Origin: a virus
IMG/VR virus record: IMGVR_UViG_3300044730_000222
Coordinates: 37,846-101,845 of that record
Length of the DNA stretch: 64,000 nucleotides
Strand: one strand, 5' to 3'
The position numbers and the translations under genes were made by a program. Positions 1 through 64,000 of the stretch are shown piece by piece; positions within the stretch are counted from its first letter, which is position 1, and every line of letters starts with the position of its first letter. Below the pieces are notes generated by a model. The model saw only the letters and a program-made list of their open reading frames with translations. It was not told the origin of the DNA and did not search any database.

Positions 1-1
1 T

Positions 2-496
2 TTGTTTGAGCCTAATCCAAAGGTTTGGTCACACTTTCCATTGTTGTGGAGTGCCAATAATTTAGAAATGCCACTTGCCTCTATTCCTGGGTTTGCATCT
101 GATAAAGATAACAAACTTGCACGTATTTATTATAGTGAGTTTCCACCAGAGGCTGATGCACCAATTGAGGCAGCACATGGATTTAAAGAACTGCAATATG
201 AAGCAGACAAGTATGGTCAAACAAAGATTGATACTTTAGTTTATGAAAAGGGATTAAAACCACCTACAGCAATTTCACTTGATGTTGAAGGAAGTGAATG
301 GCGTGTACTTGGCGGAGCAGAAAAGGTTATGAGAGAGTTTAGGCCAAAGATTTGGCTATCTGGTCATCCAGAGTTTATGATGATGTACTGGAAAGAATAT
401 TTGTATGATCTAAGGCAATTCATTAAAGGTATTGGGTATACAGAAACTTTGCTTGATTATCAACATGAGGTTCACCTTTACTATGAATCATGCTAA
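2..496 (+). CDS. FkbM-family SAM-dependent methyltransferase (5' truncated by window edge)
   Basis: FEPNP near the start and SLDVEGSEWRVLGGA, matching the FkbM KIDVEGxE motif. Confidence 0.8.
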   Translation: MFEPNPKVWSHFPLLWSANNLEMPLASIPGFASDKDNKLARIYYSEFPPEADAPIEAAHGFKELQYEADKYGQTKIDTLVYEKGLKPPTAISLDVEGSEWRVLGGAEKVMREFRPKIWLSGHPEFMMMYWKEYLYDLRQFIKGIGYTETLLDYQHEVHLYYESC

Positions 497-1031
497 AACT
501 TTTTGGGATAATGCTGCATTGGATCCAGAAGTAAGATATAAATATATTGCAGATGAATGGGCATTTACTGAAACATTTTTAGATCTTATAGAAAATAATA
601 ACGATAGTTGGAGTAATGTTTTAGAGATTGGTTGTGGAATAGGAAGATTGCTTGATCCACTTTCAGAAAAATATAAAGAATGTAATTTTTATGCAATAGA
701 TATCTCTGATGAAATGATAAAACTTGCACCTAAAAAAGATAATATAAAGTATCAAGAGGTTGCAAACAATCTTGACCTAGTATATTCAATGTTAGTTTTT
801 CAGCATATTGAACATCAAGAAAAAATTAACTATGTAAGACTTGCTTACGATAACTTAAAAAATGGTGGCAACATATATTTTCAATTTGTTATTGGGGAAG
901 AAAATTCACCATACTCTTATCAAACATCTAAGTCAGAAATTCAAAAGATGTTGACTGACATAGGATTTAATAATTTAATTTTTGAAAACCATATGCATCC
1001 ACAATGGATGTTTGTTAAGGCTACAAAATGA
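483..1031 (+). CDS. Class I SAM-dependent methyltransferase
   Basis: VLEIGCGIGRL motif I, AIDISDEMI, YSMLVFQHI; ATG 483 preferred over ORF-track start 432. Confidence 0.85.
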   Translation: MNHAKTFWDNAALDPEVRYKYIADEWAFTETFLDLIENNNDSWSNVLEIGCGIGRLLDPLSEKYKECNFYAIDISDEMIKLAPKKDNIKYQEVANNLDLVYSMLVFQHIEHQEKINYVRLAYDNLKNGGNIYFQFVIGEENSPYSYQTSKSEIQKMLTDIGFNNLIFENHMHPQWMFVKATK

Positions 1032-1876
1032 TTAAAGCCTATCTATATTCTATTGATCCACTTGATTCTGCTGATGGTAAATGGGATTATGGTCTATTAA
1101 AACAAACCTTTGATAGAAATCATATTGAGCAGGTAACTGTAAAGCAGATACCAAATGAAGAACGTGCCTTTGTTGTTATTCCTGGACAGGGAAATGCAGG
1201 GGCAGAAGAAAAAATAAATCAACAACTATCTAATATACAAAGAGTAGTGTTGTTTATTACGGGTGATGAGTCTGCAAAGTTTAATGTAGATAAAATAAAA
1301 CATCCTAATATTAGTATTTGGGTTCAATACCCTCACAAAAAACATGAAAAATATAATAGATTTTTTATAGGTGTTCCACAGCATTTAAAACAAAATCTTC
1401 CAGCCTATCCTAGCAAGAAATATGACGTTTATTTTGGTGGACAGATAACTCATCAACGCCGTAAACAGTTAGCAGAGGCTATGCCAAGCCTTCAAAATGC
1501 CCTTTATAAGCCCACAGAAGGCTTTGCACAGGGAGATACACCCAAAGACTACTACCAACACCTTTCTACAGCCAGAATCGCCCCGTGCCCCGCTGGAGCA
1601 CAGGTTGTTGATACCTTTAGATTTTTTGAAGCAATAGAAATGTTAGCCCTACCAGTAGGAGATCTCATAGATTCAAAGGGTGTAGAAAATGATTATTTTC
1701 ATTATGTATATCAAGCAGATACCCCTATAGTAAAAGTTAAAGATTGGAATATTTTATCTAGTATGGTTCCAGATTTAATTGATCAATACCCTGCAAATAT
1801 GCACAAGGTAGTGTGCTGGTGGATCAAGTACAAAAGAGACTTTGGCATAAAAATAATGGAGCAAGTAAATGAATAA
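1028..1876 (+). CDS. Glycosyltransferase, exostosin/GT47-like
   Basis: KYDVYFGGQ and APCPAG...TFRFFEAIEMLALPV resemble the exostosin C-terminal motif; ATGA coupling to upstream gene. Confidence 0.65.
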   Translation: MIKAYLYSIDPLDSADGKWDYGLLKQTFDRNHIEQVTVKQIPNEERAFVVIPGQGNAGAEEKINQQLSNIQRVVLFITGDESAKFNVDKIKHPNISIWVQYPHKKHEKYNRFFIGVPQHLKQNLPAYPSKKYDVYFGGQITHQRRKQLAEAMPSLQNALYKPTEGFAQGDTPKDYYQHLSTARIAPCPAGAQVVDTFRFFEAIEMLALPVGDLIDSKGVENDYFHYVYQADTPIVKVKDWNILSSMVPDLIDQYPANMHKVVCWWIKYKRDFGIKIMEQVNE

Positions 1877-2627
1877 AAATGATATAACAGTTGTATTAGT
1901 AACTTCTGTATTGCCAAGTCATCCAGACACACATATTATTGATGAAACTATTAGTAGTATTAGATCTCATTTTCCAGATAATGAAATTATTTTACAGATT
2001 GATGGATTAAGGGATGAACAAAAACATCGCAAGGATGCGTATGATGAATGGAAAAATCGTGTGCTTTGGAAATGTATGCATCAATGGAAAAACGTTCTGC
2101 CATTTGTATTTGAAGAACACTGTCATCAAACAACCATGATGTCAAGAACTATTAATGAAATAACAACACCTATTCTTTTGTATGTTGAAGGAGATGCCCC
2201 GCTGGTTCCTGATAGGCATATAGATTGGGACAAATGTTTGTCAATGTTGTCTAGCAATAGAGCATACACAATTAGATTTCATTTTGAAGAAACTATTCCA
2301 GTAGAGCATAATCATTTAATGCTAGGTCACGAAGATGATTTTATGAAAACAATTCAGTGGAGTCAACGACCACACCTTTCTTTTGTAAATTACTATAAAG
2401 AAAGTGTGCTTAGATTTTCCAAACAAAACTTTTTTATTGAAGACATCTTCCATGGTGTGGTTCAAGATGATTATTCTAAATATGGAAATGCTGGTTGGAG
2501 TAGACATAAACTTTGGATATATTATCCAGATGGTGGAAATAAAATAAAAAGATCTTATCACTTGGACGGCAGAGAGGGAACTAGAAAGTTTACTTCAGAT
2601 GATGATGTTTGGGGATACAAAGAATGA
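1869..2627 (+). CDS. GT-A fold (GT2-like) glycosyltransferase
   Basis: ITVVLVTS start, ILQIDG, LYVEGD (DxD-like), late YHLDGR; operon context. Confidence 0.6.
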   Translation: MNKNDITVVLVTSVLPSHPDTHIIDETISSIRSHFPDNEIILQIDGLRDEQKHRKDAYDEWKNRVLWKCMHQWKNVLPFVFEEHCHQTTMMSRTINEITTPILLYVEGDAPLVPDRHIDWDKCLSMLSSNRAYTIRFHFEETIPVEHNHLMLGHEDDFMKTIQWSQRPHLSFVNYYKESVLRFSKQNFFIEDIFHGVVQDDYSKYGNAGWSRHKLWIYYPDGGNKIKRSYHLDGREGTRKFTSDDDVWGYKE

Positions 2628-3655
2628 GATTGGGCATTATTGCAAGATCAGATAACACAGGTCTTGGAAACCAAACAAGAGATTTGGTTACAATGTTAAA
2701 TCCTCATAGAATTATGCTAGTAAACTCTATGAACTTTAACAGAAACAAACAACATCCAGAGTGGTACAACGGATACGAATGTTTTCATGTTCGTGGATTA
2801 CCAAGAACTGGAGATTTAGAGCCTTTTATTCGCAGCGTTGATATTGTTTTAACCTGTGAAACATTTTATAACAATAGTTTTATTGAACTTGCAAGAAGAA
2901 GAAATGTAAAAACAGTTCTTCAATACAACTTTGAGTTTTTGGAGTATATTCATAATCAAAAGTTAGCATTTCCAGACATCATGATCGCTCCTAGTTTGTG
3001 GAACTATGACAAAGTTGCAGAGATTTCTGAAGGCAAAACTAAACTAATTCATCTACCGCCACCAACCAATACAGCAATATTTGATAATGTTAGAAAAATT
3101 AATCTATCAAAAAGCCATGGCAGGCTACTTCATGTCGCTGGCAATCCAGCAACAAAAGATCGTAACGGAACACATAGCATATTAGATATGTTAAAGTATT
3201 CTAAAACAGATTATGAACTTGTTGTTACTGCTCAGAAAGATCTAGGAATTGTTCCTAAAGACTCTAGATTAAAGATAGTGGTAGGCAACTCAGACAACAG
3301 GCAAGACCTTTACTCTGGGTATGATGCAATGGTTTTGCCTCGTAGATATGCAGGCTTATGTCTTCCCATGAATGAAGCACTTATAAGCGGATTGCCAGTT
3401 TTTATGACAAATATATCTCCAAACAACACAATACTTCCTCAAGAGTGGCTTGCAGCATCAGAAAAACATGATGAGTTTAGAGCAAGAACAACTATTGATG
3501 TTTATAATGCGGATCCAAAACATTTAGCAAAGATTGTAGACAACTATATGCACTCTAGAAAGAAAGATGAGATTAAAGAACAAGCAGTTGAAATAGGATT
3601 TAAAAACTTTGCTATGGAAAATCTAAAAGATAAGTATCTTGATATATTAAAATAG
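2624..3655 (+). CDS. GT-B fold (GT4-like) glycosyltransferase
   Basis: DAMVLPRRYAGLCLPMNEALISGLPVFMT matches the GT4 C-terminal signature; ATGA overlap at 2624. Confidence 0.8.
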   Translation: MRLGIIARSDNTGLGNQTRDLVTMLNPHRIMLVNSMNFNRNKQHPEWYNGYECFHVRGLPRTGDLEPFIRSVDIVLTCETFYNNSFIELARRRNVKTVLQYNFEFLEYIHNQKLAFPDIMIAPSLWNYDKVAEISEGKTKLIHLPPPTNTAIFDNVRKINLSKSHGRLLHVAGNPATKDRNGTHSILDMLKYSKTDYELVVTAQKDLGIVPKDSRLKIVVGNSDNRQDLYSGYDAMVLPRRYAGLCLPMNEALISGLPVFMTNISPNNTILPQEWLAASEKHDEFRARTTIDVYNADPKHLAKIVDNYMHSRKKDEIKEQAVEIGFKNFAMENLKDKYLDILK

Positions 3656-3680
3656 GGCGAGTCCATTTCTAGACCCGCCC
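3655..3680 (-). terminator. Intrinsic terminator at the convergence point (possibly bidirectional)
   Basis: Minus strand GGGCGGGTC-TAGAAATG-GACTCGCCC followed by TATTTT, between convergent genes. Confidence 0.75.
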
Positions 3681-3697
3681 CATTATGACTAACTAAA

Positions 3698-3949
3698 TTA
3701 CTTAGCAGCCTTCTTCTTTGCCTTTGCAGACTTGAGAGCCTTATCAACGGCTGCTGCTGCTGGCATACGACCAAATGCTGGATCGTTTGGATTAACTGCA
3801 CGTGCTAGTACTGGGATAACCGCTCCTACGAGTGCTGCCCATAGATCCTTTGGATCTGTTACTCCTGCAACGTATAATGCTGATGCTGCACCTACAACTG
3901 AACGGCCATATGATGCGAGCATTGCCTTGTGTTCTTTTTTAAGTTCCAT
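3698..3949 (-). CDS. Putative holin (actinophage-type small membrane protein)
   Basis: Two hydrophobic segments, NPNDPAFG motif, basic C-tail, AGGAGG RBS. Confidence 0.55.
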   Translation of the reverse strand: MELKKEHKAMLASYGRSVVGAASALYVAGVTDPKDLWAALVGAVIPVLARAVNPNDPAFGRMPAAAAVDKALKSAKAKKKAAK

Positions 3950-3958
3950 TTTTTCCTC

Positions 3959-4117
3959 CTAGGATAGAACCTTTATTAGTATAGCATAACCAGCCCAAAG
4001 ACCAATAATTCCTGCGACTCCCGCAAAAACTGGTGGCGCTGGGACTGGTAATTTGAATGCTGCGAATATTGCGCCACATCCAAAACCTGTTAACACTGAT
4101 AAGATTATTTGATTCAA
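3959..4117 (-). CDS. XapX/DUF1427-like small membrane protein (52 aa, not in ORF track)
   Basis: Manual translation MNQIILSVLTGFGCGAIFAAFKLPVPAPPVFAGVAGIIGLWAGYAILIKVLS; TTG start overlaps upstream TGA; PVPAPP...AG..GI.G signature. Confidence 0.75.
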   Translation of the reverse strand: MNQIILSVLTGFGCGAIFAAFKLPVPAPPVFAGVAGIIGLWAGYAILIKVLS

Positions 4118-4329
4118 AACTTTTCCCCCTTGTTTTTAGCATCTGGATCTGTTTCAGGATTGTCTAGAGGAGTTGGTGCGGTAGCCAAAGCACCACACTC
4201 ATGACACTGAATATCTAAATGGTACATTCCTACAGTATAGGTCTCAGGATCAAAAGAAACAAGTGCTCTAAACAAAGTTCCTCCACAGTTTGGGCACACG
4301 CAGGTGGGAATACCCCTAGCGTCTATCAT
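4114..4329 (-). CDS. Small zinc-ribbon protein
   Basis: CPNCG...CHECG. Confidence 0.65.
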   Translation of the reverse strand: MIDARGIPTCVCPNCGGTLFRALVSFDPETYTVGMYHLDIQCHECGALATAPTPLDNPETDPDAKNKGEKF

Positions 4330-4750
4330 TAGAACTTTCTGGTAAGAATTTTTTTAACTGTTCAATTTCTTTAGAAATTTTCTTAATTGTAAAATCATGT
4401 GAGGGAATTATACCTTCAATAACCGATCCATACTTATTGTAGTATTCTAATTGAGGGCTAATTTCTTTTATAAATTTCTGTAATCCATTTTGCACATCTT
4501 CAATATACTGATAAGCCCAATCTCTAGAATCAGAAAGAAACTTGATAAAGTTTTCTTTATGAATTTCTTCATCGCTTCTTTCTAGTCCCACACTTTCTCT
4601 GTTGTTAACTAAAAACTCTTCTAAGGTTGCTTGTGATATATAGAGTTTAGCAAAAGCCTTGGCTAATTTTCTTATCTTTATAATAGAAAAAATGAAGGCA
4701 CTAAAAAAAGAGATGCTTGCCACCCCTAAAACAACGACTAGTATTTCCAT
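4316..4750 (-). CDS. Hypothetical protein with N-terminal membrane anchor
   Basis: Hydrophobic first ~23 aa; RBS and consensus promoter upstream. Confidence 0.6.
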   Translation of the reverse strand: MEILVVVLGVASISFFSAFIFSIIKIRKLAKAFAKLYISQATLEEFLVNNRESVGLERSDEEIHKENFIKFLSDSRDWAYQYIEDVQNGLQKFIKEISPQLEYYNKYGSVIEGIIPSHDFTIKKISKEIEQLKKFLPESSNDRR

Positions 4751-4752
4751 AC

Positions 4753-5703
4753 CTATCTCTTTTCTGACAGTACTATTGTACTATCATTCTCAGAATTTGT
4801 CAAACCATACATTTTCTTAAAGTCAAAACCTATAAGTTTTTCGTATGCCTTTAAATGCCTATAGTTTCCAGCACCAAAGGTACCTTTTTCTATACCGCAT
4901 AAAACACGCTTTTGCTTATCTTTTGAGATATCCTCTATCTCTTTCCATGATAATTTTCTTATATTACGGTCTTTCCATATTTTTTTATAGTTACCACGGT
5001 GATAAAAATGATGAAGTATTGTCACGCTTGGAGAATAAATATCCCAACCTCTTGTCCAAGCCCTCATAGCAAAACATATTTCTTCTCCAAAGAATGATAT
5101 CTCTGGATCATATGGAACTTCTTCTACAATGCTTCCAAGGGTAAAAACAAAACCAGCAAGTATGGTGCTTGAAACTTCTGGATAGGATTTATTCTTGTCG
5201 GACAGTTCAACTCTTTTAGCCGTCCACTCATTTCTCCTGTTTAGGCTTGGCACTTGTTTAGTTGCATAAGGGGGCTTGTCTTTGTCTTTTGTAATGTAAC
5301 TAATAACATTGTTTGTTTCAACATAAAATCCTGGTGGAAAATGAGACAAGATTATATTTTTATTTTTAGCAATTTCTTGAGCCTTTTGTAATTGACTGAT
5401 GCACATTATATCCCAATTCTTTTCAAAAATTGTATGCGAATCAATCTGAAGATAATAGTCTTGCTCAGAATAAAGAGACATTGCTTTTGCTCTTGCAAAC
5501 CCCGCACCCCTTGCTTCTCTTGGGTGCATAGTAATAATCTTAGAATTTTTTAACCAAGACAAATCTGGAATTTCTTTATCAAAGTCTTGTATTACTAAAC
5601 CAAAATATATTTCATTTAGTTTTGATGCGTTATCAATAGCAGACTTGATAGTTCTAACTAACTCAGGATCACGATAACTTGCTATTGATATAAAAATGCT
5701 CAT
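4753..5703 (-). CDS. GT60-like polypeptide GlcNAc transferase (Skp1 GlcNAcT-like)
   Basis: IFISIASYRDPEL, ARGAGFAR, YYLQIDSH, FFGEEI..AMRAWTRGWDIYSP. Confidence 0.8.
   Translation of the reverse strand: MSIFISIASYRDPELVRTIKSAIDNASKLNEIYFGLVIQDFDKEIPDLSWLKNSKIITMHPREARGAGFARAKAMSLYSEQDYYLQIDSHTIFEKNWDIMCISQLQKAQEIAKNKNIILSHFPPGFYVETNNVISYITKDKDKPPYATKQVPSLNRRNEWTAKRVELSDKNKSYPEVSSTILAGFVFTLGSIVEEVPYDPEISFFGEEICFAMRAWTRGWDIYSPSVTILHHFYHRGNYKKIWKDRNIRKLSWKEIEDISKDKQKRVLCGIEKGTFGAGNYRHLKAYEKLIGFDFKKMYGLTNSENDSTIVLSEKR
4775..4803 (-). promoter_or_regulatory. Sigma70/SigA-type promoter
   Basis: TTGACA-17 nt-TACAAT. Confidence 0.75.
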
Positions 5704-6191
5704 TGATTATGGGTTGGCCAGTAATATTTACATGGCTCTTTGCGGTCTGGGCAGCATGGAGCATTATTAATACTAGTTACTGCATATTGAAAGTGTACAT
5801 AATACAAAGGATCTTTCTTAAAAAGATTAGCACGATGAGTTGTCACAACCCTAAGAAGTTTATTGTCATCATGCCAGAATGCTGGCACTTCATTACCCCA
5901 GTCTTCCCAACACTGATCTTTTAGATTATTAAGATTAGCCTCATTGTTTTCTGTTTTAATACCACGAAACTTTGCTTGAGCAATCATAGCCTGAACATAC
6001 TCCCACAGACCACGCTCATATCCACGCCACATTAGAACTGCTGGATGATTGCGCCAACCACCAGTTTTATATTTACCAGATAATACATTAAGAATTTGAT
6101 AGCCCTCTAATATCTGTTTATTTAGTCTCTTATTATCAAGCATGTGAGCAGATACATGAAAATCTTTTTGTGGTAAAAATGTTTGCACCAT
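5700..6191 (-). CDS. MSMEG_6728-like / pyrimidine-dimer DNA glycosylase (T4 endonuclease V-like)
   Basis: QTFLP..DF..SA..LD.KRL.KQ..E..QIL, GWRNHPAVLMWRG, HRANL. Confidence 0.8.
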   Translation of the reverse strand: MVQTFLPQKDFHVSAHMLDNKRLNKQILEGYQILNVLSGKYKTGGWRNHPAVLMWRGYERGLWEYVQAMIAQAKFRGIKTENNEANLNNLKDQCWEDWGNEVPAFWHDDNKLLRVVTTHRANLFKKDPLYYVHFQYAVTSINNAPCCPDRKEPCKYYWPTHNQ

Positions 6192-6210
6192 ATCTCCTTT
6201 TTAATAAACA

Positions 6211-6239
6211 ACTATACACTGTTTTGTGTATAAAATCAA
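6211..6239 (-). promoter_or_regulatory. Sigma70-type promoter with overlapping palindrome
   Basis: TTGATT-17 nt-TATAGT; TATACAC-N6-GTGTATA at 6213-6232. Confidence 0.6.
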
Positions 6240-6242
6240 ATA

Positions 6243-6944
6243 CTACTTAAATATTTTTCTTGCTCTTTTTGATGAGTAATATCCATAAATTTTTGTTTTT
6301 AACTTATCAATTTCAAATAATGTTTTATCCTTTCCAGGATTTGTAAATTCAGACTCCCAAGACTCTCTTTTAAATGGTATAAGTTGAACCATAGGTGTGC
6401 CTTTTTCAATTACTCCCTCAAAACCATCTTTGATAAAAAATGGACAGTTTATCGGAGTAGTTAAAATATCTGTATCAACAATACCAGCAATTGATCTTAT
6501 TGGTAGATTCTCATATGCTGGTGGATGAATAAACATCGTTGACCAGCCTGGTGGAGTTTTTATGTTCCATCCATGCAAATACTTAAATGCTGGCGTACTA
6601 AATCCATCTGGTATTCTGAAACCAGAAAGTTGCTCATTAGGCCATGCGTCAATTATTGGCTCAGATATTTCTATATGGCTAATCAAGGGTTGATAGTTTA
6701 CTTGTCTAACTAAAATATCTGAGCATAGCGTTATTATATAGCCAGAAGTGAACATGTCAATGGTTGGAGCGCATTGTTTTACCGTTATATTTGCTGCTGG
6801 ATTTATTACAAGTTCTTTGTTTCCAATATACTTTGAAATATTTTTCCACCACTCTGGAACAAGTTTTGCTGCAGGAATAGGCCTTTCTCTAACATTAAAA
6901 ACATGATCATTTTTTGCTTCAAAAATAATTTTGTTTGCTTTCAT
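6243..6944 (-). CDS. DUF6065-like / dUTPase-fold protein, paralog 1
   Basis: P.PA.K..P.WWK, KQCAP..D...SGY, KTPPGWS, GIVDTD, KGTPMVQLIPFKR. Confidence 0.55.
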   Translation of the reverse strand: MKANKIIFEAKNDHVFNVRERPIPAAKLVPEWWKNISKYIGNKELVINPAANITVKQCAPTIDMFTSGYIITLCSDILVRQVNYQPLISHIEISEPIIDAWPNEQLSGFRIPDGFSTPAFKYLHGWNIKTPPGWSTMFIHPPAYENLPIRSIAGIVDTDILTTPINCPFFIKDGFEGVIEKGTPMVQLIPFKRESWESEFTNPGKDKTLFEIDKLKTKIYGYYSSKRARKIFK

Positions 6945-7075
6945 TCTGCAATTGCCATTTCTTCACACCTAGTGCACATTTTATAATTGTTGCCTGTAAA
7001 AGGGCACTTGCCAATTTCAACAAAAGAATGATCTTTTACTATGCAAATAAAAGAATTGAGTATATTACGAATCAT
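6941..7075 (-). CDS. Small Cys/His-rich protein (44 aa, DUF1660-like; not in ORF track)
   Basis: MIRNILNSFICIVKDHSFVEIGKCPFTGNNYKMCTRCEEMAIAE; ATGA overlaps at both ends. Confidence 0.6.
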   Translation of the reverse strand: MIRNILNSFICIVKDHSFVEIGKCPFTGNNYKMCTRCEEMAIAE

Positions 7076-7302
7076 CGTATAACCTCTCTAGTTACTAACA
7101 CAATAGCACCCTCCATCTCTAAAGCCTTTTTTACCATAGCAACGTATTTCACTGCGTCTAGTTTTTCATCATGACTCATATGAATAAAAGACCTTTCATC
7201 TAGTTTTATCGTAATAAAAGCCCCATTGTCAATAAGATCAACACCGAAATTTTTGGGTGCAGATATAGAATGAAAAGCCCTACGCATATCATTTGTATAC
7301 AC
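7072..7302 (-). CDS. Hypothetical protein
   Basis: GTG just after the WhiB stop with GGAG RBS; fills the gene gap. Confidence 0.55.
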   Translation of the reverse strand: MYTNDMRRAFHSISAPKNFGVDLIDNGAFITIKLDERSFIHMSHDEKLDAVKYVAMVKKALEMEGAIVLVTREVIR

Positions 7303-7304
7303 AA

Positions 7305-7586
7305 TTACTCCATTGTTAATGCTTGCCAGGTATAAGACCAATCTTTTTTAGTCTTATGATTGTTAAACTCTTTAGATATTTCTCCGCTTTCTAGATAAAT
7401 ACCGCCCCAAACGCCCCACTCTTTACCAGACACACCAACAGCAAAACATTGTCTTGCTACTGGGCATGTTCTACAAAGAGCATCTACAAATTCTCTTGAC
7501 TCTAAATTTTCTTCATAGTTATCAAAAAATATATTTGTGTCAGATCCAAGACATTCAGCATTATCTTTCCATAAATGCTGTTTCAT
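7305..7586 (-). CDS. whiB: WhiB-family Fe-S transcription factor
   Basis: W...A.C, CRTCPVARQC, GVWGG. Confidence 0.92.
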   Translation of the reverse strand: MKQHLWKDNAECLGSDTNIFFDNYEENLESREFVDALCRTCPVARQCFAVGVSGKEWGVWGGIYLESGEISKEFNNHKTKKDWSYTWQALTME

Positions 7587-7589
7587 GGC

Positions 7590-7799
7590 TTATCCCTTAT
7601 ACTTGTTCGGAATATCCCATCCATTGCGAGTAACTGTGTAAATGCGCTGAACATACCAGACTCCATCTACCCTAACCCCATTGACGGCAGTACGACCTGC
7701 TTCAGAACGTTTACGATCCGCTACATCCCAGCCAACCCAATATAGGTTGTTGTTGCGAGCAACGATCTTTTCCATTCTTTCTAAATTATTTACAATCAT
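7590..7799 (-). CDS. Hypothetical protein
   Basis: GGAG RBS, tight operon packing. Confidence 0.6.
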   Translation of the reverse strand: MIVNNLERMEKIVARNNNLYWVGWDVADRKRSEAGRTAVNGVRVDGVWYVQRIYTVTRNGWDIPNKYKG

Positions 7800-7807
7800 T
7801 GTTTCTC

Positions 7808-8158
7808 CTAATATCTAAAAATTCCTACTTCAACATTTTTTAGTTCTGCTTCAGCAACCAATTTTGATATAGGCTGTTTTGGCTTACTTAAGAATGCAAA
7901 GTAATTTATGTATTCCATATTCTTACTAATCCAAGAAGGAGGAACTTTGTAGTTTTTTATTTTCATTCCACGGGCCTTCATACCACGTTCAGAAAGATTA
8001 CAAAATTCTAAAACCATAGAATTAATTTTTACTGGGCCAGCAGAATAAATATTTAGTTCTTTGTCTTCGCTATTCATGCTAGACATCGCTACACCCATAG
8101 CACGTAAAAATACATTATAGTCACTAAAATCACTAGTGCCTTGAACTGCTACTATCAT
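7808..8158 (-). CDS. SLOG/DUF2493-like protein
   Basis: MIVAVQGTSDFSDY resembles the YspA/DUF2493 N-terminus; small alpha/beta protein. Confidence 0.45.
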   Translation of the reverse strand: MIVAVQGTSDFSDYNVFLRAMGVAMSSMNSEDKELNIYSAGPVKINSMVLEFCNLSERGMKARGMKIKNYKVPPSWISKNMEYINYFAFLSKPKQPISKLVAEAELKNVEVGIFRY

Positions 8159-8161
8159 TCT

Positions 8162-8542
8162 CTACCCCCTTTTTAAATTATCCAATACAAACATCATTTT
8201 GTCAACATCTTGTTGAGACATTTTTGATGTATCAACTGGCTCAGCATTAGCAAAATCTGGAGAATCTTTTATTAGTTCTGCAGTATAAAAAATATTATCT
8301 GCTACCCAATATGCTCTGTCTTCAATTACTACTACCTTTATTGAATTTTTTCTTGCATGTTTTTTCAATTGAGAATCTGGCTTTTCTTCCATCTTCTCTG
8401 GAACATATCTTCTTAAAAGATTGTGCATATCGCTCTGACTATGCATAACACTTTTTGCAGATATCTTACTTTTTTGATTAACTATAACAATTATAGCAAA
8501 GGACACTATAAAAGTCAATATGATTGACCATAAATAGTCCAT
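8162..8542 (-). CDS. Hypothetical protein with N-terminal transmembrane helix
   Basis: Hydrophobic residues 4-21. Confidence 0.6.
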   Translation of the reverse strand: MDYLWSIILTFIVSFAIIVIVNQKSKISAKSVMHSQSDMHNLLRRYVPEKMEEKPDSQLKKHARKNSIKVVVIEDRAYWVADNIFYTAELIKDSPDFANAEPVDTSKMSQQDVDKMMFVLDNLKRG

Positions 8543-8552
8543 TTATTTCCTA

Positions 8553-8723
8553 CTACTCAGATTTTGTTTTTGTTGTTTTAATTGCTGGAACTGGCGCAGC
8601 CTGATTAATGATTAGTTTGTTTAACTTCAATTGAAGTTGTAAAACTTGAAATTCTAGATCAGATGCTTTTTGTTTGTAGAAGTTAACTAATTGTTTAACT
8701 TCATCAATACCTAAGTCTTCCAT
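8553..8723 (-). CDS. Small coiled-coil protein (56 aa, not in ORF track)
   Basis: MEDLGIDEVKQLVNFYKQKASDLEFQVLQLQLKLNKLIINQAAPVPAIKTTKTKSE; fills the gap, G-rich RBS. Confidence 0.6.
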   Translation of the reverse strand: MEDLGIDEVKQLVNFYKQKASDLEFQVLQLQLKLNKLIINQAAPVPAIKTTKTKSE

Positions 8724-8726
8724 TGC

Positions 8727-9137
8727 CTACCCCCTTTTTGTGCTAAATGCAGAACCCTCCCAGGTCTTTTCCGCTTTGCGCTTTTCACGCTCTACGATTG
8801 CACGAGACCAAGAAAATCCTGCGTCTCCACCCCAAGCATCCCACATAATCCTACCATTTGAAGGATTACTATTATTATAGAAGTCTTTTCCCTTTTTGTC
8901 AACTTCATGACGAGAAAAGAAAGAAAACATTCTTTTTACAGTAGATAATGACATTGATCTACCAGCAACAATATCTGTGGCACGACCCCAACCAACTGGG
9001 GTTCCAGCACCAGTTGCCTTGCCCTCTTCTTTCCAGCGAAGGGCACGTCGTGCTGCTGATTTCATACCAGATGTAGGGGTATATGTTTCTGCTTTATGAA
9101 CATCTGATGGTTGTACTACCTTTGTTCTACTTTCCAT
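8727..9137 (-). CDS. Conserved phage protein, candidate internal head protein
   Basis: TPVGWGRA...LSTVKRMFSFFSRHE...GRIMWDAWGGDAG domain; C-terminal KTWEGSAF; GGAG RBS favours ATG 9137. Confidence 0.55.
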   Translation of the reverse strand: MESRTKVVQPSDVHKAETYTPTSGMKSAARRALRWKEEGKATGAGTPVGWGRATDIVAGRSMSLSTVKRMFSFFSRHEVDKKGKDFYNNSNPSNGRIMWDAWGGDAGFSWSRAIVEREKRKAEKTWEGSAFSTKRG

Positions 9138-9264
9138 TTTTTTTCTCCCCATATTTTCCAAGAACTGCTTTTAAAGTTCCATCTTTACGAAGTCTAACAA
9201 TCATGCCGTCTTTAATTTGCACGGTATTAAAACCATCATGTCTTTTAAATTTTCCAGATGACAT
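9127..9264 (-). CDS. Small basic protein (45 aa, not in ORF track)
   Basis: MSSGKFKRHDGFNTVQIKDGMIVRLRKDGTLKAVLGKYGEKKNGK; TAATG coupling. Confidence 0.55.
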   Translation of the reverse strand: MSSGKFKRHDGFNTVQIKDGMIVRLRKDGTLKAVLGKYGEKKNGK

Positions 9265-10088
9265 TATTTTTTAAATGGATTAGGATCTAAAAATGATCCG
9301 CTCCAAAGACCTTTCGTTGTTTCACCTTCTTGAGACTTGTATGTTCCTCCACGACGTTTATATTCTTGCACTACCCATCCATTAGCAACTGCTGAAGGAT
9401 AAACGTCAAACTTATCTTTTGCTTCTTGTACAATTCGTGCATAAAGTCTTGGATTTGAGGGAGTGCTTCCACCTCTACGTGGCTGAATCATTTCTCCATA
9501 GTTAGGCTTTTTAGCCTTATCAAGTTCCTCATTAATCATTCTGCGTCTTGCCTCTTCAATCTCATCATCTTCGTCTTCCATTTCTCTTTCAGAATTTGCA
9601 TCTTGGTATGGGGCATTTGCAAGTGTTTTTTTATCAATATTAGATTTCATTGTTTCTTCTGCATCCATTTCGTGCTCCTTAATATCTATTTTTTGTGCAT
9701 CTGCATACATCATGCCAATACTATATGCAGTTGGTTCCCATTCGCCATCTTCTTCTTCATAAATTCTTACAGACATAGCAGGATTTTCTGGTGGCATAGA
9801 AACAAGAGCATATTCAGATCCAGGAGTTCCAAGAGTTCCACCTTCAGTCATGATATGTTCAATCATTCCATGAATAAGACCTTCTGTTGTAGCACCCATA
9901 ACAAAATCACCCTCTTTAAGAGTGTGCATAGTTTTGCCTATATTGCCCTCAGATTGGTTTATAGCGTAGATCTGTGCTGCTGCCTGTGTACGAGTATCAT
10001 GACAGCCCATTACCTCATTGGTACCCACCTTTAAAGCAGGGTAGCCAGAACAACCGTATGAACCCTTAGCACCTACACGATATGGCAT
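9264..10088 (-). CDS. Multidomain protein (DUF5872-like C-terminal part), candidate internal head protein
   Basis: YPSAVANGWVVQEYKRRGGTY domain; C-terminal KGLWSGSFL like the scaffold; leaderless promoter. Confidence 0.5.
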   Translation of the reverse strand: MPYRVGAKGSYGCSGYPALKVGTNEVMGCHDTRTQAAAQIYAINQSEGNIGKTMHTLKEGDFVMGATTEGLIHGMIEHIMTEGGTLGTPGSEYALVSMPPENPAMSVRIYEEEDGEWEPTAYSIGMMYADAQKIDIKEHEMDAEETMKSNIDKKTLANAPYQDANSEREMEDEDDEIEEARRRMINEELDKAKKPNYGEMIQPRRGGSTPSNPRLYARIVQEAKDKFDVYPSAVANGWVVQEYKRRGGTYKSQEGETTKGLWSGSFLDPNPFKK

Positions 10089-10100
10089 ACTCTGATTATA

Positions 10101-10466
10101 TCAGAGTTCTTGGCTTTTAAGCAGCCTCTTTATTTCCTCTATAGACCACTGATCTTCTTTAGATAGTTTAGATATTTCTTCAAGATCATGGGATTTTGGA
10201 GCAAGCCTAACGATGGGGGTATCAGACATAAGATCTATGTCAAGAAATCCTTTTTCCCATAACCCCATAAGTTTATTGTTAACATCATTAAGATGTTCAT
10301 GATATAGTTCTGGCATTATTTCTTGTATTTTAGGGGTAAATGAGTATAAGAATTCCCCAGTATTTTTATCTATGCCAGATACCTGTAGGCCACCATTTAA
10401 AAGTAAATAGTCAATTGCTGTTTGCTCATCAGGAATTTCTTTTTTATCCCATGAATCAGACATCAT
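10101..10466 (-). CDS. Hypothetical protein (paralog of 23347..23583)
   Basis: IDYLLLNGGLQVSGIDKNTGEFLYSFTPK aligns with IEHLLLQNAIEFAGIDEVTGDILYNITPK. Confidence 0.65.
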   Translation of the reverse strand: MMSDSWDKKEIPDEQTAIDYLLLNGGLQVSGIDKNTGEFLYSFTPKIQEIMPELYHEHLNDVNNKLMGLWEKGFLDIDLMSDTPIVRLAPKSHDLEEISKLSKEDQWSIEEIKRLLKSQEL

Positions 10467-10734
10467 GTTCAGCACTCCCCCTATGTCCTATAAAAATTTC
10501 TAAATCTTCTCTAGTTTGTGAACCAATTATTCTTTTTACTTCTATACCGTTTTCAAACAAAACAAAGGTTGGAACAGACTGAACTGTAAATGTTTTAACT
10601 AAATCAGGATTGTCATCAACATCTATTATTTGAAAACGAGCAGTTGTTTGTTCAGTATTTAACTCTTCAACAATTGGGCGTGTCTTTCTACAAGGCTGAC
10701 ACCAGTCAGCGGTAAAGTAGTAAACTGTTTTCAT
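10456..10734 (-). CDS. Thioredoxin
   Basis: FTADWCQPC active site; SVPTF cis-Pro loop. Confidence 0.92.
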   Translation of the reverse strand: MKTVYYFTADWCQPCRKTRPIVEELNTEQTTARFQIIDVDDNPDLVKTFTVQSVPTFVLFENGIEVKRIIGSQTREDLEIFIGHRGSAEHDV

Positions 10735-11138
10735 TTTCCAGACTTTTTTCTCTGTGCTGCTAAGGCAGAAAAATCTTTAACCTTGGTTTCTCCCATGTAT
10801 CCCCAAGCATATCCATCATTGATCATCATGTCGTTAAGAGATACGGTGTCTCCATTTATATATACCCAGCCCAAAATGCGACCATACTTTTCAGAAGAAT
10901 CCATCTTTTCAGTTTTAATTACAATAGACTTGGCATCTTTAAGATGTTTCTTTAAATACTCTTTTGATTCAATTCCCAAACTTTTTTCAAATTTGTCTTT
11001 GGTGCGAGATTCTGGAGTGTCTATTCCAGCCATACGAACACGCTGCTCAAAAAGAATATTAAAACCAAGATCAATTACAACATCAATGGTATCTCCATCA
11101 ACTACTGCCCTTACTTCTCTAACGTAGTATTGATACAT
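10731..11138 (-). CDS. Thermonuclease (SNase-like) family nuclease
   Basis: VVDGDTID, RVRMAGIDTPE, KYGRILG, GYA. Confidence 0.9.
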   Translation of the reverse strand: MYQYYVREVRAVVDGDTIDVVIDLGFNILFEQRVRMAGIDTPESRTKDKFEKSLGIESKEYLKKHLKDAKSIVIKTEKMDSSEKYGRILGWVYINGDTVSLNDMMINDGYAWGYMGETKVKDFSALAAQRKKSGK

Positions 11139-11401
11139 TAATTGTGACTTCCTATCAATTTATTCTCTATCAAACGATCACGCTCATCTACAACTTCTAA
11201 CATAAAAGCCATCATCTTGGTATAGGCATCTGGATTATTCATAATCTTTTCATAGTGATGCCCACAGAACATTAGGTCGCCAGTAGAGCCTTTAACCTGA
11301 ACATATGCTTGTGCTCCGCAACTATCACATCTATCAATAGCCTTAAGCACATATTCTTTTTTAGTTTCCTTAGAAAACTGATCTAGTATTTGGCTACTCA
11401 T
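11138..11401 (-). CDS. Actinobacterial-type small zinc-finger protein
   Basis: DRCDSCGAQAYV...LMFCGHH. Confidence 0.7.
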   Translation of the reverse strand: MSSQILDQFSKETKKEYVLKAIDRCDSCGAQAYVQVKGSTGDLMFCGHHYEKIMNNPDAYTKMMAFMLEVVDERDRLIENKLIGSHN

Positions 11402-11425
11402 TCTTATATTATACTCCTAGTTTGA

Positions 11426-12130
11426 TTATTCATAATTTTTTTTCTCCCAAAACATTTTTTTATAAGCATCAATAAATACACTTTTTAATCTTCTAAAGGA
11501 TCTGTCTAAATTAGCCACTCCAAACTCTGATTTCCAAGAATCCCTTTTTATTGGAATAACCTGTGCAATTGGGGTTCCTTTTGGTATTACACCATTAAAA
11601 TTTGAATCAGACAAAAAGAATGGAAACTCTATTGCTAAATCATATGAATCTGTATCAACAATTCCAGGAAGTATTACCATTTTATTATCATGATGCATTG
11701 GTGGAATAAAAAGTGAAGAGTATCCAGGTGGTGTTTTAACTACCCATAAATTGTTAAATTTTGCAATTTTTAAATTTTCATTAAAACTTGTACTTGGATA
11801 GTTTGGAATCTGTACTGTATCATGAAAAGTAATAGTTGGTTGATCTACTGGAGCCATACCCCATTTATAAAACGGTATGCCCTCAACAAATGTAATCTCT
11901 ATATCGCAATATGTTTTTATTAAATAGCCAGAACTCATAGAGTCTAAAAACGGTATGCATTTTTTAACTGACAGATTATTGACTTTTCCATAGTCATTTA
12001 TTGTAGGATATTTAGAATCTATATATGGCTTAACATCCTTATACCATTCTGGTATCATAGTTTTTGCTGGTACAGGCTTAATATCATCAAAAGCATCAAA
12101 GTCACAATAAAATTTTATGATTTTATCCAT
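11426..12130 (-). CDS. DUF6065-like / dUTPase-fold protein, paralog 2
   Basis: PVPAKTMIPEWYK, KKCIPFLDSMSSGY, KTPPGYS, GIVDTD, KGTPIAQVIPIKR; start reassigned to ATG 12130. Confidence 0.55.
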   Translation of the reverse strand: MDKIIKFYCDFDAFDDIKPVPAKTMIPEWYKDVKPYIDSKYPTINDYGKVNNLSVKKCIPFLDSMSSGYLIKTYCDIEITFVEGIPFYKWGMAPVDQPTITFHDTVQIPNYPSTSFNENLKIAKFNNLWVVKTPPGYSSLFIPPMHHDNKMVILPGIVDTDSYDLAIEFPFFLSDSNFNGVIPKGTPIAQVIPIKRDSWKSEFGVANLDRSFRRLKSVFIDAYKKMFWEKKNYE

Positions 12131-12131
12131 A

Positions 12132-12305
12132 TTATTTCCTATTATCCGTTCTATAAAAACCGCTGCCATTAAAAATTGCTGGAGTAGCATTCCAAACCCT
12201 CTGCATTAATTGAGAGCAACATGTCGGCCCTCTATCTTCTCCAAATTCTTTGCGAAACTCTATTACGGTTCCACATAAAATACATTTATAGTCATAAACT
12301 GGCAT
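12132..12305 (-). CDS. FmdB-family zinc-ribbon protein (57 aa, not in ORF track)
   Basis: MPVYDYKCILCG...PTCC...MQRVW...AIFNGSGFYRTD. Confidence 0.85.
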   Translation of the reverse strand: MPVYDYKCILCGTVIEFRKEFGEDRGPTCCSQLMQRVWNATPAIFNGSGFYRTDNRK

Positions 12306-12311
12306 ATATCA

Positions 12312-12340
12312 AGTATATCCTATGCGGTTCTCATTGTCAA
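12312..12340 (-). promoter_or_regulatory. Sigma70-type promoter giving a leaderless FmdB mRNA
   Basis: TTGACA-17 nt-TATACT, 6 nt before ATG. Confidence 0.75.
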
Positions 12341-12595
12341 TCTAGTATATGTGCGTATTCTGTGGCAATTGGCACATACCACCTCACACTTTTTAATCTC
12401 TTTCATAATTGCCTTCCAAGAAAATCCATCGTGAATCATTCTAGAGACATTGTATTTTTTGTCTCTTATGTGATCAAAATCTAATACTATGTGATTTTTT
12501 TCTCCGCAGTCTACGCATCCACTTGCTATCTTTATTTCAGCAAGTTTCTTTTTATACTGCTGTTTATTATAGTGTGCTAGTTCTTTTTCAGTCAT
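12320..12595 (-). CDS. Small HNH endonuclease-like protein
   Basis: CVDCG...LDFDH...KCEVVCANCHRIRT; own TGCTATAAT promoter at 12605-12613. Confidence 0.75.
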   Translation of the reverse strand: MTEKELAHYNKQQYKKKLAEIKIASGCVDCGEKNHIVLDFDHIRDKKYNVSRMIHDGFSWKAIMKEIKKCEVVCANCHRIRTYTRLTMRTA

Positions 12596-12624
12596 AGCAA
12601 TTACATTATAGCAAAGATTATTTG

Positions 12625-12704
12625 AGCCCCGCATAGGAATTCAAGCACGAAGGCCGAATTTAAGGAAAAGGTAACTAGTCCATCCCAAGGCCTATGCGGG
12701 GACT
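12625..12704 (-). ncRNA. Candidate structured non-coding RNA (~80 nt) of unknown family
   Basis: Perfect 11-bp terminal stem CCCCGCATAGG/CCTATGCGGGG enclosing two possible hairpins; TATAAT at 12708-12713 places the TSS at the stem 5' end. Confidence 0.55.
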
Positions 12705-12718
12705 TCTATTATACTCTT

Positions 12719-13150
12719 TTACTTTTTAGCAACTTTAATAGCAATTTCCTTTGGCTTTTTTTCCTCTGGAACAATGCGATCAATGTCAATGTGAAGCATT
12801 CCATCTTTCATCTCTGCTCCAGTTACTTCCATATATTCACCAAGAGCAAATGTGCGGGTAAACTTGCGTGTTGCAATACCCTTATGAATTGCTTCTCCTT
12901 CAGTTTCTGTAGTGATTTCTCCCTTAACCACAAGAGTTCCATCTTCAACAGTTACTTTTACATCATCTTTTGTGAAGCCAGCAACCGCTACAGACAACTT
13001 AAAGGTATCTTCATCTACCTTAATTAAATCATAAGGTGGATAAGATTGACGTGTTGCGGTATTGTGTACATGATTAAAGCGGTTCAATTCACGATTGAAA
13101 CCAATAAAAAAAGGATCTTTAAAAAGATCCAGGGTATACGAACTTACCAT
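12719..13150 (-). CDS. hsp20: Small heat-shock protein Hsp20 (IbpA-like)
   Basis: SYPPYDL, AVAGF, HKGIATRKFTRTF, DGMLHI, C-terminal IAI; AGGAG RBS before ATG 13150. Confidence 0.93.
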   Translation of the reverse strand: MVSSYTLDLFKDPFFIGFNRELNRFNHVHNTATRQSYPPYDLIKVDEDTFKLSVAVAGFTKDDVKVTVEDGTLVVKGEITTETEGEAIHKGIATRKFTRTFALGEYMEVTGAEMKDGMLHIDIDRIVPEEKKPKEIAIKVAKK

Positions 13151-13155
13151 TTTAT

Positions 13156-13201
13156 TCTCCTTTTCAGCGAGTTTGTATGCGTACCCCCATTTGGCGGGTA
13201 C
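13156..13201 (-). promoter_or_regulatory. Structured hsp20 5' UTR (RBS-sequestering hairpin)
   Basis: GTACCCGCC-AAAT-GGGGGTAC hairpin, then CTCGCT-GAAA-AGGAG pairing over the SD; TGCTATAAT at 13208-13216. Confidence 0.65.
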
Positions 13202-13208
13202 AAAATAA

Positions 13209-13574
13209 TTATAGCATATCCTTAGCCAAATACGCAATAGCCCTATTAAGTCTATCTATGCTATCTTGAAATACTCCAAGACCTCTATTACAATTATGGC
13301 ATAAATGTCCTCTAAAACTATCTTTGATATGGTCATGATCTACTACCCAAACACTAGCATTTCCACCAGTACCTTTTAATTCTTCTTCATTTTTTAAACA
13401 AATAGGACATACATATCCTTCTGGTGGATAACCATGTAATTTTTTAAGAATATCTCTTTCTTTAGATAATTTATTTGCACAAGACTTACATTCAGGTCTT
13501 AAATATTTACCACCTGAAGATGGAGAAAATTGAGAATCATCTAAACTTGTTTTACATTTACTGCAAGTCTTCAC
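13209..13574 (-). CDS. Endonuclease VII-family HNH nuclease
   Basis: CSKC..CKSC zinc finger, CPIC, VVDHDH, RGHLCHNCNRGLG. Confidence 0.88.
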   Translation of the reverse strand: MKTCSKCKTSLDDSQFSPSSGGKYLRPECKSCANKLSKERDILKKLHGYPPEGYVCPICLKNEEELKGTGGNASVWVVDHDHIKDSFRGHLCHNCNRGLGVFQDSIDRLNRAIAYLAKDML

Positions 13575-13575
13575 G

Positions 13576-13647
13576 AGCCTCCTATAGGATTTGAACCTAT
13601 GACAACCCGCTTACAAGGCGGGTACTCTACCCCTGAGTTAAGGAGGC
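13576..13647 (-). tRNA. tRNA-Thr(TGT), CCA not encoded
   Basis: GCCTCCT acceptor stem, anticodon arm CCCGC-CTTGTAA-GCGGG, T-arm GGTTCAAATCC. Confidence 0.92.
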
Positions 13648-13651
13648 AAAG

Positions 13652-13722
13652 AGCGGATAGCGAGAATTGAACTCGCACATTAACCTTGGCAAGGTTACGA
13701 ACTACCACTATGCAATATCCGC
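13652..13722 (-). tRNA. tRNA-Gly(GCC), CCA not encoded
   Basis: GCGGATA/TATCCGC acceptor, TAACC-TTGCCAA-GGTTA, T-arm GCGAGTTCAATTCTCGC; one D-stem mismatch. Confidence 0.88.
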
Positions 13723-13741
13723 CTTAGCCTACAAAAATAGA

Positions 13742-14584
13742 CTAATTGTTTACATCTACAAACAAATTAGTTGTAAATGATTCTAACGATGCAGGCTTAG
13801 CAACAGACTTTAGATAATTATAAGTATCAGAGAAGTTACCCTTATAATTCTTAGCCCAATAAGCAGCAAGTGCTGATGTAGCAGCAGAAGTTCCCATTGA
13901 TCCGTTTACTGTGCCAAGGGCAAAGAAGTCCACTTCAGCAGATCTATTTGCATACCGCTCAACATTGCCACGAACCCCCACAGAACTAACGGCAATTGCT
14001 TCCGCAACACAGGAAGGGTAGTCAATCCTTGAATAATCATAACGATTGCCAGTTGCAAACAATGAACCTACGCCCATATTTTGTAGATTTACAATGGCAT
14101 TTCTCAATGCTGGATTTACTGGACAGTAATTGCCTTTGGTAGAAAACTTTGTTTCTCCCACTGCTGCAGATACTGCAACAATATTGAACTTAGTCTTATT
14201 CTTTGCTACCCACTCCAAAGCCTGACGAACTGTGCTATTTACATTTACTCCATTACGCATGACATTTCCACGATTATCTTGTGGGAAAATACGAATAAAC
14301 ACAATGTTCATATTTGGATTTACCGACTGTGCAATTTGTACCATCTTAGTGCCATGCTCAAAACCCTTTGTTGCTGGCATATGTGCAGATCCTGGACCTT
14401 CCATATATGACTGCTTATTTGGGCAACGCTTTTCTTCCATAAGGCAAACCTCATAGAAAACACTTACCTGTGTTGTATCAATTGCTGTATCAATAATTGC
14501 AATTGCTGGTTTTTCATTTGCTGATACCGCTGGTAAAAATGCAGCGATAAATAGCATTGTTAATAGCCCCACTATTTTTTTCAT
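13742..14584 (-). CDS. Secreted subtilisin-like (S8) serine peptidase
   Basis: Signal peptide; triad motifs IIDT, HGT, GTSAAT; oxyanion ATGN. Confidence 0.85.
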   Translation of the reverse strand: MKKIVGLLTMLFIAAFLPAVSANEKPAIAIIDTAIDTTQVSVFYEVCLMEEKRCPNKQSYMEGPGSAHMPATKGFEHGTKMVQIAQSVNPNMNIVFIRIFPQDNRGNVMRNGVNVNSTVRQALEWVAKNKTKFNIVAVSAAVGETKFSTKGNYCPVNPALRNAIVNLQNMGVGSLFATGNRYDYSRIDYPSCVAEAIAVSSVGVRGNVERYANRSAEVDFFALGTVNGSMGTSAATSALAAYWAKNYKGNFSDTYNYLKSVAKPASLESFTTNLFVDVNN

Positions 14585-14592
14585 TGCTCTCC

Positions 14593-14796
14593 TTATATCA
14601 TTATTCTAACTACGTGTTGACATGGGTCGCCTCCTGCTTCCCATTCTTCTAACTCTTCTTCACTCATGTATTGATAGCCACCATCATGAGTATTACAAAA
14701 AGGTTCTGTTACCCAGCCTCTTTCAATACCGTTTTGTAGCCAAATGCCAAACTCCTGATCCTCTGGAGTTAGATCTTCTTCATGAGTATTATTCAT
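14593..14796 (-). CDS. Small acidic hypothetical protein
   Basis: C.THDG...GGDPC.HV; leaderless TTGACA-17-TATACT promoter at 14803-14831. Confidence 0.7.
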   Translation of the reverse strand: MNNTHEEDLTPEDQEFGIWLQNGIERGWVTEPFCNTHDGGYQYMSEEELEEWEAGGDPCQHVVRIMI

Positions 14797-14811
14797 ATAT
14801 TTAGTATATAC

Positions 14812-15345
14812 CTAAATGCTCAGAATGTCAATAGGGCCTTTGCAAGATGGGGAGTGATTAATAGCAGCCTGAACTGCTGCTGCTGCTCTTTTTCGTGTAT
14901 CTTTTGTTTTTTGTGTAGCATAAAGTGAGCCTAATGCAATATCTCCACCAGAACCCATTGTTAAATAATCTTGTTCGTATTGCGTTAATGACATGTCACC
15001 AGAACTATGCTCATAGATTTTGCCACGAACACAAATTATCATACCAAAATCAGCGGTTGATGTTGTGTCTACCCACCATTCTTCATAAAATTTTCTGAGG
15101 GCTTTAAGAAATCTACTATACATAAATTTATCAATACTGCCACGACCTTCAAATTCTGGCGGTACAAATAAATGTCTTATTCTATCTCCATCCATTGATC
15201 CAGCATATCCAAACAGATAGCCTTCTTTTTTCCAAATCTTTGGACTTGATCCAACACTAATAGAGTTGTCATCTGAAATACCACGATCACCAGCCATCCA
15301 GATTTTGTTGTCTATTTTATCTCTTACAGCAACTATACAAGTCAT
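14812..15345 (-). CDS. HslV/proteasome-beta-like Ntn hydrolase
   Basis: N-terminal MTCIVA (Thr nucleophile after Met removal), MAGD, PKI, GYAG, MGSG. Confidence 0.75.
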   Translation of the reverse strand: MTCIVAVRDKIDNKIWMAGDRGISDDNSISVGSSPKIWKKEGYLFGYAGSMDGDRIRHLFVPPEFEGRGSIDKFMYSRFLKALRKFYEEWWVDTTSTADFGMIICVRGKIYEHSSGDMSLTQYEQDYLTMGSGGDIALGSLYATQKTKDTRKRAAAAVQAAINHSPSCKGPIDILSI

Positions 15346-16103
15346 TTATTTTTCCTAGGCAATTGATGATCTAAAAATTTATTTTTTCTTATATCCATAC
15401 CTCTGTAATATAGTTTGTCCTGTCCAAGATTATTGTTATTTCTGTTATCCCTATCTATATTATGTTCATTAATTATGTCTAATTCTTCATTAATTGCTGA
15501 TTCCTCTAAAATATCATATGCATTTTCTAACTTAAAAGAATCACAAAAGTATCTTGGTATAGGAAGTATTCCCATTATTGGATAGTTCTTTTTTACAGTA
15601 ATTGGAGAATTTATAAGATCTATTTTAAAATTTAGTGTAAATGTAAATTTTAAATTATCTGTTTCTATAACACCAGTCATTGGGCTTATTCCAGGTAATG
15701 GAAAATTTGGTGCTGCAATTGTCATTAAATTAACCCCTGGAGGAGTTTTTAAAACTACTGGAAAATGAGCGGTAAAAATTCCATGTCCAAATTCTGACTT
15801 TAAATGAACATGGTTCATATCATATGGAGCATCACTATCATTTTCTGCAAATATTTTAATAGCATCTTCTCCATCGTTACCGTCCCATACAACAGTAAAA
15901 GTAAAAGGAACACTAAAGGCAAATCCCTGCATATTACCTATTGATAATGGCAAACATCTATAAAAATTAGCAGTAAACCATTCTCTTTCATGACTTTCAT
16001 TTAATGGTTTTAAAAAAGTTGAAATATCTCCATCAAATCTATTTAAATTATTGCCTGGAGTCAAAGGTATAAATGCAACGGTTTTATCTGGAATATTTAA
16101 CAC
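15342..16103 (-). CDS. DUF6065-family protein, paralog 3
   Basis: REWF...FYRCLPLSIGNMQG, FGHGI, LKTPPGVNL, GVIETD. Confidence 0.6.
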   Translation of the reverse strand: MLNIPDKTVAFIPLTPGNNLNRFDGDISTFLKPLNESHEREWFTANFYRCLPLSIGNMQGFAFSVPFTFTVVWDGNDGEDAIKIFAENDSDAPYDMNHVHLKSEFGHGIFTAHFPVVLKTPPGVNLMTIAAPNFPLPGISPMTGVIETDNLKFTFTLNFKIDLINSPITVKKNYPIMGILPIPRYFCDSFKLENAYDILEESAINEELDIINEHNIDRDNRNNNNLGQDKLYYRGMDIRKNKFLDHQLPRKNK

Positions 16104-16166
16104 AAAAAAGTTTCCAATGTTTTTAAATAAAAAGTCATTCTAACTCCTTAGTTTTCTTGTCTTTAT

Positions 16167-16195
16167 AGTATATCAGACAGATTTTTGTAAGTCAA
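16167..16195 (-). promoter_or_regulatory. Sigma70-type promoter
   Basis: TTGACT-17 nt-TATACT with extended TG. Confidence 0.75.
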
Positions 16196-16202
16196 ATACC
16201 GT

Positions 16203-16778
16203 TTATTTTACAGTTTGTCCACAAGTTGGACAAGTCTTTGTTTCACTAACAGGATTAGCAGTCTTTGCTTCTCCTGCTCCTTTAAATTTAGGACGACCAA
16301 AGCCTACGATAGAAATCATAACCCCAGCCTTATTTTTCTTGTAGGCACGAAGTTGTTTGCAAACTTCTCCACCATTTCTTTGGCTTCCCTTTTTACTTGA
16401 AGATGTATTTCCTTCAATGCACCAAACAGTTCCATCTTCATTATCTTTAATAACAATACCAACATGAGAAATACGATCTACGCCATCTCCTGGAAAATCA
16501 AAATACGCAATATCTCCTGGTTCTGGATCACATATTTGTGCATCGTACCAACGTCCTGATTTCTTAAATGCTGCTGCACCTGAAGGAGTGTAAACAGTAT
16601 TAGGAACTTTTACTCCTGCTTGATCTGCACACCACATTACGAAACTTCCACACCAAGGTTGAAAGTCTGACTTAGTAAACTTGCCATACTTTGTTTCATT
16701 ATCTTTTGGACCTTCAATAGTTCCAACTTCTGCTTTAGCAACTTCAATAAGTTTTGCTGCTGTTCCCATATCTGCCAT
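16203..16778 (-). CDS. CHAP-domain endolysin / peptidoglycan hydrolase
   Basis: PWCGSFV, PGD, SHVGIV, IEGNT; C-terminal CPTC. Confidence 0.85.
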   Translation of the reverse strand: MADMGTAAKLIEVAKAEVGTIEGPKDNETKYGKFTKSDFQPWCGSFVMWCADQAGVKVPNTVYTPSGAAAFKKSGRWYDAQICDPEPGDIAYFDFPGDGVDRISHVGIVIKDNEDGTVWCIEGNTSSSKKGSQRNGGEVCKQLRAYKKNKAGVMISIVGFGRPKFKGAGEAKTANPVSETKTCPTCGQTVK

Positions 16779-16780
16779 GA

Positions 16781-17191
16781 TTAATCCTTATCCCAATCTT
16801 CATCTACTGGTAGTTCATCTGGCATCTGATTATTAGGTTTAGTAGATACTACTTCTTCTACTTCGTCTACCGTTTTTTCAGCAACCTCTGACAAATCAGA
16901 AACCTGACTTACACTGTTGTTTTTTTCTTCAATAGCATTAATCATTTCTTGTGCACCGCTACGACCAATCAGCAAACCTGCGAGGGTACCAGTAATAAAT
17001 GTCGCAACACTACCAAGAACATTAAAAAACATCTTATCATTTTCAGATTGTGCTGTTACTGGTTGTGAAACAAAAACCAAGGCATATAGAATACCCATGG
17101 TTGTAAATAATAAAATTGCCCCTAAAATAATCCCTAAAATAAATTTTAATCTTGCATCTAAATCAGATGGGGTTAGTCTTGGCTTACTCAT
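16781..17191 (-). CDS. Two-TM membrane protein adjacent to endolysin (holin-like)
   Basis: Two hydrophobic helices, acidic tail. Confidence 0.5.
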   Translation of the reverse strand: MSKPRLTPSDLDARLKFILGIILGAILLFTTMGILYALVFVSQPVTAQSENDKMFFNVLGSVATFITGTLAGLLIGRSGAQEMINAIEEKNNSVSQVSDLSEVAEKTVDEVEEVVSTKPNNQMPDELPVDEDWDKD

Positions 17192-17411
17192 TGTTTGTCT
17201 CTTCCTCTATTACGCTCTCATTTGATGTTCCGTTTACAACATCTTCCCCTACCAAATCTTCTGGACAAGCACCGTTTACTGTACAAATTGGTGGCTTGCA
17301 TTCAGGGTTACCCCAATTGGCTGGATCTTGGCAAGGATAGCGGTAGTGACCATCATAGCCACATCCCACAAGCAATACTCCAAGAAAAGCAGTTAGGATT
17401 ATTTTTACCAT
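17184..17411 (-). CDS. Small Cys-rich lipoprotein
   Basis: Lipobox LVGC; RYPCQDPANW..EC.PP.C...G.CP; leaderless promoter. Confidence 0.7.
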   Translation of the reverse strand: MVKIILTAFLGVLLVGCGYDGHYRYPCQDPANWGNPECKPPICTVNGACPEDLVGEDVVNGTSNESVIEEETNNE

Positions 17412-17428
17412 ACCCACCATTATAGCAG

Positions 17429-17809
17429 TTATTCGTCTTTTTCCTCACGAAGGGGTATTGTGACAAGCCATAAAATAGTAGCCGCTATTGTGGAAATTCC
17501 TACGATTTGTTGGGCGGTACCAGTAAGAGTAAGCCATGCAATAAAGAATCCTAGCAGTGTCCATACCTGAGCAATGCTTTCTTTTACAGCCTTACCAAAC
17601 CATACAACAAAGCCCTTAACAAGCCTATAAGCCAATCCTGGAGCCTTTTTGAGTAGGTCTATAGCCTTTATTAAGGCTGGCTTTGCCTTATTAAGTAAAG
17701 GCTTAGCCTTCTCAAGTAAAGGTTTAAGGTTTGGTGTTTTTACCTTAATACCCTTTATTTTGCCAATAAGGGACTTTGCTTGATTAACTAACTTATCTAT
17801 CATTGTCAT
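17429..17809 (-). CDS. Membrane protein
   Basis: Basic amphipathic N-half and two C-terminal TM helices. Confidence 0.6.
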   Translation of the reverse strand: MTMIDKLVNQAKSLIGKIKGIKVKTPNLKPLLEKAKPLLNKAKPALIKAIDLLKKAPGLAYRLVKGFVVWFGKAVKESIAQVWTLLGFFIAWLTLTGTAQQIVGISTIAATILWLVTIPLREEKDE

Positions 17810-17810
17810 A

Positions 17811-19427
17811 TTATAACCTCCTTAGTGACATAACAGAACTAACTATGTTGGATACCAGAATTACTGGGATAATAACTTCTTGAGCCTTTTCCCTCTGGTC
17901 ATCCGTCATATCTTTGCCCCATTCTGAAGGGCTAAATACTTTGTCAAAATCTATATCTGTCAGTACTCCCAAAGGATCTGATAAAAATGCCTCTGTTTGA
18001 AGTTCAGTAACAGCATCTGCCAGAGTGTATGGCATAGGAGCATTTTCATTGTCTGCTGACATTTCTGCAAATTGAACCACTGCTGTAGCAACTGAAGGAT
18101 TGTCTTTCGCCATTTCAGCAATCAATGCAATCTCTTCTGTTTTAACTCCAAGATCTAAAGCAAAAGATTTTTTATTTTCTGGAGATAATTCAATTAAAAG
18201 ATTGGATACAGCAGCCATTAATTTAGAATCATTTACACTAATTAATTTATTTAGTTTATTGAGTTCTTCTTCTGATATACCGTTTTTATTTATATCATCC
18301 GTGTTATCATTATCAGATAATGGACCTACAACTTCTTCGTCAACAGGTTGCTCAGGTTCAGGCTCTTGAATTGAATCTGTACCCTCTGGCTGAGATGAAG
18401 GCTCTTCTGAGGGCTCTGGAGTTGGATCAGTCTCTTCGCTCTCCCCATCTGTGGTATCAGGGCTTGGAGAAGGAGTGGACTCATCTGGTTCAGTTTGCTC
18501 AGGATCATCAGGAAATCTTGGATCCTCTGGAGTAATTACTTCTGGTTCTACTTCAACATCTGGATCTGGAAAATCTGGTTCTTCTGTTGGTTCAGGTTCA
18601 GGTTCTTCTGTCGGCTCAGTAGTTGGTTCTGGTTCTGGCTCATTAACTTCTTCGCCATTTATTGCTGCAATAAGATTATTAAGATTGGCAATGTCATTTG
18701 CTAGGGTAACTGCTTCAACAATTTCTGCTTGTACTTCTTCTGGAGTCAATGGCTCTTCTGTGGGTGTTGGCGTAGGCTCTGGAATTGGTTCTGGTGCTAA
18801 GGTTGGAGTTGGATCTCCAGCCTGTATTTGCGTAGCACCCCATGCTTCAAGAGAAACTATTGAGCCATCATGCAGACGAACCCCAGTTCTAAGATTTTGA
18901 TACTCAGGTCCTTGATAACTATACGAAACTGCCAAGCCACCAGTATTTGTAATTGCTACTAATATATTAACTGTGCTTGGCTCTGCTCCGTAATTTCCAA
19001 ATGGAACCATATTAAGATTTAATTGAAACCCGCCTTCTGAATAATATATATCTAAACCAGTTGTATTGCTTACTCCTGGAAACCAGTCCATTGAATATAA
19101 AGAGATAGATGGTGTATTTGGATAAGCCCAGTATGTATTATCTGGTTGTCCAAATGTAATTATAGAGTTTGTTGTTGCATAAATGTTTTCATACTGTACC
19201 CCGTCAAAAGTAACGGTGGTTGCAATTGGTATTTGATAAGATGTGTCGTCACCTGAGCAAGTATCCATATGATGCACTATAGGTTCAGCATCGCCTTCAT
19301 ATGCTGCTGCTATGGTTTGTGATTGAATATAGTTGACACAAGTTGCGTGTGCATTTTCTGGAAAACCAAAAAGACTTGCAAATAAAATTCCCACCACTGT
19401 GATTATGCGTAGGATTTTTTTGTTTAT
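17811..19427 (-). CDS. Exported, C-terminally anchored surface protein with NIDO-like domain and P/E/T-rich stalk
   Basis: Signal peptide (complete if ATA 19427 is the start; ORF track starts at 19397), TFDGVQYENIYATTNSIITFG, PEPTEEP repeats, C-terminal hydrophobic segment. Confidence 0.65.
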   Translation of the reverse strand: MNKKILRIITVVGILFASLFGFPENAHATCVNYIQSQTIAAAYEGDAEPIVHHMDTCSGDDTSYQIPIATTVTFDGVQYENIYATTNSIITFGQPDNTYWAYPNTPSISLYSMDWFPGVSNTTGLDIYYSEGGFQLNLNMVPFGNYGAEPSTVNILVAITNTGGLAVSYSYQGPEYQNLRTGVRLHDGSIVSLEAWGATQIQAGDPTPTLAPEPIPEPTPTPTEEPLTPEEVQAEIVEAVTLANDIANLNNLIAAINGEEVNEPEPEPTTEPTEEPEPEPTEEPDFPDPDVEVEPEVITPEDPRFPDDPEQTEPDESTPSPSPDTTDGESEETDPTPEPSEEPSSQPEGTDSIQEPEPEQPVDEEVVGPLSDNDNTDDINKNGISEEELNKLNKLISVNDSKLMAAVSNLLIELSPENKKSFALDLGVKTEEIALIAEMAKDNPSVATAVVQFAEMSADNENAPMPYTLADAVTELQTEAFLSDPLGVLTDIDFDKVFSPSEWGKDMTDDQREKAQEVIIPVILVSNIVSSVMSLRRL

Positions 19428-19484
19428 TTAGGGCACTCCTAATTAACTAGTTAGTTAATCATATTATACCATTATAAAGAAAAA

Positions 19485-19504
19485 GGCGCAGATTTCTCTG
19501 CGCC
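19485..19504 (-). terminator. Intrinsic terminator
   Basis: GGCGCAGA-GAAA-TCTGCGCC followed by TTTTTCTTT. Confidence 0.85.
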
Positions 19505-19523
19505 CTAGTCTTTAATTTGTTAA

Positions 19524-20642
19524 TTACTTAACAAGTGTAACCTTTGCTGAAGGGTTTTTCTTATTCCACTTCTTAGCAAGATCATTGAATGCCTTCTTCA
19601 TTGCAGCAATTGCAGCATTTGAATCAGCAAGAGCCTTTGCATTCTCAGCCTTAACAGCATCTAGTTCTACCTTAGCAGCAGCCTTAGCATCTGAAATAGC
19701 CTTATCTGAAGCAACCTTAGCGGTTACAGCATCAGCCTTTAGAGTTACAACTTCTGCCTTAAGAGCAAGAATTTCTGCATCAGCAGCAGCCTTTGCATCA
19801 GCAAGAGCCTTAGCAGCAGCAGCCTTCTCAGCAGCGAGTGCAGCAGCAGATGCTACCTTCTCAGCAGCAAGTGCAGCAGCAAGATCAACTGTTGAAACAA
19901 TTGCAGATGCAGATGTTACTGCAGTAGCAAGTGTTGGAACAGCGGTTGGTGCTGTAATTGATGCTCCAACAGCAGATGATCCACCAGTTGCTGGAAGTGT
20001 GATCTTTGAAGTATAAAGACCAGTTGTAACTGTAGATGTTTCTACAGTACCAGCAGTTGCATTAATTGCTGTGAATGTTGGAGCAGTTGCTTTTGGATTA
20101 CCAAAAATATCTGTAACAGTAGCAGAAGCAGTTACGGTTCCACCAATATTTCCTGAAGCAGGAACAGATAGTGCAACATTAAATGCTGGTCCAGCAATAC
20201 CCTTTACATAAAGAGTTGTGCTTGCACCAAGAACAGAAACTGTAACAGCAGAAGCACTTGTGCTTGTTGTATATAGATATGCAACAGCAGTAGTTGATGC
20301 TGGAGTTACTGTTAAAGAAGATACGCCAGAAGCCGAATTAGGCGCTGGAGTAAGAGTTGTAAGCAACTTAGCGTTGCCAGTTGTAGCAAATGTAACTGGT
20401 GTTCCAGATACAACAGTTGCTGTAAGAGTTAGTACCTCAGAAGTTGCGGTAGCGGTATCGCTAATAACATTATCAAAAGGAACATTTACTGTAAGTGGCG
20501 CTGTAGCAGATCCAGTGTCAGCATCAACGGCTTTCGTTGTTACTGCTACTGATACTGTGTTGGCACTTGCAGGTGTTGCAACAATTGTGCCCAAAGTCAT
20601 GGCTGCAACCAGACCAAGAGCAATTTTCTTAAATGAATTCAT
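19524..20642 (-). CDS. Secreted Ala/Thr/Val-rich protein (Ig-like region plus Ala/Lys coiled-coil tail)
   Basis: MNSFKKIALGLVAAM...ASA signal peptide; AAEKAAAA repeats; AGGAGA RBS. Confidence 0.7.
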   Translation of the reverse strand: MNSFKKIALGLVAAMTLGTIVATPASANTVSVAVTTKAVDADTGSATAPLTVNVPFDNVISDTATATSEVLTLTATVVSGTPVTFATTGNAKLLTTLTPAPNSASGVSSLTVTPASTTAVAYLYTTSTSASAVTVSVLGASTTLYVKGIAGPAFNVALSVPASGNIGGTVTASATVTDIFGNPKATAPTFTAINATAGTVETSTVTTGLYTSKITLPATGGSSAVGASITAPTAVPTLATAVTSASAIVSTVDLAAALAAEKVASAAALAAEKAAAAKALADAKAAADAEILALKAEVVTLKADAVTAKVASDKAISDAKAAAKVELDAVKAENAKALADSNAAIAAMKKAFNDLAKKWNKKNPSAKVTLVK

Positions 20643-20658
20643 TTTTCTCCTTGTTTAT

Positions 20659-22440
20659 TTAAATTAGTTTATATTCATTTAGAAACTCCTGAATATCTTC
20701 AGGAATCTCCTTGTTATCCAATTCTACCATAGCCTTCTGCTTATCCGCAAGTCGGCTGGCAGAACTCCAAGTATGAACCTCAATTTCTAGATTAGAGTCC
20801 TTACTTGTATGGGATATTGCTCCAAATACCGCCCCACAAACGGCATCTGCCAAGTCCTTAGATTTCTTGCGTGGATGATCAACTCTATTATTTTTCATAA
20901 TTTTAAGTTCACTCATCTCCTCAAGCAATAAAGGAATCATGGGCATTGCAATTCTCTCTTCATATATCATCATGGCTAGGTCTTCATAGTGTTTTTTAGC
21001 AACAGAAACAGTCTCTGTTTTTATGCCTACCGCTTTTAATTCCTGCTGAATATCAAAGGACTGCCAGCGGTCAAAGGTGACCATGCCAATGTTAAAACCT
21101 TCTCTGCGTAAATTCTGTATCCACTTTTTAACCTCAGATAAATCTACAGGACCCTCTACCTTTGGTTCCCACCAAGCAACGGCATCTACGATAACAATTG
21201 GCGCTACCTGCTCGTAATCTTTAATTACCTGAATGTTTACCCAGCGTTCAACGTGTGCGATAGCAACAGCACACTTATCATGTCTTTGTGCAAGGTCAGC
21301 ATGGATATAATATATTTTTTCTGGATCTGGCTTAAAACCAGCATCAAATCTTCTGTGATTGTCTATAGGATTTCTTAATGTCATACACTTTTCTAGTTTT
21401 TCTTTTTGCTTAAAGAATGAATCAGAGGAATATGTGGGGGTACATAAAAATCTCATCATTGCATCGCCTATATCAGTTAAAAATGCAATCTTAAAATCAT
21501 CAATCTTTCTAGTAGGATTTACTTCCCATGTAGGTCTTTTTAATGCAAACATTCTGGGGTACTTATATGATTTGATATGGTCTTCTTCCCATACTATTTC
21601 AAATTCATTATCTGGTCCTTCTGGTAGTTCCTCATTAATAACAAACTTATATCTACGTTCTATTACATCTTTTTCCATGATTACTTCTTCATACCGTTTT
21701 GAAATAAAGTCTCCGTTGTAGCGAGGGAATGAAAGAAGAACTACTTTGCCAAGATCTGGAAAACGAGAGTCTACTGTACCTCTAAATGCTTTATATATAT
21801 TGTCAGCAGTCTTACCCTGATCATTTCCTGTTCCTACTTCTGTAACGAAGCCAGAAATTTCATCAAGTACCGCCATAAATAAGTTAAGACCCTCGTGTGA
21901 TTCACGCTCAGAGTGACCTGAGTAAACGGTAATAGATTTATCAAAACCAATAGAGTTTACCTTTGGATCATACTTTCCAGCAAACCATGGAGACTTCTCA
22001 ATCTTAGTTTTAAAACCTTTGAAGAAAACATTTTTAGCCTGCTCAGCGTTAATAGCAACGTTGATAATATCTATGGCATCACCACTTGGTTTTCCATAAT
22101 ACCTTGCAGGATCTTTAAGGCAAAGAAGTTTATAAACAACATAGGCACAAGCAACAGTAGAGACAAAGTCTTTTCCACTACCCTTTCCTAGTTGTAAAAT
22201 AATCTCATTCTTAGTATATTTAGCAAAATGTTTGTCGCCCTCTTCATGCCCCATCAACATTTGCAAATCTTCTTTACGATAGATCTGGCTCATTGCTTCA
22301 ACAATGTCATACTGAATGGCAGACAATGGCGGTTGATTTAGAAAGTCTGGAGACTCAACAAAGGTCTTTGCATCTACAGGGGTTTCTTCAAATTGATTAT
22401 CTTGAAGGGCTTCAAAGAAATCATTGAACTTGGTGGACAA
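20659..22440 (-). CDS. terL: Terminase large subunit
   Basis: Walker A GKGSGKD, Walker B AVLDE, nuclease HADLA...D, DHP..KSKDLADA. Confidence 0.9.
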   Translation of the reverse strand: MSTKFNDFFEALQDNQFEETPVDAKTFVESPDFLNQPPLSAIQYDIVEAMSQIYRKEDLQMLMGHEEGDKHFAKYTKNEIILQLGKGSGKDFVSTVACAYVVYKLLCLKDPARYYGKPSGDAIDIINVAINAEQAKNVFFKGFKTKIEKSPWFAGKYDPKVNSIGFDKSITVYSGHSERESHEGLNLFMAVLDEISGFVTEVGTGNDQGKTADNIYKAFRGTVDSRFPDLGKVVLLSFPRYNGDFISKRYEEVIMEKDVIERRYKFVINEELPEGPDNEFEIVWEEDHIKSYKYPRMFALKRPTWEVNPTRKIDDFKIAFLTDIGDAMMRFLCTPTYSSDSFFKQKEKLEKCMTLRNPIDNHRRFDAGFKPDPEKIYYIHADLAQRHDKCAVAIAHVERWVNIQVIKDYEQVAPIVIVDAVAWWEPKVEGPVDLSEVKKWIQNLRREGFNIGMVTFDRWQSFDIQQELKAVGIKTETVSVAKKHYEDLAMMIYEERIAMPMIPLLLEEMSELKIMKNNRVDHPRKKSKDLADAVCGAVFGAISHTSKDSNLEIEVHTWSSASRLADKQKAMVELDNKEIPEDIQEFLNEYKLI

Positions 22441-22960
22441 CTGTAATCACTTCCCCATTTTTGGCAATTGCAGATAATCTTTGCATGATTAGGTCACGAA
22501 CCTCTGGATGCTCAGAAGCGATATCACGAAGAATGCCAACAAGAACTTCTTGTCTCTTCTCAATTTCAACTATCTCTTCTGCTAATTCTTTATTTTCTAG
22601 CAAACCAGCCTTTTGTAGCATATCAATTCTTCTTGCCTCAATATCCATTACAAGTTTAATTGCACTAGTTTTAGCAGTCAGGTTTGCTGTAGTAGTTGCA
22701 TCATCAATAACTTCATAGGCTTGCTGTATTAATCTTGTGTAATGTGCATCTGCTGCCACTAAAGCATCTTTTGCACGAGCACGAATAGCATCGTTTGCAG
22801 ATGCCATGGTTTTCCATTCATTTAAATGTGCTACCACACGAGTTCTTGGAATAGCAAGATCTTTAGATATCTTAGTCGGATCATGACCTTTTAGATATTC
22901 TTCAACAACCTTATTTACTTCATCAAGATGTTTAACTAATTCAATTTCAGTGTCTGACAT
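22421..22960 (-). CDS. terS: Terminase small subunit (putative)
   Basis: N-terminal HTH-like segment plus helical domain, overlapping terL. Confidence 0.6.
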   Translation of the reverse strand: MSDTEIELVKHLDEVNKVVEEYLKGHDPTKISKDLAIPRTRVVAHLNEWKTMASANDAIRARAKDALVAADAHYTRLIQQAYEVIDDATTTANLTAKTSAIKLVMDIEARRIDMLQKAGLLENKELAEEIVEIEKRQEVLVGILRDIASEHPEVRDLIMQRLSAIAKNGEVITVVHQVQ

Positions 22961-23195
22961 ATTTTCCCTCTAGTCTATTGATTTCATCCTGAATATAAAA
23001 TATTGCCTTCTTTAAGTCTTCTATGTGTTTGGCTTCATCCTTTATGCCCGCCCTCCAAAGATACTTGATGGCGTTGCCAATATTGAAGTTTCTATGTCTT
23101 GTAATTTGTATAGCCTCTACACCACTTGGGTCAGACGTGTAATGGACAGGGTGATTTACTTGATCAACCGTAATATGAAACTTGTCTTCGCTCAT
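22947..23195 (-). CDS. DUF3310 (SaV-like) protein
   Basis: DQVNHPVHY, FNIGNAIKYLWRAG.K, EDLKKA.FYI. Confidence 0.88.
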   Translation of the reverse strand: MSEDKFHITVDQVNHPVHYTSDPSGVEAIQITRHRNFNIGNAIKYLWRAGIKDEAKHIEDLKKAIFYIQDEINRLEGKYVRH

Positions 23196-23344
23196 CGCCT
23201 ACTCTTTCTTAAACCAAATTTAGCAAGGTATACATAGATAGTTTCTACGCTTACCCCACACTCTTTAGCAATATCTTCTGGAGATTTTTTATCCATATGA
23301 TATCTTTTTTTAAGCCATACCTCATTAGTATACATCTTCCCCAT
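23192..23344 (-). CDS. Small HTH DNA-binding protein (50 aa, not in ORF track)
   Basis: MGKMYTNEVWLKKRYHMDKKSPEDIAKECGVSVETIYVYLAKFGLRKSRR. Confidence 0.75.
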   Translation of the reverse strand: MGKMYTNEVWLKKRYHMDKKSPEDIAKECGVSVETIYVYLAKFGLRKSRR

Positions 23345-23346
23345 GA

Positions 23347-23583
23347 TTATTGCAACCTAAGATTCCATGGAACTGACTCAGGGCCAGCGTCTAATTGTTT
23401 AAATAAATCTTCTTGATATTGTTTTTTTATGCCATAATAGGTGTCAGGGCTAACCTCTTTTAATTTAGGGGTTATGTTATAAAGAATATCCCCAGTTACC
23501 TCATCTATACCAGCAAACTCTATGGCATTTTGCAATAACAAATGTTCTATCATTGCTTCTCTTTGTAATGGCATTCTATTCAT
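23347..23583 (-). CDS. Hypothetical protein (paralog of 10101..10466)
   Basis: Shared GID..TG..LY..TPK..E..P..Y. Confidence 0.6.
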   Translation of the reverse strand: MNRMPLQREAMIEHLLLQNAIEFAGIDEVTGDILYNITPKLKEVSPDTYYGIKKQYQEDLFKQLDAGPESVPWNLRLQ

Positions 23584-24148
23584 ATTTTATCGCTTTTTCC
23601 CAGTTATTAATGGCCCAGTGACCTATGCCAGCAGCATCAGCCACATCATAGTCATCTATTGTTTTATCATAAGCCACTTCTAACAGTTTAATTGTTCTGC
23701 GTTTTCTAAAGTCACGCTCATAAGATTTATACCAAGATAATGATTTTCCAGGATTAACAGATCTTATCTGCAATTGTTCTTCTTTAGATAGTTTTTTATT
23801 ACCCAAATAGTTTTGCCATGTTATTGGAGATACCCTGCCAATTGTAGAAATGCCAGCCAAACCAGCACCACCAAGAATTGCTCCCTGTACCAACGCAAGA
23901 TCTGCTGCAGTTTTGGGGGAATTCATAAAAACGGTATGCTCAATAACAATGGCACTAATCATATTATAATGATCAAACAATGCCTTAGTCTTAGCAGTAG
24001 CATCTATTACTTTTTGATATATATTGGCACCTTCAAAGTTTATTTTTCCATATCCAGTTAAGGTTTTATATGTATAAAATGCAAAGGCAAGACTATTGGT
24101 ACTAGCATCAATAGCACAAATGTTAGATGGCTGACTAATCTTGCTCAT
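23576..24148 (-). CDS. ruvC: RuvC-like Holliday junction resolvase
   Basis: CAIDAST, IVIEH, LALVQGAI, P.TWQ, DVADAAGIG. Confidence 0.8.
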   Translation of the reverse strand: MSKISQPSNICAIDASTNSLAFAFYTYKTLTGYGKINFEGANIYQKVIDATAKTKALFDHYNMISAIVIEHTVFMNSPKTAADLALVQGAILGGAGLAGISTIGRVSPITWQNYLGNKKLSKEEQLQIRSVNPGKSLSWYKSYERDFRKRRTIKLLEVAYDKTIDDYDVADAAGIGHWAINNWEKAIKYE

Positions 24149-24425
24149 AATCAATTATTCCTTTAAGTTCTTTTATCATTTTTTCTACTGCCTTTTGGCT
24201 TACATTGCAATTAGAACAAAATCCAGAATCGTTATATATTGAAAGTTGTACTCCACAACCACCAAGACATCTGCGAATCTTACCTATTCTTTTTTGCCTG
24301 CGAGAAACATTATACCTTTCGGCAATCTTATCTTTTGTAGCAGAGTCTCTGCACTCTGGGCTACAGTATATTTGATAAGTTACCTTTGGCTGAAAGCGCT
24401 TATCGCATCTTTCACACAGTTTCAC
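24135..24425 (-). CDS. Zinc-finger protein
   Basis: CERC, YCSPEC, CLGGC, CSNC. Confidence 0.65.
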   Translation of the reverse strand: MKLCERCDKRFQPKVTYQIYCSPECRDSATKDKIAERYNVSRRQKRIGKIRRCLGGCGVQLSIYNDSGFCSNCNVSQKAVEKMIKELKGIIDYEQD

Positions 24426-25245
24426 TCAGCCCCTCCATAGATTTTATTTTAATAACTCCTGGCTCTGCAGTAGCGCAAATAGCCTTTACTGGACAACCCT
24501 TACATATCTTAGAGTTAGCCCTGTAATTTTTTTGTGGTAAAGTTTTATCTTTCCACGCTTGACGAACAACACGCATCCACTCAAATGTATTTTCAATCCA
24601 TTGTCTGTAAAGATCTGTTACCTCTATAGGAAATACAATAAGTTCATGATTGTTCTTGTTTTCATAAATCAAAACACCCTTAGCCTTTTTTAATATTTTC
24701 ATATATATTAATAACTGCATAAGATGTCCAGTTTTTGGCTCGCCTTTTATTCTAAAGTGTTCAAAAGCATCATGTTGCATTGTTTTGATTTCAGCAATAA
24801 TCTCTTCTTCTTCCCAATTAAGAATGGCATCTCCCCATCCAAATATTGGTGGATCAGAGTGAGTAACCTTAAACTCTGTAGTCTCTACTTCTTTTCCAGT
24901 TTCTTCAAGAACCTTTTCATCAATAAACTTTTTTGCTACCCCAGAATCCATCATTGCCTGTTGAATTCTGTCATGAGAAAGTGTTCCACTAGTCATATTT
25001 GCTACACCGTATGGCGTGTTGTTATCTTCAAATATGTTTCCCTCAAAAGCAAAATACCAATATCTTGGACATTCTCCATGACCCCATACTAAAGTAGATG
25101 GAGCAAAGGTTTTCTTTTGAGTATGCTTTGGACCACGCTTTGCAACGTATCCAGAGTTAATCTTTTCTATCAAGGCCTTTGTGTCAATTATTTGTGGTCT
25201 ATCTTCAGGCCTTATCATTATATTTTTCAGCAAGTTTTTAGTCAT
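24412..25245 (-). CDS. Cas4-like PD-(D/E)XK exonuclease
   Basis: CPR, GT..H, GDA..EIKT, QLLIYM, C-terminal CKGCPVKAIC (4 Cys, Fe-S type). Confidence 0.85.
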   Translation of the reverse strand: MTKNLLKNIMIRPEDRPQIIDTKALIEKINSGYVAKRGPKHTQKKTFAPSTLVWGHGECPRYWYFAFEGNIFEDNNTPYGVANMTSGTLSHDRIQQAMMDSGVAKKFIDEKVLEETGKEVETTEFKVTHSDPPIFGWGDAILNWEEEEIIAEIKTMQHDAFEHFRIKGEPKTGHLMQLLIYMKILKKAKGVLIYENKNNHELIVFPIEVTDLYRQWIENTFEWMRVVRQAWKDKTLPQKNYRANSKICKGCPVKAICATAEPGVIKIKSMEGLSETV

Positions 25246-25271
25246 ATCATCCTTTTTATCTATTATATCAG

Positions 25272-25586
25272 TTAACGCATTATGTATTTGAGCGCTGAAA
25301 CCAAGTCGTTGATTGACTCTGCTGCAGTGTAATAAATGTTTTTCTTGCCTCTGTCTGTCTTGTCAACATTTGTCATCCAAGTAGCCCTGAATGCCATCTT
25401 TGCTGCAATAGCCTGAAGCCTAACAATTTCAAGACTTGCTACCTGTGGTGGAATGTCTGGTTTTATAATTAACTTAGCAATCATTGTTAAAGCGGTAGTT
25501 AATTCTTCATCTTCCATATAAGTGGCTATCTCAGATAACCCATTAATCATCTGTAGTGTTGTTTGTCCACTTTCAGATTCCTTCAT
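25272..25586 (-). CDS. Conserved hypothetical phage protein
   Basis: Helical protein in the recombination operon; GGAGG RBS. Confidence 0.6.
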   Translation of the reverse strand: MKESESGQTTLQMINGLSEIATYMEDEELTTALTMIAKLIIKPDIPPQVASLEIVRLQAIAAKMAFRATWMTNVDKTDRGKKNIYYTAAESINDLVSALKYIMR

Positions 25587-25878
25587 TTTTAGCCTCCCAT
25601 GTTAATTGATCTAGTAGTTCAAATTCTATAACTGCAAGCCTGGTCTTTTTATTACCCTCTCCTAATATAACTACTATGGCTGGAGATTTATCAGTACCCG
25701 CTTTTATTGAATCGGTAACAGCCTTTGCCCAAACATCTTGATTTAGAGTAAAGGACTTAGATGTTTCTTTAAAATCAATAACAAAATTTCTCCAGGTTGC
25801 ATCACCCTTCTGATTATTACGACCAGAATTTTTGTGCTGTTTAGCACCTATTCTTTTACTCTCGTTCTTCTCGCTCAT
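25573..25878 (-). CDS. Hjc-like PD-(D/E)XK resolvase/nuclease
   Basis: NSGR..KGDA....VIDFKE. Confidence 0.6.
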   Translation of the reverse strand: MSEKNESKRIGAKQHKNSGRNNQKGDATWRNFVIDFKETSKSFTLNQDVWAKAVTDSIKAGTDKSPAIVVILGEGNKKTRLAVIEFELLDQLTWEAKNEGI

Positions 25879-26041
25879 AATCCTTCTTTGTTTTAATTAA
25901 TGCTGCTCTAGAAACGTGTTTCTTGCTACACATCCATGTAAGATCTGTAGTCTCAAGCCAAAGCCTTAAAGATGTAACCTCTTCCTTACAGGTATGACAA
26001 GGAAACTTTCCTTCAAAAACCTTAAATTTAACATCAGACAT
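25856..26041 (-). CDS. Small zinc-ribbon protein
   Basis: CHTC...CSKKH. Confidence 0.6.
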   Translation of the reverse strand: MSDVKFKVFEGKFPCHTCKEEVTSLRLWLETTDLTWMCSKKHVSRAALIKTKKDYEREERE

Positions 26042-27050
26042 TATTTAGTTTGGCCTTTAATGCTTCCTGTAAATCTAAGTCTTCTCTAACTCTAGCGATA
26101 AGTCCATCACGACCTTGAACCTTTGTGCCATCATCTAGTTGATACCAGGCCCCAGTTCTGTTTATGTGTCCAGCCAATTCAGCAGTGTCAACAAGGTCAC
26201 CAATAAAATCAATGCCAAGGCTGTCACCCCTAAAATAGAAATCATACTCTCCGCTTTGAAAAGAGGGTGAAGTTTTAGAGAACTGTAAATCCCATCTAAC
26301 CTTGCGACCAATTTTTTCTTCAATGATTTTATCTCCAACATGTATTTTTCCTTTTATGGCTTGATTATCTGATTCAGACGAAAACAATTTAATAATTGTA
26401 GACGAATAGAATTTTGTAGCCTGACCGCCAGTTGGCTGTTGGCTTGTGTACATTGCATTAATATTATTACGAGATTGACTAATCAAAACAAACAATGTTG
26501 GCTTTACCTTATTGTTTGCATAGTTAATCATTTTCCAAGCATTGCTAAAGTCTCTAGACTCTGCACCAATTTGTTTTGTATTTTCTAACTGCTTCAATTC
26601 AGTAGAATCTTTTTCAAAATATATTGCTGGCAGTAGAGATGTAACTGAGTCAACAACAATAAGATCAACTCCAGCCTCCATTAAACTTACCCCAACATCA
26701 ACCATCTCATTAATGGTTCTTGCTTGTGAAACTATTAACTTAGAGGTATCTACTCCTAATTTTTCTGCCCAAACTTTGTCATATGACATTTCTGCATCAA
26801 TCCAAGCACAGACTTTGCCTTCTTTTTGTGCCATGCCAATCATTTGCAAGCACAGAGAAGACTTTGCACTAGACTTGCTACCCCAGATTAAAACCTGTCT
26901 GCCATATGGCAAACCACCATTTAATGCTCTATTCAAACCATAACTAGGAGTAGCAGCATATTCTGTCTTTGGTATTTCATCTCCAACAAGAATACTCTTC
27001 CTTAGTTTAGGATTTAACTGTGAAAGAACTTCTTCTATTGTCAGTGTCAT
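26034..27050 (-). CDS. recA: RecA-like recombinase
   Basis: GGLPYGR, WIDAE, IVVDSV, ISQSR, TGG.ATKFYSS, GAWY. Confidence 0.92.
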   Translation of the reverse strand: MTLTIEEVLSQLNPKLRKSILVGDEIPKTEYAATPSYGLNRALNGGLPYGRQVLIWGSKSSAKSSLCLQMIGMAQKEGKVCAWIDAEMSYDKVWAEKLGVDTSKLIVSQARTINEMVDVGVSLMEAGVDLIVVDSVTSLLPAIYFEKDSTELKQLENTKQIGAESRDFSNAWKMINYANNKVKPTLFVLISQSRNNINAMYTSQQPTGGQATKFYSSTIIKLFSSESDNQAIKGKIHVGDKIIEEKIGRKVRWDLQFSKTSPSFQSGEYDFYFRGDSLGIDFIGDLVDTAELAGHINRTGAWYQLDDGTKVQGRDGLIARVREDLDLQEALKAKLNNV

Positions 27051-27367
27051 TAGAATCTTACCCCATGCTTCTTTGGTCTATGTGTATTTCTTTCCATCTT
27101 TTCTTTGATAGCATAATCAAGGGATTTCTTTACATACCCTGCTTCTGCAATACCAGCATACAAGTCAAGGGTACGAATAATAATATCTGCAAACTCATCT
27201 GATATCTGATCTGGATCCATGTCTTTACGAAGCGCTTCCATAGCCTCTGATACCTCAGAGACAATCATCATCATTTGTTTTGCTACAAAGATAGGGTCTA
27301 CGGTTTTATCCCAGAAACCTTTTTCTACTGCATTCTTGTGTATTTGTTCTGCTAACTCATCAAACAT
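27050..27367 (-). CDS. MazG-like nucleotide pyrophosphohydrolase
   Basis: SEVSEAMEALRK...DEFADIIIR. Confidence 0.8.
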   Translation of the reverse strand: MFDELAEQIHKNAVEKGFWDKTVDPIFVAKQMMMIVSEVSEAMEALRKDMDPDQISDEFADIIIRTLDLYAGIAEAGYVKKSLDYAIKEKMERNTHRPKKHGVRF

Positions 27368-30300
27368 TTTTTACATCCTCCATTATTACTGTGCCGTCTT
27401 TTGTTTTGCCAAACTCAAATCTATATACACTACCTGCTTCAACATTCATATATGCTTTTGGAAATGCCGTTGGAAATACTGTGACTGCGTGTAATTCTCT
27501 AGCAGCATCAGCCAGAGTTAAAGATGCCATCTTCTTGCCAGTCTTAGTAGTTCTTGGCTTAAAAGAAACAACAAACATCTCATCATCTTTATAAGGTAAC
27601 ATCTTGTAGTTTAAAAACTTAATCAATGGATCTTTAGAATCTTTTATTTCGTCAGCAGGTATGGCGCTAACAACACGATTATCATTAGCCAAAATGATAT
27701 ATGTACGACCAGCCTCAATGGTTGTATTTTCTTCATCAAAGATTCCCACACTCCCAGTCTTATCTAAAAATTCTATTCTTGACCAACCTTTTGATCTCTT
27801 AATTGATTTTACCATGCCCATCAAAACAAATGCGCCCTTTTCTTCATACTCTTCAATATCATTTATGTAGGCATAATAGTGTTGTGGTACTGGCATGTTA
27901 AACTCTGGAAGATTAAGATATTCATATAGATTTTCCTTAACCTTTTCTGGATCTGCTGGGTTATCTGTAAAAGTCAGAGCACCTATAGAATTCATTGCTT
28001 GAAGTGCACGAGAATTTACTCCATTACCTTTTGTAAATGTAAACTGTTCAACATCTTGATATGAACTGAATGGTCGTGCTGATATATATCTTTCTGCAAT
28101 TTTGTCAGAGATAAACTTAATAGCACTAAGTCCAAAGCGAATGCCCTTACCTTCAATCTTAAAGTCAATATCTGAATCATTAATATGAGGCAACTTTATG
28201 CTAATGCCCATTCTTTTTGCCTCAATAAGATATTCAGTTCTTGCATCTTTATCTTTTTCGTTTTTTAACAATGCAAACATAAACTCTATTGGGTAGTAGT
28301 ATTTGAGCCACGCCGTCCAATACGAGAGAGTAGAGTAAGCAACGGCATGTGATTTGTTAAACGAATATCCCGCATGTGCTTCAAAATCGTGCCAAAGATC
28401 CAAGGCATCATTAGGAGCAACATACCTAGAAGCCCCTTTAATAAATTTGTCTTTAAACTCATCAAACTCCCTCGCATCCTTTTTCTTACCAATAATCTTA
28501 CGAACCTTATCTGCCTCTGCCATTGTCATACCGCCAAGTTCAACGCAGGCCTGCATAACTTGCTCCTGATACAAAATACAACCATAGGTTTCTTCTGTAA
28601 AAGGTTTCATAATCTGATGAAGATAATTAATGTTTTGTATACCGTGCTTACGCATAATATAATCTTTACCAATAGTATTCATAGCACCTGGACGAACAAG
28701 CGCATTAGAAGCAGCAAGTTCTGCCAAATTCTTTACACGCATCTTAACAAGTAGATTGGTATACGGCGCTGCTTCACACTGAAACACGCCTTTTGTATAT
28801 CCATCAGATAGCATGTCATAAACATTTTTATCATTCATGTCTATAGACAAAACATCTATCCTTGTTCCTTCTCGCTCTTTTATAATATCAATACAGTCTT
28901 TCATTACGCTTAATGTCTTTAGTCCAAGCGCATCAATTTTAATTAAGCCAATCTTTTCAGCCTCTTGCATATCAATTCCAACAACTGGGATACGCTCATC
29001 AGAACCAGTTGATGATCTTGTCTCTAGTGGAGCATGTCTGAATATTGGCTCTTTGCTAGTAACCACACCAGCAGCGTGAATTCCAGTTCCCCTAATTCTT
29101 CCACGCAACTGTTCTCCATAGACTTCAACCTCTGGATATTTTTCTCTAAACCATACAGTTGTTTTTGATGTGCAATACTCATCCCATGTATCAATAGTCT
29201 TTAGAACTTTATTTACATCTGTTAGTGGTATGTTAAGTACCCTCGCAACATCACGAACAACACCTTTGTCTTTAAACGATAAGAAGGTTGCAATAGATGC
29301 TACGTGGCGATATTGTCTAACTAGATAATCTTTTACATCTTCACGACGAGAGTCTTGAATATCTGTATCAATATCAGGAAAGTCATTACGCTCAGGATTA
29401 ATAAAACGGAAGAACAATAGTCCATGCTCTATCGGATCAATCTCTGTTATGCCAAGAAGGTAACAGACTAGAGAACCAGCAGAAGAACCTCTACCTGGAC
29501 CAACCAGAATTCCTTCTTTTTTAGCCCAGTCAATCATATTTTGAACTACTAGAAAGTATGCAGCAAAGTTTTTATCTTTGATAATTTGCAATTCTTCACG
29601 AAGTCTTTGTTCATATATGTCGTTGCCAAGCAGTTCAGATGTAAGTTTTTTTTCTTCAAGTCCTTCAAATGCTAGGTTTGCCAACTCTTCATCAGGGTTT
29701 TTATATTGTGCTGGTAGCAAATCTAAGCCGTCTTTAATATTATAATCAGAAACAGACTCTGCTAATAATAATGTGTTTGAGTATATGTCTGCTCTATCAA
29801 TACCCTGCGCTTCCATGGCTAACTTAATTTCTTCATAAGATAGAAGATGGATTTTAAAATCTTTAAAAGTCATTTCTCTGTCTTTGCCATAAAGAGCATC
29901 AAGCCTGTCCATCATAGATGGACTCTTCTTTGCCTTATCATAAGAAATATCTTTGGCAACCTTAGCATGGGTATTCATTAACAATTTAAATTCTTGTACT
30001 TCTCTTTGAGACTCATCAACGTGGTGGCAGTCTGGAGTTACGACAACCTTTACGCCAAACTCATCTGCCAAATCTATAAGATATTTATTTATCTCTGGCT
30101 TATTGTGTGGCATTACTTCTATATAATAGTCTCCACCAAAAGTATCCTTAAACCAAGAGATATACTTTTTGGCTATAGCAAACTCTTCTTCCTCAAGTGC
30201 TTTAACTAGAACACTGCTTGGGCAGGCAGAAGAAACAATAATTCCTTCTTTATATTTTTCTAGTATCTTAAAATCAAATCTAGGCTTCTTAAAAAATCCT

Positions 30301-30647
30301 TCTGTCCAGGCCAACTCACTAATCTTATTTAGATTCTCTAATCCTTTTTGATTCTTGGCTAGAAGGATAATGTGATTATAAACAAGATCTTGTTGACCTT
30401 CTCTTTCAGATTTATCTCTTGTATCAGAGATATCTGCACACATATATCCTTCTAGACCAAGGATTGGTTTAATACCCTTTTCTTTTGCAGTACGATAAAA
30501 CTCACGATGACCAGAAAGAGTTCCGTGATCTGTAATCGCAATTGCTGGCATACTCAAACTTACTGCACGGTTAGCGTACTCCTCTGGAGTACCTATTCCG
30601 TCAAAGAGTGAGTAATGAGTATGAAGATGTAAGGGTACGTAATTCAT
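27360..30647 (-). CDS. dnaE: DNA polymerase III alpha subunit
   Basis: PHP HLHTHYS..DG, ITDHG; GRGSSAGS; PDIDTD; HAAGVV; YQEQ; FNKSH; C-terminal OB fold. Confidence 0.97.
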   Translation of the reverse strand: MNYVPLHLHTHYSLFDGIGTPEEYANRAVSLSMPAIAITDHGTLSGHREFYRTAKEKGIKPILGLEGYMCADISDTRDKSEREGQQDLVYNHIILLAKNQKGLENLNKISELAWTEGFFKKPRFDFKILEKYKEGIIVSSACPSSVLVKALEEEEFAIAKKYISWFKDTFGGDYYIEVMPHNKPEINKYLIDLADEFGVKVVVTPDCHHVDESQREVQEFKLLMNTHAKVAKDISYDKAKKSPSMMDRLDALYGKDREMTFKDFKIHLLSYEEIKLAMEAQGIDRADIYSNTLLLAESVSDYNIKDGLDLLPAQYKNPDEELANLAFEGLEEKKLTSELLGNDIYEQRLREELQIIKDKNFAAYFLVVQNMIDWAKKEGILVGPGRGSSAGSLVCYLLGITEIDPIEHGLLFFRFINPERNDFPDIDTDIQDSRREDVKDYLVRQYRHVASIATFLSFKDKGVVRDVARVLNIPLTDVNKVLKTIDTWDEYCTSKTTVWFREKYPEVEVYGEQLRGRIRGTGIHAAGVVTSKEPIFRHAPLETRSSTGSDERIPVVGIDMQEAEKIGLIKIDALGLKTLSVMKDCIDIIKEREGTRIDVLSIDMNDKNVYDMLSDGYTKGVFQCEAAPYTNLLVKMRVKNLAELAASNALVRPGAMNTIGKDYIMRKHGIQNINYLHQIMKPFTEETYGCILYQEQVMQACVELGGMTMAEADKVRKIIGKKKDAREFDEFKDKFIKGASRYVAPNDALDLWHDFEAHAGYSFNKSHAVAYSTLSYWTAWLKYYYPIEFMFALLKNEKDKDARTEYLIEAKRMGISIKLPHINDSDIDFKIEGKGIRFGLSAIKFISDKIAERYISARPFSSYQDVEQFTFTKGNGVNSRALQAMNSIGALTFTDNPADPEKVKENLYEYLNLPEFNMPVPQHYYAYINDIEEYEEKGAFVLMGMVKSIKRSKGWSRIEFLDKTGSVGIFDEENTTIEAGRTYIILANDNRVVSAIPADEIKDSKDPLIKFLNYKMLPYKDDEMFVVSFKPRTTKTGKKMASLTLADAARELHAVTVFPTAFPKAYMNVEAGSVYRFEFGKTKDGTVIMEDVKNV

Positions 30648-30650
30648 TTA

Positions 30651-31304
30651 TTACCAGTCAATATTCGTTGCCGAATTGCCTGGAGTGTCAAATCCAAGAT
30701 AGAACGCTTCTTGCTCAGCATAAGGAATTTTATTTAAAGCCTTCTCCAATGGAAATGGCGTTACCTTAGACCAGTCAAATGGTTCTTTATCTGGACTACC
30801 TGGAATTAATGTGTAACTTGTTTCAGTTCCCTGTCCGTTACGCTTTAACTTCCATGAAAGATTAGAGATGCTACCTGTTTCAAGTGCATACTCACGAATT
30901 GTATTAAATGCAGATTGCTTGCTTATTCCCATAGCCCAAATTGCAGCATATGGCTCTTCAATGCCATCATCAACAAGAACATTGCAATAGAAGCGAAGGC
31001 GACCTCTCCAGCCAGCCTTTGGATCTTTACGATGCATTTCTTCTGCCCAGTCACGACCTTCTGTTTCCATTGTGTCTAGAGCACGACGCTTGTAGTCTTT
31101 TGGGTTTGTATGTTCTTTTACAACAAGTGCTAGACCACGATCAGCACTATAATTTGCGGACTCATCATCAAGTTCTTCAATGAATCTTAGTTTAACTGCC
31201 TGTCCATCTGCTAGTTTTAGCCAGCGAACTTTTGTTCCAGTTCCTTCGTATTTTGGTTTGTCGACTAGGGCATTAATGTTCTTTAGTCCCTTTACAATAG
31301 TCAT
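30651..31304 (-). CDS. Single-stranded DNA-binding protein (gp32-like, putative)
   Basis: Between primase and DnaE; RFYCNVLV, KRNGQGTETSY; acidic/aromatic C-terminus IDW. Confidence 0.65.
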   Translation of the reverse strand: MTIVKGLKNINALVDKPKYEGTGTKVRWLKLADGQAVKLRFIEELDDESANYSADRGLALVVKEHTNPKDYKRRALDTMETEGRDWAEEMHRKDPKAGWRGRLRFYCNVLVDDGIEEPYAAIWAMGISKQSAFNTIREYALETGSISNLSWKLKRNGQGTETSYTLIPGSPDKEPFDWSKVTPFPLEKALNKIPYAEQEAFYLGFDTPGNSATNIDW

Positions 31305-31331
31305 AGTTTTCTCCTTATATAAGTTGTTTAT

Positions 31332-32264
31332 TTATTGTAACATAGCAATGATAGAATTGTCAAATTGGTATTCAAGTTTTTTAATAGCATCATCATCCAT
31401 ATCGCCAATATCTTTGTATTGTTTTTCTAGTTTGATTATTGTTATTTTTGACCCCAATTTCTCAATTAGACGGTCAGCCATAATTGAGCCCGCTTCATCA
31501 TTATCTGCTACTAGTACCACATTAGTGAAATACTTTTCTAATAGTTTCATCTGGCTTGATGAAACGTTAGCCCCCAGCGTAGCAACTGCAGGGAAACCTA
31601 CTTGGTCTAATCTAATTGCATCAAAGGATGATTCAACTACATACGCAAACTTTGATGTCTTTACTCTGTGTAAATTAAATAATATTTTGCTTTTAGGTAA
31701 TCCTGGTGTATTTTTAAATTCTTTACCCTCTATTGTTCTTGCAACAAATCCAATACACATGCCGTCTGGAGAATGCATGGGAACTATTACAGAGTCTTGT
31801 TTTTCAGAGTAGCCTAAATCAAACTTAATCATAGAGTCTTTATTAATTCTGCGACCTTCAAAATAAGACACAGATCTAGGACTCTCCATAGCCTGCTTGT
31901 TTAATCTTTTAATTAATAACTCATCATACTGAACAAAATCAGGAGCAGCATACAAAGCCTTATTAACAACATCTTCAAGATTTGTTTCTATTTCTTTACT
32001 CTTTATATATCTAACAGATTCAAAATAAGATCTACCAGTAGTATGCATTACGAACTCTGGAAGAGTTCTTGTGGTTTGACACCCAAAGCAAAAGAACAAG
32101 CCAGACTCTTTTGAAACTTCTCCAGCAGGTGTTCTGTTGTTATTATGATAAGGGCAAAAGATTATATAATCAGTACCATACTCTGCTTCTATATCTATTC
32201 CTGCGCCAGTTAGCACTCTGTTTATTTGCTGCGCCGTGTAAATATCTCTACTTTTTGTCTTCAT
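31332..32264 (-). CDS. dnaG: DNA primase (CHC2 zinc finger + TOPRIM)
   Basis: CPYH...CFGC; VVESSFD; ADNDEAG; KDIGD. Confidence 0.9.
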   Translation of the reverse strand: MKTKSRDIYTAQQINRVLTGAGIDIEAEYGTDYIIFCPYHNNNRTPAGEVSKESGLFFCFGCQTTRTLPEFVMHTTGRSYFESVRYIKSKEIETNLEDVVNKALYAAPDFVQYDELLIKRLNKQAMESPRSVSYFEGRRINKDSMIKFDLGYSEKQDSVIVPMHSPDGMCIGFVARTIEGKEFKNTPGLPKSKILFNLHRVKTSKFAYVVESSFDAIRLDQVGFPAVATLGANVSSSQMKLLEKYFTNVVLVADNDEAGSIMADRLIEKLGSKITIIKLEKQYKDIGDMDDDAIKKLEYQFDNSIIAMLQ

Positions 32265-33471
32265 AATCCTTGTATCTGTAATAACCTTTATCAAAATCTG
32301 CTTGTACTAAAAAGTCTCCCATAAATCCATTACGATTTTTTCTAAATGCACATTCAATTATATCACTGTTGGACGCTCTACCAAGTGCCAATACCCAGTC
32401 AGCATCGTATGCAATCTGTCTTGACCAAGCGGTTTGACCTAAAGTTGGAACGGTACTCATGTTAGTAACATCATCAGGTGTAGCAGATGATATAGCAATA
32501 ATAGGAATCTCTTCACTAATAGACATTAGTTTAAGTTCACGTGAAAGGTTTTTCATTCTTACCGTTTCATTATCAGACTTTTGGTTTGGTGCCATAAGTT
32601 GTAAATAATCTACAATAATAAAATCTGGTTTATATTGATCAATCTTTCCACGAATAACAGATGGATTAATTTCTCCACCGCTATCATTTGAAATAATATG
32701 AAAAGGTGGCTTACCAGCAATCTTGCTGTCATGCCACTTCTTAAGCATATCAATTTCAATATCTCCATTTGAAATCTTGCGGTGTGACCAAAGACCCTCG
32801 CCCATAATTGCATAAACACGATTACGAACTTCTGTCTCAGACATTTCCAAACTTATAATCATTGGTGTCTTGCCCTGTTTCCATGCCTGTACGGCAAAGT
32901 AAAGAGCAAGCCAAGATTTGCCAATACCTGGGTATGCCAGAAAAATTCCTAATTGACCTGGCATAATCCCTGAAGGCAGATAATTGTCAAATCCTGGCAA
33001 GCCTGTTTTAATTCCAATCTTACCTAATTCTTGTTGCTTTTTTACATTTTCAAAATATGTAACAGCAGACTGAATATCTGTTGCATCAATATCACGAATA
33101 GCAGATGTATTCTTTTTTAATTCGGATGTTTTTGTAATTAATTCTTCAAGGGCTTTTACCCCTTGTCCACCCTGAACATCAGTAGCAGCATTACGAATAA
33201 TATCTTTAAGGCTATCATTTAAATAATCTGCTTGTAATTCTTCAAGATGATGTTTTGTTGCGCCTACCCCTGGAATCGGAGTAAAATCTCTAAACTTTTC
33301 AATGATTAAAGATGCTGGTGGAACGGTACCATTTGATTCTGAGTACCGCTTTATAAAGTGCCAGACATCGCTGTGTGTGCGAAGAAGAGAGTCTATATTT
33401 GCTTGAAGCAACACATGAACTTGCTTATCCTCAAGAACTGCTGATATCAACTTTGCTTCTGAATTACTCAC
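32248..33471 (-). CDS. dnaB: DnaB-like replicative helicase
   Basis: AYPGIGKS, SLEMS, IVDYLQL, QIAYDAD, KNRNG. Confidence 0.93.
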   Translation of the reverse strand: MSNSEAKLISAVLEDKQVHVLLQANIDSLLRTHSDVWHFIKRYSESNGTVPPASLIIEKFRDFTPIPGVGATKHHLEELQADYLNDSLKDIIRNAATDVQGGQGVKALEELITKTSELKKNTSAIRDIDATDIQSAVTYFENVKKQQELGKIGIKTGLPGFDNYLPSGIMPGQLGIFLAYPGIGKSWLALYFAVQAWKQGKTPMIISLEMSETEVRNRVYAIMGEGLWSHRKISNGDIEIDMLKKWHDSKIAGKPPFHIISNDSGGEINPSVIRGKIDQYKPDFIIVDYLQLMAPNQKSDNETVRMKNLSRELKLMSISEEIPIIAISSATPDDVTNMSTVPTLGQTAWSRQIAYDADWVLALGRASNSDIIECAFRKNRNGFMGDFLVQADFDKGYYRYKDYEDKK

Positions 33472-33772
33472 TTAACCACTCCCTCGCCAACTTCCTACGC
33501 TCTGCTCTTTCAATTAAATCTTTTTCTACCGCATCCCTACCATTAATAATTTGTTGTGCATTATATGCAAAAAAGTTCCAAGAAGGGTTTTGAGATACCT
33601 CAAAATAATAAGCCAGCAAATCATAACAAGCATTGAGTCCATAAGACTCTATCAAGGCATCTGATGCCCATTGCTCAACATTAAGATTGAGATTAGACTT
33701 TTGCTCGTATCTCTGCAAATGGAGTTTATTGTAGCGACTGAGCAAAGCCATGCGGTCTTTGCGATCAACCAC
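33464..33772 (-). CDS. Hypothetical protein in replication operon
   Basis: Overlaps the helicase start; GAGGAG RBS. Confidence 0.6.
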   Translation of the reverse strand: MVDRKDRMALLSRYNKLHLQRYEQKSNLNLNVEQWASDALIESYGLNACYDLLAYYFEVSQNPSWNFFAYNAQQIINGRDAVEKDLIERAERRKLAREWLSE

Positions 33773-33774
33773 GA

Positions 33775-33987
33775 TTACTCCTCAGTTATTGCTTCTCTTG
33801 CTTCCTGTACTTTTTCAACAACCTTCGCTTCAACAAAATCGTATACACGATTCATTGCCTCGTTTGTAGTTTCGCCATCACGAACTGTATCAACTACTCC
33901 AAGGTCAACTCGTAAAGATTGAAAGTTGCCTAGATTAAGAGTGTATCCAAGTGTTGCAGATACCTTTGTTTCATTTCTTTGTTCCAC
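33775..33987 (-). CDS. Small conserved phage protein
   Basis: TLNLGNFQSLRVD motif; AGGAGG RBS favours GTG 33987. Confidence 0.6.
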   Translation of the reverse strand: MEQRNETKVSATLGYTLNLGNFQSLRVDLGVVDTVRDGETTNEAMNRVYDFVEAKVVEKVQEAREAITEE

Positions 33988-34006
33988 CACTGCCTCCTTC
34001 AAAAGG

Positions 34007-34552
34007 CTAATTAATGCTCTCTGTCCAAACAGGTATGAACCTGCCATCTTCAGTTTTTGTATATGTAAGTATACCATCGCCCATTCTTCGTGTCAACTCT
34101 TGATTCGTAGGCGTTATACTATTTGTTATTAAATTATCTCTTCTTGGTCTACCCATATGTATACTTGCCAGTATATCACGTATCTCTTTTAATTGCGACT
34201 CAGAGTAGTAGGCTCTTATTTGCCATCCTCTAGTACCGCCAACTTGTGCACCTACTGGCGGTGGAATAACTCCTCGTTTAATTAAAGATGGAAAATATTT
34301 ACGATGCCTATTGACAAGTCTTGCAGTTTCTGATACAGTGTAGGCTCTTTCTCTATTACGCCTAAAGTCAGATCTTAAACAAGTTTCTAATCTATCTTTA
34401 GTAATATTGTAAACAGTAACCATTCCAGTTGATCTTGAACTATGGTGCAATCTTACAAGGTTGTTATTTAAAAACCAAATATTTTGGTTACCCTTGATTA
34501 CAGGCTCGCTATTGTAGTTTTTGCTCTCAAGTTTTCTTGGTTTAAAAGCCAT
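34007..34552 (-). CDS. MerR-like HTH DNA-binding protein
   Basis: YTVSETARLVNR...GVIPPP...RAYYSE. Confidence 0.6.
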   Translation of the reverse strand: MAFKPRKLESKNYNSEPVIKGNQNIWFLNNNLVRLHHSSRSTGMVTVYNITKDRLETCLRSDFRRNRERAYTVSETARLVNRHRKYFPSLIKRGVIPPPVGAQVGGTRGWQIRAYYSESQLKEIRDILASIHMGRPRRDNLITNSITPTNQELTRRMGDGILTYTKTEDGRFIPVWTESIN

Positions 34553-34689
34553 ACACCCTCCCTGCTATCAGAAGGCGGATGATAAAAATTTCTACTTCCG
34601 CAACAGATGCAGTATGTCTCTAGGTGTATAGTGCTAGAGTACTGTCTGTCAACAAACATTCTACCCTTGCATTTTCTGCAATGAATCAT
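34498..34689 (-). CDS. Small zinc-ribbon protein
   Basis: CRKCKGRMF...YCICCG. Confidence 0.6.
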   Translation of the reverse strand: MIHCRKCKGRMFVDRQYSSTIHLETYCICCGSRNFYHPPSDSREGVWLLNQENLRAKTTIASL

Positions 34690-34703
34690 TTAACCTATTC
34701 CCC

Positions 34704-35147
34704 TTAATTAGGAATGCCAATAACAATTAGATGTACAGCCAGAGATAAATCTCCAGAGGCACCGAATCTAACAATTCCCTCTACTCTTGATGTAGTTACA
34801 GATTTTAAAATAACCGTAACATTTTGACCTGCTGGTGTATTACCAGTATTTAAAGCAGTTGCAGTAGCAATTGGAGCATACTTAAAGTCTGATGGAAAGT
34901 CATATGCAAATGTCTTTTCGTTACCAGCGCTTACAGTAGAATTGTTTGCCACATCTACAATACCACCCACGATCCTAGCCTCTGATGTTTTAATGCTCTG
35001 CTTACCAGCGCTAGTAGTGTCTACTGTCGTATAATTATAAGTTGCTGATGAAACCTGTGTTGAAATATCATTTATAGTATCAGCCAACTGATAGATGTAT
35101 GTAACATCTAAAGGTTGTCCTCGTTCTGGTAGCGGTACTTTAGCCAT
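34704..35147 (-). CDS. Putative virion/tail protein (beta-rich)
   Basis: End of tail module; FPSDFKYAPIATAT. Confidence 0.5.
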   Translation of the reverse strand: MAKVPLPERGQPLDVTYIYQLADTINDISTQVSSATYNYTTVDTTSAGKQSIKTSEARIVGGIVDVANNSTVSAGNEKTFAYDFPSDFKYAPIATATALNTGNTPAGQNVTVILKSVTTSRVEGIVRFGASGDLSLAVHLIVIGIPN

Positions 35148-35164
35148 ATATCTCCATTATATCA

Positions 35165-35914
35165 CTAGATCGTTTCATTTAGCATTCTATATACTTTTAA
35201 AAATGGTGTTCCAGCAGCGCCGTCTGCTCTAGCAATAGGTTGTCCTGTTAGATATACTTCAACACTAACCCTATTTGGTGCTGATGGTTGAACAACTCCA
35301 TTTATTGTATAAAATAAAGGGTATGAATAAGAAATAGACGTTGTTTGAATTCTTTCTTTATAAATCCAATCTCCACCATCATTTCTATCCCATCTTAACC
35401 AAATATCATATCCCGTTGCATTTCTGATTAATGAATTAGTTTTATATGTGCCCGCAGGACTTACTGGTGTAGAAGCAACACTTCCGTGATCTTTATAATA
35501 ACTAAAGGTATTAGTAGTCACTGCATTGATTTGATATGTTCCATTAAATGTAGCATCTACTCCTTCTACAGTTACCCAATCATTTACTGACATATAGTGT
35601 GCATCTGTTGTTGTTAATGTAGCAATATCAGTAGTTAATTGTTTATTATTAATATCTGAAACTGTAGATGTATCTTTTAAAACTATTACGGGATCCCATG
35701 TAAAACTTGCTATCTGTCCACCAGTAGTAAAACTTATGGCTCCAGAAACATAGGTATAGTCTGGAACAATAAGATAAACTGGCGACCAGTGGGAAACTCT
35801 GTTTCTATCTTCAGAAATAATTCTGTATCTTAGTGAATACCCTTCAGTTTCACTGCTTATTGGTGGAAGGTCAGCGTATGCTTGACGGTATTTTTTAATA
35901 CCTGAATCTGCCAT
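35165..35914 (-). CDS. Minor tail protein
   Basis: Tail module; ATLTT..AH...VTVEGV...FNGTY.I repeat-type domain. Confidence 0.6.
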   Translation of the reverse strand: MADSGIKKYRQAYADLPPISSETEGYSLRYRIISEDRNRVSHWSPVYLIVPDYTYVSGAISFTTGGQIASFTWDPVIVLKDTSTVSDINNKQLTTDIATLTTTDAHYMSVNDWVTVEGVDATFNGTYQINAVTTNTFSYYKDHGSVASTPVSPAGTYKTNSLIRNATGYDIWLRWDRNDGGDWIYKERIQTTSISYSYPLFYTINGVVQPSAPNRVSVEVYLTGQPIARADGAAGTPFLKVYRMLNETI

Positions 35915-37065
35915 TATGAAACTCCGACAGTAAATCTAAATTCAATATAGTTGCTCGTGTTTGGGTTTTTAATAACAGTTTCTGCATTTGTATTTTTAAT
36001 AACAGAATACCCAGTTAATCCATAAAGCGGATTAATAGTAGAAACATTTTCTAGTCTTAAAGCATCGTATGCTATGTAATAATCTCCAGTTGGAACATCT
36101 GAGTTCTGGATAGACGTATAAATTTTAACAACAGTTACAGCATCCCAAGTAAAATTAGGAGTAACATAAAGATTTTGCAATTGCTCTGTTATTACATAAT
36201 ATCTATTTTCTTCAAAATCATAAGTTCCACCAGTACCAGAGCCATTATTTAATTCAATTTCAAATCTTGCAAACTCGCCAGATTCTTCTGCATCTGTTGA
36301 AGCAAAATCAACTAAAATACGAACGGTATCTGGAACAGCGCTAGAACTTCCATTTTTGCTTATTATAGAAAAGGCAAGTCTTAATTGATCTGTTGGAGCA
36401 TTCTTTGAAAAATCTACATCAGCACCAGTTAAATGAATGTGATTAGATCCTGGTTCAATATAAAAATGACCACTAGAACTTCCAGTTGAAGGATCAATAG
36501 TAAGGTCAGCATCGTCTCCAACTACCATAATCATATTATTTAAAAATCTACAACGCTCATATCTTGTTGTTCTTGGAGATTTGAAAAATATGGAGTTGTC
36601 AGCATTTGTTTGAAACACTGGATCTGCGGTAGCAATAATATTGTCATCATTAGGATCATCTAATGGCTCTGTAATTGTGGGAATAGCAGATGCAGATGAT
36701 TGATTATGATATTGCCAATTTTCTCCTTGTGTAAAAGCAAAGACAGTTTTGCTATCATAGGCTCCAGCAGATGGGTTTGACCCTGCTGAATATAGCCCTA
36801 TTTCTGTTATTTCATATCTTTCTTCTGTTGGTAATTCTGCTGTTAGGACTAATTTTTCTGTACCGCCATCATTTACGAAACCTCTTGAAGAAATTGGAAC
36901 CCTAAACATCTCAAAATCAAGATTCTCTTTTGCGGAGTAGTCTCCATATGGGTCAGCAGTTGCTAGGGGCTGTGCGCCGCATCCTACGGCTATATAAGAG
37001 GCATAGGCAGGTGCCTGCCCAAGAAGGTACTTACCAATAATAGCCTGTCCAGTATTTGTTATCAT
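35914..37065 (-). CDS. Minor tail / tail-tip protein
   Basis: MITNTG..II.KYL, YIAVG.G, ITEIGLY. Confidence 0.65.
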   Translation of the reverse strand: MITNTGQAIIGKYLLGQAPAYASYIAVGCGAQPLATADPYGDYSAKENLDFEMFRVPISSRGFVNDGGTEKLVLTAELPTEERYEITEIGLYSAGSNPSAGAYDSKTVFAFTQGENWQYHNQSSASAIPTITEPLDDPNDDNIIATADPVFQTNADNSIFFKSPRTTRYERCRFLNNMIMVVGDDADLTIDPSTGSSSGHFYIEPGSNHIHLTGADVDFSKNAPTDQLRLAFSIISKNGSSSAVPDTVRILVDFASTDAEESGEFARFEIELNNGSGTGGTYDFEENRYYVITEQLQNLYVTPNFTWDAVTVVKIYTSIQNSDVPTGDYYIAYDALRLENVSTINPLYGLTGYSVIKNTNAETVIKNPNTSNYIEFRFTVGVS

Positions 37066-37565
37066 AATTCCGCCTCATATATTGTACCACTTGTGGTTAT
37101 TTCTACCTGAATTTGTTCGCCATCTTCAATATTGATAACCTCAATAACCAGCCCACCATTATCTGTATCTATATAGATATGCTCTCCATTGGGACCATTG
37201 CCAACATTGGGCACCTTAGTTTCAAATTTAATTGAAAAGTTTCTAAAATATGTATCTGAGGTAGACTGAAGACTAACAATATTATTAGGGTTGTATTGTT
37301 GTTGAATTGTTGATAGATTTTTAATGGGCTGATAAATAATATTTTGACCATTTACTGTATCATTTCTAGCAATATTAATTAACTCTTGCCCTCCAATATT
37401 TTCAAACAGAAGATCTGCCATAACCTCTACTGGCGTTGTTTCTTCATTTAAAAGAATTGTATCTATTGGTGCAGTTAAAACTGGATTTACGGCAAAAGCA
37501 TTAATGTTAAGTCCAGCGCTGTTTGGAGTCATTGGTAATGGTGATACTGATGTATTTTCTGACAT
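37062..37565 (-). CDS. Minor tail protein
   Basis: Position in the tail module. Confidence 0.55.
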   Translation of the reverse strand: MSENTSVSPLPMTPNSAGLNINAFAVNPVLTAPIDTILLNEETTPVEVMADLLFENIGGQELINIARNDTVNGQNIIYQPIKNLSTIQQQYNPNNIVSLQSTSDTYFRNFSIKFETKVPNVGNGPNGEHIYIDTDNGGLVIEVINIEDGEQIQVEITTSGTIYEAEL

Positions 37566-37566
37566 A

Positions 37567-40500
37567 TTAAACCTCACTTAGATATAGCGTCATGCTTGGA
37601 CCATCTATATCTCTTTCATACTTAATATTATATATTACAAACCTATCTGATGTTGGGGCAACAAGATCAAGACCTGTAGAATCTTTGTAGTTGATTGTAA
37701 CTATGTCCCCAAGTTGTAGTGTTGGAATAGAGAACATATTTACACCTATAGCCTTTTTAGGAACCATAACCTTGTTAATAATCCAGCCCATTAACTGTTG
37801 TGCATCATCTTCACTCTGTATATATGGACTTTCAATTGCAAACTCATTCTTTCCATATATCATTCTGCTTTGTTTTATTTCATCATACTTTGCTTTTTCT
37901 ACAAGAGGTGATGTAATAATTGCACTACCCTGAAATTGTGGATTTGAGAGGTTGCTTGTTTTTCTAAAATACTCGTCTACTGTTAATTCGTAGGTGGTAT
38001 CCTGCGTAAATGTTATTCCCTGAATTCTCAGATAATTACCAGTTGTTTCGTCTAAGTTAAGAGCGGTGTCTGTTGCATTAAATATTAAAAACTCTGCTCC
38101 ATAAGAATCTGCCTGAAAACCAGATACCGTATATCCTTTAATTCTGTTTAAGGTTGGGGATAGTTGTGCATAAAGTGCTGGGTATGAACGATCATATTTT
38201 ATGTCAAAGTATGAGCATTCACGCATAATGGTGCCAAACTCATCAAAGTACATATTATATTTTGGTGGTTGCTCAGAACTTATTCCTGTGAGATATGTAG
38301 CCTGAATAATTCCGCTCATTGCATATTTACGAAATGACTCATTGGCATCAATGCCCTTATCTCCAAAAGCACTAGATAAGGTTTCTCCAACAGTAAACAC
38401 CGTGTTTTGTGAATAATTTTCTGCAAGGGCATAAACATTTTCAAACATTACTCTAGAAGATCCACGAACAAATGGTGCCATGTTGTTATAAATTGGAAGA
38501 GGATCTGTGTCATCAACTATCTGAATTAATTTATTATTAATATACAGGTAAAACCTGCGAGTAGTTCCAATGTCTTCATACTCTACTGATAGGTCATATA
38601 CCGTTGAATTTTCTTCTCCAGACATTCTGTACTGACCAGTAAACCTGCCATCATCTACAATTATATTAGTTAAACCACCCCAAAGTTTTACAGGGATTGC
38701 ATCATTACTTGAAGAGTCTTTTTTAATTTTATAAAACACAACATTGTTAATTGATATGTTTGGATTTCCAGCATTGTCTATCGTAATATATGATTCAATA
38801 TTGTCCTCTGTCATTGCCACTATTTCAAAGTAATAACCATTGTTTGTTTCTGGATTAAGCAATACCGCTATACCGCCAGACCCTCCACCAATGCTAATGT
38901 TTTGATTTGGCAATGCTCCAGTAACCTGGTAGTATGATGTGCTACCAATTGGAGTTTGTGCACGATTTTCATTATTCTCAATCTTGCCAATAATTCTCAT
39001 TCTTGTTCCAAATAGTTTATATGCATCGTCTAGATTTTTATAAACATAAGAAACAAAATTAAGTGGTGTTTCTGTAGTTTTAAAAGATGGACCATTCATA
39101 ACTAAAGCCGATGACTGCATTGTGCCTGCCTGAGTTGACTTTAAATCATTGACTGCAGTTTCAGTCAAATATGTTGTTGACATAAAGTTTTTAATAATAC
39201 CGTTTCTGGTTGTTTGTTTTGCTAAATCATTGCTAACTCCAGCAGCGCCAGTTGTAGTTGATGGGACTGCTGGATCTAGTTCAGTAGTAAACATGTATTG
39301 TGCTTGCATATCACACCCACGAACATAGGCATTGTCACTCCAGTAACTACTTATTCCAGCATTGTGTTCAACTATGGGTGTGCCAAACTGTCCACGACCA
39401 TGTTCGTAAACAGCCCCTGGCTGCAAACGCTCAATACCATCAATTGTTTCATAAAAAGGAACAGAATAAATACGAACTAATCCTGTGGGATAAATTTTTC
39501 CATTAAATGGAAGGGTAGAAAAATATCTTTGATACTCCTGATTACTACTTATCCAAACATTTCCAGTTCCTGTAATATTAAACTCAGCAGCATCAAACCT
39601 GATAATTTCTCCATTAGCATAGAAATATCCTTGATATCTTGTTAACCAGTATACGCTTTCACCTAGATCTATTGTGTTATTTATGACTACCCCGCCAGAT
39701 ACCACGGGTGGGGTTGCTGGTAAGTTAGAATTGATAGGCATAGCACCCAAAACATAGTTGCCTTGTTTTGCAGCAACCTCATTTATTGTCTTAGTGCTTT
39801 CCGTTCCCGCTACTTCCCACAAAAGGGCTGGCTTATAAATCCAAGTTTTTTCTCTATCAATCATGCTTGATTGTCTAATTGATCCATAAGATCTCTGCAA
39901 ATATCTTGTAGTATAAGAAATTTTTCCATCATTATATACTTTTTTATCTTGAGAAGCAATAGATACTATGTTTGGCAAATCTCCAGAAGAAGAATTTTCA
40001 ATAACACCAGTGTCAGATTGATTATTGTTTCCAAGTAATATAAAGTCTGTTGGTCTTTCATCTACAGTTGGCATCAAGTAATTTTTACTCATTACAACAA
40101 AATTATTATACTCATCAAAAAACATTGCTGTTTGTGTTGCTACTGCAAGTTGGTTTAAAACCTCTGCTACGTTTTGATCTGGGGCAACAAAGAAGTATGG
40201 TATGACGGGATCAGATTCTCCATCTATTCTTCTAAAAGTATAGTTTGTAAAACCAATATAGTCTAACAATGTAGTTATTGCAAAACTTAAAGATGCCTGA
40301 GTTAGTAATAATCGTGGTGCTGGCATAGACTCAAGGAAAAAATAAAAATCTCTTAATTCAATATTAATTGATCCCGCATCTACATCAGCCTGTGGGAGTC
40401 CCTCAGAGTACATGGTTTTAACGGGAATGTAATAATCATACAAAAAGCCGTCTGTGTCTTCTACGCTATTAACTACTTCATAAAATAAAAACTTAATATT

Positions 40501-41886
40501 TTTTCTTACATAGTCAGCAATGATACTAGACGAGTTGTTTTCATTAAATGCCTGATCATCATCAAAAACAGACATCGTTCCAGTTGATGCAAGTAATTGC
40601 CCTACTGGCAAAGATGTAACTCCAACATCTGATAATATTTTTGTAATATCATATTGAATTGTTTTATCTGATAAATCTACTAATAATCTTGGTGAGAACT
40701 CAATAAGATCAAATGTTGAATCAAATTTATTCATTACTTCAACAACAATTCTAATGCCACGCATATATTGAAACTCTCTGTAAGATGTTCCACCAGCAAC
40801 AGGATCTGTAAAGGATGCTGGCGAAGTTAGATCTGTTACAAAAGATGTTTCATTTGTAATTACTTCAGAGCCAAGAATCCACCCATATTCTGGTGTAAAG
40901 GTTTCGTAACTATCTCCATCCCAAATATAAAAATTTCCAATGTCTCCAGTATTTTGAATAACAAGATAAGCAGAGCCAACTAGCGGTGCCTCTGGAAGCA
41001 GCGTACTTGAAGATAATGTTTCTGCAAATCTATATATATCTTTATAAGCATCGGGAATAATTAATCCATATTGCAATTCAACATATCCGTCTGGTCCAAT
41101 AATTGCTGATCCATCTGCTCTTGTATCATTTTCTCTAAAAGTATATGCATCTACCCAATTATCCCCATTAAGATACTGCACTCTCCATCTTGTTGGAGTT
41201 CTTTTATTTTGTTCACCATATAATGGGTCAGATATTGATCCCGTTGCAGTACTATATGGTCCTAAATTAATATCTCCAACACCAGTTTGCATTTTTATCA
41301 CAATTCTATTTGCTGGAACTTGATTTTTATAAACTACAAAAGGAGCAGTATCATCTATATAGTTTAAACCATTTGATATATTTTTAGCAATTCCATATTC
41401 AACGTTATCTTCTGTTCTATAAGAAGTCCAATATCTAAACTGATCATATCTTGATGGCATATACCAACGTGGACGCTGTGCCATTGCTGAACCAGAATTT
41501 GGCAAATATGTTCCAGAAAAATATAAAGGCTTATTGATACCAGAACGTGGCCTAAATGGCCTTACACAATCCTCTAAAGAGTAAAGCATTTTCATTTTTT
41601 CTTTTAAAAGAGTAAACTGTTGTGGTGTTCCACTATTATCAAATCCACCATCTACTACTACATCTGCATCTGTGGCGCCTGTGTAATACCCGCCAGAATC
41701 CAAAGAATCAAAAATAACTGGCAAAGTAAAAAAGTCTGAGCCTGCCGTTGTTGGACGGTAGCGATAATTACCAAGCAAAAATATATTGTCTGGCATATTC
41801 ATATTCCACTCAGCAAGAACCAAAGATCTTAGTTGTATTGTTGCTGATGTTTCTAGATGAGTCTTTAATGTTTCATTAATAAACAT
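37567..41886 (-). CDS. Large tail-tip/hub protein (1439 aa)
   Basis: Second gene after tape measure; C-terminal LQLGDIVTI. Confidence 0.7.
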   Translation of the reverse strand: MFINETLKTHLETSATIQLRSLVLAEWNMNMPDNIFLLGNYRYRPTTAGSDFFTLPVIFDSLDSGGYYTGATDADVVVDGGFDNSGTPQQFTLLKEKMKMLYSLEDCVRPFRPRSGINKPLYFSGTYLPNSGSAMAQRPRWYMPSRYDQFRYWTSYRTEDNVEYGIAKNISNGLNYIDDTAPFVVYKNQVPANRIVIKMQTGVGDINLGPYSTATGSISDPLYGEQNKRTPTRWRVQYLNGDNWVDAYTFRENDTRADGSAIIGPDGYVELQYGLIIPDAYKDIYRFAETLSSSTLLPEAPLVGSAYLVIQNTGDIGNFYIWDGDSYETFTPEYGWILGSEVITNETSFVTDLTSPASFTDPVAGGTSYREFQYMRGIRIVVEVMNKFDSTFDLIEFSPRLLVDLSDKTIQYDITKILSDVGVTSLPVGQLLASTGTMSVFDDDQAFNENNSSSIIADYVRKNIKFLFYEVVNSVEDTDGFLYDYYIPVKTMYSEGLPQADVDAGSINIELRDFYFFLESMPAPRLLLTQASLSFAITTLLDYIGFTNYTFRRIDGESDPVIPYFFVAPDQNVAEVLNQLAVATQTAMFFDEYNNFVVMSKNYLMPTVDERPTDFILLGNNNQSDTGVIENSSSGDLPNIVSIASQDKKVYNDGKISYTTRYLQRSYGSIRQSSMIDREKTWIYKPALLWEVAGTESTKTINEVAAKQGNYVLGAMPINSNLPATPPVVSGGVVINNTIDLGESVYWLTRYQGYFYANGEIIRFDAAEFNITGTGNVWISSNQEYQRYFSTLPFNGKIYPTGLVRIYSVPFYETIDGIERLQPGAVYEHGRGQFGTPIVEHNAGISSYWSDNAYVRGCDMQAQYMFTTELDPAVPSTTTGAAGVSNDLAKQTTRNGIIKNFMSTTYLTETAVNDLKSTQAGTMQSSALVMNGPSFKTTETPLNFVSYVYKNLDDAYKLFGTRMRIIGKIENNENRAQTPIGSTSYYQVTGALPNQNISIGGGSGGIAVLLNPETNNGYYFEIVAMTEDNIESYITIDNAGNPNISINNVVFYKIKKDSSSNDAIPVKLWGGLTNIIVDDGRFTGQYRMSGEENSTVYDLSVEYEDIGTTRRFYLYINNKLIQIVDDTDPLPIYNNMAPFVRGSSRVMFENVYALAENYSQNTVFTVGETLSSAFGDKGIDANESFRKYAMSGIIQATYLTGISSEQPPKYNMYFDEFGTIMRECSYFDIKYDRSYPALYAQLSPTLNRIKGYTVSGFQADSYGAEFLIFNATDTALNLDETTGNYLRIQGITFTQDTTYELTVDEYFRKTSNLSNPQFQGSAIITSPLVEKAKYDEIKQSRMIYGKNEFAIESPYIQSEDDAQQLMGWIINKVMVPKKAIGVNMFSIPTLQLGDIVTINYKDSTGLDLVAPTSDRFVIYNIKYERDIDGPSMTLYLSEV

Positions 41887-42534
41887 TTAGACCTCTTCAA
41901 GGGTTAGATTTATATTCCAGAAATCATATGTGCTACCACCACGTTTTACGACAGAATAGTTAAAATCTGCAAAATAAACTTCAATAATTTGATTATATTG
42001 TGCTAGGTGTCCAAATGAAGCATCTGTGATTTCTCCACCTGTTTTAAAGTTGCTGTATTTATCATATGCTAGGTACATCCAAAATGGTCCAGGATGTGAT
42101 TGATACCAGTCTAATATTGCTACCCCGCCAGCACCGCCATCTGTTGTAAATTCTCCAGATGTATTTTTATATGGAGATATGCCAGTAGAATCAAAATCTG
42201 CCACCTCAAAATATGCACGGGATGGAAGCATATTCCAAGACATACTAATACTAAGTTTATCTGCGATATGGTATGAACGCATACGACCATTAATTGTGCG
42301 TTGACGCTTTTCAATTCTTTGTTGATCAAAACTAATTTCTCCACGATTATTGTCAGATAAGATTAAGAACTGATCAATTAAGTCTTGATCTGTACCGCCA
42401 GGAACAACAGCCCCAACTTCAAACCCATTTGGAAGATAAATACCACTTGTTAATGTGCCAGAATTGTTAGACCAAAGGACTGCTTCTGGGCGCTGATAGC
42501 GCTTACGACCTGTCATATATGCAGCGGTAGCCAT
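41887..42534 (-). CDS. Distal tail protein (putative)
   Basis: Directly after tape measure; RTINGRMRSY, ends LTLEEV. Confidence 0.6.
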   Translation of the reverse strand: MATAAYMTGRKRYQRPEAVLWSNNSGTLTSGIYLPNGFEVGAVVPGGTDQDLIDQFLILSDNNRGEISFDQQRIEKRQRTINGRMRSYHIADKLSISMSWNMLPSRAYFEVADFDSTGISPYKNTSGEFTTDGGAGGVAILDWYQSHPGPFWMYLAYDKYSNFKTGGEITDASFGHLAQYNQIIEVYFADFNYSVVKRGGSTYDFWNINLTLEEV

Positions 42535-42536
42535 AA

Positions 42537-45500
42537 TTAAACCCTTTGTCCCTTAATTCTTTGTGAATCAATTTGTTTAATCTGTGTCATTACTGATCTT
42601 GCAATTTCATCAGGATTTGCACCAGATTTAACATTTACGCTTATACTATAATTATACACTGAATCACCATTGTATGTGCCATCATTTATGGCTTTCATAT
42701 TATCAACACCAAAATCTTTTACAGCATATTTACTCATAATAAATTCTCCAGGGGATAACATGGCTGGTATTGTGTCGCTACCCCTTGCAAATCCTCCAAA
42801 ACCAAAATATTTTGGCTTTACCATTCCACCTTTTGCCAACATCTGCATCTCTCCATAGAATCCACCACCACCACCGCCGCCACTAGGCTTAGAAAGACTT
42901 TGTTGATATGCAATTGCTTGTCCAGTATATCTTGCAGTAGACGCTGCCAAAGATGGATCCATACCCTGAAGAGTTAGTCCAGAAAACATTGCATTCGCTA
43001 TATTTGATGCAGATTCGCCAACAGAAACCGCAGCCGCTACTGCATTATTAATTTCTTCGGTAGTGCCTGCTGCAATTATAGTGCTAATTGCGCCTTCTTT
43101 AATTACTTTTTCTAAGGCTAAGGCGGCAGCAGCCGCATCGGCAGCAGCAATTGCTGCTAGTGCTGCTGCATCTGCTGCTGCTTTGTCTGCTGCTGCTTTA
43201 TTTGGATCACTAGACTCTGAAGAATCTGCAACAACGCATGAGGAAAATGTAGATGATTGCATCAATCCATTAACATATTCTTCTATATAGTTTGCTTTTC
43301 CAGAAGCACACTTTGTCTTTGATACGGACTTTACAACAGTTTTAGTTTCTCTTACTACTGCACCACCACTACTGCCCACTTTATTATTTGCTGAATATGT
43401 TCCTCCCATCGCAATAGCAAGTTGTTTTGCAAGACCAATTGCTCTTTCTAATTCCTTATTAAAATTAAAAGTAGCAAGTTCTGCATCAAGAATTGCCAAT
43501 TCTACATCTCCCCAAGCGTCTTCTTCTGCCTGCAAACCAGCAAGAGCAGCCTCAGTTCTTTGTTGAACTTTTTCTAGTGTTAAACGTGCTGCATCTAATT
43601 TACTGTTTTCTATATCAAGTAGTGCTTGTGCAGGAAGCAATTCACTAAGCCTAATAGTAAGGATTTGGCGCTCTTTAATTTCTATTGCATCAAGTTCAAC
43701 CTTACGAGCCTTTTCAATATTATAAATATCATCTTCAATACCACGAAGAATTAATTGTTGCTGTTCTCTTTGTTCTCCAAGAGTATAAATTTGATCTGCA
43801 AGAACGCTCATTTCTCTATTCTTTATTTCTCTTGCTTGTTCAATTGCATATATTCTATCCTGTAATGCAAGAACTCTGATATCTACTAGTTCTCTTTGTT
43901 CTTCAAGAGCAAATATTTGTTGTCCAATAGCAAATTGTCTATCCTCAATTTGTTTTCTAGTCATACCGTTACTTGCAATAACACGACCAATTTCTTGCTC
44001 TCTTGCTAAACGTAAGTTATCAGATTGATCTCCAACAGCCTTTTGTGCAGCCTCATTTCTCATTTCTTGTGCTAGTTGAGCGGCAGCAGAAATATCGCCT
44101 TGTGATAAAGCATCCGCAAGAGATATTCTTGCTTTTTCTTGATTTGCTATATCCTGGTTTATATCTGATATTTTTTGTAATGATTCTTCTTGTTTATCAT
44201 ATTTTTCATTAATAGAATCAACAACTCTATCCATTAACTCTAACTCATTTGAAAGGTCGGATGATTCTTCCTGTAAGGCAGCAATTGGCCGTTCAAAATT
44301 AATATCAATACTACGAGACAATGCATCTATTTGAGACTGTAAATCTTCAATTGGTTTACTAAATTCTAGTTCAACACTGCGAGATAAGTCATCAGATAAC
44401 TCTTGTAGTCTTTCAATTTCTCTAGAAAGATCTGTTTCAATGCTGCGAGATAATTTTTCAGAAGCATCCTGTGCTGTCTTTAACGGTACATCAAACCTTA
44501 ACTCTATGGCAAGTTTTGCTTTATCAATTTCAGTTTGAATTGCATCAATTCTCTTTTGAATTACATTTACCGCTTCTTGTTCTACACGGACACGCTCCTC
44601 AGCAACCCTAACTGCTTCTTCTGCCTTTCTTTTTTCTGATCTAAACTGACGCTCAATTAATGCACGGCGCAACTGAAAATATTTATTTACTTGCGAAGAA
44701 ATTTCATCAATTTGTTTTTTAATTGCAGCAACTATATCTACCTTCATATCAATGCCTAATTGTAAGTCTGCATTAATTGTTACACCTTCAAGTACATCAA
44801 AAATATCTTTAATCTTATTTGCTATTTCTTCTGATGGTACTGCTCCAGATAGTAAATCACTAATTCCCTGCGCTAACTCTGGAGTATTTGCAATTTGTGC
44901 AAGTTGCTCTTTTGTAAAAGTACCGACGCTAATTCCTAATTCTTCTGATAATATTTTTTGTAACTCACCAGTTGTTGCACCAGTAAGTGCAGCAAGCGTT
45001 GTTTGCAGTTCAGTTGTTTTATCTCTAGTGGCTTGGGCAGTTTGTCTTAATGCTAAATTAAGAAGTTCTACCTCTTTCTTAGCCCGTTCTGCCTCATCTG
45101 CCATTGCTTTTAATTCATCTGGCTTAATGTCTTTACTTACAATAGCAATAGCCAATGATTCATCCTTGATCATTTCTAGTGCTTGACCATACTCAACACC
45201 AGCAGCACGTAGTTTTAAAAATGCTTGACGTTGTGCAATAGCCCCTTCTGCAGTGCGTTTTTGACTTTCTTGAAATTCTCCAATTGGTAACTCTGCAAAC
45301 GCCTCATTGGCAGCCTTGCCAAACTCAGTTAATACAACCTTGCCCTTCTTGGTGACCGTAATAAATTGAGCCATGGTTTCTTTATCTAAACCACTAACAA
45401 AATCTAAGAATCCTCTATTGGCCTGTATATCTTTACCAATTACTTTTCCTTTTTTATCTTTTGCTATAACACCCTCTTGTAGTTGCTGTAGCACACCAGA

Positions 45501-48500
45501 GAATTTATTTATTCCTTTACCCTGGGTAATTCTAAGAAGTTCTTTTACTCCACCCTCGGCATTAATAGCAGCATCACGAACCATCTTAAGTTTGTTGAGA
45601 AGATTATCAAGTGCTGTGTCTCTTCCTGCTCTATCCTTCTTTGTTCCATCGCCAGCGCCTGGTGGAACAACATCTGTTGTTGTAGGTGTACCATAAAATG
45701 TTTCAACATCAAGTTGTGCTAATTCTTCATCAGTTTTACCTTTAGCGCCCTCCATTGAAAAACTATAAACAATATCATATACTTCTTTATATTTTTTGCC
45801 CTGAGATGCTTCCATGGCTTTTTTCTTAGCATATCTGCTTAGCCATTCTGCTTTTGCTTCTGGATCCTGGAAATCTGTTCTAAACTGATAAAAAGTTAAA
45901 TATTTTTGTATTGCCTCTTTACGAACCTCTGGTGCAAGTTTTTTATAGTACTCCCAGTTTTCAATAATAGTATCAACGCCACCCTCTGGGAATCCAGCAG
46001 TTTTAAGAGCAATGGCTATTTCTTTGGGATCTTTAGAAAAATCAATTTCTTCTATTGCTGCTAGATCTCTGGAGAATTGCAATAGGCCGTCTTCTCCAAG
46101 ACCTTCAAGCATTACCTTCATATTTATTTCAGTACCATTAAGTTCACTAATTACAGCAATTGCTTTTGATGTTTGATCAAATTGTTCTGTTGGTAAAGCG
46201 GTAACTTTTAAGAAAATGTTTTGTGCTATTGCTTTTGCTTTTTTACCACTTCCAATTCCAGCAAGCAAAGATTGTAATTCAAATGTTTTTGCAGCACCTT
46301 GTGTTTTAACTGATAAGTTTAAAGCAGCACTAAGTGTTCCAAGATTTCCGCCTTCTGTACCACCAAACATCCTAATAATTGATTCAATTTGATCTGGGTT
46401 TGCTAATTTGTTTGCAAGCAAAAGTTGCATCTCTACTTCAAAGTCTTGGGCAGCCTCTGCGGATTCAAATCCTGCTTTTTTAAACTCATCCTGTCTAAAC
46501 GCATTTTCATCACTAATTTTTGAAAGTGTTTCAAGCAATCTATTTGCTGAAGTTTCAAAATCTGTGCCTTTAAAAATATCCTTAACTTTGCCTTTTAATG
46601 CATCAAAATATGCATCTTCTTCGGCATCTCCACCAAAAAGAGATCTCGTAGTTGTATTTTGTATTTCTTTAAATTGTTTTAATGAAATCTTAAGAGATTT
46701 AGCAACTTCAGCAGTTAATGTTTTTTCTCCAGCAATCTGTTGCGAAATAAGCATGTTGATCTCTTGCTGTATTCCAAGTTGTTCTTCTTTATCCTTGGTC
46801 ATAGCAAGTTGGTCTTTTTTAGCCTTTATTTGTTTTTCATAATAAATAGTAAATGCATCCAATTGTGCTTGAGCAAACTCTGCGCTTGTGCCAGCAAGTC
46901 CTGCAAGTTGTGCTGGAGCCTTGCGCCCCCCACCCACAACATCAGTTTCTTTAAGAAGTTCCCGTGCTTTTTTTCCTGATTCTTGGATTAGGTTAACCCT
47001 AGCCTTTAGTGGCTCTCTTAGCAAATCTTCTCCATTAGGACCAACAAGCATAGTTAATTCGCCAGTAATTCTTGCATATAATCCAGCATCTCCAAGATTA
47101 GTAGAGATCTGCTCTGCAACACTTCTGGCTTGTTCTGCTGTCATTACACCATCAGAAATATATGCACCCAATTGTAAAGCAAAGTCTTTTGCTGCTTTTT
47201 CTGTTCCATATACATCTTTGTTTGTCATAAATGCTTTATTAACTTGTTTGCCAATATCAGATGATAAGAACTGACTTCCAAACTGCCTTCCTACACGTCC
47301 TGCTTCATTATATTGTCCTAATACCCCGCTAGTTCTTCTTGTTGCCATTAACTCTGAAGCGCCAACTTTGCCAGTAATTTCAGAAACCTTTTTCATTTGC
47401 TCGGTTGTTGCAGTAATGCTTCTTATAAACTGTTCTTCTTTTCTTGCTCTTTCTGCCATTATTCTATTACCAGCATAGATTATTCCTGCAAATGCAAGGA
47501 CTGCAGCACCAGCAGCAACATATGGATTCATTAACAATGGAGCAAAACTTGCTAAGAAAGATGCACCCATCAATCCCATTCCAAGACCAGTATTGCCTGT
47601 TGCAAAGGCACCCATTGAGGCAACTCCTAGTCCAGCGCTAACTCCGCCAGCAATTTTACCAACCTTTGCTTTTCTTTCTGCTTGTTGAGTTTTCTTTTTA
47701 TCTTCAGCGCTTTGCTGAATCATTGCTGTTTCGTTCTTAATGGCATTAAGCCTTCTTGTTTCCCATCCACGTTTTGCAGCCTGAGATCTTTTTTCTTTTG
47801 CCGCCTCTTCTTGTGGACTTAAAATCATATATGATCTAGCAGCAACATTTCTTTTCTTTGCTGCAGCGCTTAATCCTGCAGACTGAGACTTGACTTCTGA
47901 ATCACCAACACCAAAACTTTGTGCCTTTTCCCCAGCAATCATTGCCTGAATTAATGGCTTATTGGCTGGATCTTGTGCTGACTCTGCAGGGATAACGGCC
48001 TCTCCAGGAGTAAGCATTGCAGGTACGGTGTCTGTTCCTTTTGCATAATATTTTACATTTTTTGTTCCACGATTAAATTTCTTTGGAAGTTTTGATGTTG
48101 CACCCGCTGCTCCTGCCTTACCACCAACAAAAAATCCTGGATTAGTAGCAGCCAAACGAGCAGCAGCAGCAGAAGCCTGATTGTATGCTATAGCAAGTTG
48201 TCTTGCAGCGGTAGCCTCAATATTAAATACCTCTATTAATTTTGTATGACCAGTGTTCATTGCTGCTGTCATTGAAACATTTTCTAATTCAGCAGTTGTC
48301 ATATAATTAAAAGTTGAACCAAGTACGGTAGATGCACCTGTTGCTTTTCTCATTATCATAGTAAAGCCCCATACTGCTTTAACAGTATTTCCTACTAAGT
48401 TACCAAACAGACCAAGGGCCATAAGTACTGCTGGAAAAGCAGTAGCAAATACTAATATAAATCTTTTTGTTCCATCTCCAAGTTCATTAAAGTTTTCAAT

Positions 48501-50138
48501 TATTCTACCAACAAACTTAAGAACTGGAAGCATTGACTCTAAGAATAATTTTCCAAGTGGAAGAAGTTGTAGTTTTACCTCTTCTAATGTTTTTGTAAAC
48601 TGAACACCAATAGCCTCTTCAACTTTACCTAACTCTCTTTCAGATAAAATTGCTAGTTCTTCTGTGCTTGCAGACATTAAATCTAATACTCTAGATGCCT
48701 GTGTTCCATCTTTTATAACATTTTGGAATAGAGTAGACAGACGAGCAAACTGGAATTTACCAAATAATTGCTCAATAGCACGAGCACGATTTAGTGGATC
48801 TAGAGTGTCTAATGCTTGTGCAAAACCAACAACAATAGCACGAAGATTTCCAGCATTGGCTTCTACAATTCCTTTAATATTAATTCCAAATCCAGCAAGC
48901 ATTTCTGATGCCTTATCTGTTGGATTAATAAGAGAAGCAAGGCCAGACTTTAATGCGTTTGCACCTTCAGATGCATTAATACCGCCTTCTTTCATAGCGG
49001 TTAAGAAAAATGCTAAGTCTTTAACATCTCCGCCAAGTTGTCTAATAATAGGAGCAACTTTAGGAATTGCAATGGTGATATCATCAAGCGATACAACAGT
49101 TTGGTTTTCAACTGCGTTTAAAAAGTCAATACTAGATGCTAAATCTTCTGTAGAAATTTGAAGAGCATTTTGCAAAGAAATAGTTGTTTCTAGTGCCTGT
49201 TGTTGCTCAATTTGTCCAAGTACTGCAAGTTTGTTTGCTTGAGTAACCTGTGCTTCTAATGCCTTGCCACCAAAACCTGCTGCTGCAGCATCCGCAGCCA
49301 TTTCCATAGTATCTTTGATCGGAATACCAAGTTTAGCAAACTCTTGTCCAATTCGCATAATATTATTAACTGCTGCATTTGTTTCTGTTTCACTTGTAAA
49401 AAGATCGCCGTAAACACGACGAAAACGGAGTGTTGCCATTTCCATTTCTCTAAAGACTTTTGCAGAAGTAACTCCAAGCATAACTAGTGGCATCGTCAAA
49501 CCAACCATCAACTGACGGCCTGCCCACTGTGTATTTTTACCCCAGTTAATTAGTCCTGTAGCACCCTGTCGCATTGTTGCATTTAGTATCTGCATTCTTT
49601 GTGCTGCCAACTGAGTTTTTGTAGCAAAGTCATCCATTGACTTAAGAGTTGTTGGAGTAATCCTTAAGCCTTCAGTCCCACCAGCAATTCCAGGTTTTGT
49701 TAATCTAATCCACTGAGATTGTAATAGTTTTACTCTATCTTCATACGCTCTACGTAAAATTGTTCTTTCTTGTGCAAACGCATTTCTAATTAACCCTACA
49801 CGCTTGCTTAACGTTTTGCCTAATCCACCCTCTAAAAGTCCTGCAGCAGAATATCTAGCATACTCACGTAGAGTTAGTTTGTTTCGCTCTAGGGCTGTTG
49901 TAAATCTTTCGGTAGTTCCAGTAATTCTTGCTTGGGCTGCAGACAAACCCTGAATAGAATTTACCTGTTGAATTAGTCTTGAGTTAATTGCCTCTTGACT
50001 AATTGCGGCATTACGATTGCCACGAACTACGGCTTGATTAAATTCAGAAAGTGCTGCTTGCAGACGACGAAGTTCTGCAAGCGATTGGCCAGTATTAACA
50101 TTAACATTAATGTTACTGTTATAATTATCTACTGCCAA
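42537..50138 (-). CDS. Tape measure protein (2533 aa)
   Basis: TP901-type core (EGANALKSGLASL..PT), long helical repeats, PAML(T/S)PGE motifs. Confidence 0.93.
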   Translation of the reverse strand: MAVDNYNSNINVNVNTGQSLAELRRLQAALSEFNQAVVRGNRNAAISQEAINSRLIQQVNSIQGLSAAQARITGTTERFTTALERNKLTLREYARYSAAGLLEGGLGKTLSKRVGLIRNAFAQERTILRRAYEDRVKLLQSQWIRLTKPGIAGGTEGLRITPTTLKSMDDFATKTQLAAQRMQILNATMRQGATGLINWGKNTQWAGRQLMVGLTMPLVMLGVTSAKVFREMEMATLRFRRVYGDLFTSETETNAAVNNIMRIGQEFAKLGIPIKDTMEMAADAAAAGFGGKALEAQVTQANKLAVLGQIEQQQALETTISLQNALQISTEDLASSIDFLNAVENQTVVSLDDITIAIPKVAPIIRQLGGDVKDLAFFLTAMKEGGINASEGANALKSGLASLINPTDKASEMLAGFGINIKGIVEANAGNLRAIVVGFAQALDTLDPLNRARAIEQLFGKFQFARLSTLFQNVIKDGTQASRVLDLMSASTEELAILSERELGKVEEAIGVQFTKTLEEVKLQLLPLGKLFLESMLPVLKFVGRIIENFNELGDGTKRFILVFATAFPAVLMALGLFGNLVGNTVKAVWGFTMIMRKATGASTVLGSTFNYMTTAELENVSMTAAMNTGHTKLIEVFNIEATAARQLAIAYNQASAAAARLAATNPGFFVGGKAGAAGATSKLPKKFNRGTKNVKYYAKGTDTVPAMLTPGEAVIPAESAQDPANKPLIQAMIAGEKAQSFGVGDSEVKSQSAGLSAAAKKRNVAARSYMILSPQEEAAKEKRSQAAKRGWETRRLNAIKNETAMIQQSAEDKKKTQQAERKAKVGKIAGGVSAGLGVASMGAFATGNTGLGMGLMGASFLASFAPLLMNPYVAAGAAVLAFAGIIYAGNRIMAERARKEEQFIRSITATTEQMKKVSEITGKVGASELMATRRTSGVLGQYNEAGRVGRQFGSQFLSSDIGKQVNKAFMTNKDVYGTEKAAKDFALQLGAYISDGVMTAEQARSVAEQISTNLGDAGLYARITGELTMLVGPNGEDLLREPLKARVNLIQESGKKARELLKETDVVGGGRKAPAQLAGLAGTSAEFAQAQLDAFTIYYEKQIKAKKDQLAMTKDKEEQLGIQQEINMLISQQIAGEKTLTAEVAKSLKISLKQFKEIQNTTTRSLFGGDAEEDAYFDALKGKVKDIFKGTDFETSANRLLETLSKISDENAFRQDEFKKAGFESAEAAQDFEVEMQLLLANKLANPDQIESIIRMFGGTEGGNLGTLSAALNLSVKTQGAAKTFELQSLLAGIGSGKKAKAIAQNIFLKVTALPTEQFDQTSKAIAVISELNGTEINMKVMLEGLGEDGLLQFSRDLAAIEEIDFSKDPKEIAIALKTAGFPEGGVDTIIENWEYYKKLAPEVRKEAIQKYLTFYQFRTDFQDPEAKAEWLSRYAKKKAMEASQGKKYKEVYDIVYSFSMEGAKGKTDEELAQLDVETFYGTPTTTDVVPPGAGDGTKKDRAGRDTALDNLLNKLKMVRDAAINAEGGVKELLRITQGKGINKFSGVLQQLQEGVIAKDKKGKVIGKDIQANRGFLDFVSGLDKETMAQFITVTKKGKVVLTEFGKAANEAFAELPIGEFQESQKRTAEGAIAQRQAFLKLRAAGVEYGQALEMIKDESLAIAIVSKDIKPDELKAMADEAERAKKEVELLNLALRQTAQATRDKTTELQTTLAALTGATTGELQKILSEELGISVGTFTKEQLAQIANTPELAQGISDLLSGAVPSEEIANKIKDIFDVLEGVTINADLQLGIDMKVDIVAAIKKQIDEISSQVNKYFQLRRALIERQFRSEKRKAEEAVRVAEERVRVEQEAVNVIQKRIDAIQTEIDKAKLAIELRFDVPLKTAQDASEKLSRSIETDLSREIERLQELSDDLSRSVELEFSKPIEDLQSQIDALSRSIDINFERPIAALQEESSDLSNELELMDRVVDSINEKYDKQEESLQKISDINQDIANQEKARISLADALSQGDISAAAQLAQEMRNEAAQKAVGDQSDNLRLAREQEIGRVIASNGMTRKQIEDRQFAIGQQIFALEEQRELVDIRVLALQDRIYAIEQAREIKNREMSVLADQIYTLGEQREQQQLILRGIEDDIYNIEKARKVELDAIEIKERQILTIRLSELLPAQALLDIENSKLDAARLTLEKVQQRTEAALAGLQAEEDAWGDVELAILDAELATFNFNKELERAIGLAKQLAIAMGGTYSANNKVGSSGGAVVRETKTVVKSVSKTKCASGKANYIEEYVNGLMQSSTFSSCVVADSSESSDPNKAAADKAAADAAALAAIAAADAAAAALALEKVIKEGAISTIIAAGTTEEINNAVAAAVSVGESASNIANAMFSGLTLQGMDPSLAASTARYTGQAIAYQQSLSKPSGGGGGGGFYGEMQMLAKGGMVKPKYFGFGGFARGSDTIPAMLSPGEFIMSKYAVKDFGVDNMKAINDGTYNGDSVYNYSISVNVKSGANPDEIARSVMTQIKQIDSQRIKGQRV

Positions 50139-50158
50139 TTTAGCACCTTCTTAAATTA

Positions 50159-50482
50159 TTATTTCATTGCATTGAGCACATCGGCTGCATCTGCAAGTTG
50201 GATTCCAGAGGCTGTCTCTATGACCTGATAAACGGTAGGAAGATCAATACTATCTTCTACCTTTTTACGATCTTCTGCATATGCTGGTGCAAATTGCTGG
50301 AAAGCAATCATTACACAGTCAATGAGAATATCCATAGACTTATCATTGTCATCCGCCACTGCTGCCAACTCTTGAAACTTCTTAGTGAATGGCTTCAAAA
50401 GTGAGATTTTTAAAGGCTTAATCTCTATTTCTGTACCATCAATAAGTTTGATTTTCTTTGGTTCATGAGTTGTTACTGCCAC
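50159..50482 (-). CDS. Tail assembly chaperone, short (G-like)
   Basis: Directly before tape measure; colinear with the N-half of 50539..51252; own promoter and AGGAGG RBS. Confidence 0.7.
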   Translation of the reverse strand: MAVTTHEPKKIKLIDGTEIEIKPLKISLLKPFTKKFQELAAVADDNDKSMDILIDCVMIAFQQFAPAYAEDRKKVEDSIDLPTVYQVIETASGIQLADAADVLNAMK

Positions 50483-50538
50483 TTTTCCTCCTATATTAGG
50501 TTATGTCAATTATAGCATAAAAAGCCTATTTTTTAAAA

Positions 50539-51252
50539 TTATGACTTCATAACAGATGGGTCTCGCATATCATCATAATCTAGACCCATACCAATTCCAA
50601 ACCCAACCTTTTTAGCATTTTCTCCCTGTAGGGCTAGAATATCATTGCTATCTGTTGCCTTACCTTTACTGAATACCCTTGCTTTCATGTCTTCCCATTC
50701 TTTCTGGCCCTTAGACTGACCAGACTGAGCATCTAGATCTACCCCTTGCATTGCTGCTGCAAATTTTTTATCTTGATAATCTGACTCTCTTTTACTTTCC
50801 AAGGTAGCCATTAATTCTGGCATAGATAATGATAACTCTAACTCTTCATAATCTTTCCATATACCCAGCAAAAATACCTCTGATTCTAAAGTTGCTAAAT
50901 CTAGTTCAGACCATTTTTTTCCACTTTTTTGTGCTTGTTCTTTTACTGGTTCTGTAGATTTTTTATTTACCTTAATATTAGCAGCAACACCAATTAGTTT
51001 ATATAGATTATGAATATCTAAATTATCAGCAACATCTTCTGGTCTACCCGCCAATTCTGGGCGATACTGCTTCATTGCTATTTGTGCACATTTTAATAAA
51101 TGATCAATTGATTCTTCATCTGTTCTTTTGGAATCTATGTCCTCAAAAAACAACATAAACTCTCTAAGATATTTAATTTTCAATGGAACTATTTCTATCT
51201 CTGTTCCATCAACCAATTGTATTTTATCTTTTTTATAAATTTCTGTAGCCAT
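50539..51252 (-). CDS. Tail assembly chaperone, long (GT-like)
   Basis: After the tail tube gene; G-like N-domain plus extra C-domain; leaderless TAGAAT promoter. Confidence 0.7.
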   Translation of the reverse strand: MATEIYKKDKIQLVDGTEIEIVPLKIKYLREFMLFFEDIDSKRTDEESIDHLLKCAQIAMKQYRPELAGRPEDVADNLDIHNLYKLIGVAANIKVNKKSTEPVKEQAQKSGKKWSELDLATLESEVFLLGIWKDYEELELSLSMPELMATLESKRESDYQDKKFAAAMQGVDLDAQSGQSKGQKEWEDMKARVFSKGKATDSNDILALQGENAKKVGFGIGMGLDYDDMRDPSVMKS

Positions 51253-51271
51253 TTTATCTATTCTATCATAC

Positions 51272-51306
51272 AACAAAACCCACCCCGTTTAAGGGATGGG
51301 CTTGTT
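51272..51306 (-). terminator. Intrinsic terminator after major tail gene
   Basis: AAGCCCATCCC-TTAAAC-GGGGTGGGTTTTGTT. Confidence 0.8.
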
Positions 51307-51326
51307 ATTAATCTAAAATTAGATTA

Positions 51327-51962
51327 TTATGATGCTGGAGTCCAAGTACGGTCAATAAGTTTGCCGTACGAAGCACTACTGTCTTCAGGAAGAAGACGGA
51401 AAGAAACCTCAAACATGGAAGGTTCGTCACGCTTTGCGGATACTGTTACATTCTCAATTGAGAGTGCACGGTACGCAGCGTAAACACGCTCTACGTATGC
51501 GGAGTCTTCGCAGTCTCCAGTTCCAGGTCCAACAGCAACAATTCCACGCTCAACTGGGCATTCTCCAATGTCTCCTGCGGAGAGATTAAGAGTTTGTCCT
51601 GCTGAAGTAGACTTGGTTCCTGTTAGGTCGCCGCTTGGAGCAGCAATAGCCAAGAGAAGATTCTCAAGGGTAGCCTCTGCAAAAGCAGTTGCCATATTTA
51701 CTTGCATTCCTTGCTTGTATAACTTAGCAACGTCAAGAAGTTGGTCAACCTGTACTTCACCGAAGTCTGGTTGGAACTGCAATTCAAGACCGTTCATGGT
51801 ATAACCTACGTTTGTAAAATCTGCATCGTCTGCAAGTGTTTCTCTGTAGGACTCTGAAGATGTAAACGCAGGTAGTGAAGTCGAACTCAATGTTGTATCA
51901 GCAACAAAGAAAGCGGCTGCACCAACAATAATGTTGTTTGATGTACCACGTGTATATGCCAT
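51327..51962 (-). CDS. Major tail (tube) protein
   Basis: NIIVGAA, VGYT..GLE, VDQLLD, EATLENL; strong RBS, terminator downstream. Confidence 0.85.
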   Translation of the reverse strand: MAYTRGTSNNIIVGAAAFFVADTTLSSTSLPAFTSSESYRETLADDADFTNVGYTMNGLELQFQPDFGEVQVDQLLDVAKLYKQGMQVNMATAFAEATLENLLLAIAAPSGDLTGTKSTSAGQTLNLSAGDIGECPVERGIVAVGPGTGDCEDSAYVERVYAAYRALSIENVTVSAKRDEPSMFEVSFRLLPEDSSASYGKLIDRTWTPAS

Positions 51963-52037
51963 ATTTTCACCTCTACTTTCAATATTTTCTATATTAAGTT
52001 TTTGGCGGGTTTCCTCAAAACAATTATAACAGTGTTT

Positions 52038-52637
52038 TTAGGTGTACTGCTTTGAAAGTGCAGTATTTCCACCATAGTGGTAGTCGTATTCAATGAGTAG
52101 TTTATTAAGGGTTAATCCACGTACCGTCGCCAATTGGGTCAAGTCCCTGGCCTCTTCTAACTGGTATACCTTGATATCATGAAAATATACGTTGGGTTCT
52201 GCTATTTCAGAATTTGGATCTATTGGATTTTTCACTAAAGGGGGCTGTGGAGGAACTGCATTAGTTAGCCTTCCAGCCTGCATATCGGCAACAAATGCGT
52301 TTAAGTCCTCTGCTGCTGCATCTGATCTATCTAATAACTGAGAAATGATAATTATTGCGTCTGTAATTTTTTCTGGTAAACCATATACATAATAAAGAAG
52401 TTGTTCTGTTTTGATGTAATACGATGGACTTCTTCTAAATCTGAGAAGCCTGTCATATTGTACCGCAACATCTGGGTAAGAACCAAGAGTATTTTTATAT
52501 ATGTCATCAATTGCTGTAGGTGTTGACGGTACTACTAAAACATCCTGAAATTGATCTGTATACTTTTTAAGTTCATTAATAATGTATGCATTTACCCACA
52601 TTGGTGGAAAAGGCAAATCCCTGACGCTTAGTACCAT
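52038..52637 (-). CDS. Tail terminator (putative)
   Basis: Synteny: directly before the tail tube gene. Confidence 0.5.
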   Translation of the reverse strand: MVLSVRDLPFPPMWVNAYIINELKKYTDQFQDVLVVPSTPTAIDDIYKNTLGSYPDVAVQYDRLLRFRRSPSYYIKTEQLLYYVYGLPEKITDAIIIISQLLDRSDAAAEDLNAFVADMQAGRLTNAVPPQPPLVKNPIDPNSEIAEPNVYFHDIKVYQLEEARDLTQLATVRGLTLNKLLIEYDYHYGGNTALSKQYT

Positions 52638-53341
52638 TATTCAGCCTCCACTATATCTGCTGCTCCAACAATCCATCTGTATCCTGTTTCAATTCCAGCA
52701 AGTCTTCCGCCTCTGCGTTTCATTCCTTTACGAACTCCTTTTTGGAACGCTTTAGAAAATGGTTTAACCAACATGCCAGATTGCATAAGTCTTGACTGAC
52801 TTAAATATGTAACAAAAAATGTTCTAAAGTTTGAACCAAAAGATCCAACCACATAATTACCGCCAGGATTTTCTACTCTAGAGTGATAGGATGTTACCCA
52901 TCCTTCTAGTTTTTCATCATAGTATTTTAAGTAAGGCTCTTTGTTTGGATAAATATCTAGACTAATTCCGTTTTCCATAATATATGCTTTGTCACGGAAA
53001 GGAACTGTACTGCCACGTCGTTTTTGCAATGTTTTAGATTGAGTGAATACTGAAGAAAATGTCATTCCTGCTTTTGTATAAACTGGAACAATCTTAAATA
53101 ATCTGGCAGATACCATACCAACACGATCCCATTCATAAACATGATGTAATGTCTCTGGCTCCATCTTTGCCATAGTGTCAATATAGTTACCAAGAATTGT
53201 TGCAATTTTTGGCCCCATCTGTTGCATGTATGCTTCTTTTCCATCTTCAAGACCTTGCAGTGTTCCAAGGGTATACTCAATAAAGAAATGCATATCTTTT
53301 TGAAATGGCTTAGGGTCTGTTAATACGCTAATTCTTGGCAT
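52637..53341 (-). CDS. Neck/tail completion protein (putative)
   Basis: Synteny; LHHVYEW motif. Confidence 0.5.
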   Translation of the reverse strand: MPRISVLTDPKPFQKDMHFFIEYTLGTLQGLEDGKEAYMQQMGPKIATILGNYIDTMAKMEPETLHHVYEWDRVGMVSARLFKIVPVYTKAGMTFSSVFTQSKTLQKRRGSTVPFRDKAYIMENGISLDIYPNKEPYLKYYDEKLEGWVTSYHSRVENPGGNYVVGSFGSNFRTFFVTYLSQSRLMQSGMLVKPFSKAFQKGVRKGMKRRGGRLAGIETGYRWIVGAADIVEAE

Positions 53342-53790
53342 TAGTCTTCAATTCCCTGATTTTCTGTTCTACGGAAAACAACTTTATAATAATCAATTTT
53401 TCCGAAAGGTCCCATTATTGGTTCCTGACTTGCAATTTCGTAAATAGTTCCTTTTCCAGTCCGCTCTCCAGAGGTTTCTCTGTAAATTAATTCGCCAGCA
53501 GCAGTTCTAATATTAGTAACTAAAACATTGGTGATAGAGTTTTCGTCTTTGTTGTCTGAGACACGAATGTCTGTTCTTACTCTTCCCAATAAAAGATTTT
53601 CAAATTGCAATAAAAATTGTGGTCTAACTTCATCTTCTTGTAGTGAACCTACAGGGGTAGCATTGGTGGCTATAGTTTTATTATATACCCAGTCTTTTTT
53701 GATTTGGCCATAAACATTTTGTGCTGTTATTGGATAGTAAACATCACACAACATTGGATATACAAAATCTGTGGTTTCACATGTTGCCAT
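53341..53790 (-). CDS. Head closure/stopper protein (putative)
   Basis: Synteny, size, beta-rich. Confidence 0.5.
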   Translation of the reverse strand: MATCETTDFVYPMLCDVYYPITAQNVYGQIKKDWVYNKTIATNATPVGSLQEDEVRPQFLLQFENLLLGRVRTDIRVSDNKDENSITNVLVTNIRTAAGELIYRETSGERTGKGTIYEIASQEPIMGPFGKIDYYKVVFRRTENQGIED

Positions 53791-54782
53791 TATAATACCC
53801 CAGGCTTACCAAAATTGGTAATGTATTTCTCCAAAATCTTATCCACTAAAAGATTTCCAGTTCCAAAGAAAGAACCCTTGTCATATTCAATTTTATACTG
53901 ATCTGTAGAATACTTTGCTACATATCTCTTATGATAGTCTAATCTTCCACACTTTAAATCATCAATAAGCATAAGGGTTGCATCTTTAATATCATAAGGA
54001 ACTACTTTATATCCCGTCGCTAATTGGAACAGATAGTTCCATCCCATAGGAAATGTTACTCCTGGGGCTACGGCAATTGTGTTTGGGCTATCTTCTGAGT
54101 CATACATATAAATAGAATCGGAGTATGCTAGTGGAACTCCTCTTGGAAAACCTGCTTGACGAATGTAAGAGTCTGTAATTTGAACCCAATCTTTAATAAT
54201 TGCAGTTTTATCTTTTGTTAACAAATAATTCCATTGTCCATCGCCTTGTGCTTGTGGGCTGTCATCATTATCCCAAACAAGTTCATTATTTTCATATGCT
54301 TTAAGAATTAAATAAGTTCTTTCCCACAATGGCATAAAGTCTGTATTATTACCAATTGTTTCATACCAAGATCTCTCATAGTAGAATCCTCCAGGAACAA
54401 TGGAGTCAATAATTGCTCTTGCTAATCCTTCATAATATGTATAGTCTTTGATTTCAGTTGCGGTAGTTCCAAGTGAACTTGGATCCACATATGGTCGCAT
54501 GATCTCAAGATTATCTTCTACAACAATATCGCCTTCTTCTGCGCTTGTAGAAGCAGTAGTATAAACTGCATCATAAATTGTCAAAGAGTATGACTCATCA
54601 TAAGTATTAAATAAATCTGGAAGAATATAAGAAATTTGAGAACTTGCTGAAGATGTTATTGTTTCTGTAACATCATTTACATTTCTAGTACCCTCATTAA
54701 TTACCAGGATGTAGTCTGTATTTGCTTCTGGCACATCATATGTGATAGAAAGTGGATAGGGTGGGAGTCTTAAGATCTGCAT
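53790..54782 (-). CDS. Head-tail adaptor
   Basis: ARAIID, GYKVVPYDIKDAT, VDKILEKY. Confidence 0.65.
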   Translation of the reverse strand: MQILRLPPYPLSITYDVPEANTDYILVINEGTRNVNDVTETITSSASSQISYILPDLFNTYDESYSLTIYDAVYTTASTSAEEGDIVVEDNLEIMRPYVDPSSLGTTATEIKDYTYYEGLARAIIDSIVPGGFYYERSWYETIGNNTDFMPLWERTYLILKAYENNELVWDNDDSPQAQGDGQWNYLLTKDKTAIIKDWVQITDSYIRQAGFPRGVPLAYSDSIYMYDSEDSPNTIAVAPGVTFPMGWNYLFQLATGYKVVPYDIKDATLMLIDDLKCGRLDYHKRYVAKYSTDQYKIEYDKGSFFGTGNLLVDKILEKYITNFGKPGVL

Positions 54783-55132
54783 TATACTTTGCCGTAATGT
54801 TTGGCTACTTCTTCAGGCGTTGCTGATCGCACTGCCTTATGCTTTAGCCACTTTTCGGATACCTCCTTAGTAACAATATTATAACCCCTTTGAAGTTGCC
54901 CCACGCCATTCCAATGAAGATTCTTTTCTGAAAATACCGCTACCTTTTCTTGAACGGTACTTGATTTAACTTCCTGATGATCCTCTCTAGGAACAAAAGG
55001 TAAAATCGCTTCTAATAAGTCTAGTTTTGTAGTTGCACCAAATGTATCAATATTATTTTTTTTAGCATATGACTTTAACTGTGGTACTGTCTTTTTATTA
55101 AATTCTTCTACTACTTCTTTTGTTGTTGCCAT
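54782..55132 (-). CDS. Rho-N/HeH-like domain protein
   Basis: KTVPQLKSYAKKNNI...TKLDLLEAI. Confidence 0.55.
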   Translation of the reverse strand: MATTKEVVEEFNKKTVPQLKSYAKKNNIDTFGATTKLDLLEAILPFVPREDHQEVKSSTVQEKVAVFSEKNLHWNGVGQLQRGYNIVTKEVSEKWLKHKAVRSATPEEVAKHYGKV

Positions 55133-55163
55133 TTTTTCCTCCACTGCTATTATATCAGAATCC

Positions 55164-55376
55164 CTATCTGTATAAACTTTGTGCTCTTCTTACTCCCGCA
55201 GGAGTCCCACTTATAATTACATTTTCACCAAAATTAGGTGTTGGTATGCATCCCAGTGCATATCTTTCTGTGATAATTCCATTAGGTCCACTAATGATTG
55301 TTCCTATACCGCCAACTGCTATAGCGCCGTCACCACTGTGTTGATGATTTACTGTTGGTTGTCCTGGATATGACAT
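55164..55376 (-). CDS. 70-aa paralog of the major capsid N-terminal arm
   Basis: YPGQPTVNHQHSGDGA, LGCIPTPNFG and SGTPAG match the MCP N-terminus; AGGAG RBS. Confidence 0.8.
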   Translation of the reverse strand: MSYPGQPTVNHQHSGDGAIAVGGIGTIISGPNGIITERYALGCIPTPNFGENVIISGTPAGVRRAQSLYR

Positions 55377-55391
55377 TTGTTCTCCTAATGT

Positions 55392-55426
55392 GATAAAGGA
55401 GGACAGTTTTACCTGCCCTCCTTATC
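55392..55426 (-). terminator. Hairpin / probable leaky terminator after MCP
   Basis: AAGGAGGGCAG-GTAAAA-CTGTCCTCCTT with short T tail. Confidence 0.65.
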
Positions 55427-55442
55427 GGTTAGTTTTTACAAA

Positions 55443-56582
55443 CTATGCGGTTGGGTCAGAGGCTGCATCTGCGTAAGCAACTGCATCCTGCTCTTCCCAT
55501 TGCAAGCCAAAACGAACGAATACTGTGTACTCGATTGTATCTTTCTTTGGCTTGTATTCACGGTTTACGGTAATATCTCTCTGGAAACCCCATACACGGT
55601 TAGCAGGGAATGTCAAATCGACATAATCTGCTGGGTAGTAAGGAACTTCCATAACATCAATTCCAAGAACACGAGTTGTACGTGCTCCACCGAATGTCTG
55701 TCCAACACCATCTAGGTATTGCTGACGGTTACGCTCTGTACCACCAGTACGAGGTGCAAACGCTTCAGCAATTGCATCAGCGAGTGTACCGTTGTTCTTA
55801 ACAATTCCCTGGAAAGCATCTGTACCAGCATAGAACTTTAGGTTCTGCTTGATAGCACGATACTTACGTGGCATTGCAAGAATGATGTCCTGCATGACCT
55901 CTGTTGTCCAGTTGTCATCAGTAACAGTAACGAGTGCCTCATGAGCATCTCCGTCATTTTCTACTTTGTAAACAAAGCCTTCCATGATTGAAAGGAATGC
56001 TCCTGTAGAACCATCACCATTAATGGCTAGGTCTTCGATATCGTTAGCAAATGCATTGGTCATCAAGCGAACTAGATGATCTTCCAACGCACCTCCTTCA
56101 ATATTGTCTTCAAGTGATTCTGTAGATACTTCCCAATCAAGACGAATCTTTTTGGTTGTTAGTTCTACCTTAGTGAATGAAGCACCTGTGTTTGTATAAT
56201 CGTTGCTTGCTTGTGCAGCAGCACGAATAACACGCTCACCAACGTTAACCTTCTCGATTTCCATGGTGTTTGCTCGCATTGTAACTCTACGACCATCTTT
56301 GGCGAGAACTGTTGCATCCCACACGTAGTCGATGAAGCGGCGAGCCTGCTCTGGCAGAAGAATACCACCTGGTGTACCAGTTGGACTTACTGCGTTCGGG
56401 CCGTTTGTCACACCAAAGTTTGGTGTAGCAATGTTACCCAGTTGAGCGCCAACATCAGATGTGGTTGGACTGGTTGCTGTTGCACCGCCAATGTCACCTG
56501 AAGCGAAAGCACCATCACCTGCGTGTTGATGCGCTACGGTTGGAGCACCTGGATAATTTTTTACGATTTCTTGTTCCGACAT
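55443..56582 (-). CDS. Major capsid protein (HK97 fold)
   Basis: GILLPEQARRFID, EDNIEG, FANDIEDLAINGD; AGGAGG RBS; follows the scaffold. Confidence 0.92.
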   Translation of the reverse strand: MSEQEIVKNYPGAPTVAHQHAGDGAFASGDIGGATATSPTTSDVGAQLGNIATPNFGVTNGPNAVSPTGTPGGILLPEQARRFIDYVWDATVLAKDGRRVTMRANTMEIEKVNVGERVIRAAAQASNDYTNTGASFTKVELTTKKIRLDWEVSTESLEDNIEGGALEDHLVRLMTNAFANDIEDLAINGDGSTGAFLSIMEGFVYKVENDGDAHEALVTVTDDNWTTEVMQDIILAMPRKYRAIKQNLKFYAGTDAFQGIVKNNGTLADAIAEAFAPRTGGTERNRQQYLDGVGQTFGGARTTRVLGIDVMEVPYYPADYVDLTFPANRVWGFQRDITVNREYKPKKDTIEYTVFVRFGLQWEEQDAVAYADAASDPTA

Positions 56583-56609
56583 ATTGTTCACCTCCTAGTG
56601 AATATACCT

Positions 56610-57191
56610 TTAATTAAATAGGTCGGCTGTTTTGAGGAAACGTCCGCCCCATAGGGATTTTTGAGTTTTCATTTCTGGAAACTCCTGCACGATCTCGCCT
56701 AGATCGCCAGACTTGCGGAAAGCAGTATCTTTTTCTACAAGATCTACTCGCTTTCCAAACTCATTAAAAGTTCCCTTTACTTGGCTTACCTCATTTGCTA
56801 CAGACTTTACTTCGCCTGTAACTGTTTCAAGGGACTTTGTGATTGCTTCAACGTTAGCCTGCATAGACTTAACTGTTTCAGCAAGATTGCTCAAGGCATT
56901 AGTAAGAGAGTCATTGATTTCAGCAACAGACTTTGCAATCTCTGCTGCACTATCAACTACTGCATCTACTGACTTTTCCGCTGCGATGTCAACAACAGGA
57001 GCATCTGCTACTGGTGCTGAATCTGCCACTGGCTCTGCAACAGGTGCTTCTGCAGAAACTTCTGCTGGAGCATCTACTGGAGCCTCTGCTACAGCATCTG
57101 CTGGAGCCTCTGGAGCAACCTCAACATGTTCAACTACTTCTGCTGCATCTGCAACTGGTGCATCTACAACTTCCATTGTTTCTTCTGTCAT
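56610..57191 (-). CDS. Nested in-frame scaffold protein (193 aa)
   Basis: Internal AAGGAGG 8 nt before ATG 57191, at the domain boundary. Confidence 0.6.
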   Translation of the reverse strand: MTEETMEVVDAPVADAAEVVEHVEVAPEAPADAVAEAPVDAPAEVSAEAPVAEPVADSAPVADAPVVDIAAEKSVDAVVDSAAEIAKSVAEINDSLTNALSNLAETVKSMQANVEAITKSLETVTGEVKSVANEVSQVKGTFNEFGKRVDLVEKDTAFRKSGDLGEIVQEFPEMKTQKSLWGGRFLKTADLFN

Positions 57192-57932
57192 AGGATTTTC
57201 CTCCTTTGTAATCTTAATTGTCCTAATGCCTTTTGCACTATCAACTAAGAACTTTACTGTTGTGATATCTTCTTGATCTTCAACAAATCCAATGTTTTTC
57301 ATTGAACCATTGCAAGATGGACAAGTTTCATCAGAATCTTTTGAAAGTCTTACGATATCATCTGTTTTGCACCAATAAACTGTATCAACAACTGCCTTTG
57401 CTAAATACCCGCCAAGTTGTCCCTTTTCAATAGAGATAACATTAGCAAATTGATTTGCTGGGTTGTCAACAAGCGATAATTCATGCAAGTCGTACTCTTT
57501 AATTATACGCACTGATTTATCAATTTTTTCATCATACATGTCATCAGACTTTGTAATATTTCCACCAATTGAAAAACCAGTTAAAGTTCCATCAAGGACT
57601 TTCTCCCAAGTATCCTGGGCACCTTTTGAAACATAAGCAGAAACATAGACTCCGCTATAAAACTTTTTTACCTGTGGATCAAAATAGCGATCCTCTTTAA
57701 AAGAAACAACCTTGCCTACAGCACTGGGTTGATGCATCTCACGAAGGTTGCCACGGAATTTCTTAAATGCCTCTATACTTGCTTCTGTCGTAACGATATC
57801 GCCTTGCTTATCTACGTTATCTAGAGTAGCAAAGCCAGAAACAATACGACGTTCTTGATCTACTTTACCAATGGGCATTGAAAAGCGAACATTGTCGCCA
57901 TCAGTAACCCAGTGTGCTTTATTTATAGTCAT
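56610..57932 (-). CDS. HK97-type prohead protease fused to scaffold
   Basis: VSGFAT.DNVDKQGD, REMH, GFSIGG, ELSLVDNPAN; A/P/E/V-rich linker; coiled coil. Confidence 0.9.
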   Translation of the reverse strand: MTINKAHWVTDGDNVRFSMPIGKVDQERRIVSGFATLDNVDKQGDIVTTEASIEAFKKFRGNLREMHQPSAVGKVVSFKEDRYFDPQVKKFYSGVYVSAYVSKGAQDTWEKVLDGTLTGFSIGGNITKSDDMYDEKIDKSVRIIKEYDLHELSLVDNPANQFANVISIEKGQLGGYLAKAVVDTVYWCKTDDIVRLSKDSDETCPSCNGSMKNIGFVEDQEDITTVKFLVDSAKGIRTIKITKEENPMTEETMEVVDAPVADAAEVVEHVEVAPEAPADAVAEAPVDAPAEVSAEAPVAEPVADSAPVADAPVVDIAAEKSVDAVVDSAAEIAKSVAEINDSLTNALSNLAETVKSMQANVEAITKSLETVTGEVKSVANEVSQVKGTFNEFGKRVDLVEKDTAFRKSGDLGEIVQEFPEMKTQKSLWGGRFLKTADLFN

Positions 57933-57972
57933 GGCAGTATTATTATAGCATTACTTTATAATGCTTTCTCAA

Positions 57973-59616
57973 CTATTGAGACGATCTGCCTTCACCTTGT
58001 GCATTTCTTCCAGATATGGTTGTAGGAGAATCTGATTCATTATTTGCTCTTTCAGCATCTCTTTCTCTGTTACCCGCCAAGTTTGCCCTAGCATCTGTGG
58101 CTTGTCTAGCACTCATTGTAAATGGGTCATCTCCATCTGGACGCTGTGACATGTTTAGTATTTCACGTGCCTCATTTGGAGTAATAACCTGAGTCTTGAC
58201 ATACCGCTCAATAATCTGAGATTGGGCAATTTCATCTGTAAGTGTAAGTTCATTAAACTTAAGATCAAGAATGTCAGTCTTTTCCTTAACTATCTTATTT
58301 ACGATCTTCTCCAAATGACGCTGGGCTGGACGAGAAACCTGCTCTTTAAAAGTTCTATCCTGTGCAAGGGCAGCAGCGATAGCAGCAGAGTCAGATCCGC
58401 CAAGTTTTGAAATAGGAACCTGATGGGCAACCAAAATATCATCACGATTTTGTTTACGATATTTTTCAAATGAACCTTCTTGGACACCATTTTCAATAGG
58501 TTGCATACTAAACTCAACCTTATTTCCATCTGTATCTCCAGGAAGTGGAATATATAATGTTCTGTGATTTTGTCCTTTTAGACCTGTTTGCATAAAACGG
58601 AACATCTTGTCTTCAGCATCAGCAGATAGTTTTGCACCTTTTACTGTGATGATATATCTTGGTACCGCTTTGTTTTGGAAATAATCAATATTATACTGAG
58701 CAGCAAGAGAGTCTCCAATAAGAGAAGAAACGGCAGATAAAATATCTGGAACCCCGTAAAATGTATTTAAAGGAGAGTATTGTTTAAGATGTAAAATTTC
58801 GTTTGGTCTTTGATCTGCAGTAAGAGGATTTGTATTTTTTGCACCAAAGTTTCTAAAGTATACTAACTTCTGACCAATGATTTGTACAAAGCCATCACGC
58901 AAACGACGGACACGAACTGTGGTTGCTGGAATGTGTCCAACATAACCAATCTCTCCAGTTACGGTACGACCAATCTCAAGGAAGCCATTTCCTGTAGCCT
59001 GAACATCTGTATAGAACTTCTCCATTGTTTGCTGGAAAGTATCCTCATCATTTAAAGATTCTAGCCAGTCACGAACCTCTAGTTTCATACGCTCTACACG
59101 ACGACGAGCACGATCAACGGCATCATCATCATCGTTCATTTCAAACCTTAACATTGTTCTATCTGTTAATTCAAATTTATAACCAAGACCTACAACATTT
59201 TCTACCTTTGCATCAATAGCAGCATGATTAGCAAAAGAAGTATCATAATAACTTGCTAGTTCATAAAGGTTATATGGTGGTGTGATTACATCAAATAAGC
59301 CATAGCCATTTTGATATACCGTTCCAGGATTAATCTGTTTTGACTGTGCCCCGTCTTTTCCAGAAGGAAAGGCGTTTGCATCATTTAAATATGCAGGAGT
59401 TGGAGCAATTGCAGGATAACGAGGATTGTAAGTCTCTGGAGCCATAGAATACTTGGAAACTGTTCTGCTAGTTCTGCGCTTGAAGTTAGTGTCTATGCCA
59501 GACAGATCTTTAAGTTGGTCCCATGATTTTAAGAAAGGGTCACTCTCAAGAAACTGATTGTTTCCTGTATCTTCTGTGTTTAGGCTTGCTTGAATATATT
59601 CAAATTCTCTATCCAT
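57973..59616 (-). CDS. Portal protein
   Basis: TGNGFLE, YGVPD, YFQNKAVP, HQVP, TPNEAR. Confidence 0.92.
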   Translation of the reverse strand: MDREFEYIQASLNTEDTGNNQFLESDPFLKSWDQLKDLSGIDTNFKRRTSRTVSKYSMAPETYNPRYPAIAPTPAYLNDANAFPSGKDGAQSKQINPGTVYQNGYGLFDVITPPYNLYELASYYDTSFANHAAIDAKVENVVGLGYKFELTDRTMLRFEMNDDDDAVDRARRRVERMKLEVRDWLESLNDEDTFQQTMEKFYTDVQATGNGFLEIGRTVTGEIGYVGHIPATTVRVRRLRDGFVQIIGQKLVYFRNFGAKNTNPLTADQRPNEILHLKQYSPLNTFYGVPDILSAVSSLIGDSLAAQYNIDYFQNKAVPRYIITVKGAKLSADAEDKMFRFMQTGLKGQNHRTLYIPLPGDTDGNKVEFSMQPIENGVQEGSFEKYRKQNRDDILVAHQVPISKLGGSDSAAIAAALAQDRTFKEQVSRPAQRHLEKIVNKIVKEKTDILDLKFNELTLTDEIAQSQIIERYVKTQVITPNEAREILNMSQRPDGDDPFTMSARQATDARANLAGNRERDAERANNESDSPTTISGRNAQGEGRSSQ

Positions 59617-60019
59617 TTTCGTATGCATCTCTTCCGTGTGTTTTTAATGTTTTTTGTGCAGCGTCAACAGCGCCTAGATCATTTAGTGAAGGAATAAGTC
59701 CTTGATTAAATCTATCTACCTGCTCGCTATACTCTTCGTCTGTAACTCTCGTTAGACCTGGCACAAATACCGCCTGACCATCACCCTCATCGCCATAGAA
59801 AACTGCTGTTTGTTTTAATTTTGCAATCTGGGCAATATCTCCACGAAGCGACTCAATGTTTAAAACATTGCCATCTCCATCTGTAAACCACTTGCCATTA
59901 GCCTTTTTATAAACATAAAGACCCCAATTGTAGTCTTTCTCAATCACCTTACGGCGAACATTACTTACAATGGGTTTGCCAGTTTTAGGATTAATCAATG
60001 GATTATTTTTAGAACTCAT
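59609..60019 (-). CDS. Conserved protein preceding portal
   Basis: Leaderless TGCTATACT promoter; overlaps the portal start. Confidence 0.65.
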   Translation of the reverse strand: MSSKNNPLINPKTGKPIVSNVRRKVIEKDYNWGLYVYKKANGKWFTDGDGNVLNIESLRGDIAQIAKLKQTAVFYGDEGDGQAVFVPGLTRVTDEEYSEQVDRFNQGLIPSLNDLGAVDAAQKTLKTHGRDAYENG

Positions 60020-60036
60020 ACCACAAGTATAGCAGA

Positions 60037-63000
60037 TTATACTGGTGTTGCAACATTGGTTGACCAGATTACCTCTGAATATAGGCTTAATTCGTTCGGT
60101 TCAATACTAAGTCCCTCATCATCATCAATAATAATCTTATTTGTTCCAAGATAGGTCTTATATACATCTACTGGATTTACCCCATATAGTTCAGATGAGG
60201 AAATAATAAGAACACCTTCCCAGATAAAATTATTAAGCCAGAATTCCCATTCAAAGTTTGTTATACCGTCAGTTTCTACCCTGAGCCATGGCCTTGTAAG
60301 ATTACTCTGGACCTGCTGAAGATTATTTGCCTGATAATAAGCAATATTATTAAACACCACTGGACCATTAAGATTAATACCGCCCAGATATAAATCAAAG
60401 TTAAGAGATGTAGAAAATGCTAGACCAAGAACTCCCCATTCTTTAATTGTTATTATTGGCTCTCTTACTAGAATACCGTTCCAATAATAGGCAAGACCAT
60501 TAAAGTTTCCACCAGTTGCTACGCTTTTTGCAAATACTCTTGCTCTTGACCCATCGCTATCCAAGGCCTCCATAAAAAACTTAATCGTGTCACCTTTATA
60601 CTCAATTTCAAATAGTTCTGTTTCTGCTAATGGGAATTTATCTAAATCAGATCTCATCCACATCTGCATGGCGCTTACACGATAGTTATCAGCAATTGTG
60701 CTATTAATTGGAATAGCAATTCCACGACTTACCTGTGGATCATACTGTCCTCGTATTTCTATGCCAGAAGTTCTATTTAGATACAGGTATGGAGTGCTGC
60801 CTTTATAAATGCTAAAAGGATTTTTTGCTTTGTAGTCATAGTAAAGACCAGCACGTGTGTATGGAAATAGGTCAACACCAAATCGTGTTCCAACTGGATT
60901 AAACGAGTTATCATTAAACGCCTGAGATGCAAGTTCAAGTCTACGAAGTGTAATTGGCTTTGTCAAAATACCACGAATATTAAATTCAAGATGATAGACA
61001 ATTGCCAAATCATTAAAGTCAACAGACTTATCAGGATAAATCAGGGTGTTATCTACTACCTCAAATTTTGTAACATCCCAATATTGATAATCTGAAATGT
61101 CTATAACAGATCCTTCTTTAGGTGGCTCTACGGTAGTAAAAGCAGACTGTGGTGAGTTAGCGCCATCTGCAACATACTGAAAAGTTAAATAACTTCTAAT
61201 TGATGCTTCTGTGGTGTCGTATTCATAAAACTTAAGAGACTTAGACTCCATATCCTCATAATTGTTCCAGCCAGTAAACAAGTAGTTGTCTAAATCATTG
61301 TATGTTCTTTGAACTGGATGACGATATTCTTGAAACAGTTCTTCATAAGTCCAGGATGAAGTGGTTTCATCTTCTAACAGTTTTGATGGTTTTGGATATC
61401 CAATATTAAACTGAATAAAGTCTAAATCGTAGTATGATCCACCCTCTTCATTTGTAACAAATTGAGCAAAATATGATAGTGGCAAATAATCTTCCCAATA
61501 CCCCGCAACTCCAATATCTAAATAATATGTGTCGTATGCCTCTGTAGGCAAAAGGGTATAACTTGCGGTATGAGCAAGAAGCGCTTTAGCATTTTCTGAT
61601 TCTGCTGAACCAGTGGCCAAATAACTATCCAAGATTGCAGTTCCGTTTAACTCAAAATGATTTTCAATTTCAGATGCGTTGTATGATGTTGATAATCCTA
61701 CAGAATAGATCTTTCCAGTGAACTGATATGTACCCGTTCCATCTCCACCAACATACATTTTTAATCCATTTTGATTACCAAAGAATGCTGCTACATTACC
61801 GCCAAAATAACTAGACAGGGTTTGGATTTGAATACCAGCAGCATATTTTTCATCTTCTACAATTATGTCTGTAGTGTATATTTGCTCTTCTGTGCCATTA
61901 AAAGTTAAATAATAATGAATTTCATCCGATTCTTTTCTAATACTGAAATCATTACCAGTTAAAGGGTTATAGATTTTGAATAGTATTTCATCTGTTCCCA
62001 AGTCATCCGAAGAAAATACACCATAGATGCTATGAATACCCTCGTTTATAATATTAAATTGTGGGAAGTTAAAGTATGATTGAACAGAAACCCAAGAGGT
62101 GTTTGGTCTAAATGTTATGAAGGTATCATCATTAGGATCTTGAATTGCTTGATTATCATCATAGAGTTCTTGTAGTGTTTTTGTACCAGTGCTTATCTGT
62201 GGTAAAGAATAGGTTGGAGTTGTTATAGATGTTTCTGTTGTTACGAGATTATCAAACGTACCCTGGTCCCAACGGGCAAAGTCTGGATAGTTATAGTTTG
62301 CAGTGTAATCAGCAAACGGATAATCAATAAACGCCTGTGTTCCTCCATAAGCAGAGTTAATAGTTTCTGGAGAAAGAACTCCTTGACCATAAACCCAACG
62401 ACGCTTTGCTACCGTTACCGCAACAGAGTATGGATAGATAGCAATACAATCTAACTCAATTGGACTTACTTCTTCATATGCATAAAATCCAAGCCAGTCT
62501 TGATCATCGCCGTATGCGTCTACAATGTTAGGTAAGTCCAAAGTGTCTGTATTGATACTTAAGCCTATGACTTCTTCTCCATTAATTAGTACGCTAACAT
62601 TATTTCTAATCATTCTAATATGAACCAGCATAGGTCTAAACCATTCACCAACAAAGTGTGAAGAGAATTGTTTTCCAATAACTAAAGTTAAAAAGCCACC
62701 CTCAATATACAAACCATCTGTTGATGCTATAGGACCAAATATTCTTTTAGGGGCAAATGTATTTGAGTTTATCCTCATCCAAAACTCAACAGTGTAATCT
62801 TTGAACTGACCATCTTTATTTAAAAACCCTTTGCCAGGAACGATGAGAGATGGCTCTCCATCATTTTCTCTTAGCCTTGTAATATTTGATGCACCATAAA
62901 CCATTGGAAGAGCAGTATTACGAGCCTTTAGATTATTATCATTAATTAAATAATATCCAACCTGTCCACCAAGACCATAAGGATCTGCAGGAATAGCCTG

Positions 63001-63645
63001 AGCAGTTGTTAGTGGAATGTTTGATGGCAATGAAACTGGGGTAACGCCTAAAGAAACGGCATTAAAATCTTCTGACCATTGTCCAAGAGTAAAACCATTT
63101 ACATAAAATATATAATCAGATGTAGTTCCACCTTGATCATATTGAAACTCTATAACCATTCTTAATTCTGTATCTTCATCTGGTATTTCAAAGGTACCAG
63201 AAACAAAACTCCAAGCCTGAAAGGAGGTGGTATTAAAGGTTTGAAGTTTTTCTACAACTTGTGAAGAGGTTGTATCTGTGTATTGGTATCCTATTGATAC
63301 CGCCGTTAAATAGGGGCTCTCTGAATAAAAATATGCACCAACACAAAATGTTTTTAGGTATTGATCTATTTCTGTAAAGTTTATAATGTTTTGGCTAACA
63401 CAGACAACGCTTTCTGAAGTTACCGCTGGAACATCGCCCTCAACTATAGATGTTACGCTATCTGGAAATGGCTCATTTGAAAAAGAAGAACTTGTTGCTG
63501 TGCCATTTGTGACTGTCCACAGACCTAAATCTCTGTCTGTTTCATTAATAAGGCTAATATAGTCAGCCTGATCATCTAACGCCCACATGATAGTGGGGTG
63601 TTCCGCAAATATCTTTTCTGCGTATAAGTTAGATGGGGTAGTCAT
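60037..63645 (-). CDS. Large virion protein with LamG/concanavalin-like domain
   Basis: P...WALD, YTVEFW, VGEWFRPMLVH...VLINGE. Confidence 0.65.
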   Translation of the reverse strand: MTTPSNLYAEKIFAEHPTIMWALDDQADYISLINETDRDLGLWTVTNGTATSSSFSNEPFPDSVTSIVEGDVPAVTSESVVCVSQNIINFTEIDQYLKTFCVGAYFYSESPYLTAVSIGYQYTDTTSSQVVEKLQTFNTTSFQAWSFVSGTFEIPDEDTELRMVIEFQYDQGGTTSDYIFYVNGFTLGQWSEDFNAVSLGVTPVSLPSNIPLTTAQAIPADPYGLGGQVGYYLINDNNLKARNTALPMVYGASNITRLRENDGEPSLIVPGKGFLNKDGQFKDYTVEFWMRINSNTFAPKRIFGPIASTDGLYIEGGFLTLVIGKQFSSHFVGEWFRPMLVHIRMIRNNVSVLINGEEVIGLSINTDTLDLPNIVDAYGDDQDWLGFYAYEEVSPIELDCIAIYPYSVAVTVAKRRWVYGQGVLSPETINSAYGGTQAFIDYPFADYTANYNYPDFARWDQGTFDNLVTTETSITTPTYSLPQISTGTKTLQELYDDNQAIQDPNDDTFITFRPNTSWVSVQSYFNFPQFNIINEGIHSIYGVFSSDDLGTDEILFKIYNPLTGNDFSIRKESDEIHYYLTFNGTEEQIYTTDIIVEDEKYAAGIQIQTLSSYFGGNVAAFFGNQNGLKMYVGGDGTGTYQFTGKIYSVGLSTSYNASEIENHFELNGTAILDSYLATGSAESENAKALLAHTASYTLLPTEAYDTYYLDIGVAGYWEDYLPLSYFAQFVTNEEGGSYYDLDFIQFNIGYPKPSKLLEDETTSSWTYEELFQEYRHPVQRTYNDLDNYLFTGWNNYEDMESKSLKFYEYDTTEASIRSYLTFQYVADGANSPQSAFTTVEPPKEGSVIDISDYQYWDVTKFEVVDNTLIYPDKSVDFNDLAIVYHLEFNIRGILTKPITLRRLELASQAFNDNSFNPVGTRFGVDLFPYTRAGLYYDYKAKNPFSIYKGSTPYLYLNRTSGIEIRGQYDPQVSRGIAIPINSTIADNYRVSAMQMWMRSDLDKFPLAETELFEIEYKGDTIKFFMEALDSDGSRARVFAKSVATGGNFNGLAYYWNGILVREPIITIKEWGVLGLAFSTSLNFDLYLGGINLNGPVVFNNIAYYQANNLQQVQSNLTRPWLRVETDGITNFEWEFWLNNFIWEGVLIISSSELYGVNPVDVYKTYLGTNKIIIDDDEGLSIEPNELSLYSEVIWSTNVATPV

Positions 63646-63672
63646 TAATATCTCCTACCCCAATTATAGCAG

Positions 63673-63999
63673 TTAGGATATTTTAATCATACATGTATCT
63701 GTAGTACAATATGCTTCGCCTTCAGCCTCTAAATTGTCTACCCCGTCATAAATGGCAGACCAATTAATCTTCTTTATCTCACCAACATAGGCGTTATATT
63801 CATCTTTTGTAATTTGAGTGTATGGTTGCTGTGGGTATGTCTTGTTACCCATAGGCAAAAATGATACGGCCTTAAGTTGACCCTCATACATATGAAGTGC
63901 TGGAGCAACATGCTCTGTCTCTTTGTCCTTGTCAAATGAAAGGGTAACAGAAACACCATTGTCTGACCAATACTTTTGAGTTGTAGCAGCAAGACCAAT
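63673..63999 (-). CDS. nrdJ: Class II (B12-dependent) ribonucleotide reductase, C-terminal part
   Basis: Frame open to the window edge: QKYWSDNGVSVTLSF...LKAVSFLP...YPQQPY..I...C-terminal CTTDTC. Confidence 0.85.
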   Translation of the reverse strand: MGLAATTQKYWSDNGVSVTLSFDKDKETEHVAPALHMYEGQLKAVSFLPMGNKTYPQQPYTQITKDEYNAYVGEIKKINWSAIYDGVDNLEAEGEAYCTTDTCMIKIS

Positions 64000-64000
64000 C

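What the first reader, a model, noticed from the sequence alone, without database searches (positions are those of the whole stretch)
8727..10088. Candidate capsid cargo-loading tag shared by the scaffold and two unlinked proteins
Seen: the scaffold ends KSLWGGRFLKTADLFN* (motif at 56634-56660), the 274-aa protein ends KGLWSGSFLDPNPFKK* and the 8727 protein ends KTWEGSAFSTKRG*. The Trp is at -13 from the C-terminus in the first two and at -11 in the third. The two genes lie ~46 kb from the head module. They share the hydrophobic-x-K-(S/A/T) sites that recur in the scaffold (IAKS, ITKS, FRKS, INKA versus VHKA, IGKT, LDKA), and the 274-aa gene has an extended -10 promoter like those of the structural genes. 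Known: scaffold C-termini bind the inner face of coat protein (P22, herpesvirus), and encapsulins load cargo through short terminal peptides. Inference: the phage reuses its scaffold coat-binding peptide to package, and protease-process, internal or ejected proteins.
Basis: partly seen in the sequence, partly recalled or inferred. Interest (0 to 1): 0.85.

Follow-up and report, generated by a model that had tools for sequence, protein, structure and literature searches.

The report
Scaffold-tail peptide reused as cargo tag
In this uncultured 102-kb lake phage, the short disordered peptide that ends the head-scaffold protein also ends two small unrelated proteins encoded far from the head genes. 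It is conserved and swapped between protein modules in hundreds of relatives, so it is probably a natural address label that loads cargo into the young capsid, but no experiment shows this yet.

Summary
Observation confirmed. The protease-scaffold fusion (56610-57932, -), a 274-aa DUF5872 protein (9264-10088, -) and a 144-aa phrog_2859-domain protein (8727-9161, -) all end in K-x(1,2)-W-x-G-x(1,2)-F. These are the only three occurrences in the 162-gene proteome.

Evidence that the tail is functional:
- Scoring every 9-mer of the proteome against the scaffold's KSLWGGRFL, the 274-aa tail is the clear best hit, at the same distance from the C-terminus.
- Each tail is conserved in its own family. 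The scaffold tail is invariant in 89 relatives and is recognisable in Streptomyces phage Coruscant.
- In relatives the tail is portable, following DUF5872, Hva1_TUDOR, DUF5824 or the phrog_2859 domain.
- It is predicted to be disordered.

The phrog_2859 domain is fused to prohead protease, portal or capsid proteins in many other phages, which places it in the head interior.

Best reading (about 0.55): a C-terminal capsid-targeting peptide that mimics the scaffold's coat-binding end.

Not supported:
- Shared protease sites in the cargo.
- A structural-gene-specific promoter.

Binding, packaging and processing are untested. Some sister phages carry tag-less versions of the same domains.

The scan found the same idea before on other DNA: T4-like phages with N-terminal tags. 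This is a C-terminal variant in an HK97/S78 lineage.

The parts
56610..57932 (-). Prohead protease-scaffold fusion, 440 aa. Layout: N-terminal S78/XkdF protease, acidic Ala/Pro/Val-rich linker, coiled coil, C-terminal tail.
   Evidence: Pfam Peptidase_S78 30.5 bits (cut-off 21) and Peptidase_S78_2 27.4 bits (cut-off 24). phrog_9427 'head maturation protease' matches full length, E 1.3e-120. The gene lies between portal and MCP.
56613..56660 (-). Scaffold C-terminal tail (last 16 residues). Core KSLWGGRFL at 56634-56660.
   Evidence: Invariant core in 80 IMG/VR loci and in 9 further relatives at 58-80% identity, with single S/V or G/D changes. Streptomyces phage Coruscant ends K-W-G-G-H-F-L with Trp also 13th from the end.
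57189..57207 (-). Internal in-frame start of a nested scaffold gene (Met248, 193 aa): AAAGGAGG, 8 nt, ATG.
   Evidence: A Shine-Dalgarno sequence plus in-frame ATG at this place is found in 85 of 89 homologous genes, including the distant ones.
9264..10088 (-). 274-aa tagged protein. Layout: small alpha/beta domain (1-50), SH3/Tudor-like barrel (60-135), acidic helical linker, DUF5872 hairpin (210-254), disordered tail.
   Evidence: Pfam DUF5872 30.6 bits (cut-off 27.5). AlphaFold2 mean pLDDT 74.8, with residues 254-274 below 50. The modules recur separately in 1,535 representatives.
9267..9314 (-). Tail of the 274-aa protein (last 16 residues). Core KGLWSGSFL at 9288-9314.
   Evidence: W262 and G264 are invariant and K259 is at least 90% conserved in 39 diverse homologues. 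Nearly all of the 120 best homologues show the tail, visibly in the listing; 88 fit the stricter W.G.{1,2}F in the last 25 residues. Best proteome-wide match to the scaffold tail.
8727..9161 (-). 144-aa basic protein (pI 10.3). Its real start is probably Met9 (ATG 9135-9137), giving 136 aa. Helical phrog_2859 domain (about residues 27-132) plus tail.
   Evidence: phrog_2859 E 8e-33. The N-termini of homologues align at Met9. AlphaFold2 mean pLDDT 79.9. pI.
8730..8768 (-). Tail of the 144-aa protein. Core KTWEGSAF at 8745-8768.
   Evidence: K-x-W-x-G-[ST]-x-F is terminal in 83 of the 120 nearest homologues. Another 11 have G replaced by D, E, S or L. It is also terminal in about 70 syntenic loci.
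10095..10103 (-). Extended -10 (TGATATAAT), 6 nt before the 274-aa ATG with no Shine-Dalgarno sequence. Candidate leaderless start.
55443..56591 (-). Major capsid protein (382 aa), the presumed receptor of the tail.
   Evidence: phrog_1623 'virion structural protein' E 2.1e-71 and phrog_10 'major head protein' E 2.1e-6. The core from residue 76 is highly conserved and the N-terminal 75 residues are variable.

Best explanation
The last roughly 16 residues of the scaffold (core K-S-L-W-G-G-R-F-L) are its anchor to the inside of the procapsid shell. Two other proteins carry a degenerate copy of that peptide (K-x-[IL]-W-x-G-x-[FL], or K-x-W-x-G-[ST]-x-F) as a disordered C-terminal tag. While coat protein polymerises around the scaffold, tagged proteins occupy some of the same sites and are enclosed. 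They stay in the head after the scaffold is degraded and leave with the DNA at infection.

Shown:
- The motif exists.
- It is strictly C-terminal.
- It is conserved in three families.
- It is portable between modules.
- The phrog_2859 domain is linked to head proteins.

Inferred:
- The scaffold tail binds coat protein (by analogy with P22, 80alpha, HK97 protease and herpesvirus pUL26/26.5).
- The cargo tails use the same site.
- The cargo is packaged and ejected.

Weakly inferred: the protease clips the tag off at the conserved Lys.
For: 1. The motif occurs three times in the proteome, all at C-termini. The 274-aa tail is the best proteome-wide match to the scaffold tail, at the same offset from the C-terminus.

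2. Each tail is conserved while the flanking sequence varies:
- Scaffold: and Coruscant.
- 274-aa family: W262 and G264 invariant.
- 144-aa family.

3. The tag is portable. Among 147 representatives at 50% identity, 36 end in it, and it follows DUF5872, Hva1_TUDOR, DUF5824, a 'PNCVP' module or the phrog_2859 domain. DUF5872 proteins of unrelated phages lack it.

4. The tail is predicted to be disordered, as docking peptides are.

5. Fusion evidence for the phrog_2859 domain:
- It is the N-terminus of a polyprotein ending in an HK97-type capsid domain in Synechococcus phage S-CBS1.
- It is the N-terminus of a protease-capsid polyprotein in Roseobacter phage CRP-821.
- It lies in a head-module gene of Actinomycetia phage DSL-LC01.
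- Its predicted fold matches BFVD viral proteins named prohead protease, XkdF, portal or major capsid protein.

6. In sister phages the modules of the 274-aa and 144-aa proteins occur fused in one protein (P0211). They therefore belong to one functional set.

7. In three complete relatives, the only recurring carriers of the tail are these same families.

8. The scaffold C-terminus is shared by a nested scaffold gene, as in lambda C/Nu3 and herpesvirus UL26/UL26.5. This fits a tail whose job is entry into the procapsid.

9. Large terminase also lies 34 kb from the portal gene. Distance from the head module is therefore normal in this genome type.
Against: - There are no virion proteomics, binding or structural data.
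- The scaffold tail is invariant, so it cannot covary with the more variable cargo tails.
- Sister phages with the same scaffold tail carry the same domains ending in a TUDOR domain without the tag. Others carry a different 'type B' ending (K-[ED]-I-F-x-x-F-G ... V-F-K-[DN]). The tag is therefore not obligatory for these domains, unless type B is a variant of it.
- The 144-aa tail has different spacing.
- Streptomyces phage Coruscant keeps the scaffold tail but has no tagged cargo.
- The proposed protease sites are not enriched in the cargo.
Confidence: 0.55

Rival explanations
1. The tail is a head-assembly docking peptide, but its receptor is not the coat protein. It could be the portal, the protease domain or the scaffold coiled coil, as T4 targeting sequences bind the scaffold core. 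Cargo would still end up in the head.
For: The phrog_2859 fold is fused to portal-type proteins as well as to proteases. T4 capsid-targeting sequences are described as binding the prohead core (PMC7411985). Nothing here identifies the receptor.
Against: By analogy with P22, 80alpha and herpesvirus, the extreme scaffold C-terminus is usually the coat-binding end. This rests on established knowledge and was not tested here.
Confidence: 0.15
2. The cargo tails are conserved short motifs with a job unrelated to the capsid, such as binding a host protein, self-association or turnover. Their likeness to the scaffold tail is convergent.
For: - Only about five positions are shared.
- The 144-aa tail has shifted spacing.
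- Tag-less and 'type B' versions exist in phages with the same scaffold tail.
- The genes lie among small genes of mixed function, 46 kb from the head genes.
Against: - The 274-aa tail is the best proteome-wide match, at an identical offset.
- All three occurrences of the motif are terminal.
- The 144-aa domain is independently linked to the head through fusions.
Confidence: 0.2
3. Chance resemblance with no function.
For: The regular expression was written after the three tails had been seen.
Against: The tails are conserved in hundreds of homologues while neighbouring residues vary. They are portable across modules. The untuned scan also finds the 274-aa tail.
Confidence: 0.03

Closest known systems
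Phage T4 capsid targeting sequence (CTS) of IPI-III and Alt (Mullaney and Black 1996, as cited in PMC7411985)
   Same: A short peptide on otherwise unrelated proteins directs them into the prohead, and the cargo is later ejected with the DNA.
   Different: The T4 tag is N-terminal, is removed by the S77 protease gp21 at a defined site, and binds the scaffold core. Here the tag is C-terminal and disordered, the protease is an S78/XkdF type, and the tag copies the scaffold's own C-terminus. Removal is not shown.
Prohead protease C-terminal targeting signals: HK97 gp4 (Duda, Oh and Hendrix 2013, cited in PMC7411985; paper not held) and SPN3US gp245 (PMC7411985)
   Same: A C-terminal segment of a head-interior protein is the signal for incorporation into the prohead. 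HK97 gp4 is the type S78 protease.
   Different: Those signals are described for the protease itself. They have not been described as copied onto unlinked cargo genes.
Staphylococcal phage 80alpha scaffold and SaPI1 CpmB (Dearborn et al. 2017, PMC5644958)
   Same: As I recall the paper (only its title and the start of its abstract were seen here), two different proteins share a scaffold-type C-terminus that contacts the coat protein and compete for it.
   Different: CpmB is an alternative scaffold of a satellite that changes capsid size. It is not cargo.
Encapsulin cargo-loading peptides
   Same: Short, disordered, mostly C-terminal peptides on diverse cargo that dock on the inner face of an HK97-fold shell (own knowledge).
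   Different: Encapsulins have no portal, scaffold or protease, and the motif differs (Gly/Ser/Leu-rich rather than W-x-G-x-F). Here the shell is a phage head that is later filled with DNA.
Herpesvirus pUL26/pUL26.5 and lambda C/Nu3 nested protease-scaffold genes
   Same: A protease-scaffold fusion and a nested, in-frame scaffold share one C-terminus that binds the major capsid protein. In herpesvirus a protease cut releases this tail (own knowledge).
   Different: No third-party cargo is known to borrow that tail.
Earlier findings of this scan on other DNA (e1-5633670, e1-5877951, e1-5378078)
   Same: The scaffold-tail peptide is reused as a tag on unrelated proteins.
   Different: Those are T4-related or jumbo phages with a helical tag, mostly N-terminal and next to a protease site. 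This is a C-terminal, disordered tag in an actinophage-like S78 lineage.

Membership tests
Caudovirus prohead serine protease (Peptidase_S78 / S78_2 XkdF) fused to scaffold | Profile match above the curated cut-off, and a position between portal and MCP | tested here: met
   S78 30.5 bits (cut-off 21), S78_2 27.4 bits (cut-off 24), phrog_9427 E 1.3e-120. Gene order.
Scaffold C-terminal coat-binding tail (P22, 80alpha, herpesvirus type) | Conserved segment at the extreme C-terminus of the scaffold | tested here: met
Scaffold C-terminal coat-binding tail (P22, 80alpha, herpesvirus type) | Physical binding to the major capsid protein | not testable with these tools
   No binding data can be obtained here. 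Pull-down or cryo-EM is needed.
Nested protease/scaffold gene pair (lambda C/Nu3, herpesvirus UL26/UL26.5) | Internal in-frame start with its own ribosome-binding site, conserved in relatives | tested here: met
   AAAGGAGG, 8 nt, then ATG at Met248. Present in 85 of 89 homologues. Translation from this start is not shown.
T4-type capsid targeting sequence | N-terminal propeptide | tested here: not met
   The tag is at the C-terminus in all three families.
T4-type capsid targeting sequence | Removed by an S77 (gp21-type) protease at a defined site next to the tag | tested here: not met
   The protease is S78/XkdF type. No enriched cleavage motif is found in the cargo. A conserved Lys lies 2-3 residues before the Trp, but its role is unknown.
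Encapsulin cargo-loading peptide | Short disordered terminal peptide on diverse cargo | tested here: met
   pLDDT is below 50 for residues 254-274. The tag follows at least four different modules.
Encapsulin cargo-loading peptide | The shell is an encapsulin, with no portal, tail or packaging genes | tested here: not met
   Portal, tail and terminase genes are present.
DUF5872 (PF19197) | Profile match above the gathering score | tested here: met
   30.6 bits (cut-off 27.5), residues 210-254, covering profile positions 1-49 of 116.
phrog_2859 domain | Profile match | tested here: met
   E 8e-33, residues 6-131. 55 BFVD fold matches with E at or below 0.001.

The most novel reading that the evidence does not exclude
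An HK97-lineage tailed phage group uses an encapsulin-like system. A portable, disordered C-terminal peptide copied from the scaffold's coat-binding end loads a shuffled set of small domains (phrog_2859 domain, DUF5872, Tudor-like barrels, DUF5824) into the capsid for delivery into the host. Other phages achieve the same by fusing the cargo domain to the protease-capsid polyprotein. This would be a natural link between phage scaffolding and encapsulin cargo loading, and a ready-made tag for loading proteins into phage heads.
Probability: 0.45. Interest if true: 0.75.

Novelty: new variant of a known kind. Interest (0 to 1): 0.62.

Why it matters
Outside T4 and a few model phages, how proteins other than DNA get into phage heads is poorly understood. 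If this reading is true:

- It defines a simple, sequence-recognisable C-terminal loading signal in a very abundant group of freshwater phages. The 274-aa and 144-aa families have thousands of homologues in public metagenomes.
- It assigns a location (head interior, then the host cell) to several widespread domains of unknown function: DUF5872, DUF5824, Hva1_TUDOR in phages, and phrog_2859.
- It shows two interchangeable ways of delivering the same domain, by tag or by fusion to the protease-capsid polyprotein.
- It offers a parallel to encapsulin cargo-loading peptides.
- It gives a directly testable 16-residue tag for packaging foreign proteins.

Tried and rejected
- **Co-folding.** Co-folding of the MCP (27-row alignment) with residues 236-274 of the 274-aa protein (39-row alignment) gave no verdict (score 0.00). 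This is not evidence either way.
- Metagenome contigs of the more divergent tagged proteins could therefore not be inspected. IMG/VR records were used instead.
- **Covariation.** A covariation test between scaffold and cargo tails is impossible because the scaffold tail is invariant.
- **Type B ending and scaffold.** I asked whether phages with the alternative 'type B' or TUDOR ending have a different scaffold tail. They do not.
- **Coruscant.** A scan of the whole genome of Streptomyces phage Coruscant found no annotated gene other than the protease-scaffold ending in the tail.
- **Fold searches.** Foldseek on PDB gave no match at E of 0.001 or below for either model. The 274-aa barrel shows only weak SH3/Tudor/CAP-Gly-like rows. 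VIA-align wide on the 144-aa model gave a best Z of 4.7. No function could be assigned.
- **DNA similarity.** megablast of both regions against GenBank phages found no match.
- **Cleavage-site enrichment.** The hydrophobic-x-K-[SAT] motif is enriched only in the scaffold.
- **Loose-regex hit.** Small proteins in two relatives end in G-L-W-A-E-G-Y-F-D. They have no homologue in this genome, and the neighbouring 124-aa protein is not related to them.

Full report
**What is there.** The window is the right-hand 64 kb of a single 101,845-bp, 37% G+C virus record.

On the minus strand lie portal (57973-59628), a 440-aa protease-scaffold fusion (56610-57932) and the major capsid protein (55443-56591). 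Tail genes, replication genes (DnaB-like helicase, DNA polymerase, UvsX-like recombinase) and the large terminase at 20659-22440 follow.

The nearest named relatives of the protease are the roughly 130-kb Streptomyces phages such as Coruscant, at 50-58% identity over residues 1-250. A WhiB-like gene lies at 7305-7586. Both point to an actinobacterial host.

The two genes of the finding are:
- a 274-aa acidic protein (9264-10088, pI 4.9);
- a 144-aa basic protein (8727-9161, pI 10.3; probable true start at Met9).

The three C-termini read as reported.
- K.{1,2}W.G.{1,2}F occurs three times in a 162-gene set, always in the last 16 residues.
- Because that pattern was tuned to the data, I also scored every 9-mer of the proteome against the scaffold's KSLWGGRFL. 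The 274-aa tail is the top non-self hit (35 against 25 for the next). It starts 16 residues from the end, exactly as in the scaffold.
- The 144-aa tail is a weaker likeness, with shifted spacing.

**Conservation.**
- *Scaffold.* The tail core is invariant in 80 IMG/VR loci. It is nearly so in nine further genomes at 58-80% overall identity. Coruscant ends K-W-G-G-H-F-L, with Trp again 13th from the end.
- *274-aa family.* There are 3,543 hits in the word-indexed search. W262 and G264 are invariant and K259 is at least 90% conserved in 39 diverse members, while the residues between vary.
- *144-aa family.* 83 of the 120 nearest homologues end K-x-W-x-G-[ST]-x-F, and 11 more have the Gly replaced. 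About 70 syntenic loci show the same.
- *Complete relatives.* In three complete related genomes, the recurring carriers of the tail are just these families. In one genome a single 247-aa protein with the phrog_2859 domain carries the tag, and no separate 274-type carrier was found.

**Portability.** The 274-aa protein is a string of small modules that recur in many orders. AlphaFold2 gives an alpha/beta domain, an SH3/Tudor-like barrel, an acidic helix, the DUF5872 hairpin and a disordered tail.

Among 147 representatives at 50% identity, 36 end in the tag. It follows DUF5872, Hva1_TUDOR, DUF5824, a 'PNCVP' module or the phrog_2859 domain. DUF5872 proteins of unrelated phages (S-BM3, C72C1) lack it. 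A terminal peptide that moves between modules behaves like a signal, not like part of a fold.

**Independent link of the cargo to the head.** The 144-aa protein's domain appears in head proteins of several other phages:
- It is the N-terminus of an 836-aa polyprotein in Synechococcus phage S-CBS1 that ends in Phage_capsid (residues 580-832).
- It is the N-terminus of a 974-aa polyprotein in Roseobacter phage CRP-821 that contains Peptidase_S78 (419-514) and Phage_capsid (696-967).
- It sits in the first gene of the head module of Actinomycetia phage DSL-LC01.
- Its predicted fold matches 55 BFVD proteins at E of 0.001 or below. Many of these are named prohead protease, XkdF, portal or major capsid protein. 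Others are fused to ParB/sulfiredoxin, Dps or HAD domains.

In those phages the domain enters the head by covalent fusion. Here it stands alone with a scaffold-like tail.

In sister phages the modules of both proteins are fused in one chain (P0211).

**Mechanism proposed.** By analogy with P22, 80alpha, HK97 protease and herpesvirus pUL26/26.5 (established knowledge; PMC7411985, PMC5644958), the scaffold's extreme C-terminus anchors it to the coat protein.

A conserved internal Shine-Dalgarno sequence plus ATG (Met248; 85 of 89 homologues) indicates a nested 193-aa scaffold that shares this C-terminus. At least two products would then already use one tail to enter the prohead.

The tagged proteins would use the same docking site, be enclosed, and remain after the scaffold is degraded.

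**What weakens it.**
- There are no binding, virion or processing data.
- No covariation test is possible.
- Sister phages with the same scaffold tail carry the same domains ending in a TUDOR domain. In those, a 'type B' segment (K-A-L-F-x-x-F-G-K-D ... I-F-K) sits where the tag would be. Twelve of 120 stand-alone homologues end in that type B sequence. Type B loosely resembles the scaffold tail, but I cannot show that it is equivalent.
- Coruscant has the scaffold tail but no tagged cargo.
- The claimed shared protease sites are enriched only in the scaffold.
- The extended -10 is real but general: 14 of the 15 sites lie on the coding strand, and several precede non-structural genes.

**Novelty.** Natural capsid-targeting tags are known (T4), and this scan has reported scaffold-tail tags in T4-related phages on other DNA. 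This case differs in three ways. The tag is C-terminal and disordered. It occurs in an S78/HK97-type actinophage lineage. And it has a fusion-versus-tag alternation for the same cargo domain. I rate it a new variant of a known kind, with the tag reading at about 0.55.

Noticed in passing
window 57189-57207 (-): A nested scaffold gene. A perfect AAAGGAGG lies 8 nt before an in-frame ATG (Met248) inside the protease-scaffold gene. This is conserved in 85 of 89 homologues, including those at 58-66% identity. It would give a 193-aa scaffold sharing the C-terminal tail, as in lambda C/Nu3.
   Followed up: yes
window 10095-10103, 57942-57950 and 12 other sites (-): TGNTATAAT occurs 15 times, 14 of them on the coding strand (6.1 expected on both strands). 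Two copies lie 6 and 9 nt before the ATGs of the 274-aa gene and the protease-scaffold gene, with no Shine-Dalgarno sequence. This suggests leaderless or near-leaderless transcripts, as is common in Actinobacteria.
   Followed up: partly
window 55164-55376 (-): A 70-aa ORF just after the MCP gene repeats the MCP N-terminal region (Y-P-G ... H-Q-H ... G-D-G ... T-P-N-F-G). In the MCP alignment, this N-terminal 75-residue region is the variable part.
   Followed up: partly
relatives: P0426, P0434, P0455, L001 and others; internal in P0211: An alternative 'type B' ending (K-[ED]-I-F-x-x-F-G-x-[DN] ... V-F-K-[DN]) replaces the W-x-G-x-F tail on the phrog_2859 domain in some relatives. It also serves as the linker before a TUDOR domain in fused forms. 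It can co-occur in one genome with a W-type tail on the DUF5872 protein (L001).
   Followed up: partly
window 8553-8723 (-) and relatives P0401, P0403, P0417, P0473: In some metagenomic gene calls, the 144-aa homologue runs on into the homologue of the downstream 56-aa gene, with Gln where this genome has the stop. These could be true fusions, read-through or a gene-caller artefact.
   Followed up: no
window 9127-9264 (-): A 45-aa ORF fills the gap between the two tagged genes. It overlaps the annotated TTG start of the 144-aa ORF, which supports Met9 as the real start.
   Followed up: no
window 20659-22440 (-): Large terminase lies about 34 kb from the portal gene, after the replication genes, as in Streptomyces phage Coruscant. 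Head-related genes are dispersed in this genome type.
   Followed up: partly
G001 66231-66392 (-), G002 8263-8472 (+): Small proteins in two complete relatives end in L-x-G-L-W-A-E-G-Y-F-D (W-x-x-G spacing). They have no homologue in this genome.
   Followed up: partly

Follow-up and report, generated by a model that had tools for sequence, protein, structure and literature searches.

RNAC and RNAD of bacteriophage T4 are processed from tRNA precursors and are longer than the RNA that is the subject of this study. They are encoded in the tRNA region of T4 and are small RNAs still without an assigned function (PMC9697503). The element described here resembles them as a phage small RNA that lies among tRNA genes together with a homing endonuclease gene, which in T4 is segB (PMC9697503, PMC2330249). 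The location that characterizes these RNAs, within or beside a phage tRNA cluster, is also that of the element, but the element differs from them in that it has a -10 box of its own and that its two ends are joined in a stem. Compared by location and description, RNAC and RNAD are judged to be the closest known kind of RNA. The SegB protein of T4 recognizes the DNA of the tRNA T-psi-C motif (11 bp) and spreads itself and neighboring tRNA genes (PMC2330249). The present locus is similar in that a small free-standing nuclease gene adjoins a conserved stable-RNA gene and is co-inherited with it (PMC2330249), but SegB is a GIY-YIG enzyme, whereas the nuclease here is an HNH protein and the RNA beside it is not a tRNA. 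On a larger scale, Fremin et al. (2023) have reported 8,495 unnamed structured-RNA candidates from IMG/VR, including tRNA-like ones and terminators (PMC10690425). These candidates come from the same data source as the element and rest on the same kind of evidence, covariation; the element may be among them, and the paper mentions neither HNH nor hsp20 (PMC10690425).

Layout of the locus

The window, which is the whole stretch of 64,000 nucleotides that was analyzed, comes from an IMG/VR virus record of 101,845 bp that is judged to be 94% complete. The element lies on the minus strand, on which the gene order is tRNA-Gly, tRNA-Thr, an endonuclease VII-like gene, hsp20, the element, and an HNH gene. 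The features of the locus are as follows.

13575..13722, minus strand: tRNA-Thr(UGU) and tRNA-Gly(GCC) genes, about 0.9 kb upstream of the element (ARAGORN and Rfam)
12719..13138, minus strand: hsp20 gene, the upstream neighbor of the element (Pfam HSP20, E = 1e-20; PHROG 432)
12721-12719, minus strand: stop codon of hsp20 (read from the sequence)
12708..12713, minus strand: -10 box TATAAT of the element, followed by six bases and then the closing stem (read from the sequence)
12625..12703, minus strand: the element, a structured three-way-junction RNA of 79 nt as judged from fold, covariation, and covariance model
12691..12701, minus strand: 5' arm of the closing stem P1, CCCCGCATAGG (exact inverted repeat and compensatory changes)
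12627..12637, minus strand: 3' arm of P1, the perfect complement of the 5' arm (exact inverted repeat and compensatory changes)
12663..12687, minus strand: hairpin P2, with a stem of up to 8 bp, which carries the conserved loop (RNAfold and alignment A3)
12671..12679, minus strand: loop L2, 9 nt, ACUAGUUAC in the window (alignment)
12638..12660, minus strand: hairpin P3, variable in sequence (hairpin prediction)
12614..12626, minus strand: A/U-rich tail 3' of P1 (tail position table)
12605..12613, minus strand: extended -10 box TGCTATAAT of the HNH gene, including TATAAT (read from the sequence)
12320..12595, minus strand: HNH endonuclease gene, 91 amino acids, with its ATG at 12595 (PHROG matches and motif)

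An earlier, sequence-only reading of this DNA had noted tRNA genes within 1 kb of the structured region, and the tRNA-Thr and tRNA-Gly genes, which are on the same strand, are indeed found there. A separate observation concerns the gene that follows these tRNAs. The endonuclease VII-like ORF (13209-13574, minus strand) starts with GTG right after the last base of tRNA-Thr (region 13572-13647), and the one Shine-Dalgarno-like sequence available to it, AGGAGG, is part of that tRNA's 3' acceptor strand. Therefore, processing of the tRNA and translation of the nuclease should be mutually exclusive.

Fold and covariation of the element

The sequence-only reading had proposed a structured RNA of ~80 nt on the minus strand, made up of a perfect 11-bp stem and two hairpins. 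This structure is present: RNAfold applied to the window's sequence gives the closing stem and both hairpins, and 100 homologues agree with it. The fold energy of the single sequence is marginally better than that of shuffles (z = -1.97) and is unconvincing when taken alone, but the comparative data lift the element above chance. In 100 distinct homologues, pairing in the closing stem amounts to 99.9%, and 9 of its 11 pairs show compensatory changes, in which both sides have changed; examples are the replacement of A-U by G-C and of C-G by U-A, each in 22 sequences. The covariation score is 0.311, as compared with 0.183 for shuffles, none of 500 of which reaches 0.311, and with 0.05-0.13 for slid registers. 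The collection of homologues and the covariation check that had been suggested at the outset thus come out in favor of the fold. Among the same 100 distinct sequences, the closing stem contains 31 G.U cells as against 1 non-pair. Since G.U pairs would be A-C mismatches on the opposite strand, it follows that the folded molecule is the sense-strand RNA.

Relatives of the element have a length of 75-88 nt, with a G+C-rich closing stem of 11-13 bp; in the window's element, 53 nt separate the two arms of P1. The stem of P2 has 5-8 bp, and the hairpin is predicted by RNAfold in most of the 51 A1 variants. P2 includes one clearly compensatory pair (26-42 of alignment A3, which is AU in 89 sequences and GC in 8), and its innermost G-C pair is invariant. 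P3 is predicted, with a stem of 3-9 bp, in each of the 120 distinct elements, but the stems differ, and the loops in the relatives fall into two classes, a 6-nt YNUNGU loop and a GCAA tetraloop. In a fixed-register alignment P3 is 66% paired and aligns poorly, and because of this poor fit the support for P3 is rated as moderate. A covariance model built for the element (R1), with which the window scores 80.6 bits, finds a single copy in the 101,845-bp genome and one copy in each related locus. On these comparative grounds, the element is real and its structure is under strong selection.

Distribution and genomic setting

Relatives were gathered from IMG/VR with an exact-stem pattern, with protein searches for hsp20 and for HNH, and with a looser pattern. 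A metagenome collection was also searched by pattern; for this search and for the looser IMG/VR pattern, the matches are those listed. The relatives come from well over 200 viral and metagenome contigs and comprise at least 120 distinct sequences. All contigs that carry the element are viral or environmental, and it is abundant in lakes; its hosts are freshwater phages, probably actinobacterial. A strict pattern has no match in 185,579 prokaryote species genomes, and a cellular origin was rejected on this ground. When the 1-kb region was compared by blastn with 50,697 phage records, no match was obtained, and a search with R1 near the homologous HNH genes of the cultured phages Tribute, ArcherS7, and TomSawyer found no element.

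The element always lies on the same strand as, and directly upstream of, a gene, and in the hsp20 lineage this gene is nearly always that for HNH. Loci selected by the HNH protein contain the element in 80 of 80 cases (in one it is cut by the locus end), and the viral loci selected by the element have HNH directly downstream in 200 of 204 cases among the matches listed. Three of the four exceptions have a glutathione-peroxidase (Gpx)-like gene between element and HNH (as in locus L204), and the fourth is in a different phage backbone, which carries a WhiB-like gene (L178). The commonest left neighbor of the element is hsp20. Among 80 loci selected by hsp20, 17 contain both the element and HNH, 1 is cut off inside the element, and 62 contain neither, so that hsp20 loci lacking HNH also lack the element. 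In the metagenome sample, 23 of 103 evaluable elements among the matches listed are without HNH and have other, unrelated genes downstream, among them the gene for a 440-aa protein, one whose product begins with MKICIVANNPN, and a Dps-like gene. The setting between hsp20 and HNH that was described in the sequence-only reading is therefore correct for the window, but the metagenome loci indicate that the element is not tied to this pair of genes. Three elements sit 24-30 nt after tRNA genes (tRNA-Arg, tRNA-Asn, and tRNA-Asp), and in the 104 loci with a tRNA gene the median distance between it and the element is 1 kb. The verdict suggested by these comparisons is that the element is a mobile small-RNA gene of the phage tRNA/nuclease neighborhood, and not an accessory of hsp20 or of HNH.

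The neighboring HNH gene

The HNH protein matches PHROG 2255 and PHROG 3106, both HNH endonucleases, with E = 3e-22 and 8e-22, and it has no PHROG matches other than to HNH endonucleases. The translation contains the motif CVDC...DFDH...YN...CANCH, with two CxxC pairs and the DH...N...H residues. The closest relatives in cultured phages (42-57% identity) are from phages of Streptomyces, Microbacterium, Gordonia, and Mycobacterium. In the three that were inspected, from Streptomyces and Mycobacterium phages, the gene lies in every case inside a tRNA array; the arrangements are tRNA-Pro-HNH-tRNA-Trp-tRNA-Tyr, tRNA-Phe-HNH-HNH-tRNA-Gly, and HNH-tRNA-Gly-tRNA-Gln. By analogy, the HNH gene is probably a free-standing homing endonuclease. 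Because the pattern is that of homing endonucleases beside stable-RNA genes, HNH is read as the passenger and driver of the RNA gene and not as its target. An RNA that is specific to HNH, such as a guide, an antitoxin, or a regulator, was considered and rejected, since 23 of the 103 metagenome elements among the matches listed precede other genes, and since a more distant HNH of the family, in L178, is without the element. A functional tie between HNH and the element could nevertheless exist within the hsp20 lineage, given the tight linkage there.

Some further arrangements around HNH genes should be mentioned. In L178 (8144-8663, minus strand), an HNH gene of the family, which encodes 85 amino acids, is immediately followed by a phage tmRNA gene (tag AKQNQFALAA), and this contig, which encodes WhiB, carries the element 1.4 kb from the tmRNA/HNH pair. 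The Gpx-like gene of L204 (5942-6697), which encodes 251 amino acids and is found between element and HNH in a few phages, occupies the promoter slot that is used elsewhere by HNH. In the window, a near-consensus promoter, TTGACA-17-TATACT (12312-12340, minus strand), lies inside the 3' end of the HNH gene and ends 6 nt before the ATG of a gene for a 57-aa CxxC zinc-ribbon protein (12132-12305). The stem sequence recurs a third time, with two mismatches, at the stop codon of HNH (12319-12329). This copy was discounted as a chance match; it is within chance expectation, is not kept in the close relative L096, and lies in the spacer of the promoter just described.

Promoters, tail, and leaderless starts

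In nearly all lineages, a -10 hexamer (TATAAT, TACAAT, TAAAAT, or TAGAAT, often with TGn) is located 5-8 nt before the stem, and this spacing is kept after hsp20, after a gene for a 178-aa protein, after a pseudoknot-type leader, and after tRNAs. The exception is a group of five variants (L146 type), in which the -10 box is ~45 nt upstream and another small hairpin lies between it and the element. The TATAAT at 12713-12708, which the sequence-only reading had taken to place the start of transcription at the 5' end of the stem, thus belongs to a box that is retained at its spacing in unrelated contexts. The predicted transcription start of the element is the foot of the closing stem, and the proposed independent transcription of an RNA of ~80 nt is supported by these sequence features.

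The HNH gene has TGCTATAAT 9 nt before its ATG, without a Shine-Dalgarno sequence, and its mRNA is predicted to be leaderless. Genes downstream of the element usually have a TATAAT 6-10 nt before the ATG and no Shine-Dalgarno sequence, an arrangement that is kept across the HNH loci. In L413-L415, the gene for the 440-aa protein retains its promoter (TAGAAT-N7-ATG) in the absence of the element, which argues that the downstream promoter belongs to the downstream gene and that the element and the -10 box before it form a module apart from it. The earlier claim that the next gene has its own promoter agrees with this and with the second TATAAT at 12613-12605. In the whole genome, at least 20 ORFs of at least 50 amino acids start 6-10 nt after a TGnTATAAT-like box without a Shine-Dalgarno sequence; examples of such leaderless-type starts in the window are at 10088, 11401, 12305, 12595, 17411, and 57932. 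In this phage, leaderless mRNAs therefore seem to be the norm, promoter activity and leaderless translation both being predictions, and wide use of leaderless mRNAs fits an actinobacterial host.

A possible alternative to an RNA gene is that the element is an elaborate intrinsic terminator or insulator, which would stop transcripts initiated in or before hsp20 or at the upstream -10 box, so that the next, leaderless gene is made only from its own promoter. The location of the element, with a stop codon right before it and a promoter right after it, is as expected for this, and its G+C-rich stem is followed by a partly U-rich tail, for which 175 distinct tails give the consensus C-U-U-(U/A)-A-A-W-W-U-U-U. 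Homing endonuclease genes of T-even phages are shielded in such a way according to Gibb and Edgell (2007), as cited in PMC2330249, and many of the predicted phage RNAs are terminators (PMC10690425). However, the family tail resembles a terminator weakly, the window's own tail is U-poor, the "loop" of the G+C-rich stem is a 53-nt junction with two hairpins, and a terminator scan of the window reported no terminator at the element. Neither an invariant 9-nt loop nor a covarying second hairpin is needed for termination, a promoter 5-8 nt ahead would yield just the 80-nt RNA, and sites that lack the element are without a terminator after hsp20. In L296 and L359, a gene led by a Shine-Dalgarno sequence directly follows the element with no second -10 box, so that read-through is needed for its expression and the element cannot terminate efficiently in those lineages. 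A terminator is, in our view, an unlikely explanation of the element.

These two lineages also bear on the earlier claim that the element is neither a simple untranslated region nor a terminator. The claim agrees with the presence of the element's own -10 box, of the downstream promoter, and of the invariant loop, but it does not extend to L296 and L359, where read-through into the next gene must occur and where the element RNA would be, at least in part, a 5' leader. A more general proposal is that the element is a cis-acting 5' leader of the downstream gene, functioning as a 5' stabilizer, as a protein-binding operator, or as a put-like RNA that modifies the polymerase. The put RNAs of phage HK022 are promoter-proximal two-hairpin elements, which can be counted in favor of such a role, as can the location of the element on the same strand directly upstream of a gene, the predicted start at the foot of the element, and the lack of a second promoter in L296 and L359. 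On the other hand, the downstream genes are mutually unrelated, and most of them are preceded, 6-10 nt before the ATG, by a -10 box of their own, which in relatives is present without the element. Also, the closing stem is too long and too perfect for switching, and there is one copy per genome rather than one per operon. A leader function as the general explanation is accordingly regarded as distinctly unlikely.

The leaders that follow hsp20 hold several different structured modules (also in L026, L088, and L092). One is a recurring motif resembling an H-type pseudoknot, in which a covarying stem of 3-4 bp (GAC/GUC, CAC/GUG, or AGUC/GACU) encloses the loop CUGAGCAU and is followed by an A-rich linker and then by ACUGCUCA, which pairs and covaries with the loop (UGGACA/UGUCCA). 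It is found just after the hsp20 stop codon in L030, L033, and many other hsp20 loci and, outside the window, on the plus strand of the window's genome at 22820, 23675, 24588, 25779, and 30322. The motif is intergenic and has no match to an Rfam family; in some places it precedes a Shine-Dalgarno sequence, and in some a U run comes after it. Another module is a conserved small hairpin, GUCGGGGGAGACAGCGAC, which follows the post-hsp20 -10 box in L054, L063, L146, L160, and L161; in the L146 type this hairpin precedes the element.

Comparison with known RNA families

The sequence-only reading could match the element to no known RNA, and the searches of RNA families gave the same result. With Rfam 15 (4227 models), two tRNAs are the only matches at gathering level in the window, and the element is blank at E <= 10. 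The same search on six divergent variants gave one chance match, to PyrG_leader (E = 0.41, minus strand of L349), which lies beside the element and is not aligned with it. As judged by these searches, the element belongs to no described family. HEARO RNAs are ~300 nt in length and are represented in Rfam, and IscB is a protein of 400-500 amino acids with RuvC and HNH domains. The element is similar to HEARO in being a structured RNA immediately 5' of an HNH-domain gene but differs in that it also occurs without any HNH. A relationship to HEARO or to the omega RNA of IscB was rejected because an RNA of 79 nt and an HNH protein of 91 amino acids have the wrong sizes and there is no Rfam match. 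A Y RNA was likewise rejected, since the 101,845-bp genome has no match to TROVE (Ro) and no match to an Rfam Y RNA.

The element has also been considered as a degenerate or non-canonical tRNA, or a tRNA mimic, of the phage tRNA array. It has the size of a tRNA and is found in or near tRNA clusters, in three cases 24-30 nt after a tRNA, and the family of the HNH neighbor lives in tRNA arrays. Its three-helix layout can be compared with that of a tRNA lacking the D arm, in which the 12-bp stem would represent the acceptor stem stacked on the T stem. However, ARAGORN recognizes none of 69 variants at standard or lowered thresholds (ps90 and ps80) and 2 of 69 in mitochondrial mode, and the Rfam tRNA model (RF00005) has no match on the element at E <= 10. 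Furthermore, neither strand of the 11-13-bp stem is interrupted, a T-loop motif, a discriminator, and CCA are all absent, and the 9-nt loop has U where a tRNA would have the purine of position 37. A tRNA origin or mimicry is therefore considered improbable. The weakest proposal, that the conserved sequence acts as DNA in the form of a recognition or insertion site for HNH with an incidental RNA fold, might draw on the tight HNH linkage in one lineage and on the recognition of an 11-bp tRNA-gene motif by SegB (PMC2330249), but it is highly improbable because compensatory changes keep the pairing while the sequence changes, wobbles fit one strand, 23 of 103 elements among the matches listed have no HNH nearby, and sites of the hsp20 lineage that lack HNH also lack the element.

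Loop L2 and its likeness to the 790 loop of 16S rRNA

For an RNA gene, the conserved loop of the element, L2, is of particular concern. Its sequence is AUUAGUUAC in most relatives and ACUAGUUAC in the window, which has C at the second loop position, one that varies in the family. The last seven bases of L2 are invariant and are followed by an invariant first closing C, and UAGUUACC is invariant across the 51 distinct sequences of a set of loci gathered through the HNH protein alone. Because the loop played no part in the choice of these loci, the invariance of L2 is not an artefact of pattern selection.

In most members of the family, L2 together with its two closing pairs is GGAUUAGUUACC, as compared with GGAUUAGAUACC in helix 24 (the 790 loop) of 16S rRNA. 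Over 16S positions 785-796, most of the family is identical at 11 of 12 positions and the window at 10 of 12. Both structures are hairpin loops of 9 nt with two closing G-C pairs, and the two L2 positions that vary in the family correspond to 16S positions 787 and 788. The element differs in having U where the rRNA has the conserved A792, and the remainder of the element does not align to 16S rRNA; local alignments of the whole element to 16S are no better than those of shuffles (the mean score is 21.5, as compared with 18.0 for all shuffles and 23.5 when the best shuffle of each sequence is averaged). In the 16S, 23S, and 5S rRNAs of Escherichia coli, the 790 loop is the sole 12-mer within 2 mismatches, where about 0.01 chance matches are expected by our own estimate, before allowing for the fact that the likeness was noticed afterwards. 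It should be recognized that the likeness is short and was noticed after the fact, and it is treated here as a lead and not as a result. A wider likeness to 16S rRNA (UAGAGAU of helix 23, the GCAA loop of helix 27, and UGAAUUG near 915) was rejected as over-reading, since these matches are found in subsets of the family only or are common motifs.

The 790 loop forms part of the intersubunit bridge B2b; the C-terminal domain of initiation factor IF3 docks on this loop and blocks the bridge, and a change at 16S position 791 lowers the affinity for IF3 tenfold (PMC3130014). Translation of leaderless mRNAs is inhibited at raised levels of IF3 (PMC9031893). One might speculate that the element RNA is a trans-acting mimic of the 790 loop that titrates IF3 or another ligand of this loop, a proposal that is tentative and that we consider unlikely as it stands. 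If such a decoy were abundant, it would shift initiation toward the 70S-dependent leaderless mRNAs of the phage and away from host mRNAs. Mimicry of rRNA in cis is familiar from the leaders of ribosomal-protein mRNAs, and we know of no phage RNA that mimics the 790 loop in trans.

Other ligands of L2 can be envisaged; it could make a kissing contact with a conserved RNA, or it could bind a phage or host protein. The complement of the loop, GGTAACTA, shows no enrichment across the phage genome, where the two strands together have 5 sites, one of them the antisense of the element itself, versus ~3.6 expected. A search for wobble-tolerant complementarity of the loop to E. coli rRNA gave about a dozen matches and is uninformative.

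Proposed function and significance

The best explanation of the locus, to which we would assign a probability of about 0.55, is that the element is a small, stable, structured RNA gene without a known family, with an adjoining homing endonuclease. According to this proposal, a -10-type promoter would start transcription at the foot of the G+C-rich stem of 11-13 bp, which joins the ends of the RNA and from which two hairpins would branch, P2 with the invariant loop and the variable P3. It would be a single-copy gene in a plastic region of the phage genome that holds tRNA genes and several small nuclease genes. HNH would be neither a regulatory target nor a protein partner of the RNA; rather, it would be a homing endonuclease that drags the RNA gene along, for which there is a parallel in T4 and in cultured actinophages, where such enzymes reside in tRNA clusters. 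The combination of a long stem that locks the ends, a strong promoter of its own, a single copy, and an invariant exposed loop suggests a stable RNA that acts in trans, and the invariant loop may be its working surface. As its target we would favor the translation apparatus, since the loop is a near copy of the 790 loop and these phages depend on leaderless mRNAs.

Since T4, phage tRNA clusters have been known to contain small stable RNAs with no assigned function, and the element is a clean and well-supported example, for which the comparative evidence is unusually strong and in which the single invariant loop is an obvious experimental handle. If the likeness to the 790 loop is functional, it would link the translation RNAs of phages, leaderless mRNAs, and the inhibition of leaderless mRNAs by IF3, and if the decoy proposal is true, it would represent a new form of viral takeover of translation, through an RNA decoy of the ribosome. 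Even without a connection to the 790 loop, the locus indicates that the homing endonucleases of actinophage tRNA arrays also associate with an RNA gene that is not a tRNA, and this association would be a practical route to further RNA genes of this type.

Follow-up and report, generated by a model that had tools for sequence, protein, structure and literature searches.

Why should a phage carry, directly behind the gene for its major capsid protein (MCP), a second and very short gene whose product resembles the beginning of that same MCP? The question is raised by a 70-aa open reading frame (ORF; 55164..55376, minus strand, stop included), hereafter the mini-gene, in a window of 64,000 nucleotides, by which we mean the whole stretch of DNA analyzed. 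The window makes up the final 64 kb of an IMG/VR virus record of 101.8 kb with an estimated completeness of 94% and a G+C content of ~36%. Its head module lies on the minus strand in the order portal (57973-59628), S78-type prohead protease with a long scaffold-like tail (56610-57932), MCP, mini-gene, 120-aa Rho_N-like protein, and adaptor-like protein; a tape measure protein of 2533 aa follows further on. In the protease, the S78 part is joined to a Cys-rich segment, a long acidic Pro/Ala/Glu-rich linker, and a coiled-coil tail, an architecture that amounts to a protease-scaffold fusion. The 120-aa protein (54782-55144, minus strand) has a Rho_N/SAP-like motif at its N terminus and probably starts at the ATG at 55132, behind GGAGGA; gp28 of Streptomyces phage Karp and gp80 of Rhodococcus phage Grayson are its positional counterparts after the MCP.

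The MCP is of the HK97 type (phrog_1623, E 2e-71; PF05065 precomputed on close homologs) and has 379 aa when counted from its conserved ATG (55443..56582, minus strand). The mechanical ORF call had put its start at GTG 56591, with the conserved ATG three codons later. We place the start at ATG 56582 because the GTG is absent in relatives, whereas the ATG, with a leader beginning MSEQ, is common to the loci examined. The leader is therefore eight residues long (MSEQEIVK, codons 1-8; 56559..56582, minus strand) and is followed by NYPG. Across relatives, the leader varies in length and the I-V-K-N-Y-P junction is kept, and the form M-S-x..E-x-[IV]-[IV]-[KRE] is common to Karp and Grayson. Because the junction is conserved, distant relatives have a homologous leader, and the phage encodes a prohead protease, we infer that the leader is a putative propeptide that is removed and that the mature MCP would start with N-Y-P-G. 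Codons 9-85 (56328..56558, minus strand) encode a Gly-rich, lineage-specific extension and the first residues of the N-arm; by BLASTP and alignments, this is the segment to which the mini-gene is paralogous.

Indeed, the mini-protein aligned with the MCP frame with 30 identities over 66 residues (45%, E 4e-14), its residues 2-62 matching MCP-frame residues 12-77, just as a reading made from the letters of the window, the sequence-only reading, had described. Only two copies of the MCP N-terminal segment are found in the genome, the MCP's own and the mini-gene. The mini-protein starts with M-S-Y-P-G and the MCP past its leader with N-Y-P-G; the Met-Ser start is kept, and exactly the seven MCP leader residues that follow are absent. 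The earlier statement that the ORF begins where the MCP would begin after leader removal is thus correct. A Shine-Dalgarno sequence, AGGAG (55382..55386, minus strand), lies five bases before the ATG, and nearly all relatives have TAGGAG, AAGGAG, or a close variant at the same site. A ribosome-binding region duplicated together with the MCP start looked suggestive in the window's clade, but the likeness was generally not above that of shuffled sequences. A full MCP paralog of the gp24 kind was rejected as well, since the product has only 70 aa and the likeness stops at MCP-frame residue 77 (~residue 74 from the ATG).

Is this ORF a gene at all? A protein search returned 40 homolog clusters of 42 to 83 aa (most of them 69 to 83 aa) that were 49 to 93% identical to the query over the aligned part, and when IMG/VR was scanned three times, with the mini-protein or alignments of it as the query, well over 100 loci were obtained. 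Conservation and synteny, which had been proposed as a check, were found in more than 100 contigs: the mini-gene lies 63 to 71 nt after the MCP stop in every locus selected with the mini-protein that has intact upstream sequence, with the exception of L118. The reading frame was intact in all of the >100 copies examined. Pairwise dN/dS ranged from 0.07 to 0.47 for the mini-gene (mostly 0.1 to 0.3, at dS 0.4 to 1.0), from 0.04 to 0.24 for the MCP extension, and from 0.02 to 0.14 for the MCP core. In 57 diverse copies (41 to 90% identical to the window's protein), eight columns were invariant and eight nearly so; M-S-Y is invariant and P-G nearly invariant, several Gly residues are invariant, and the Pro of G-T-P-x-G is nearly invariant. 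Judged by this pattern of substitution, the mini-gene is a genuine protein-coding gene under purifying selection where it is present, and the earlier argument against a junk duplication holds. That it could be a functionless, decaying remnant of a tandem MCP duplication would agree with its frequent absence from relatives (see below) and with a broken MCP/mini-gene chimera in L118, which indicates that unequal recombination occurs here, but intact frames throughout, dN/dS well below 1 at such dS values, the invariant columns, and the conserved Shine-Dalgarno sequence make a remnant hardly credible. Two metatranscriptome studies yielded contigs from RNA libraries that cover the ORF, among them one that spans the ORF start and the hairpin upstream of it; these contigs lend weak support to the gene, as they may derive from DNA carry-over and give no expression level. 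The MCP was covered by RNA contigs at far greater depth than the mini-gene, and some of these contigs stop near the hairpin. Neither was accepted as evidence for termination, since genes cannot be ranked by contig depth and hairpins cause breaks in assembly. In two RNA runs (X3 and X5), the mini-gene lay outside the coverage.

Which part of the MCP was copied? The sequence-only reading had called it the N-terminal arm, and this label has to be given up. Alignment of the MCP with those of Karp, Grayson, and a Pseudomonas phage divides its beginning into three parts, a short leader, a linker, and a conserved N-arm helix. The N-arm helix, LLPEQARRFIDY, aligns with those of Karp and Grayson, whereas the linker, which in Karp and Grayson has only ~10 residues, rich in Gly, comprises ~65 in this freshwater lineage. 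What was copied is a ~55-residue Gly-rich insertion that is specific to the freshwater lineage and lies between leader and N-arm helix; of the N-arm itself, only the first ~10 residues are inside the copy. Since the segment is a lineage-specific insertion upstream of the N-arm helix that is absent from Karp and Grayson, a duplicate of the HK97 N-arm is the wrong description, and the mini-gene is rather a free, leaderless copy of the Gly-rich extension that precedes the N-arm. In Karp and Grayson, the MCP runs straight to the Rho_N-like gene, with neither the insertion nor a mini-gene. In distant mini-proteins, the likeness extends through GTPxGI(R/L)LPxQxxF, that is, the first MCP N-arm residues; because these residues are ancestral to the MCP, the copying went from the MCP to the mini-gene. 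Judged by these alignments, the origin of the mini-gene is thus a partial duplication at the 5' end of the MCP gene within an abundant freshwater actinophage lineage, and its product ends in a new basic tail. The extension is rich in Gly, Thr, Ala, and Pro, and no helix was predicted in it (AlphaFold2, low confidence). Among MCPs that are 78 to 95% identical, the core is nearly invariant, and the variation gathers in the N-terminal extension and a few loops. In some lineages that do not carry the mini-gene (e.g., L208, L211, and L223), the N-Y-P-G...H-x-H start of the MCP extension is lost or replaced.

The two products differ in charge. The mean net charge is -2.8 for the MCP extension versus +1.0 for the mini-protein, with a pI of ~4.4 versus ~8, and the central part of the mini-protein, which has diverged from the extension, is somewhat more hydrophobic; the two may fold differently. 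The C-terminal tail is conserved in its basic character and is strongly Arg-rich in a distant group. These features could be taken to indicate an internal head protein whose Arg-rich tail binds packaged DNA and whose MCP-like part anchors it to the inner wall, and the shift in pI and the kept character of the tail would agree with that. However, the tail is short in the window's own clade, with only three or four basic residues, and the side of the shell on which the MCP extension lies is not indicated, so that we regard such a role as quite improbable.

Searches with the mini-protein led to no known family. It matched nothing in Pfam or PHROGs, no solved structure below E 0.08, no record by tblastn among 50,697 isolate phage records, and no longer protein at E 0.01, and its scores in the ESM Atlas (<=0.84) were at chance level. 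With Pfam, PHROG, and structure matches absent, membership in a known decoration family (gpD-like, beta-tulip, OB-fold Dec, Ig-like Hoc, or Soc) was rejected. A profile search of 1.84 billion representatives returned only mini-proteins, one MCP fragment, and two weak matches to long actinobacterial proteins (P0165 and P0166; E ~1e-5, three stretches each). The matched part of these is a repeated ~130-residue domain beginning L-D-T-R-P-G-x-x-T-V-D; its P-G-x-P-T-V...G-x-G-A resemblance is curious, but the matches are probably compositional. In an 89-aa metagenome protein (P0161), the C-terminal 58 residues are mini-protein and the N-terminal 30 resemble part of an NHL-type repeat; the two parts meet at the word G-P-N-G-I-I-T, and the protein is probably a chimeric assembly. 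The AlphaFold2 model of the mini-protein, made from a 57-row alignment, consisted of a single beta-hairpin with a mean pLDDT of 49.6, a confidence too low for use, and that of the MCP (mean pLDDT 31, from a shallow 44-row alignment of 78 to 95% identity) was unusable. Complex prediction with two MCP N-terminal domains and the mini-protein gave a score of 0.01, which makes no call for or against binding.

How might the mini-gene be expressed? A G+C-rich stem-loop (55393..55426, minus strand) lies between the MCP stop and the mini-gene. Its 11-bp stem (~55396-55423) is followed by a weak U tract, and the 96-nt region folds with -27.7 kcal/mol (z -4.2 versus shuffles); the ORF with its own AGGAG behind a hairpin, as first noticed, is therefore confirmed. 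Of 66 distinct intergenic sequences, 65 have a predicted stem and the remaining one is the 1155-nt duplicated segment of L118; the stems differ in sequence across relatives, which indicates compensatory changes. Some relatives have a clear U tract after the stem, and the hairpin is retained in genomes that do not carry the mini-gene. The stem-loop resembles a leaky terminator or a stabilizer of the 3' end, and a position behind such an element fits expression of the mini-gene below the level of the MCP. Just after the mini-gene stop and before the next head gene, we found a promoter-like site with an extended -10 element, TG-n-TATAAT (55148..55176, minus strand). At empty sites (L168, L191, L196, and L205), the hairpin is followed by TTCTG(A/G)TATAAT and then by the next gene. 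Since this element directly follows the hairpin where the mini-gene is missing, the mini-gene sits between a terminator-like hairpin and a promoter-like site; the conserved element is probably the promoter of the head-completion genes. In L118 (L118:4616-5770, IMGVR_UViG_3300012286_000260), a second hairpin-Shine-Dalgarno unit lies between the MCP and an intact mini-gene. This unit is followed by a chimera, in which the first ~14 codons of the mini-gene run out of frame into the MCP body, beginning near the G-A-N-Y-G region; the arrangement is either a tandem duplication by unequal recombination between the paralogs or an assembly oddity.

If the mini-protein were a required part of the capsid, as a filler of capsid sites would be, every phage with this MCP should have it. 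The first three locus sets had been chosen with the mini-protein and were therefore biased towards carriers, and some contigs already showed an MCP with extension, the hairpin, and then directly the Rho_N-like gene. In a sample selected by the MCP only (80 loci plus three fetched earlier, of which 82 were scored), the mini-gene was present in 25 loci and absent from 55, and the flank was too short in two. All of these MCPs have the N-terminal extension, and the N-Y-P-G start is missing in a few lineages. Near-identical MCPs differed in the presence of the mini-gene: L194 has it and L196 and L197 do not, L163 has it and L191 does not, and L202 has it and L205 and L212 do not. When five genomes lacking the gene were searched with the mini-protein profile, only the MCP's own N terminus was matched; two of the five have a completeness rating of 100%, and terminal repeats are present in one. 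Mapped on a tree of the MCP core, the distribution of the gene takes at least nine changes, seven of which are forced by well-supported branches. The intergenic sequences of carriers and noncarriers with the same MCP differ, and thus the polymorphism looks like module exchange by recombination rather than simple deletion. Read from the tree and the flanks together, the mini-gene was gained, lost, or swapped by recombination at least seven to nine times among close relatives. An obvious link to genome length was not seen: contigs of 107.7 and 112.0 kb have the gene, and complete genomes of 105.9 and 114.4 kb do not.

Absence from so many close relatives, complete genomes included, shows that the capsid does not require the mini-gene, which is an optional accessory, and any structural role must be nonessential. 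The proposal of a filler of capsid sites, in the sense of a needed component, is therefore not tenable: 55 of 80 relatives selected by the MCP, including complete genomes and genomes with near-identical MCPs, do not have the gene. The sequence-only reading had itself named absence from close relatives as counting against its proposal, and this is borne out in part. A filler at the portal vertex, one version of the idea that the mini-protein docks on the capsid, would still be compatible with low expression and dispensability.

Dispensability and a position behind the hairpin that suggests low expression would also agree with a modulator of assembly or maturation, that is, a free, leaderless extension that acts within the infected cell without becoming part of the particle. 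Such an extension might compete with the N termini of the MCP for the protease-scaffold or for each other and in this way tune assembly or its timing; it is exactly the leader on which the protease would act that is absent from the mini-protein, which mimics the MCP N terminus and tracks it in evolution. On the other hand, nothing points to a contact between the mini-protein and the protease-scaffold, the same MCP is assembled in phages that do not have the gene, and such a role would have no obvious need of the basic tail and hydrophobic middle. We consider a modulator unlikely.

The tracking just mentioned concerns the first ~21 residues of the mini-protein, which change in parallel with those of its own MCP at homologous positions across clades. 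The changes comprise PTV.HQH versus PTE.HxH; HTH occurs in both paralogs, HxH has given way to (P/A)LN in both, and in L030 both proteins have a one-residue deletion. Over the first 21 residues, the identity between the paralogs was 0.54 within a genome versus 0.41 between clades (nine clade representatives, permutation p ~1e-4); over the rest of the domain it was 0.42 versus 0.40 (p 0.07), that is, without excess. Recent gene conversion does not account for this: within the first 26 codons the DNA of the paralogs is only ~51 to 62% identical, and matched residues are written with different synonymous codons. Ancient micro-conversion is a possible source of the signal. The parallel change is suggestive of a shared partner or a homotypic contact, and the signal leans largely on one deep split (HxH versus LN clades), with a few smaller events besides. 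A universal metal site at HxH was rejected, as one clade has (P/A)LN in its place in both paralogs.

Parallel change could have a quite different background. Capsid proteins trigger bacterial immunity (PMC9712102), and the mini-protein could be an antidefense mimic, a decoy of the exposed MCP N terminus that occupies a capsid-sensing immune sensor of the host. A decoy would explain why the mini-protein tracks the MCP and why the gene comes and goes like other counterdefense genes; the patchy distribution with at least seven to nine changes on the MCP tree and the fact that the extension evolves faster than any other part of the MCP, which is otherwise frozen, agree with this. The argument is purely circumstantial, however, and a place in the head module together with dependence on read-through from the MCP suits a late structural gene better than an early counterdefense gene. 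To our knowledge, decoys built from capsid fragments have not been described. We therefore hold an antidefense mimic to be rather improbable, and slightly more improbable still the full form of the idea, in which the mini-protein mimics the mature capsid N terminus before an immune sensor and the matched fast evolution and the gain and loss are traces of an arms race and not of capsid architecture.

Our tentative preference, held with less than even confidence, is that the mini-protein is an optional low-copy protein that binds to the capsid via the contacts used by the MCP extension. The prohead protease would remove the MCP leader at K8|N9, and the mini-protein, after loss of its Met, would start with S-Y-P-G and thereby mimic the mature MCP N terminus. 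Read-through of the hairpin on MCP transcripts would provide small amounts of mini-protein, which would dock on the capsid by a homotypic contact of its first ~21 residues and also by the GTPxG-I-x-L-P-x-Q strand at the root of the N-arm. There it would serve as an accessory of the cement or decoration kind that the phage can do without, perhaps at sites that lack an MCP arm. [quoted passage not shown] What remains of our confidence beyond this reading and the four alternatives weighed above goes to something else.

How does this gene compare with known systems? Like the decoration and cement proteins gpD of lambda, Dec of P74-26, and Soc of T4, it is a small head-module gene next to the MCP. 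Soc and Hoc are optional or patchily distributed among relatives, and location in the head module and patchy occurrence (25 present, 55 absent) are found for the mini-gene, too. The mini-protein, however, is unlike any known decoration fold or family and is derived from the MCP, and the place of its gene behind a terminator-like hairpin suggests a low copy number and not one per MCP. In T4, the vertex protein gp24 is a duplicate of the capsid gene, gp23, that was kept as a separate gene beside it. However, gp24 is a full subunit with the HK97 fold, whereas the mini-gene copies only ~75 N-terminal residues, which include no part of that fold, and is dispensable. HK97-type propeptides or delta domains resemble the MCP extension in that the latter, too, is N-terminal to the N-arm, behind a short leader with a conserved junction, in a phage with an S78 protease. 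Delta domains are coiled-coil, in contrast to the Gly-rich extension, for which no helix is predicted, and the extension would stay on the mature MCP if cleavage falls at I-V-K|N. Finally, the Karp/Grayson-type MCPs (phrog_1623) of large Streptomyces and Rhodococcus siphophages share ~40% identity over the HK97 core, a homologous leader and N-arm helix, and the gene order portal, protease, MCP, and Rho_N-like small protein, but have ~10 Gly-rich linker residues instead of ~65 and no mini-gene.

Capsid accessory proteins are usually unrelated to the shell protein to which they bind. Here, the flexible N-terminal extension alone of a shell protein was copied into a separate, leaderless gene, and the N-terminal ends of the MCP and the mini-protein have stayed matched over a long divergence. 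The mini-gene can thus be seen as a capsid accessory gene of a variant type, built from the N-terminal extension of the very shell protein that it accompanies, and it is polymorphic in nature. It raises the question of whether "arm donation in trans" is a route by which decoration proteins arise, and near-identical phages with and without the gene are a natural control for what a free copy of a capsid arm does. From the comparison of the two paralogs, the site at which this MCP family is likely cleaved during maturation can be placed as well.

To which hosts does this lineage belong? We know of no cultured isolate of this phage. A whiB-family gene (window 7398-7571, record 45243-45416, minus strand; PF02467, E 5e-14) supports an actinobacterial host, and together with the head module and the likeness of the MCP core to actinophage MCPs, it points to a freshwater actinophage. 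Host assignment from bins of metagenome-assembled genomes was rejected as unreliable, since the relatives were binned with many different phyla that contradict each other. The lineage is very abundant in lakes: at E <= 1e-10, 3929 clusters of the MCP family were counted among the candidates scored from lake metagenomes, and the MCP is prominent in metatranscriptomes as well, the family having been found in many freshwater runs.
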